A DNA stretch of 24,000 nt from Aquirufa beregesia (GTDB taxonomy: Bacteria; Bacteroidota; Bacteroidia; Cytophagales; Spirosomataceae), in contig NZ_SEWW01000002.1 in NCBI RefSeq assembly GCF_011090385.1, positions 27,825-51,824 of the forward strand. The letters are read 5' to 3'. The position numbers and the translations under genes were made by a program. The notes under the pieces were generated by a model, which was not told the DNA's origin, ran no database searches, and saw nothing but the letters and a program-made list of their open reading frames with translations. The first letter of the stretch is position 1. Each line of letters opens with the position of its first letter. Shown here piece after piece: positions 1 to 24,000 of this stretch.

Positions 1-54
1 CTACCATTTTTACTCATTCATATTATAGGGAGAATCAGCTATAAGTGAAATAGT

Positions 55-62
55 TACATTTG
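55..62 (+). promoter_or_regulatory. candidate Bacteroidota -7 promoter element (TACATTTG)
   Basis: Exact match to the TAnnTTTG -7 consensus of the Bacteroidota primary sigma factor. It lies 17 nt upstream of ATG 80. Confidence 0.4.
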
Positions 63-79
63 GAACAAATTTGAAAATC

Positions 80-994
80 ATGGAAAAAGTAATTGACCTT
101 AACCAAATTAGCGAGTATAATGCGGCCAATAATCATACCACACTTCACCCTTTAGTGAGTGTCATAGATTTTTCTAAAGCGAACGTACGTGATTGGGGGA
201 AGTCGATAACTCGTGTCAAATTTCAATATGGCCTGTATTGTATTTATTTGAAAGATGTCAAATGTGGAGATATTGTGTACGGTCGACATACCTATGATTA
301 CCAAGCTGGAACATTAGTCTTTTTTGCCCCTGGTCAAGTATCCGAATTTGAGATTCCAGGAGAGCCTTACCAGCCTAAAGGTTATGGTCTGGTTTTTCAT
401 CCTGATTTGATTCTTGGAACTGCACTAGCCAAGGCTATCCCTTTATATCATTTTTTTAGTTATAAATCCAACGAAGCTTTGCACATTTCGGATGCTGAAA
501 GACAGGTTGTATTGGATTGTCTAGCCAAGATTGAATTTGAATTGAATCAAGCAGTGGATAAACACAGCAAGAAATTGATAACAGCTAATATTGAATTGTT
601 TTTGAATTATTGCGAACGCTTTTATGACCGCCAATTTATTTCTAGAGAACATGTCAATCAAGGTGTTTTGTCCAAATTTGAAGACTTATTAAATACCTAT
701 TTCTTGTCGGAGAAGCCACAAATAGTAGGTCTGCCGTCTGTAGCATATTTTGCTGATGAACTACATCTTTCTCCCAATTATTTTGGGGATTTAATTAAAA
801 AAGAAACAGGAAAATCGGTGAAGGAATTGATTCAGAATAAATTAATTGATGTAGCCAAAGAACGCATTTTTGATGGGGGAAAATCCATCAACGAAATTGC
901 CCATGATTTAGGGTTTAAATATCCACAGCATTTTACAAGGGTCTTTAAACAACACGTAGGAAATACACCTTTGCAATTCCGCCATCTGAATTAA
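80..994 (+). CDS. AraC/XylS-family transcriptional regulator
   Basis: The C-terminal ~100 aa carry the double helix-turn-helix AraC signature (SVAYFADELHLSPNYFGDLIKKETGKSVKELIQNKLIDVAKERI ... INEIAHDLGFKYPQHFTRVFKQHVGNTPLQFR). The N-terminal half looks like a ligand-sensing domain. The ORF track opens at TTG 71; I prefer ATG 80 (MEKVIDL...) because of the upstream -7 motif. Confidence 0.9.
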   Translation: MEKVIDLNQISEYNAANNHTTLHPLVSVIDFSKANVRDWGKSITRVKFQYGLYCIYLKDVKCGDIVYGRHTYDYQAGTLVFFAPGQVSEFEIPGEPYQPKGYGLVFHPDLILGTALAKAIPLYHFFSYKSNEALHISDAERQVVLDCLAKIEFELNQAVDKHSKKLITANIELFLNYCERFYDRQFISREHVNQGVLSKFEDLLNTYFLSEKPQIVGLPSVAYFADELHLSPNYFGDLIKKETGKSVKELIQNKLIDVAKERIFDGGKSINEIAHDLGFKYPQHFTRVFKQHVGNTPLQFRHLN

Positions 995-1003
995 TCTACA
1001 TTT

Positions 1004-1864
1004 ATGTCTTTTGTATCGTTAAATAACGGTGTTGAAATGCCCATTTTAGGTTTTGGAGTATTCCAAATTCCTGATGCTTTTGCTTGTGAAAAAAGTGTCA
1101 GTGAAGCCTTGGAAGTGGGTTATCGGTCCATTGACACGGCCGCATCGTATGGTAATGAAGCTGCAGTAGGGTTGGCCATTAAGTCTTCTCAAATACCCCG
1201 CCAAGAGATATTCATCACCACTAAATTTTGGGTTCAAGGAAAGGGATTTGAAGGGACTTTAGCTGCCTTTGATACATCGATGCAAAAATTGCAGCTTGAT
1301 TATCTAGATTTATATTTGATTCATCAGCCTTACGGGGATGTATTTGGAGAATGGCGTGCCATGGGAAAATTATACCATGAAGGGCGCATCCGAGCGATTG
1401 GCGTAAGTAATTTTCAACCTGATCGTATTGTGGACTTACTGAATCATACGGAGGTAGTTCCAGCCATCAATCAAGTAGAAACACATCCATTTCAACAACA
1501 AATTACGAACCAACAATTTTTGCAGGAGCATCAAATTCAAATGGAATCTTGGGGCCCTTTTGCCGAAGGGAAAAATGGGATGTTTGAAAATTCGGTGCTG
1601 GCTTCTATAGCTCAGGCACATGGAAAATCCATCGCTCAAATTATTTTACGTTGGCTTATCCAGCGGGGAATTGTAGTTATTCCTAAAACAGTTAATCGAT
1701 ATCGGATGGTTGAGAATTTTCAAATATTTGATTTCAGTCTGACTGAAGGAGAAATGGAAATGATTCAAACATTGGATACAAAGACCAGTAGCTTTTTTGA
1801 TCACCGCGATCCTACTATGGTTAAATGGTTGGGAACAAGGAATATAGAAAATGGAATTGTTTGA
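1004..1864 (+). CDS. aldo/keto reductase (2,5-diketo-D-gluconate reductase-like AKR)
   Basis: 286 aa. The AKR catalytic tetrad is present in its usual contexts: D (SIDTAASYG), Y (ASYGNE), K (ITTKFW), H (LIHQP). The gene starts 9 nt after the AraC stop codon. Confidence 0.9.
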
Positions 1865-1894
1865 TTTGTGTAATTTTTACGCTTTCTATTTGAA

Positions 1895-1902
1895 TACATT
1901 TG
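1895..1902 (+). promoter_or_regulatory. candidate Bacteroidota -7 promoter element (TACATTTG)
   Basis: Exact TAnnTTTG match 25 nt upstream of ATG 1928, in the 63-nt gap after the AKR gene. Confidence 0.4.
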
Positions 1903-1927
1903 TACACCTTTTTATAAATATCAAACC

Positions 1928-2386
1928 ATGATAAAGAAATTCACCTTACGGATTAACAAGAAATCTCAGACTGTTGAGGCAGATGAAAACATGCCGCTTT
2001 TGTGGGTGCTTCGAGATGTATTAGATTTAAAAGGAACCAAGTATGGTTGTGGTGTGGGTTCATGTGGTGCATGCACGGTACATTTAAATGGTATCGCAGT
2101 TCGTTCCTGCCAATTGCCTATTTCAGCTTTGGCCAATCAAAATATCACCACCATTGAAGGGCTTGCAGAAAAAGGAGATCATCCTGTTCAAAAGGCTTGG
2201 TTAGATGTAGATGTGGCTCAATGTGGTTATTGCCAATCAGGTCAAATCATGAGTGCGGCAGCTTTATTAAAAAGCAATCCGCATCCCAGCGAAGTAGATA
2301 TTGACAATTTTATGTCTGGAAATATTTGTCGATGCGGAACCTATACGCGTATTAAAAAAGCCATCCAACAAGCAGCCTCTAAGTAA
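1928..2386 (+). CDS. (2Fe-2S)-binding small subunit of an IorA-type molybdenum hydroxylase / aldehyde oxidoreductase
   Basis: 152 aa with both [2Fe-2S] cysteine motifs: plant-ferredoxin-like [11 protein letters not shown], and a second cluster QCGYCQSGQ ... NICRCGTY. Confidence 0.9.
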
Positions 2387-2387
2387 C

Positions 2388-4622
2388 ATGAAAAAGACAG
2401 ACACAACTTACAGTAGACGCTCGTTTTTAAAAGTTTCTTCACTTTCAGGCGGAGGTTTGATGTTAGGTATTTCGTGGTTGGCAAGTGCGAAACCGGAAGC
2501 GACTTTAGCGGCATTGAATATTGAACCTACTTGGCAAGAGCTGACAAGTTATATTAAAATCACTCCAGAAAATGTAATTAAGATTTTCTCTCCTAATCCT
2601 GAGTTTGGACAGAATGTCATGACCTCATTACCGATGCTGATTGCTGAGGAATTGGACGTTGATTTTAAAAGCATCGTAGTAGAACAAGCAAGTTACAATC
2701 CTGCGCTTTTTAGCCGCCAATTTACGGGAGGAAGCCAGTCGATCCGGTCAGCTTGGAAACTACTTCGTACTGCAGGAGCATCGGCTCGGCAAATGATCTT
2801 GACGGCAGCTAGCCAAGCATGGAATGTTCCTGTTTCGGAATTGACAACTTCCAAAGGACGGGTGAAACATGCCGCTAGTGGAAAATCAGCAAGCTATGGT
2901 TCTTTCTCTACCGCAGCATCCAAATTGCCAGTACCCAAAGACATCGTATTAAAAGCGAATAAAGGGTTTAGACTTTTAGGAACTCCACAGAAAAATGTGG
3001 AAGGACCAAAGATTGTCCATGGTCAACCCTTGTTTGGTATGGATTATAAAGAAGCAGGAATGCTCATTGCCATGACCGAGCGTCCCCCTGCTTTTGGCAT
3101 GCGTTTGAAATCATTTGATGCTACGGCAGCCAAAAAAATGCCTGGGATTGTGGATGTATTCACGATTCAAGTGTATGAGCCTACACAAAAATTGGCCATG
3201 TTTGATACTCGTTCATTCAATGAAGTCATTGCGGTAGTAGGTAAGACAACATGGGATGTGATGAATGCACGTAAAAAGCTGAATGTAGTTTGGGAAAATG
3301 CACCAGATACCAAGGAGATCATGAACAACCGTGAGACGATTGTTCCTGCTGGGCTGGAAAGTACTTCCAAGCATTATGCGGACATGTTGGCCATGGATAA
3401 AAAGCCAGGTCGTGTGGAGCGTAAAGATGGTGAACCAGAAAAAGCTTTTGAGGCAGCGAAGCATGTTATTGAGCGCACCTATACCGCACCATTTTTGGCA
3501 CATAATATTATGGAGCCGACTAATACTTTTGCTCATTTTCAAGGAAATAAAGTGAGGTTTGTGGCACCTATTCAGGGCCCAGATTTTATAGCCAATACGA
3601 TTGCAATGCGTTTGGGGATTCCTAAAGAAAATATTGAGATACAGTTAGCCCGTATGGGTGGTGGATTTGGTCGTCGGGCATATGGTCATTATATGGTGGA
3701 GGCCGCTTTGATTTCCAAGCAAGCTAATGCACCTATTAAATTAGTTTACAGTCGGGAAGATGATGTAAGCGGAGGTATTTATCGCCCAACCTATCAGCTG
3801 ACCTATCGTGCGGCATTTGATGAAAATAAGCGTTTAACAGCGATGCACATTAAAGGCGGAGGCATTCCTGAATCACCTTTACATGCGAATCGTTTTCCCG
3901 CGGGAGCATTGGATAATTATTTAGCAGAAAGCTGGTTTATTCCTTCCAACATCACCGTGGGAGCTTTCCGGGCACCTCGATCCAACTTCAATGCAGCGGC
4001 GGAGCAGTCGTTTTTAGATGAGGTTTCAGAATACATGGGCAAGGACCCGATTGCTTTCCGTTTGGAATTATTGCAAAGAGCCAAGGATAATCCTGTAGGT
4101 AAAAACAATGATTATGATGCATCCCGTTATATGGGCGTGTTGGAATTAGTACGCGATAAATCGGGATGGGGCAAGCCAGAGAATGCCAATAAAAAACGCG
4201 GTGTATCGGCTTATTTCTGCCACAATTCGTATGCTGCACAAGTCATAGACCTTCGAGTGAAAGATGGTCAGGTAATTGTAGACCATGTTACTTCCGCAGT
4301 GGACTGTGGAGTTGTCGTAAATCCTGAAGGGGCCAAAAATATGGCAGAAGGTGCAGCTATCGATGGAATAGGGAATGCATTATTTGGTAACTTAAGTTTT
4401 ACAGATGGACGTACAGATCAAAAGAATTTTGATACCTATCGGATGATTCGCCATAATGAGGCGCCTAAGAAAATCGATGTACATTTTGTAGCGAATGAGA
4501 CGGATCCTACGGGTTTGGGAGAGCCTCCTTTCCCACCAATTTTTGGAGCCATGGCCAATGCACTTTATAAGGCTACAGGTAAGCGATTGTACAAACAGCC
4601 TTTTGGGAATCAAATAGGCTAG
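2388..4622 (+). CDS. molybdopterin-binding large subunit (IorB / xanthine dehydrogenase family) with a Tat signal
   Basis: The ORF track starts at 2301. However, ATG 2388 lies 1 nt after the upstream stop codon and gives MKKTDTTYSRRSFLKVSS, a twin-arginine S-R-R-x-F-L-K motif followed by a hydrophobic stretch. The length (~744 aa) and sequence (GGGFGRR, EPPFPP near the C-terminus) fit aldehyde oxidase/xanthine dehydrogenase beta subunits. Confidence 0.9.
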   Translation: MKKTDTTYSRRSFLKVSSLSGGGLMLGISWLASAKPEATLAALNIEPTWQELTSYIKITPENVIKIFSPNPEFGQNVMTSLPMLIAEELDVDFKSIVVEQASYNPALFSRQFTGGSQSIRSAWKLLRTAGASARQMILTAASQAWNVPVSELTTSKGRVKHAASGKSASYGSFSTAASKLPVPKDIVLKANKGFRLLGTPQKNVEGPKIVHGQPLFGMDYKEAGMLIAMTERPPAFGMRLKSFDATAAKKMPGIVDVFTIQVYEPTQKLAMFDTRSFNEVIAVVGKTTWDVMNARKKLNVVWENAPDTKEIMNNRETIVPAGLESTSKHYADMLAMDKKPGRVERKDGEPEKAFEAAKHVIERTYTAPFLAHNIMEPTNTFAHFQGNKVRFVAPIQGPDFIANTIAMRLGIPKENIEIQLARMGGGFGRRAYGHYMVEAALISKQANAPIKLVYSREDDVSGGIYRPTYQLTYRAAFDENKRLTAMHIKGGGIPESPLHANRFPAGALDNYLAESWFIPSNITVGAFRAPRSNFNAAAEQSFLDEVSEYMGKDPIAFRLELLQRAKDNPVGKNNDYDASRYMGVLELVRDKSGWGKPENANKKRGVSAYFCHNSYAAQVIDLRVKDGQVIVDHVTSAVDCGVVVNPEGAKNMAEGAAIDGIGNALFGNLSFTDGRTDQKNFDTYRMIRHNEAPKKIDVHFVANETDPTGLGEPPFPPIFGAMANALYKATGKRLYKQPFGNQIG

Positions 4623-4637
4623 TCTTTTCAGGAATAG

Positions 4638-4667
4638 AAAGCCCATCCATGCCATTGTATGGGCTTT
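4638..4667 (+). terminator. probable intrinsic terminator
   Basis: AAAGCCCAT (4638-4646) pairs with ATGGGCTTT (4659-4667) around a 12-nt loop. The stem runs into a TTTT tract and begins 16 nt after the stop codon at 4622. Confidence 0.55.
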
Positions 4668-4920
4668 TCGTGGATTTCAATAAAGTACTTTACATGCTGG
4701 ATGGGATAGATTTTTTCATTTACATGCATATTGAAGCATGTTTTTTCCTTAATGAAAGGTAACAGACATTTTTATCAAAATTTTATAGAATTCATTTGTT
4801 TCTATAGCGATTTAAACGTTTAGCCAATACGCTAAAGACGGAGTCTTCATCCAGAGCTTCCCCCTCATTTTATCGGAAATCGGGATGAATTTTGTATTAT
4901 CGTAATCTAGATATACAACG

Positions 4921-5841
4921 ATGACATTCCTTTCTAAGAAATTGACCTCCTATGGCTTATGCCTATTCCTACTATTGCAGGTAAATTCCATGCTGGGCCA
5001 AGCCACCAATCCTGTGTTAAAGCTTTTTCCTGTCGGCACAGTTCTCCATGCCAACATCCCTTTTGCTCAGGATACCTTGAAAAAGCATTTATTAGATATT
5101 TACTTGCCAGCTAATACGACGGGCAAAATTCCTTTGGTGGTCTTCATTCATGGTGGAGGCTGGTTGGTGAATGATAAATATGCCGATATGGGTTATATGG
5201 GGAATACGCTGACCGCCATGATCAATCGGGGCTTTGCCGTGGCATCCATTGATTACCGCTGGGCTAGTCAGGCTATTTTTCCTGCGCAGATTCAAGATTG
5301 CTATCAAGCACTAACCTTTCTTTGCGAGCAGGCGGATAAGTACCAACTAGATAAAAACAAAATCGCTATTATGGGCTTTTCTGCCGGTGGACACCTTGCC
5401 TCGTTGGTTGGCCTAGCCAATAACAACAAAATTCCTGAATTTTTCATGAAAGGGAAAGCTCAGAAATTCAATATCAAAGCTGTCGTGGATTTTTATGGTC
5501 CTTCGGATTTAACGGGTCTTGAAAGTAGTGATGACCCTAAGGCTCCAGAAGCCATATTATTGGGGGCTGTTCCAATAGAGCGCCCAGATTTGGCCAAAAA
5601 AGCGAGTCCGGTAAGTTATGTAGACGCACAGGATCCATCCTTTTTAATTATTCATGGGGAGAAGGACAAGAGTGTCAACAACAAACAATCCAAATTGTTG
5701 AGCGGATGGCTTAGCAGCGTGGGAGTAAAAAATGAGCTAATCATTGTCAAAGATGCCCCGCATTTTGGGCGAATGTTTGATACAGAAGAGCTAAAAACCA
5801 AGGTGTTGCATTTCCTAGAAGGAGCTTTACAGCAGCCTTAA
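4921..5841 (+). CDS. secreted alpha/beta-hydrolase (carboxylesterase/lipase type)
   Basis: N-terminal signal peptide, HGGGW oxyanion-hole motif, GFSAGG nucleophile elbow, and downstream HGEKD and APH motifs. Confidence 0.85.
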   Translation: MTFLSKKLTSYGLCLFLLLQVNSMLGQATNPVLKLFPVGTVLHANIPFAQDTLKKHLLDIYLPANTTGKIPLVVFIHGGGWLVNDKYADMGYMGNTLTAMINRGFAVASIDYRWASQAIFPAQIQDCYQALTFLCEQADKYQLDKNKIAIMGFSAGGHLASLVGLANNNKIPEFFMKGKAQKFNIKAVVDFYGPSDLTGLESSDDPKAPEAILLGAVPIERPDLAKKASPVSYVDAQDPSFLIIHGEKDKSVNNKQSKLLSGWLSSVGVKNELIIVKDAPHFGRMFDTEELKTKVLHFLEGALQQP

Positions 5842-6599
5842 TTTATTCTCCTAAACTGGTGATTGAAGTTGTAATTTAATCCAACACTCCACAGAAGGTC
5901 ATCTCCCGCCAAAGCCGATCTTAATTTTTTGCTAAAAATAGTGGTTAAGGATATAGGACTTTTTTTCTTGGAAATGATCAATGACCCACTTAAGTAAGTA
6001 CCGTCTATATCATCCATTTTCAAGTAGAAAAATTGAGGAATGATACTCGCTTGCCAGTTTTTGTGCCAAGAGAGATTGGAGAAAATGGTTTTAAATGCTA
6101 AAAAAGTCGTGCTTTGAGTGACGTCTTTAGTTAATCCAGTCGAGCCTAAATAGTTGACCCCCAAGGCAATATTTTTGTGGACCGATAAGGTGGGTGTGGC
6201 CTCCCAAGCAAAGAATCGCTGCACTTTTAAATAACTGGTATTAATACCATTGACATTCGCATCTTCTGTACGAAAAACAATGGCAGGATGCGCCCCCACG
6301 CTCATTTTGAAGTTTTTTTGTTGGATGGTTTTATATCTCCACCAAAGTACAAATGCCCATGGTTTCCCGTCCATTCCAAAGCGGAACATCGGATCAAAGC
6401 TCAAGCGGCCTTTACCGATGGATAAATCAAATAATATGGCAGGTTTACCCAAGGAAAAAGATGGAATTAAAGAAACGCCATTATTGGTAGCAGTAATTTG
6501 ACCAGCAAAAAAAGAAGGTGTTTTGGTTGTATCAGTTTGAGCGAATAGATGGTTGACACTTGCTAGGAATACTAGCAAGAGCGTGGTTTTAAATTTCAT
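5838..6599 (-). CDS. exported beta-strand-rich protein of unknown function (paralog B)
   Basis: 253 aa with a signal peptide (MKFKTTLLLVFLASVNHLFA/QTD) and alternating hydrophobic patterns throughout. It is collinear with the neighbouring ORF 6661-7419 (ATNNGVSLIPSFSLGKPA ... GKGRLSFDP ... KPW ... WWRY ... FKMSVG). Confidence 0.7.
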   Translation of the reverse strand: MKFKTTLLLVFLASVNHLFAQTDTTKTPSFFAGQITATNNGVSLIPSFSLGKPAILFDLSIGKGRLSFDPMFRFGMDGKPWAFVLWWRYKTIQQKNFKMSVGAHPAIVFRTEDANVNGINTSYLKVQRFFAWEATPTLSVHKNIALGVNYLGSTGLTKDVTQSTTFLAFKTIFSNLSWHKNWQASIIPQFFYLKMDDIDGTYLSGSLIISKKKSPISLTTIFSKKLRSALAGDDLLWSVGLNYNFNHQFRRIN

Positions 6600-6660
6600 T
6601 AGGATTGATTAAAGAGAGATGCAAAGGTCCGTATTTTTTTACTAAAATGAAATTAGGGGC

Positions 6661-7419
6661 TTATTTTACCCCTTTTAATGGATATACGAGCTTGATATTC
6701 CACAAAAAGGGCCTTGAGCCTTCTACCTTAGATTCAAAGGTTTTGTTCATGGTAGATTTAAAAATGATAGGAAAATCTTGTAAAGAGAGACTGATTTCAG
6801 AAGTCAAATAATAGCCGTCATTGCCGTCGATGTTGAGGTAATACAATTGCGGAGTAATGCCCAAAGTTACTTTTTTACTTAGTAGAATTTGGGATATATC
6901 GGCATACAGTGTGACAAAGTTTAAAGTACGTAAAGTGCCAGCATCCAAACCATGCGACCTTAAAAAGTAGATTCCCATGGTTAGATGTTTGGACAATTGA
7001 TAACGAGGAAACATTTCTAGAACAAAATAGCGATCCGTTTTTTGAATTTGGATAGAATCATTCGTGGTAGGGATGGGCATTGTAACAAAATTGAGACCTA
7101 AATGCGTCCCCACATTCATCTTAAATTTTGATTGATTTGGACTTAGGTTATAGCGAAACCAAAATAGGGAATACCAAGGTTTGGCTTCTAGTGAAAAGGC
7201 TAATTCTGGGTCAAAGCTGAACCTTCCTTTGGAAACGGACATATTAACTATGGTAGCGGGCTTTTCCAATGAGAAAGAAGGAATAATTGAAAGACCATTG
7301 TTGGTGATACCTATAGAACCAGTAATTTGGGTAGGCTTTGGTAGTTGAATCTCTTGAGAAAAGGTAGTTTTTGATTGTAATAAGAATAGACAAAGGAGAT
7401 AAATGCCTGCTTTTTTCAT
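6661..7419 (-). CDS. exported beta-strand-rich protein of unknown function (paralog A)
   Basis: 252 aa with a signal peptide (MKKAGIYLLCLFLLQSKTTFS/QEI). It shares blocks with ORF 5838-6599 (ITNNGLSIIPSFSLEKPA ... SKGRFSFDP ... KPW ... FWFRY ... FKMNVG). Confidence 0.7.
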   Translation of the reverse strand: MKKAGIYLLCLFLLQSKTTFSQEIQLPKPTQITGSIGITNNGLSIIPSFSLEKPATIVNMSVSKGRFSFDPELAFSLEAKPWYSLFWFRYNLSPNQSKFKMNVGTHLGLNFVTMPIPTTNDSIQIQKTDRYFVLEMFPRYQLSKHLTMGIYFLRSHGLDAGTLRTLNFVTLYADISQILLSKKVTLGITPQLYYLNIDGNDGYYLTSEISLSLQDFPIIFKSTMNKTFESKVEGSRPFLWNIKLVYPLKGVK

Positions 7420-7512
7420 TTCCGTTTAATTTGCTTTAAATTGTAAAATTAGCCTGTTTCGATTGGCTGAGGATTATACATTTTACGGAAATGCTTACCA
7501 TTTTATAGCCAT

Positions 7513-8439
7513 ATGGAAGATAAGATTAAGGAAAAAGACTTTGCCATTAGGAATTTGGATTCAGTAGAATCATGTAATGCCTATAATGAGCATTCAACTA
7601 TTAATCCTTGGATAAGTATCATAGATTTTTCAAAATCCACACCTAAATGCCGGGAATGGATGCGTTTGGGTTTTTACTGCATTATGTTGAAAGATATCCA
7701 TTGTGGGGATTTGAAATATGGTATTAGTCAATATGATTACGATGCAGGGACGCTCTTGTTTTTTGCACCCAATCAGATCTATAAAGTAGACAAAGTAGGA
7801 AGCTTATCGGTCCCCCAAGGTTTATGTCTTGTATTTGATGAAGAGTTAATTCGAGGAACTTCTTTACAGAAGCAAATTCATAGATATTCCTTTTTTTCCT
7901 ATGAACATAATGAAGCCTTGCATGTGGATGAAGAAGAAAGAAATAATGTGATGGAAATTATAGCTAAAATTAATCGAGAAATTAGCCCAGAATTAGATGC
8001 TTTAAGTAAGAAATTAATTGTTACAAATATCGAATTACTTTTGGATTATTGCAGCCGATATTATCAAAGACAATTTACGAGTCGACAACCCTTGCATCAA
8101 CTCATTTCTGATAAATTTGCTGATTTAGTAAGAGAGTTTATAATCACAAGTAAATCAGATGATTATGGATTGCCAACGATAAATTATTTTGCGAATAAAT
8201 TGCATATATCGACCAATTATTTAGGAGATGTTATTAAGAAAGAAACCCAGCAAACGCCTATTGAAATTATGCATCAAATAATGATTAATCAGGCGAAAGA
8301 ATTATTGCATGATTTTGAGAAGAATATTAGTGAAATTTCTCATCAATTGGGCTTTACGTATGCGTCACATTTCACGCGCTTTTTTAAGAATAAAATGGGT
8401 CTTACTCCGATTGAATATCGACGAAATTTGAATCGGTAG
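7513..8439 (+). CDS. AraC/XylS-family transcriptional regulator (paralog of 80-994)
   Basis: 308 aa, alignable by eye over its full length with the first AraC (IDFSK, YCI.LKD..CGD..YG...YDY.AGTL.FFAP.Q, FFSY..NEALH, NIEL.L.YC.R.Y.RQF). The C-terminal HTH reads INYFANKLHISTNYLGDVIKKETQQTP ... ISHQLGFTYASHFTRFFKNKMGLTPIEYR. Confidence 0.9.
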   Translation: MEDKIKEKDFAIRNLDSVESCNAYNEHSTINPWISIIDFSKSTPKCREWMRLGFYCIMLKDIHCGDLKYGISQYDYDAGTLLFFAPNQIYKVDKVGSLSVPQGLCLVFDEELIRGTSLQKQIHRYSFFSYEHNEALHVDEEERNNVMEIIAKINREISPELDALSKKLIVTNIELLLDYCSRYYQRQFTSRQPLHQLISDKFADLVREFIITSKSDDYGLPTINYFANKLHISTNYLGDVIKKETQQTPIEIMHQIMINQAKELLHDFEKNISEISHQLGFTYASHFTRFFKNKMGLTPIEYRRNLNR

Positions 8440-8824
8440 ATTTTCTAAACTTTTGCTGTATTTTTTGCAAGACGATGCTTGTTTTCAAGAAAAACCGCAT
8501 TTGAGTAAAATCAATGAATATGAGCTTTTCGTCTCATATTCACGACCATCAGCTTAGGTCAGGTAGTAGATGCCTTTAGTTTAAAAGTAAATGGTCAAAC
8601 AGTGGCCATCGGCCAAATTAGCGCAAAAGTAGATCTAGGATCCAGTTTACAAGTAGGTGTCAATAAGATGAAGTTTCAGTAAGTACAACCTTAAATAATC
8701 GATTCTTTTCCTTGAATAAAGCCGTAGCTGACCGTGGAATTATTCAAGCCTATGGATGGATTGCTTGGGCCAGTTATTTTTCAACCATATACCAAACAAA
8801 TATTGAAAATCAATTAGTCAAAAA

Positions 8825-8855
8825 ATCCTCCTGAAAGTATAATTTTCAGGAGGAT
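8825..8855 (-). terminator. intrinsic terminator of the minus-strand cluster
   Basis: Perfect 12-bp stem, ATCCTCCTGAAA (8825-8836) with TTTCAGGAGGAT (8844-8855), and a 7-nt loop. On the minus strand it is followed by a T5-6 run (A-run 8820-8824). It lies 15 nt after the stop codon at 8871. Confidence 0.75.
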
Positions 8856-8870
8856 AATTTTGTTATATAT

Positions 8871-9332
8871 TTACTGCCTAATGTGCTGACTATTCAGAAT
8901 TTGTTTGCCTGTGGATAATAATTCTTTACTAGTTAAATAACCACTTGATTTGAGTAAAATTTCCCCATTAGGAAAAATAAAAAGTAAGGTTGGATATCCC
9001 GAGATATCGTATGTTGTACTTAAAATTCTACCCTCTTCTTGTTCCCCATCTAGTGCTACATTAATAAAATTTTGATTGAAAAAAGTCCCCACTTCTTGGT
9101 CAGAAAAAGTATATTTTTTAAGCTTTTTACAAGGGCCGCACCAAGTCGCAAAAACATCTAAAAAAACAATTTTATTTTCCTTTTTAGCTCTAGCTAAAGC
9201 GCCAGTCCAATTTTCTTTTTGAAAAATAATACCTCCATTGGGATCTTTATGAAAGTCAACAGAGGGGTTTTCAAATAAGTATATCGTAAACAAGGTAGCA
9301 AGACCTAGGGTGACAAATATGATACTTTTCAT
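8871..9332 (-). CDS. exported/anchored thioredoxin-fold protein (WCGPC active site)
   Basis: Contains the WCGPC thioredoxin motif (FLDVFATWCGPCKKL). ATG 9332 gives MKSIIFVTLGLATLFTIYLF, a signal peptide or anchor, and sits 1 nt after the upstream stop (TAAcATG). The ORF track's 9362 start would overlap the upstream gene by 29 nt. Confidence 0.85.
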   Translation of the reverse strand: MKSIIFVTLGLATLFTIYLFENPSVDFHKDPNGGIIFQKENWTGALARAKKENKIVFLDVFATWCGPCKKLKKYTFSDQEVGTFFNQNFINVALDGEQEEGRILSTTYDISGYPTLLFIFPNGEILLKSSGYLTSKELLSTGKQILNSQHIRQ

Positions 9333-9333
9333 G

Positions 9334-9903
9334 TTAGTTCTGTTTAAATTCCGCATGGACATTTATATCAATAGATTTATTAATATTTGTTGAGGGTTTT
9401 CCACTAGTGAAAGCAATTCCATACTCAGCTAAAACGACGAAAAATTTACTATCCACAAAAATATTTTTTCCTTTTACATTGATGCTCCCTTTTTCCCTTA
9501 TTGTATTGGTTTTATCTTTCATCGTTAATTCTCCAGTAATTTGAGCTGGATATGTTCCATCTTTGTCGAAATGGATAGCAGATAGATTGGTAATTTTCCC
9601 CACTAACTTAGCTTTGGGAAATTGCTTGGTATCTAGAAATTTGTTATTATTAAAATGTTTCTGCATCAAGGCTTTTTCGAATTCAAAGCTTTGCATGGGA
9701 ACAGAAAAAACAACTTCCCCAGTTTGTGTGTCTATAGTCCCAATAGATTTAAAATTTTGAGCTTCAATATCTTCAGCAACCGTATGAGAAAAGATCTTGA
9801 TAAGTATGGTATTACTTATTAATCTCTCCTCTACCATAGTAAAGGAAGAAGTAGTGAAAAAAGAGGCTAGTAATACGAACCCCAATAGATGTAATTTTTT
9901 CAT
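9334..9903 (-). CDS. YceI-like (lipid/polyisoprenoid-binding beta-barrel family) exported protein
   Basis: 189 aa with a signal peptide. The pattern F.S.G.ID..TGEV.F.VPM.SF...KALMQKHF.....LDTKQFPKAKL.GKI ... G.LT+ resembles YceI-family proteins. Confidence 0.55.
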   Translation of the reverse strand: MKKLHLLGFVLLASFFTTSSFTMVEERLISNTILIKIFSHTVAEDIEAQNFKSIGTIDTQTGEVVFSVPMQSFEFEKALMQKHFNNNKFLDTKQFPKAKLVGKITNLSAIHFDKDGTYPAQITGELTMKDKTNTIREKGSINVKGKNIFVDSKFFVVLAEYGIAFTSGKPSTNINKSIDINVHAEFKQN

Positions 9904-9921
9904 GTTTATTATGTTTATAGT

Positions 9922-10401
9922 TTAAAATTCTAATGATTGTTTTATGTCACATTTTTCTAAAATAACATCCTCATACATTTGAAGATCAGCATCATAAGAA
10001 GCACCTGATCTGATGACACCTTTTATTTGTACTAAATCTCCAATTTTTATATCCTTAGTATGTTTATTCGTTTTTTTTGTGAAGGTACATTGAATGCCTG
10101 CTTTACTATTTTCTTGTTTCAAAAGGAGAACGATATTACCTGCTAAATCCTTTTCAAATTTTGAAACCTTTCCGTTTACGGACAATATTTTTGAATCACC
10201 TTCTGCATCAAGATATTTTTGATTTGCTTTTTTAGGATCCAATAAATATTCATCGACCAATTCATTTGCAGAAATAGAATAATCTGCCTCTAATGAAACG
10301 ACATCCCTATGTGGCATTTGAAATTGAAATACTAAAAATGCGGTGATTACTAGTAGTATTATGGCACTTATTACCCATACCTTTCGAGCTATTTTTTTCA
10401 T
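9922..10401 (-). CDS. N-terminally membrane-anchored OB-fold protein (tRNA_anti-like family type)
   Basis: 159 aa. It has an N-terminal TM helix (VWVISAIILLVITAFLVF), then ...PHRDV......Y.ISA.EL..EY......AN.KYL...I.V.G.V..., as in Bacteroidota tRNA_anti-like OB-fold proteins. Confidence 0.5.
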   Translation of the reverse strand: MKKIARKVWVISAIILLVITAFLVFQFQMPHRDVVSLEADYSISANELVDEYLLDPKKANQKYLDAEGDSKILSVNGKVSKFEKDLAGNIVLLLKQENSKAGIQCTFTKKTNKHTKDIKIGDLVQIKGVIRSGASYDADLQMYEDVILEKCDIKQSLEF

Positions 10402-10446
10402 TGTAAATGTTTATTTATAAAACTTAATGTGATAATCACGGATTTG

Positions 10447-10773
10447 TCACCCAATAGAATTAATTTTTCTAAAAAAATATACTTGGTTATTTTGTAGAAT
10501 AGTTACTTGTTGACAATGGCTTAAATATGTTATGATAAATGGCAAACGGAAGTTGAAATCTGCAGATTGATATTCGACAAATGTGCCACTGCATTCAAGA
10601 ATACCAACAGGGTTAAATCTCGAAATGTTATACTGTTTATTTTCTTTAAGATTCATGACAAACCATGAGCCAGCACCTTCTCCTGCTAACCATTGTGCTG
10701 AATCAGGTAAATTTTGAGGAATGTTGGGTTTAGCAAGGGTATTTTTCGATTTTGCTATATGAGTATATGTCAT
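10447..10773 (-). CDS. hypothetical protein (108 aa, no recognisable family)
   Basis: The ORF track opens at TTG 10785; the first ATG is 10773 (MTYTHIAKSK...). Contains AQWLAGEGAGSWF. It overlaps the 3' end of the upstream gene by 44 nt in the +1 frame. Confidence 0.6.
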   Translation of the reverse strand: MTYTHIAKSKNTLAKPNIPQNLPDSAQWLAGEGAGSWFVMNLKENKQYNISRFNPVGILECSGTFVEYQSADFNFRLPFIITYLSHCQQVTILQNNQVYFFRKINSIG

Positions 10774-11404
10774 TTTTTTGTTCAAGTTGATTTGAATGAT
10801 ATGATTTTAAGGCTACTACATTCCAAGCTGGGGTAGGAGTAAATGTCAGCGGGATAAATAGTCGATACCAAAACCTAAAGGAAGGTTTTCCAAACAATAT
10901 GACAGTTCTAACAAACCTTGAACAATTGGTGCCATTCCATATAAATGGCCCATATTCAATAGCTCCCTTTTGTTGCATACTAATAGCCTTTATATAGGCT
11001 TTTTTGAAATCAATTGGGCAGTATGATCCAATTAGATTTCCTGTTCCATGACAGGATTTATTTTTTTCTACATATTGGAAGATCTCCCTTAAATTTCTAA
11101 TTGTGCCATCTTCAATTTTAGCTCGAATAGGAATTTCAAGATCAAAATCCGTGCCTTTGTTTCTTACTCTACCATGCCCATTGGGGGCGTGATATCTTCC
11201 AAAATCGAAGTAATGACAATCTCCGTTTTTCTCATAAATTAGAATAACGGCAGCATGGCCAACCCGGTAGTAATTATTTTTTGAGATACCGAGTATGTGC
11301 ATTAAATAATCATACCAAGCACCGGTTTTTTTACACAGTGTTTCTGGCCACGCTAATGAGATAGCAAAACCATTATGCTTCAATGTGCTCATAGGAAAAT
11401 TCAT
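10730..11404 (-). CDS. putative permuted papain-fold thiol enzyme (LRAT / NlpC-P60-like signature)
   Basis: VGHAAVILIYEKNGDCHYFDF (His, then a second His 14 residues later) followed ~97 aa downstream by GTNCSRFVRTVI. This resembles the H...H...NCEHFV arrangement of the LRAT/HRASLS family. The likely start is ATG 11404 (MNFPMSTLKH) or 11392. The 11500 start in the ORF track would overlap the NRDE gene by 128 nt. Confidence 0.45.
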   Translation of the reverse strand: MNFPMSTLKHNGFAISLAWPETLCKKTGAWYDYLMHILGISKNNYYRVGHAAVILIYEKNGDCHYFDFGRYHAPNGHGRVRNKGTDFDLEIPIRAKIEDGTIRNLREIFQYVEKNKSCHGTGNLIGSYCPIDFKKAYIKAISMQQKGAIEYGPFIWNGTNCSRFVRTVILFGKPSFRFWYRLFIPLTFTPTPAWNVVALKSYHSNQLEQKNDIYSYSKIEKYPC

Positions 11405-12095
11405 GATGTTTATTTTTTGGAGATAATAAGTCAATATACTTAAAGCTAAAGCCCTTATAATCTTGGATAATTTGAGAGATACTAATAGTTTTGAGTGCAT
11501 TGCCTCTTTCCATCATGATATCATTCTCCTTATTTATTCCTAGGCTACCCTTATGAAAGTCAAGGATATTTTGAGGAGGATTGTGTAGTAACCATTCTTG
11601 AAAAAGTTGCTCTCTTAAAAGCCTAATTTCTGGGCTGTACAAAGTAGCGGAGGACCAAATTTTGGTTTTTGATGTATCTAATTTAGAAACATGCTTTTGC
11701 TCCCCATCCCACCGTAATTCTGTTAATCTTGGCGTTGATTTATTTTCAAGCATGATTAGCGTAAATGGTTCTACATCATCAAAATCCATGAATGCTTGGA
11801 ACATCTCTGCATTTGGATAGATAAAACTGTCAAGAAGCACTTGTCCACGACTTAATTTGTAAGACTCTTTCTTAGTATGATTTTCAAATGCTCCATTGAG
11901 TAAACAGGCAATTCTATTTTCACTAGGACTCAGTGCAATCCATGTTCCACCTGATTGAAGATCTTTGGGGAAAATTAAATGGGAACCTTTCATGTGATAA
12001 TTCTTCGGAATATCAGTTGGCCGAATTACTTTTTCATCTCGATTGGATGTGAGAATGAAACCTGTTTCAGTTGGGATATAACTTACTGTGCACAT
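11373..12095 (-). CDS. NRDE-family (TANGO2-like) protein, putative N-terminal-nucleophile (Ntn) hydrolase with Cys2
   Basis: Begins MCTVSYIPTETGFILTSNRDE, the family-defining N-terminal Met-Cys plus NRDE motif. 240 aa. Its ATG lies inside the last codons of the upstream DinB-like gene (13-nt overlap). Confidence 0.8.
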   Translation of the reverse strand: MCTVSYIPTETGFILTSNRDEKVIRPTDIPKNYHMKGSHLIFPKDLQSGGTWIALSPSENRIACLLNGAFENHTKKESYKLSRGQVLLDSFIYPNAEMFQAFMDFDDVEPFTLIMLENKSTPRLTELRWDGEQKHVSKLDTSKTKIWSSATLYSPEIRLLREQLFQEWLLHNPPQNILDFHKGSLGINKENDIMMERGNALKTISISQIIQDYKGFSFKYIDLLSPKNKHHEFSYEHIEA

Positions 12096-12592
12096 GATGT
12101 TCTTTCTTGATATTGAATGGTAGAATTAGCGTAGCCAAATGTTGGTTTAATGATTTCAGATAAATTTTGCTCGATTAAACTAACTCGAATGAGAGCCTGG
12201 TGATGGATACTATGTTCCAGACAGTAATATAGTTCCCTCCCGAAACTGCTAGTAAATACTTGATCTGAAATAGAAGTGTCTTGAATTTGTAAGAGAGTAT
12301 TTTCAACGTTTTTACTAGCTAATGATAGCATGGTATAACCAATAAAATCATTCGCTAATTCAAGGTTTATTTCAATATTCTTATTCCGTTCTCGTTTACT
12401 ATAATCAACAAAAACGAAAGACTTATTTGTCAGTATTCCTTCATAAAATTCCAATATATGACGTACATGTTCTCCAATGGAAGAACCTAGCAAATATTTG
12501 GACTGATACCTATATTGCTCTTCAGAAAGCTGTTCTAAAAGCAACTTTAAATCCTTCAAGTTTAGAATGCATTGATTAATCATGAGAATCAT
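12083..12592 (-). CDS. DinB/YfiT-like four-helix-bundle metalloprotein
   Basis: 169 aa with SIGEHVRHILEFYEGIL and CLEHSIHHQALIRV, matching the His-triad pattern of the DinB superfamily. Confidence 0.65.
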   Translation of the reverse strand: MILMINQCILNLKDLKLLLEQLSEEQYRYQSKYLLGSSIGEHVRHILEFYEGILTNKSFVFVDYSKRERNKNIEINLELANDFIGYTMLSLASKNVENTLLQIQDTSISDQVFTSSFGRELYYCLEHSIHHQALIRVSLIEQNLSEIIKPTFGYANSTIQYQERTSCAQ

Positions 12593-12603
12593 TTAAAGAT
12601 GTA

Positions 12604-13086
12604 TTATTTAGTTAAGTATAAGGTTTTGATCACGTGAGTGCCAGTTTTAAGGTTTACTCCAAATAATTCTATTTTAGGTATTTGGGGAAACCAGAAGGAA
12701 CTACCCACTAAATGAATGTAGATTTTGTTCAATACGAATTCTTCTTTTTGTATTTGAGTTACTACATAAAAGGTATTGTCATCTGCTTTTTTGACAGTAA
12801 AAATTTGCTTGGCATAAGACACAAAATGAAATGTTGCATTCTCTTTGGTTTTCGACAGAAAATGTAAGCCATATGCATACTTTTGTTGAATCCAAGTCAA
12901 TGAAGAGATCCTTCCATTTTCCGTATGCTTTACCCAATAAATAGTTATTGGGTTATCTTTAAGGTGACCTTCTTCATCGGTTTGAATGGAGTAGATAATT
13001 TGATTAGCATCTTTACTTCGTTCAATGATAAAGCCTGAATTTATCACATTGAAACAAAGTATACATCCCAGGAATAGTTGTGTCAT
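12604..13086 (-). CDS. exported DUF4833-like protein
   Basis: 160 aa with a hydrophobic N-terminus and a possible lipobox-like segment (LFLGCILC). FIIERSKDANQIIY ... NPITIYWVKH ... IQQKYAYGL resembles what I recall of the DUF4833 family. The assignment is from memory and was not searched. Confidence 0.45.
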   Translation of the reverse strand: MTQLFLGCILCFNVINSGFIIERSKDANQIIYSIQTDEEGHLKDNPITIYWVKHTENGRISSLTWIQQKYAYGLHFLSKTKENATFHFVSYAKQIFTVKKADDNTFYVVTQIQKEEFVLNKIYIHLVGSSFWFPQIPKIELFGVNLKTGTHVIKTLYLTK

Positions 13087-13124
13087 CTCATCGTTTATTT
13101 GGGTATACCTTAATATCTAAAAAC

Positions 13125-13157
13125 AAAAAAAATCACCCGGTGGAAGGTGATTTTTTT
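13125..13157 (-). terminator. hairpin between the sigma gene and the downstream cluster (terminator or attenuator)
   Basis: AAAAAAATCACC (13126-13137) pairs with GGTGATTTTTTT (13146-13157) around an 8-nt loop. On the minus strand the GC core ATCACC/GGTGAT is followed by a T8 run. It lies 25 nt after the sigma stop codon and 38 nt before ATG 13086. Confidence 0.55.
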
Positions 13158-13182
13158 AAATTGTTTTTAAAATATGCCGATT

Positions 13183-13725
13183 TTAATCGATTTGCTGCTC
13201 TTTAATTTTTTTAATCTGTTCTACACATTTGTGTTTTTGATTTTGAGCATTATGTCTAGTAGAATAGCCATATTGAATTTGAATTTCCTCTATGGGCTTA
13301 TTTTTAAAGAAAATATCGTGTAAAAGCCGATTACAATGATCGGTAATTCTACTCATTAAATATTGCAGCCTGTCCGTGTAACTTTTTTCTTCTTCAATAC
13401 TTTGCTCAATAGTTTCAAAAAATAAGTGATATTCTTTTTCTGAAATATCAAGGAAAGAGGGCATATTTCTAATCTTATTGAACCAGAGATATTTAGCAAT
13501 AGCAAATACGTAAGTTTTTAATGAGGCCGTTAGTTGAAAGTCATCATGTCTAAGCTTTTCAACTAGAATAATCATAGTATCTTGAAATATATCTAATGAA
13601 TCATCAGGAGTCCCTTTATTATTCAGAATAAAGCGATTAACAATCGGGAAATAGGATTTATATAATTCGCCATATGCAAAATTGCATTCCTTTTTTAAGT
13701 CAATAAGTAGGCTTTCATGATCCAT
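13183..13725 (-). CDS. RNA polymerase sigma-70 family (ECF-like) sigma factor
   Basis: 180 aa. The region-2-like segment is YKSYFPIVNRFILNNKGTPDDSLDIFQDTMIILVEKL ... LKTYVFAIAKYLWFNKIR. The C-terminal region-4-like HTH is CNRLLHDIFFKNKPIEEIQIQYGYSTRHNAQNQKHKCVEQIKK. Confidence 0.8.
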   Translation of the reverse strand: MDHESLLIDLKKECNFAYGELYKSYFPIVNRFILNNKGTPDDSLDIFQDTMIILVEKLRHDDFQLTASLKTYVFAIAKYLWFNKIRNMPSFLDISEKEYHLFFETIEQSIEEEKSYTDRLQYLMSRITDHCNRLLHDIFFKNKPIEEIQIQYGYSTRHNAQNQKHKCVEQIKKIKEQQID

Positions 13726-13800
13726 GTTGGTAGTAGAGGAGGTACAAATATTAGATATTCATTTTTAATAAGCCTAATATTCGTCCATATAAGATCAATT

Positions 13801-14439
13801 TTACCTTGCATGTTTGTGCGATCCATCACAAGAAGGCATTTTTTGGGAAAGGCCACAAATACAATCACTTAATCCCTTGCCAATAAGGATGCGTTTTGTG
13901 TTTTTTTCAATTCTGGAAATTCTTGTGGCAGCTTGTTTTGGCTCCGCAAAATGCATCAAATACATTCTTTGTCGACCCGGAGTTAATCGTGCAAAAGCTG
14001 TTTTTAATGCTTCATCCTCATCCATGGCGCTTTGAAATTCCTCTGGAACAGCATAATCCTCAATTTTTTTTAAGGTCACTTTGGCACCCGATTTTTCCAC
14101 TTCAATCGCTTCTAAAATATACGCTTTAATCAGTGCTTCTTTGGATAGGATATCGTCAAGATGGGTGAATCGAATTTGTCGGCTCGACTGTGTATTTTCC
14201 CCTGGTTTACTAAAGACGTGGGCAGAATCTTTTAATAAAACGCCTTTAAAAAACATGATGGCAACGTATTCTTTGAAACCTTGTAGAATAACCAAATTCG
14301 ACTTGTCATGGGAATAGCAAGGGGAGCTCCATTTCAAATCTTCTTCCAAGCCCATCTCCAACAATAGGCTTCTCAGTAAGCTTAATTCCGCTTGCCATTT
14401 GTCTAGTTTTACCAGAAAGGCATCTACTTTAGGATTCAT
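13801..14439 (-). CDS. DUF1801/YdeI(OmpD-associated)-like protein fused to a C-terminal CDGSH iron-sulfur motif
   Basis: The N-terminal and central parts are YdeI-like (MNPKVDAFL..KWQAEL..LR ... LTPGRQRMYLMHFAEPKQAATRISRIEK). The last 28 aa contain CICGLSQKMPSCDGSH, an exact match to C-x-C-x2-(S/T)-x3-P-x-C-D-G-(S/A/T)-H (nt 13816-13863). Confidence 0.8.
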   Translation of the reverse strand: MNPKVDAFLVKLDKWQAELSLLRSLLLEMGLEEDLKWSSPCYSHDKSNLVILQGFKEYVAIMFFKGVLLKDSAHVFSKPGENTQSSRQIRFTHLDDILSKEALIKAYILEAIEVEKSGAKVTLKKIEDYAVPEEFQSAMDEDEALKTAFARLTPGRQRMYLMHFAEPKQAATRISRIEKNTKRILIGKGLSDCICGLSQKMPSCDGSHKHAR

Positions 14440-14484
14440 GAGTCACATTTTTTCTAAAAATAAATGGAATTTATGATATGTCCG

Positions 14485-14517
14485 TTTTTTGACTTTCAAT
14501 TTATGAATGTCAAAAAA
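14485..14517. repeat. 9-bp perfect A/T-rich inverted repeat, function unknown
   Basis: TTTTTTGAC (14485-14493) and GTCAAAAAA (14509-14517) with a 15-nt spacer. It lies between the GH3 remnant and the YdeI-CDGSH gene. It would be a weak terminator and could lie in the promoter region. Confidence 0.4.
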
Positions 14518-14532
14518 TAGTCAAACGAGATT

Positions 14533-15480
14533 TTAGGACTTATTTATAGGATAATCCATGCCCAAATGGGAATCTTGCCCATCTACTTGAGGGCCGCCTC
14601 CAGGGAAGTGTTTGGTGGTCATGGCCACGGATTGAGTTCCTAAATTTTTTCCTTGAAAACCCACAATGATTTCTTGAATCATACGAGATGTCAAATCTGC
14701 ATCTTCTCCAAAGGCCCCTTCCATTCGCTGCCAACGTGGTTCGGTGGCTAAGTCGGCCATGTACATATATCCTTTTCGTAGACCAGCCGCACGCCATTCT
14801 TTAGAAGCAATTTCAGCAAATTGACGCGTCAAAGCAAAGTCTCTCATAGCAGCCAAACCTAATTCCTCAGGCCATTTAGAAAATGCCGTTACACCCACAC
14901 TTAATCCAACTGAAGCATCTGTGGTCACATGATTTCTTGGGTTGGAAGCCACGATGGCTGGTATCCCTAGTCGTGTTTCCTCGCACAAGGCTTGGAGATT
15001 GTTGGACCATTTTGCCAAGATTTCTGGAGCGGCGTTCGCTCTCAAAATGAAGTGACGAGGGTGAAATTGACGAGCCCCTTTTGTGGTTCCGGTAGTGGCC
15101 ATATTAGGGGCTCCCAGCAGCTTTCGGATAAACATTTGGTGTTTTGAATCAGATCTTCTTCATAGAAACGATCGCTGATGGGTGTAGCTGGACGCGCAGC
15201 TGGCGCTCCACCAAATCCATTGTCGCCACCCATGCGAGTCGTACTAATTAACATGAAGCCCACCTTTTCCTCCTAGGTCATTTGAGAAACCAAGTCCTTA
15301 ATTTCTCTCCGAAATGGGGAATCGCCAATCCTCGTATCGATCTAACTTGTTGTTTTTATTCAGGTCTTTGAACTGCATTTGTTGCAGATGGAGCATTTCC
15401 ACTTAATTGTGGCTGACTTGTATGGAACCGTGCTTGTATTGGTAAAAGACAAAATAGCTAACAGGCCTAGCAAATACATG
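14533..15480 (-). pseudogene. decayed glycoside hydrolase family 3 (beta-glucosidase/xylosidase-type) gene
   Basis: GH3-like sequence is spread over four reading frames. Frame 1: a signal-peptide-like MYLLGLLAILSF from ATG 15480. Frame 2: QFKDLNKNNKLDRYEDWRFPISER. Frame 3: IKDLVSQMT-(TAG 15273-15275)-EEKVGFMLIS...DRFYEEDLIQ. Frame 4: FIRKLLG...RLGIPAIVASNPRNH...KHFPGGGPQVDGQDSH in ORF 14533-15135. It ends after ~310 codons, before the SDW nucleophile motif and the whole C-terminal domain. Confidence 0.8.
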
Positions 15481-15632
15481 TTTTTCAAGGAATTTGATGG
15501 ATATATGAATGGGCTATATGGTCTAAAAGGATTAATTAGCTGGTTTACAATGACTTATTGTATAAATTCTTGGATAATTGTTTCTCCGTTCATCAAAATA
15601 AGGTAAGCCGGTAGAAATAATTCAATTAGGAT

Positions 15633-15665
15633 TTCTATATTGTAGCAAATAGATACAATATAGAA
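15633..15665. promoter_or_regulatory. 12-bp perfect inverted repeat, candidate operator
   Basis: TTCTATATTGTA (15633-15644) and TACAATATAGAA (15654-15665) with a 9-bp spacer. It lies 52 nt upstream of ATG 15717, in the divergent intergenic region. Confidence 0.45.
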
Positions 15666-15716
15666 TTATTATATCGAAAAATATTGAAAAAATACCAAAT
15701 TAAATATCATTAGTCG

Positions 15717-16847
15717 ATGAAAAAATGGATACTTAGTTTAAGTTTGCTCATGAGTAGTGTAGCTTTATTGGCTCAACCGTCAAGGCCAACACCTACCCCC
15801 AACGACACCCTTAAATCTGTAGAAGCTTTAACTTCAGGACAAGTAGTATTTCGGATTTATGCGCCCAAGGCGAGTCAAGTGATTGTTTCTGGTGATTTTT
15901 CTAAGGAGTTTGGCCCTAAAAATTTGAGTAAAAATGAACTGGGCGTTTGGTCATACATTACAGCGGAGGCCATTATACCGGATTTTTATACCTACGATTT
16001 TACGGTAGATGGGGTGAAAACGTTGGACCCTAAGAATACTTTGTTGAAAGAAGGAGAAAATGGCTATTCCAATATGATGGAAATTAAGGGGAAGGAATCG
16101 GTCTATGCTGCTAATCAAGCGGTTCCACACGGGAAGTTGGAGAAAGTCTGGTTTCAATCCAAGGTAACGGGTAAGCCTGCACGTTTTCATGTGTATACAC
16201 CACCAGGTTATGAAAAGATGAAAGGGAAATTACCAGTTTTATATTTGCAGCATGGAGGAGGCGATAATGATGCTTCCTGGTCTACAGCTGGTCGTGCCAA
16301 TTTTATTCTAGATAATTTACTGGCAGTGGGTAAATGCAAGCCCATGGTGGTAGTGATGCCCATGGGACATCCAGGCTCAGGTTTTTATATGAATCCTGGG
16401 ATTGGGGAAGATCCTTATTACAAACAAATGTTTGAGGAAATCATGCCTATGGTCAATGAAAAATATGCTGTTCTGACGGATCGTTTTCATACTGCTTATG
16501 CGGGACTTTCTATGGGCGGATTGCAAGCACTGAATATGGCACTTTTTGCTCCTGAGAAATTTGGCTATGTATTACCTTTAAGTACAGGATATTTTCCTCC
16601 ACAGTTGAAAATATTGGAAGAGAAATATATTCAAAATTTGAAAAACCCTGAGATTAACCGCTTAAAGCTCTTTTGGATTGCTATGGGAGGCGAAAGGGAT
16701 ATTGCCTACAAAAACGGTTTGGGGGTCAATGCTGTATTCGATAAATACGGCATTAAATACCAAACAAATACGTATGATGCAGGTCACACGTTTATCACCT
16801 GGCGTCATAATTTAGTTGAATTTGCTCTATTACTTTTTAAAGATTAA
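15717..16847 (+). CDS. secreted esterase (CE1 / 'putative esterase' family) with an N-terminal Ig-like CBM48-type domain
   Basis: Signal peptide, then an early E-set-like module (VVFRIYAPKASQVIVSGDF...GVWSY...YTYDFTVDGVKTLDPKN). The catalytic part has a GLSMGG nucleophile elbow and a C-terminal DAGHTF. Confidence 0.8.
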   Translation: MKKWILSLSLLMSSVALLAQPSRPTPTPNDTLKSVEALTSGQVVFRIYAPKASQVIVSGDFSKEFGPKNLSKNELGVWSYITAEAIIPDFYTYDFTVDGVKTLDPKNTLLKEGENGYSNMMEIKGKESVYAANQAVPHGKLEKVWFQSKVTGKPARFHVYTPPGYEKMKGKLPVLYLQHGGGDNDASWSTAGRANFILDNLLAVGKCKPMVVVMPMGHPGSGFYMNPGIGEDPYYKQMFEEIMPMVNEKYAVLTDRFHTAYAGLSMGGLQALNMALFAPEKFGYVLPLSTGYFPPQLKILEEKYIQNLKNPEINRLKLFWIAMGGERDIAYKNGLGVNAVFDKYGIKYQTNTYDAGHTFITWRHNLVEFALLLFKD

Positions 16848-16851
16848 TCAC

Positions 16852-17844
16852 ATGAAAAAAATCGTATTATTTGCTCTTGTTTGGGTAGTATTGATCACTC
16901 AAAATAGCTTGGCACAAACTGCTTCTGCCAAACATTTACCGATCATAGATGTACATGTGCATGCCATGAAAGTCAATGCCAATTTTGCCTCCGATATGTC
17001 GCCCTGGTTTTTAAGTAACATGCCAGGAACAGATCCTAATGAACCGACGCCCAAATTTTTGAATGCTGATGGGGCCATTATGTTAAAGGCGGCTCATTCG
17101 GACGAAGAATTTCAAGATGAGTTAATGCAAACCATGAAACGTTTAAACATGACCATTGTGGCTTCAGGAGATCCTCAGGTAATTCGTAATTGGAAAAAAG
17201 CGGCAGCTCCTGATCGGGTTATTCCTTCTATCGGTTTTAGTTCGGCTAGTGGTATTAGTGTACAAGCTTTTGAAGATTCCTTGAAAACGGGTTTTTATAA
17301 AGTGGTAGGGGAAGTGGGTTTACAATACCAAGGCTTATCTCCGAGTGATCCATTGGTGGATAAGTATTTTGAAGTAGCCGAGCGACTTAACGTACCAGTA
17401 GCCATTCATATGGGAACAGGGGGAAATGGCATGGCTAATCTGACTTCACCCAAATATCGGGCTTCCATGGGTAATCCCTTATTGTTGGAAGATTTACTAG
17501 CCAGACATCCTAAACTGAAAGTTTGGGTGATGCATGCCGGCTATCCTATGATCGATGAAATGATTGCGTTGATGGGAGCTAATTCCCATGTCTATGTGGA
17601 TTTAGCCGGGATGATTTGGAGCTATCCTTTGGAAGAAATACACATGTATTTACGAAGATTAGTACAAGCAGGTTTTGGGAAACGAATCATGTATGGTACC
17701 GACTTAATGGTATGGCCAAAATTGTTAGAGACATCTTTGGGGGTCATTGAAAATGCTAATTACCTTTCTTTTGAGCAGAAGAGAGATATCTTTTTCAATA
17801 ATGCCGTACGCTTTTTTCGATTAGATCCTTCCAAGTATCAATAA
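16852..17844 (+). CDS. exported metal-dependent amidohydrolase (amidohydrolase_2 TIM-barrel type)
   Basis: ATG 16852 (MKKIVLFALVWVVLITQNSLA) lies 4 nt after the upstream stop; the 16816 start in the track overlaps that gene. Motifs: IIDVHVHA (HxH), AIHMG, VMHAG, YGTDL. Confidence 0.8.
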   Translation: MKKIVLFALVWVVLITQNSLAQTASAKHLPIIDVHVHAMKVNANFASDMSPWFLSNMPGTDPNEPTPKFLNADGAIMLKAAHSDEEFQDELMQTMKRLNMTIVASGDPQVIRNWKKAAAPDRVIPSIGFSSASGISVQAFEDSLKTGFYKVVGEVGLQYQGLSPSDPLVDKYFEVAERLNVPVAIHMGTGGNGMANLTSPKYRASMGNPLLLEDLLARHPKLKVWVMHAGYPMIDEMIALMGANSHVYVDLAGMIWSYPLEEIHMYLRRLVQAGFGKRIMYGTDLMVWPKLLETSLGVIENANYLSFEQKRDIFFNNAVRFFRLDPSKYQ

Positions 17845-17870
17845 ATAGGAAATATACCTTGGAAAATAAA

Positions 17871-17894
17871 AAGGGCATCTTTTAAGATGCCCTT
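17871..17894. terminator. bidirectional intrinsic terminator between convergent genes
   Basis: Perfect 10-bp stem, AAGGGCATCT with AGATGCCCTT, and a TTTA loop. An A-rich run lies 5' and a TTTTT run lies 3'. It sits between the stop codons at 17844 (+) and 17914 (-). Confidence 0.8.
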
Positions 17895-17913
17895 TTTTAT
17901 GCATGAATCTCGT

Positions 17914-19161
17914 TTATCTAAATTGAAAAATGAGAGGAAAAATGAAGCAAACAATGGCAGCCCAAATGGAATAAATGGGAAGGTATTGGGCAATACTTTT
18001 GGCCACTAGGTTAAAATCAGATTTTCCTTGAGTTGTTTTCAGTAAAGAATTTGCAACGAGAACTAAGTGGATAAAAATTAACAAATTACTTCCTAATACG
18101 GCTATTCGGTTAGGCGTGATTCCCCATTCGATTATTCGGAAACAAATGGCGGAAAGTGCAACTCCATTGACAACAATCGTTAGGGCAGATAATCCTAATA
18201 ACAACCACGTTTGGTATTTGGGGCTTTCATTTTTTTCAGCTTCGGCTACAGAAAATAAAATGAGGGCCATAACTCCTATCAAAAGGCCATTAAAGATTAA
18301 TAGAAATTCACGATTGGTATAAGGATCTTTTCCGGTAAACGCCATGGCAATTAAATAAACGAAAAGGAATACAAATACTACTGGGGTAAAGATTTTGGCA
18401 ATAATCGGCGAAACGTTTTTGACCAAAGCAGGGTTCTTTTGAATCAAATAATTGCCTAAAATAGGTGTGGCAGATAAGCCACTGACAATCACATATTTTC
18501 CATAAAATTCTTTGATATCCAACCCTATTATTTCAAATAAGCCCAAGGAAATAGCGGTAAATAATCCACCCGAAAGAAGGATGATAGCGCACATTACTAA
18601 TAAATCACCATGTAATCTCAAAAACTCAATTCTTTTATGCGTGTTGGAAAGAAGCCTTTCACCTAAGTAGGAATATGCCCAAACAGACCATAAGATTAGC
18701 GGAACATGTATACATGCTAATAGGATGGAATCAGACGGTGAAGTATGAGGAAGTAGGTTGATATAGATGACCGAAAAGAGGCAAATACCTAGAGGAAGTA
18801 AGATTTTATGAACAGGAACTTGTTGTTTCCAAATGGAATAGGCACTTAAAAAGGGGAAAATAACAAAGGAAATATTTCTTTGGAAAAAGGTATCTTGATC
18901 TAATCCGAAAAAAGAAGGGATCTGAGAAATTAGGGCAGCACAAATGCCCAAAATAAGTATAAAAAGTAATTCATTTTTGGCGCCCAAAGTGATTGGCTCC
19001 GGCGCATAATTTAGTCGCTGATTCCAAACTTGTAAACTTGTTTCTTCAGGATATTCCGACCATAAGGCGTTGAATTCTTTTTTAAATAAAGCGGAATTGG
19101 CACGGTATAACTTTTCCAGTTGTTCTGGATTTTTCAAGTTTTGTATGATCTCGCTTTTCAT
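17914..19161 (-). CDS. polytopic inner-membrane protein of unknown function
   Basis: 415 aa. A soluble ~60-aa N-terminus (NPEQLEKLYRANSALFKKEF) is followed by about 10 hydrophobic helices. I could not confidently place it in a family. Confidence 0.7.
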   Translation of the reverse strand: MKSEIIQNLKNPEQLEKLYRANSALFKKEFNALWSEYPEETSLQVWNQRLNYAPEPITLGAKNELLFILILGICAALISQIPSFFGLDQDTFFQRNISFVIFPFLSAYSIWKQQVPVHKILLPLGICLFSVIYINLLPHTSPSDSILLACIHVPLILWSVWAYSYLGERLLSNTHKRIEFLRLHGDLLVMCAIILLSGGLFTAISLGLFEIIGLDIKEFYGKYVIVSGLSATPILGNYLIQKNPALVKNVSPIIAKIFTPVVFVFLFVYLIAMAFTGKDPYTNREFLLIFNGLLIGVMALILFSVAEAEKNESPKYQTWLLLGLSALTIVVNGVALSAICFRIIEWGITPNRIAVLGSNLLIFIHLVLVANSLLKTTQGKSDFNLVAKSIAQYLPIYSIWAAIVCFIFPLIFQFR

Positions 19162-19343
19162 GATAATTGAGGTAAATAATTATTACGTACTAAAATGATT
19201 CATATGTAATACCATCTTATAGAACTCAATTTTATATAAGCTTTCCAAGGAAATACTTAGCGAAGCAATAACTTAGTAATTGATTAAAAATTGCACCTTA
19301 TTTTGTTTAGCGGCAAATTTATTCAATAAACGGTAATATGCTG

Positions 19344-20456
19344 TTATATAATTCCTTCCCACCAAGTGGAGAATGATGGATTTGCCAATCCTAAATCGAC
19401 CAACTCTCCAATTTTTGGCGTAATAACGGGGATATCCTGCTTTTTACTATTTTCCCAAAGAAGCTGTAATGGTTCATCCCATGGATGAATACTTAATTTA
19501 AATTTGGAATTATGTCCAGCAAAGATTTTTTTAGCCTTCAAATCTTTGGCAACGGTAAAAATTTCATCTGGCATGAGGTGGATGTATTTCCACGCTAGAT
19601 TATATTGGCCTTGTTCTATGAGGGCTAAATCAAATGGCCCATGCTGGTCACCAATGGCCTTGAAGTGGGTATCATAGCCACTATCCCCACCGAGGAATAG
19701 ATTATGTTGGGAAGTTTTCAACACAAAAGAAATCCAAAGTGTTCTATTTCGCTGGAGACCTCTACCTGAAAAATGACGAGCCGGGGTAGCCGTTAATTGC
19801 CAACCCTGTTCTAAAGTGATGGATTCATTCCAATCCAATTCTTCAATGATGTCAGGCGAATAGCCCCAATACTCTAAATGCTCCCCAACACCCAGTCCAC
19901 ATACCACTCGCTTGACTTTACTTTTTATCTTTTTGATAGTTTCATAGTCGAGATGGTCATAATGATCATGGCTAATGAATAAATAATCAATACTCGGTAA
20001 GCTTTCCGCAGTATATGGATCTGTACCTTTAAATGAAGCATTCATCCAAGAAAAAGGGGCCGCATAACCGCTCAAAACGGGATCTATCAATATGGTTTTG
20101 CCCTCTATTTGGAGTAAATAAGAGGAGTGTCCGAACCAGATCATATAGTCTGTGTTGGGACTTATTTGTTTCAAATCAGTTTTTACTGTGGGTAGTGCCA
20201 CTGTTGGTTTGGTGCGGATGTTTTTACTCGTCATCACCCTCAGCATGGAGCCAATTTTATTGTTTTCCTCTGCGAAAGTGGGAGTGTAGGATAAATTTTG
20301 AAATTCGCCATTGTTATAATGAGGAGAATTTTTAATTCGGTGTAGCCTTTTACCTTTTGGGTTAGTCCCCAATACCGATTTATTGAGGGCAATCCAAGAA
20401 CCTACCGAGATGCTTGTTAAAATTCCTAGAAAGCCTAGCATACGTCTTCTTTTCAT
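19344..20456 (-). CDS. MBL-fold metallo-hydrolase (NAPE-PLD-like subgroup), N-terminally anchored
   Basis: 370 aa. The N-terminus MKRRRMLGFLGILTSISVGSWIA looks like an anchor. FISHDHYDHLD is the metallo-beta-lactamase HxHxDH zinc motif, and WFGHSSYLLQIEGKTILIDPVL is typical of this subgroup. Confidence 0.8.
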   Translation of the reverse strand: MKRRRMLGFLGILTSISVGSWIALNKSVLGTNPKGKRLHRIKNSPHYNNGEFQNLSYTPTFAEENNKIGSMLRVMTSKNIRTKPTVALPTVKTDLKQISPNTDYMIWFGHSSYLLQIEGKTILIDPVLSGYAAPFSWMNASFKGTDPYTAESLPSIDYLFISHDHYDHLDYETIKKIKSKVKRVVCGLGVGEHLEYWGYSPDIIEELDWNESITLEQGWQLTATPARHFSGRGLQRNRTLWISFVLKTSQHNLFLGGDSGYDTHFKAIGDQHGPFDLALIEQGQYNLAWKYIHLMPDEIFTVAKDLKAKKIFAGHNSKFKLSIHPWDEPLQLLWENSKKQDIPVITPKIGELVDLGLANPSFSTWWEGII

Positions 20457-20639
20457 ATTACAAGGACCAATTTACTGCTTTTGATCTACCAATTGACATG
20501 TTCCTTGAATGATATGGCCAACTTAGGTATTAGCACGATTTTAATGGACATTTTTATAAATTCTTTCCAACCAAGAAAAGTGAGAGATGCTAATAATGTT
20601 ACTATTTTGGCAAAAGGACATTTTTACGTTTATTTTGGT

Positions 20640-20671
20640 GAATGATGTCAAAGGTCATTTGACATCCATTC
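20640..20671. promoter_or_regulatory. extended palindrome, candidate operator
   Basis: Perfect core of GATGTCAAA (20644-20652), a 5-nt spacer, and TTTGACATC (20658-20666). The arms extend to GAATG(G)ATGTCAAA with one indel. It ends 24 nt upstream of ATG 20695, in a divergent intergenic region. Confidence 0.4.
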
Positions 20672-20694
20672 GCATCATTTTTTACAAGGTACAT

Positions 20695-20982
20695 ATGGCA
20701 AATTCAACGAAATTCGGAACAACAGTCAATTGGGTTATTGGCATTTTATTTACGCTGATTGGTTTGGTCAATGTTTTTTCTGGAAATGATCCAGAGTATG
20801 GTGTATTTATTATCTTACTTTCTTTGGTTTATTATCCACCTATCCAGGCATTCATTCATCGTCTGACCGGTGTCGGAATGACCAATGGGATCAAAACCAT
20901 ATTGGGGCTTTTTATTTTATGGGCAAGTTTAGGTGTAGGCGAGTTGATAACGAAGATTGAACAAATCTTGCAAAGCATGTAA
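20695..20982 (+). CDS. small membrane protein (about 95 aa, 3 predicted TM helices)
   Basis: ATG 20695 (MANSTKFGTTVNWVIGILFTLIGLVNVF...) is preferred over the 20587 start in the track. The extra 36 codons of the longer version cover the palindrome and promoter region and look non-coding. Confidence 0.6.
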   Translation: MANSTKFGTTVNWVIGILFTLIGLVNVFSGNDPEYGVFIILLSLVYYPPIQAFIHRLTGVGMTNGIKTILGLFILWASLGVGELITKIEQILQSM

Positions 20983-21009
20983 TTAGCTTTTTGCACGTCC
21001 TTTTGTAAA

Positions 21010-21657
21010 ATGAATACCATGATGATTCAGGATTTATTTGTTCCCCCACTTTCACCAGGTAATACGCAAAGCATTGATTTAAGTATTCATAATTCAGCAC
21101 TTAAGTTGGAGATTTATCAAGAGTTATGCCATTTTAATTCATTCATCCAGGATTCTATTGGTTCTAAACGATATGGTGTAGGTGGGTATTTAGAGCATCG
21201 ACGAATCTATGAGTCGCATGAGAATTTTGCTACAGGTTTTGAAGACTTTAGGAATATTCATTTAGGAATTGATATTTGGACAGAGGCTGGTACAGGTGTT
21301 GTGGCACCTTTGGATGGCATCTTGCATAGTTTTCAGGTGAATGAAGGTTCTGGAAATTATGGTCCGACGATCATATTGGCCCATGATTGGGATGGAGAAA
21401 AGATCTATAGTTTATACGGACATTTGGCCAGTCAAGATTTAGAGGGATTAAGGTCTGGACAACAAATTAGTCGTGGTCAAGTCTTTGCTCATGTAGGTAA
21501 TTTGAAGGAAAATGGAGGATGGCCATCCCATTTGCATTTCCAGTTGATTCGGGATTTACAAGGATTCATGGGAGATTATCCCGGCGTTTGTTCGTCAAGG
21601 GATCTGGATTTTTATGCTCAAAATTGTCCTAATCCCGAACTTTTTATGCTGGATTAA
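21010..21657 (+). CDS. M23 (LytM-type) metallopeptidase-domain protein without a signal peptide
   Basis: HLGIDIW (HxxxD), SLYGHL and SHLHFQL (HxH) are the M23 zinc-site motifs. There is no N-terminal hydrophobic segment. Confidence 0.8.
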   Translation: MNTMMIQDLFVPPLSPGNTQSIDLSIHNSALKLEIYQELCHFNSFIQDSIGSKRYGVGGYLEHRRIYESHENFATGFEDFRNIHLGIDIWTEAGTGVVAPLDGILHSFQVNEGSGNYGPTIILAHDWDGEKIYSLYGHLASQDLEGLRSGQQISRGQVFAHVGNLKENGGWPSHLHFQLIRDLQGFMGDYPGVCSSRDLDFYAQNCPNPELFMLD

Positions 21658-22063
21658 CTGAGGAAGAAGGATTAATATTTAATTTTTCTAATACCCCTTT
21701 TCGTTTGACAATATTTTTATAATCCCATTGGATTATTTTCGATTTTTGAAGCCAGCGGTTGAGGTCTTGAATGGGAATATCATGTACGTTTTGAAAGTAA
21801 ATACCAGCGGCTTTAAACTTACCTACTACCTGTAATTGATTTTCTTCAAAAGATAGACCACTCCAAAATAACAATTGAATCCCTTTTTTAAGTGAACTAT
21901 AGCCCACAATGGGGTTATCGTCGATGAACCAAACGGGTATGGCATGCCAAATTTTACAGCTAGCTTCAGGTAATTTTTCCGAAATATAGTTGGCTAAAAA
22001 ATCCCCAATTTCCGCTTCTTGAGGAGTTAGGTTCTGATTAAATGTTTGAATGGCAGGGTTCAT
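21644..22063 (-). CDS. DUF1801 (YdhG-like) domain protein
   Basis: 139 aa. The pattern ...GDFLANYISEKLPEASCKIWHAIPVWFIDDNPIVGYSSLKKGIQLLFWSG... resembles DUF1801 proteins. Its 3' end overlaps the convergent M23 gene by 14 nt. Confidence 0.5.
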   Translation of the reverse strand: MNPAIQTFNQNLTPQEAEIGDFLANYISEKLPEASCKIWHAIPVWFIDDNPIVGYSSLKKGIQLLFWSGLSFEENQLQVVGKFKAAGIYFQNVHDIPIQDLNRWLQKSKIIQWDYKNIVKRKGVLEKLNINPSSSVNPA

Positions 22064-22161
22064 GGTCGTAATGAATTAAATGAGTATCATTCTTTTAAAG
22101 TCATTTCTAGTTCAAATGTATTCAATTACCTGTAATTTTAACTACCCTTTCGAATCAACAA

Positions 22162-23601
22162 ATGAGTACATATAAATCCATGAAATATTTCTTAGCGTTA
22201 ATCATCATTGTGCAACTCCCAACTTGCCTCTCGGCACAGGAGCAAAAAGCAGCCCAATATTTACAGAAAATTAGAAACAATGAAGGAGAACTGACGGCAT
22301 TTATGGCCCAGATGCCGAAAGGGGGCGACTTACATCATCATTTTAGTGGATCCATTTATGCTGAACCTTTATTGGAAAAAGCGATAAAATTAGATTATTA
22401 CCTGAATATGGAATCGATGGCCGTGGCCAAGGAACCATCAGGAAAAGGTGGCTGGAAACGCTTGTCTGAAGTATCATCCGAAGGCCGATTGGACGCGATG
22501 AAAAATGAGATCATGCGTCGATGGTCAGTGAAGGATTATTATCCTGCATTTTATCCATCGGATCAATTGTTTTTTGAGTCTTTTGATAAATATTTGCCAG
22601 TCCTCAACGAAGAATATGCCCCTGGCATGTTGGAATTAAAAAACCGCGCTATGGCTGAAAATGTCAGCTATATCGAAACCATGTTTTCTCCTGTTTATTC
22701 CCAAATAAACTTCAGTGATTTGGCCTTTTTTGATACCGATTTACGCCATAAGGCTAGTCAGTCAAACCAGCAGGCTGTATTGAATTTACTGGAAAAATTG
22801 TATGGGAAATTGATGCAAAAAGAGGCGATGAATCAAGCCGTCATTTGGAATAATACCTTCATCCAACATTTGCATGATAGTCTAAAAATAGATGATGAGC
22901 GTTTTACCATGCGATATCAAAAATACGTGTTGAGATGTAAGAATCCAGTAGAATTATTTAAGGACATTGTTATCAGTTTTATGTCAGCGAATACCAGTGA
23001 TTTGATAGTTGGAGTAAATATGGTGACTCCTGAACATGGAGAAACTTCCATGAAAGATTACCAGTTACATATGTTGATGTTCCAGTTTTGCCATCAGAAA
23101 TTCCCTCGAGTAAAGTATTCTTTACACGCAGGAGAATTGGCTATGGGTCAAGTGGCGCCTGAAAGTTTAACATGGCATATTGGAGAGGCAATACATACAG
23201 CGAAAGCGAATCGAATTGGCCATGGTGTTGGTATCCCTTATGAAAAAAACAGTTATGACCTTTTGAGATACATGAGTAAACAGAAAATACCCGTGGAAAT
23301 GAATCTGGTTTCTAACCGATTTATTTTACAAATTAAAGAAGATAAGCACCCCATTCAATTATATCATCAATTCAAGGTTCCTCTTTTAATTAGTACCGAT
23401 GATGCAGGTGTTTTGCGTACGAGCTTGACGGAACAATACGTTTTATTGGCTAAATCATATCCGTTTTTTAGCTATGCTCACATCAAGGAATTGGTATTTA
23501 ATAGTTTGGATTACAGTTTTATTCAAGAGCCTGAAGTCAAGCAGAAATTGCGACAAGATTTAGCTAAAAGATTTAAGGAATTTGAAGCAAAAATCCCTTA
23601 A
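22162..23601 (+). CDS. secreted adenosine deaminase family protein (ADGF/ADA2-like long form)
   Basis: Signal peptide (MKYFLALIIIVQLPTCLSA/QEQ). Motifs: MPKGGDLHHHFSG (HxH metal site in the ADGF-type context), SLHAGE, RIGHGV, ISTDDAGV. An alternative start is ATG 22180. Confidence 0.8.
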   Translation: MSTYKSMKYFLALIIIVQLPTCLSAQEQKAAQYLQKIRNNEGELTAFMAQMPKGGDLHHHFSGSIYAEPLLEKAIKLDYYLNMESMAVAKEPSGKGGWKRLSEVSSEGRLDAMKNEIMRRWSVKDYYPAFYPSDQLFFESFDKYLPVLNEEYAPGMLELKNRAMAENVSYIETMFSPVYSQINFSDLAFFDTDLRHKASQSNQQAVLNLLEKLYGKLMQKEAMNQAVIWNNTFIQHLHDSLKIDDERFTMRYQKYVLRCKNPVELFKDIVISFMSANTSDLIVGVNMVTPEHGETSMKDYQLHMLMFQFCHQKFPRVKYSLHAGELAMGQVAPESLTWHIGEAIHTAKANRIGHGVGIPYEKNSYDLLRYMSKQKIPVEMNLVSNRFILQIKEDKHPIQLYHQFKVPLLISTDDAGVLRTSLTEQYVLLAKSYPFFSYAHIKELVFNSLDYSFIQEPEVKQKLRQDLAKRFKEFEAKIP

Positions 23602-23831
23602 ATCTAATAGAAGTTTAAAGCTAAATTGTTAAATATTGGATTTCGGAATGGAGGCAATATTTTTATGTTTTCTTTATGAGTGATTTTATAGATTCTTTAA
23701 TAGGAGCCTTAAGATATTTAGTCAATATTAAATTCTCATTATTCTCTTCCACATTTAAGTATAATTATATTTTTAAATAAAATCTATATTAAATGAGACA
23801 TAATTTAAATAGAGAAATTGAATATTAAATT

Positions 23832-24000
23832 CTAACTACTTGGTAATTCAAATTCAAATTTTGTTCCAATTCCTAATTCACTTGAAACATAGATATTACC
23901 TCCTTGTGCTTCAATAAATTCTTTACAAATGGATAAGCCCAGACCACTCCCTTCATTTTGAGAACCTGGAATACGAAAATATCTGTTGAAAATTTTATCT
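23832..24000 (-). CDS. sensor histidine kinase, C-terminal HATPase_c fragment (gene continues beyond the window)
   Basis: The reverse-strand translation reads [55 protein letters not shown], with the G2 box GSGLGLS. It is not in the ORF track because it is truncated by the window edge. Confidence 0.8.

Follow-up and report, generated by a model that had tools for sequence, protein, structure and literature searches.

The window analysed here is a stretch of 24,000 nucleotides from Aquirufa beregesia. It contains eight minus-strand ORFs that appear, from their spacing, to form one compact, operon-like transcription unit in Aquirufa. In reading order, they encode a DUF4833 protein, a DinB-superfamily protein, a TANGO2/NRDE-family protein, a TseH-like protein, the C-terminal domain of DUF6695, an OB-fold protein, a YceI-like protein, and a thioredoxin-like protein. 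The junctions are an 11-nt gap, overlaps of 13, 32, and 44 nt, and gaps of 45, 18, and 1 nt, counted from the start codons of the first-pass annotation, which are the same as those of independent gene calls on this DNA. The eight ORFs and every junction length of that annotation were reproduced exactly by ORF calls and by the independent gene calls. In the DinB-NRDE overlap, the last codons of the DinB gene (CAQ and stop) run into the MCTV start of the NRDE gene. The two bracketing hairpins described before were also found, and both are terminator-like on the minus strand, with a stem followed by a T-run. The first (13126-13157, 13 pairs) lies between a sigma factor gene and the DUF4833 gene, and the closing hairpin (8825-8855, 12-14 pairs) begins 16 nt past the thioredoxin stop codon. 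The region has 11 terminator-like sites, compared to 3.1 ± 1.6 in shuffles. A sister species (~80% protein identity) retains all eight genes, their order, the 44-nt overlap, and the hairpin at 13126-13157.

The earlier proposal that the genes are a functional unit agrees with synteny across Bacteroidota, where the stop/start overlaps are conserved. In a profile-HMM census (E <= 1e-5) of 80 species-level Bacteroidota loci, which match the TseH-like protein best (at least 49% identity) and come mostly from fragmentary metagenome bins, so that counts are biased and absences uncertain, the TseH-like protein is found in 80/80 loci, the DUF6695 C-terminal domain in 77, DinB in 57, NRDE in 49, thioredoxin in 37, YceI in 32, OB in 31, and DUF4833 in 27. 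Peroxiredoxin-like proteins (26/80), CMD/AhpD-like proteins (21/80), and disulfide-reductase-like flavoproteins (19/80) are also present. In many Bacteroidota orders, the cluster families co-occur on a single strand. Their neighbours comprise peroxiredoxins, AhpD-like proteins, thioredoxins, and glutathione-reductase-like flavoproteins, and further include DoxX, rhodanese, DsrE, cysteine dioxygenase, and a decarboxylase resembling cysteine-sulfinate decarboxylase (CSAD). These redox and thiol neighbours fit the general idea of thiol or oxidant stress put forward in the first-pass annotation. Its statement that no known pathway unites these families stands, as none was found in the literature, nor was a description of the cluster.

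The DinB-type protein (12083-12592) is predicted to be a four-helix metalloprotein of the DinB superfamily with a His-rich site. R44, E48, H127, H130, and H131 are invariant in 26 orthologues, and H42, H45, and E126 are at least 90% conserved. The His/Glu metal site first annotated as a His triad is thus retained, but the scores against Pfam DinB (22.5 versus 24.8) and DinB_2 (21.3 versus 23) are both below the cut-offs. The family profile retrieves PDB 3dka, a "DinB-like protein", at E 0.006. DinB-superfamily proteins with a conserved His site include thiol S-transferases. The following gene (11373-12095) encodes a TANGO2/NRDE-family protein with Cys2 and the NRDE motif, as assigned before (PF05742, 58 bits versus a cut-off of 22.6). 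M1-C2-T3 and R19-D20-E21 do not vary among 23 orthologues, and the protein aligns with human TANGO2 across the NRDE region, Arg32 included. It is a putative cysteine N-terminal-nucleophile amidohydrolase. TANGO2 itself is structurally a Cys-Ntn hydrolase (PMC13044924) and looks like one of the fatty-amide type (PMC11867700, PMC13044924).

The next two ORFs were labelled "LRAT/NlpC-P60-like" and "108-aa unknown" in the first-pass annotation, and both labels need correction. The product of 10730-11404 (longest form starting at 11500) matches the TseH family of permuted NlpC/P60 enzymes (PF25218, 167.6 bits versus 27, E 3e-49). C24, H50, H72, H119, and C161 show at least 95% conservation, with His ahead of Cys, the order of permuted members. 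The model of a fused homologue with 52% identity matches the TseH structure 6v98 (E 1e-6, TM 0.69), which confirms the fold. The protein is a TseH-like permuted NlpC/P60 cysteine enzyme, the likely catalytic half of a split DUF6695-family protein. The 108-aa protein (10447-10773, longest form starting at 10785) is the DUF6695 C-terminal domain (PF20405, 78.5 bits versus 25, E 4.8e-22), a small beta domain with the motif WLxGEGxGSWF and no significant relatives in a structure search. It invariably adjoins the TseH-like gene in related loci. The two are fused in 33/80 loci and split in 47/80, and split forms occur in all three frame relations, each with its own ATG. Because of the fusions, the two ORFs are regarded as one split enzyme; the eight ORFs of the first count remain, but they represent seven protein units.

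The DUF4833, membrane-anchored OB-fold, YceI, and WCGPC thioredoxin assignments were all upheld by profile search. The DUF4833 protein (12604-13086; PF16117, 110.7 bits versus 23.1, E 8e-32) is all-beta with a signal-peptide-like N-terminus, and the N-termini of its homologues are hydrophobic. Its AlphaFold model (pLDDT 85.3) has no significant match in the PDB. The OB-fold, tRNA_anti-like protein (9922-10401; PF12869, 59.4 bits versus 23.5, E 3.7e-16) has an N-terminal hydrophobic helix as membrane anchor and a conserved Met-Pro-His just past it. The YceI gene (9334-9903; PF04264, 57.3 bits versus 23.7, E 3.1e-15) is almost always directly behind the OB gene in the 80-locus set, and the two are paired in 31 loci. 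YceI proteins bind isoprenoids. The thioredoxin-like protein (8871-9332, longest form starting at 9362) is exported or anchored. It matches Thioredoxin_7, Thioredoxin_2, and DsbD-C-terminal-like families, and its W64-C65-G66-P67-C68 is at least 95% conserved. Judged by hydrophobic N-termini and family membership, the anchored OB-fold protein, YceI, a periplasmic thioredoxin, and DUF4833 would constitute an envelope part.

Upstream on the same strand lies the gene of a divergent sigma-70/ECF-like sigma factor of 180 aa (13183-13725), with weak matches to sigma-70/ECF (22.1 versus a cut-off of 24) and TIGR02937 (35.8 versus 42.9). Its family has invariant His130-Cys131, His158, and His165-Lys166-Cys167, and is 55-69% identical across Bacteroidota. 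Only 24% identity is shared with the ECF sigma of most other loci. The commonest head of the gene set is this ECF sigma with a small soluble zinc-type anti-sigma, each found in 25/80 loci in the sigma position. The anti-sigma has an invariant Cys plus HxxxCxxC, and matches the NCBIfam "anti-sigma factor family protein" slightly under the cut-off (E 2.9e-12). In several loci, MNIO, DUF2063, and DoxX genes lie beside the pair. The window itself has no gene for an anti-sigma of the relevant family, in line with the missing partner noted earlier. In Aquirufa and some other lineages, the place of the ECF pair is taken by a second, highly conserved sigma family with invariant His/Cys pairs and no anti-sigma.

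The link between this sigma factor and the cluster, also claimed before, has comparative but not physical support. One orthologue (locus L085, 68% identical) lies inside the cluster and another (locus L090, 62% identical) heads OB-YceI-Trx...DinB-NRDE, but in Aquirufa the terminator-like hairpin at 13126-13157 intervenes. The short leader that follows (13087-13125, minus strand) has a candidate promoter of TTG, 11 nt, and ATTAAGGT (13114-13107). Locus L085 has a similar terminator and TTG-N11-ATTAAGGT layout ahead of its peroxiredoxin gene. The 8-mer ATTAAGGT shows no clear overall enrichment, and no promoter motif common to the loci was established. Upstream of the sigma gene is a fusion of DUF1801, YdeI/OmdA, and iron-sulfur-type CDGSH domains (13801-14439, minus strand; PF08818 66.9 bits, PF13376 57.5 bits, and zf-CDGSH 27.7 bits, just below the cut-off of 29.5). 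It has the same position in the sister species, and a stand-alone CDGSH protein is directly upstream of DinB in two loci (L025 and L031). The fusion is a possible outlying member of the cluster, weakly associated with it.

The DinB-NRDE pair is replaced in 13/80 loci by a CSAD-like (PLP) enzyme in the same translationally coupled position, and the start of the TseH-like gene lies at -13 to +11 nt from the decarboxylase in 12 of the 13. The decarboxylase never co-occurs with DinB or NRDE (0/13; Fisher p 3.6e-9 and 6.5e-7). Its motif is Y/F-S-Y in the 12 of 13 loci in which it is readable. Work by Agnello et al. from 2013 reportedly places F-S-Y in CSAD and S-N-F in GAD. The best NCBIfam match of the enzyme is diaminobutyrate decarboxylase, far under the cut-off. 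A CDO_I protein (36.8 versus 23 bits) precedes the decarboxylase in three loci, so that cysteine dioxygenase is adjacent in only 3/13. Cysteine dioxygenase and cysteine-sulfinate decarboxylase are the two enzymes of hypotaurine synthesis. DinB is present without a detected NRDE in about 11 loci, and neither pair is present in about 10; the two pairs may thus not be functionally equivalent.

The cluster brings together a two-piece cysteine enzyme and a bacterial relative of TANGO2, a human disease protein. It is best explained, with middling confidence, as the Aquirufa version of a Bacteroidota-wide oxidant/thiol-stress module, which combines the envelope part with a cytoplasmic enzymatic part and would carry out sulfur-amine chemistry. 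The cytoplasmic part consists of the DinB-type metalloprotein, the TANGO2/NRDE hydrolase, and the two-piece permuted NlpC/P60 enzyme. The oxidant/thiol-stress role is, as a prediction from sequence comparison, well supported. By inference, the chemistry of the cytoplasmic part probably involves an amide conjugate of an amine derived from cysteine. Since the decarboxylase, with cysteine dioxygenase in three loci, replaces DinB-NRDE in 13/80, both versions are proposed to yield a sulfur amine that derives from cysteine and is of the hypotaurine or cysteamine type. DinB would perform a metal-dependent thiol-handling step and NRDE an amidase step. The TseH/DUF6695 enzyme would couple the amine to, or free it from, an acyl/amide carrier through a Cys-thioester, and the product might serve as a sacrificial antioxidant under oxidant stress.

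A different reading of the same enzymes, unlikely and already offered in the first-pass annotation, is detoxification of low-molecular-weight-thiol conjugates. DinB would act as an S-transferase of the bacillithiol/mycothiol type, and the conjugate would be cut back by NRDE and the TseH-like enzyme, working as amidases in a mercapturate-like manner, before export of the product. The conserved His site of a superfamily that includes thiol S-transferases, the two Cys-nucleophile hydrolase folds behind DinB, and the thiol-redox neighbours with their zinc-type anti-sigma (ZAS) regulator are in its favour. These neighbours and this regulator resemble the SigR regulon, which includes mycothiol conjugate amidase. 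However, bshA, bshB, bshC, gshA, and an exporter are not consistently present in the 80 loci, DinB is under the Pfam cut-offs, and the exchange of DinB-NRDE for a decarboxylase and cysteine dioxygenase is hard to reconcile with conjugate trimming.

Remodelling or repair of envelope lipids or quinones, without sulfur amines, was the other hypothesis of the first-pass annotation and is rather doubtful. It would require the TseH-like protein to act as a phospholipase or acyltransferase of the LRAT/PLAAT type, NRDE to bind acyl-CoA or fatty amides or to cleave them, and YceI, with its isoprenoid-binding relatives, and OB to handle periplasmic lipids. Human TANGO2 binds C16/C18 acyl-CoA through its NRDE motif (PMC11867700), and structurally it is similar to bile-salt hydrolase, NAAA, and acid ceramidase (PMC13044924). 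The TseH clade falls among permuted NlpC/P60 enzymes that act on lipids, but V. cholerae TseH was inactive in a mass-spectrometry phospholipase assay and active in another assay only at pH 8.9 (PMC12994826). In addition, genes for thiol and peroxide enzymes, rather than for lipid synthesis, are conserved nearby, the TseH-like and NRDE proteins lack the signal peptides that would place them with the exported YceI and OB, and the replacement by decarboxylase and cysteine dioxygenase suggests small molecules made from cysteine.

A response to thiol-reactive metals such as copper or mercury, instead of oxidants, is improbable. Envelope proteins would bind or reduce the metal, and cytoplasmic enzymes would mend metal-damaged thiols. 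MerC-like/GDCCVxC proteins are near the gene set in 16/80 loci, Elizabethkingia neighbours include MerT-HMA and a MerA-like flavoprotein, some other loci have small Cys/His-rich proteins and HvfA-type MNIO metallophore operons nearby, and the Met-Pro-His of the OB protein is conserved. None of those metal genes is in the Aquirufa window, core enzymes other than DinB lack a metal-binding motif, and published ZAS-type regulators respond to HOCl, H2O2, and paraquat (PMC7907618). The metal response and the sulfur-amine module overlap and are compatible. A toxin-immunity or secretion-linked conflict module, with the TseH-like protein as effector against other bacteria and the 108-aa protein as immunity factor, is highly improbable. 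In its favour, the Pfam family is named after the Vibrio cholerae T6SS effector TseH, and one paper states conflict-type genomic contexts for the TseH clade (Pfam DUF6695; PMC12994826). However, the two proteins are one polypeptide in the fused loci, the TseH-like protein lacks a secretion signal, and neither the window nor the related loci contain T6SS, Rhs, PAAR, or immunity-like genes. In addition, 0/10 proteins match PADLOC, and conservation across the phylum in one place, next to redox genes of a housekeeping kind, does not resemble a conflict system.

The anti-sigma with Cys...HxxxCxxC is of the type known as a HOCl and peroxide sensor from Neisseria and Haemophilus. Like the loci in which the ECF pair adjoins DoxX, the HOCl/H2O2-responsive RpoE2/SigE regulons include a DoxX-containing gene cluster (PMC7907618).

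The window is from Aquirufa beregesia, a freshwater bacterium of the Cytophagales, and its proteins are identical to those of GCA_054558595.1. The eight minus-strand open reading frames (ORFs) claimed by the first-pass annotation, from 13086 down to 8871, are all present in the ORF list. Their junctions consist of an 11-nt gap, overlaps of 13, 32 and 44 nt, and gaps of 45, 18 and 1 nt, and all of them match the earlier description when its start codons are used. The same starts are found in independent gene calls on this DNA. The hairpins said to bracket the cluster were also recovered, as terminator-like structures at 13126–13157 and 8825–8855. The sister species, with about 80% protein identity, has kept the eight genes, their lengths, their order and the 44-nt overlap. 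This marks the ORFs as real genes under selection and not sequencing artefacts. The single strand, the short gaps and overlaps, the terminators on either side and the conserved order are features of an operon, and judged by them the cluster is a compact unit bounded by terminators, for which a single transcript is predicted. A search of the whole window against Rfam at the gathering threshold found no riboswitch or other RNA family.

The G+C content of the cluster (8500–13500) is 0.30–0.35, versus 0.38–0.45 in the flanks (2–6 kb and 14.5–17.5 kb). An AraC gene (7513–8439) and a gene for a 252-aa protein (6661–7419), both downstream of the cluster, are missing there in the sister species, which carries a TonB-receptor-like gene in their place. 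The window also contains a 200-aa ORF of glycoside hydrolase family 3 (GH3) at 14533–15135. It looks like a truncated pseudogene remnant, because the sister-species locus (L083, 2829–4859) has a full GH3 gene of 676 aa at the same position.

To follow conservation of the cluster, one genome per species was scanned for relatives of the TseH-like protein; 380 were obtained, and the best 80 loci were kept. These loci span Flavobacteriales, Sphingobacteriales, Chitinophagales, Saprospiraceae, Cytophagales, Bacteroidales and others; they were chosen by closeness to this one protein, and metagenome bins are the source of most. Protein families were grouped by single-linkage BLAST, and the ORFs of each locus were counted by profile search. 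The TseH-like protein is present in 80/80 best loci, followed by the DUF6695 C-domain (77), DinB (57), NRDE (49), thioredoxin (37), YceI (32), the OB fold (31) and DUF4833 (27), all of which are lower bounds because many contigs are short. The families thus recur together throughout the phylum, almost always on the same strand and in shuffled order, which answers the neighbourhood check proposed for Bacteroidota. The commonest full order comprises an ECF sigma factor, a soluble protein of about 90 aa, OB, YceI, (CoaB-like), DUF4833, DinB, NRDE, TseH-like, DUF6695C and thioredoxin, then Thioredoxin_9, a T9SS-tailed protein, a peroxiredoxin or AhpD-like protein, and MerC/GDCCVxC.

The fourth gene had been called LRAT/NlpC-P60-like. 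The NlpC/P60 type holds, in permuted form, but the family is TseH (PF25218), with a strong match (E 3e-49) of 167.6 bits against a cut-off of 27 that covers profile positions 1–159 of 167. The permuted core has H50 ahead of the nucleophile C161 (motif GTNCSRFV), and both residues are kept in at least 95% of 81 sequences. A direct PDB sequence search with this protein finds 6v98 weakly (E 0.015), and its RecA matches were set aside as repeated low-scoring artefacts. The AlphaFold model (pLDDT 79.6) of P0028, a fused homologue that is 52% identical to the TseH-like protein, aligns with 6v98 in Foldseek (E 1e-6, TM 0.69, 22% identity). As judged from this model, the TseH-like protein has the TseH fold. 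In the P0028 model the C-domain folds as a small beta structure, for which no significant structural relative was found.

The following 108-aa ORF is not an unknown, as had been stated, and corresponds to the DUF6695 C-terminal domain (E 4.8e-22). The window therefore holds both DUF6695 domains on separate overlapping ORFs, and many homologues in the protein database have them in a single protein of 310–345 aa. The two are fused in 33/80 best loci and split in 47/80. Splits were found in all three frame relations, always with a separate ATG and with junctions anywhere from −110 to +103 nt. This repeated fusion and fission marks the TseH-like protein and DUF6695C as obligate partners. The eight genes are therefore real as ORFs but make up seven protein units. 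An A7 tract lies at 10766–10775, exactly where the DUF6695C start codon overlaps the TseH-like ORF, and it is kept in the sister species. Runs of this type are found in 0/43 other split loci examined, all of which have an ATG of their own. Programmed frameshifting or slippage was thus rejected as a general mechanism joining the two proteins, the tract being lineage-specific, though low-level slippage may yield some fused product in Aquirufa.

The DinB protein scores just under the Pfam cut-offs for DinB and DinB_2 (22.5 vs 24.8 and 21.3 vs 23 bits), and its family profile matches the 'DinB-like protein' 3dka in the PDB (E 0.006). Among 26 orthologues, R44, E48, H127, H130 and H131 never vary, and at least 90% keep H42, H45 and E126. 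The His triad of the family, with a His in the first helix and HxxxH in the last, is represented by H42/H45 and H127-x3-H131. The NRDE protein matches PF05742 with 58 bits (cut-off 22.6), has invariant M1, C2, R19, D20 and E21, and aligns with residues 19–76 of human TANGO2, Arg32 included. Its direct sequence similarity to the solved TANGO2 structure is weak (E 0.14), and direct PDB sequence searches with DUF4833, NRDE and DinB gave no meaningful match. The NRDE protein is a putative Cys-Ntn amidohydrolase. The 'CAQ-stop' of DinB and the 'MCTV' start of NRDE use common nucleotides in many lineages.

The remaining families named in the first-pass annotation, together with TANGO2/NRDE, are borne out above Pfam thresholds: DUF4833 (110.7 bits), the tRNA_anti-like OB fold (59.4), YceI (57.3) and thioredoxin (54.9), the last with a conserved WCGPC motif. 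The OB-fold protein (9922–10401) has Met-Pro-His right after its membrane helix, invariant in 32 orthologues, and these residues may form a site that faces metals or oxidants. A DUF1801-YdeI-CDGSH fusion is encoded at 13801–14439, upstream of the sigma gene, and stand-alone two-motif CDGSH proteins directly precede DinB in two related loci (L025, 2255–2500; L031, 6472–6732). The link of the cluster to this iron-sulfur protein is weak but repeated; CDGSH was rejected as a core member, being found in only those two other loci. A stand-alone CoaB-like protein, comprising only the phosphopantothenate-cysteine ligase half (213.7 bits, cut-off 219.7), places a cysteine-ligating enzyme within the cluster between YceI and DUF4833 in six loci (L016, L041, L048 at 5396–6058, L056, L068 and L075).

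Further neighbours include a peroxiredoxin-like family in 26/80 best loci and a CMD/AhpD-like family in 21/80; a single 'CMD' family was rejected, since it mixed these two. Flavoproteins resembling glutathione reductase, MerA or RclA occur in 19/80 best loci, and DoxX, rhodanese, DsrE and DUF3179 are also recurrent. Four loci (L027, L036 at 1923–3907, L051 and L073) have complete HvfA/bufferin-type RiPP metallophore operons within or next to the cluster. These operons consist of a KCGExKCG-repeat peptide, an MNIO enzyme, DUF2063 and DoxX, under the same ECF/anti-sigma pair as the cluster. A Rieske [2Fe-2S]-glutamate-synthase-like FMN fusion of about 535–650 aa recurs beside the TseH/DUF6695 gene, frequently together with a 267-aa protein (L011, L034, L037, L064, L046, L065 and L080). 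In Elizabethkingia anophelis (L087, NWGH01000002.1), the TseH-like, Thioredoxin_9, thioredoxin and redoxin genes adjoin ArsR, MerT-HMA and a MerA-like flavoprotein. The same locus carries a sigma factor of the window type and genes that typically belong to conjugative elements (RteC, DUF1896, helicase-methylase), so part of the module may be mobile.

The sigma gene of the window (13183–13725) scores below the cut-offs of Sigma70_r2 (22.1 vs 24) and TIGR02937 (35.8 vs 42.9, residues 19–173), and its homologues are named sigma factors in their source records. The claim that it has no anti-sigma partner agrees with a profile of 24 anti-sigma factors of the HxxxCxxC type, which finds none in the window translated in all six frames (best E 0.24). 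An ECF sigma/anti-sigma pair is present in 25/80 best loci, and in several of them it adjoins the MNIO/DUF2063/DoxX operon. The anti-sigma factor is the protein of about 90 aa, with an invariant Cys and HxxxCxxC, and matches the NCBI model 'anti-sigma factor family protein' (E 2.9e-12). The window sigma factor is only 24% identical to this ECF family. Its own family is unusually well conserved, with 55–69% identity across the phylum and a mean column identity of 71% across orders. One orthologue, 68% identical, lies within the cluster in L085 (YceI, sigma, DinB, peroxiredoxin), and others are found at the cluster head in L090 (sigma, OB, YceI, thioredoxin, and later DinB and NRDE), before YceI in Formosa, and in Elizabethkingia at a distance of about 7 kb from the TseH-like gene; further members of the family sit elsewhere. 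The same genes are thus headed by two different sigma families according to lineage, one of them with His/Cys pairs and no anti-sigma factor. The C-terminal half of the window family has invariant His130-Cys131, His158 and His165-Lys166-Cys167, and because of these residues the sigma factor might itself sense redox state or a metal. Crp-family regulators adjoin window-type sigma genes in L088 and L090.

The proposed link between sigma factor and cluster stands in part. Window-type sigma genes recur in or at the head of the cluster genes elsewhere, but here a strong terminator-like hairpin separates the sigma gene from DUF4833. The cluster must accordingly either be transcribed from a promoter of its own within the 40-nt leader or rely on read-through. 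An intrinsic terminator directly followed by TTG-N11-ATTAAGGT is found at 13107–13125 of the window, before DUF4833, and at 6870–6905 of L085, before the peroxiredoxin gene, both downstream of the same sigma family. The ATTAAGGT element is common to two or three sites only and is barely more frequent than expected (55 vs about 35), and TTG-N11-ATTAAGGT is taken as a lead, a candidate sigma-specific promoter. A scan for sigma-70-type promoters stayed at background (33 found vs 28.6 ± 4.9).

DinB and NRDE are exclusively replaced in part of the loci. A group-II PLP decarboxylase lies directly upstream of the TseH-like gene in 13/80 best loci, with −13 to +11 nt between its stop and the TseH-like start in 12 of the 13, and neither DinB nor NRDE occurs in any of these (0/13; Fisher p 3.6e-9 and 6.5e-7, respectively). 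The specificity motif of the enzyme is Y/F-S-Y in the 12 of 13 loci where it is readable. Agnello et al. reportedly found in 2013 that cysteine sulfinate decarboxylase (CSAD) has F-S-Y and glutamate decarboxylase has S-N-F. A cysteine dioxygenase family (CDO_I) protein precedes the CSAD-like enzyme in three of the 13 loci. Both CDO and the CSAD-type decarboxylase are absent from the window and occur only in related loci without DinB and NRDE. Cysteine dioxygenase and cysteine sulfinate decarboxylase make hypotaurine, a scavenger of HOCl and hydroxyl radicals. Since DinB-NRDE and the CSAD-like enzyme (with or without CDO) alternate, TseH/DUF6695 is coupled to hypotaurine synthesis in some loci and to DinB and a Cys-Ntn hydrolase in others.

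Several properties of the enzyme families bear on the chemistry. Bile-salt hydrolase releases taurine or glycine, and the permuted NlpC/P60 clade works through a Cys-acyl intermediate. Recent structures suggest that TANGO2, the human NRDE protein, is a Cys-Ntn hydrolase, and it resembles bile-salt hydrolase, NAAA and acid ceramidase (PMC13044924). It binds acyl-CoA via the NRDE motif (PMC11867700). Of two published phospholipase assays with V. cholerae TseH, one showed activity (PMC12994826). In the proposed mechanism, the cytoplasmic set would make or recycle a conjugate (amide or acyl) of a sulfur amine derived from cysteine, oxidants would use this conjugate up, and the envelope set (OB, YceI, thioredoxin and DUF4833) would protect or repair the periplasm. 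The cluster is quite probably an oxidant/thiol-stress module. The specific sulfur-amine conjugate chemistry is a tentative and rather unlikely part of the reading. Still less probable is its fullest form, in which DinB, TANGO2/NRDE and TseH/DUF6695 form an unrecognised Bacteroidota pathway that makes and recycles an amide (e.g., N-acyl) conjugate of a cysteine-derived sulfur amine, such as hypotaurine or cysteamine freed from a pantetheine-like carrier, as a sacrificial antioxidant during oxidant stress. Were this so, TANGO2-family proteins would have such amides as their native substrate class, and the sigma family of the window would sense redox directly by its His/Cys pairs, replacing the sigma/anti-sigma pair.

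Among the rival readings, a mercapturate-like route would have the cluster process thiol conjugates; no bsh, msh or gsh thiol-synthesis genes were seen within the loci. A second rival is lipid remodelling without sulfur amines, and a third is a response to thiol-reactive metals. A toxin-immunity pair with the TseH-like protein as the toxin is unlikely, because enzyme and supposed immunity protein are a single polypeptide in 41% of species, T6SS genes are absent from the window and the 80 loci, and no secretion or defence genes lie alongside, with no PADLOC defence-system match among ten proteins.

The oxidant/thiol-stress module appears to be widespread and unstudied in Bacteroidota, where little is known of redox-stress biology and low-molecular-weight thiols. 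Literature searches on the DUF names, on TANGO2 gene neighbourhoods and on ECF, YceI and DinB proteins of Bacteroidota gave no description of it, in line with the view that no known pathway fits. TANGO2 deficiency is a severe human metabolic disorder. The bacterial homologue has as partners a DinB metalloprotein and a split NlpC/P60 enzyme, and the DinB-NRDE pair is exchangeable with enzymes of hypotaurine synthesis. The substrate of TANGO2 is unknown (PMC13044924), and the conserved coupled set of its bacterial homologue offers concrete candidates, which tractable bacteria could serve to test. Should the chemistry turn out to be ordinary repair of peroxide or disulfide damage, the finding would be of use as annotation only.

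Among known systems, the Neisseria SigE (NMB2144/NMB2145) and H. influenzae RpoE2-HrsE pairs consist of an ECF sigma factor and a small cytoplasmic zinc-type anti-sigma factor with an HOCl/H2O2 regulon. These HOCl/H2O2-responsive regulators control a DoxX-containing gene cluster (PMC7907618). The related loci resemble them in the ECF factor and the Cys...HxxxCxxC protein that precede the gene set in 25 of the best 80, and in the MNIO, DUF2063 and DoxX genes beside this pair in several. In contrast, the Aquirufa window lacks such a pair, has a different sigma factor and no msrAB gene, and DinB, NRDE, TseH/DUF6695, OB, YceI and DUF4833 genes are not reported from the SigE and RpoE2-HrsE regulons.

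The Streptomyces SigR-RsrA system uses a zinc-type anti-sigma factor as a thiol sensor. Its regulon comprises thioredoxin-system genes and low-molecular-weight-thiol enzymes, including a conjugate amidase. It differs in phylum and thiol chemistry, the present loci having no mycothiol genes, and regulation here is deduced from gene position only. CorE-type ECF factors of Myxococcus sense metal or redox state by their own Cys-rich region and have no anti-sigma factor. The window sigma family is likened to them by features alone, namely the lack of an adjacent anti-sigma factor and the invariant His-Cys and His-x-Cys pairs; its motif differs from that of CorE, and metal binding or redox sensing by the window sigma factor is purely conjectural.

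The CSAD-like motif decarboxylase (13/80 best loci) and CDO_I (three loci) resemble the animal and cyanobacterial hypotaurine pathway, although the Aquirufa window has neither enzyme and the specificity is read from a three-residue motif. To our knowledge, no link between this pathway and an NlpC/P60 enzyme has been described. The TseH-like protein shares with V. cholerae TseH (6v98) the Pfam family, the fold (homologue model) and the catalytic His before Cys. It differs in its non-T6SS context, its constant DUF6695C partner, whether fused or separate, the extra conserved C24, H72 and H119 (C118 in most), and a probably cytoplasmic location. The NRDE protein is similar to human TANGO2 (8sv7) in its PF05742 domain, the invariant Met1-Cys2 and the (S/N)RDE motif, and unlike the human gene, the bacterial one is translationally coupled to a DinB gene.
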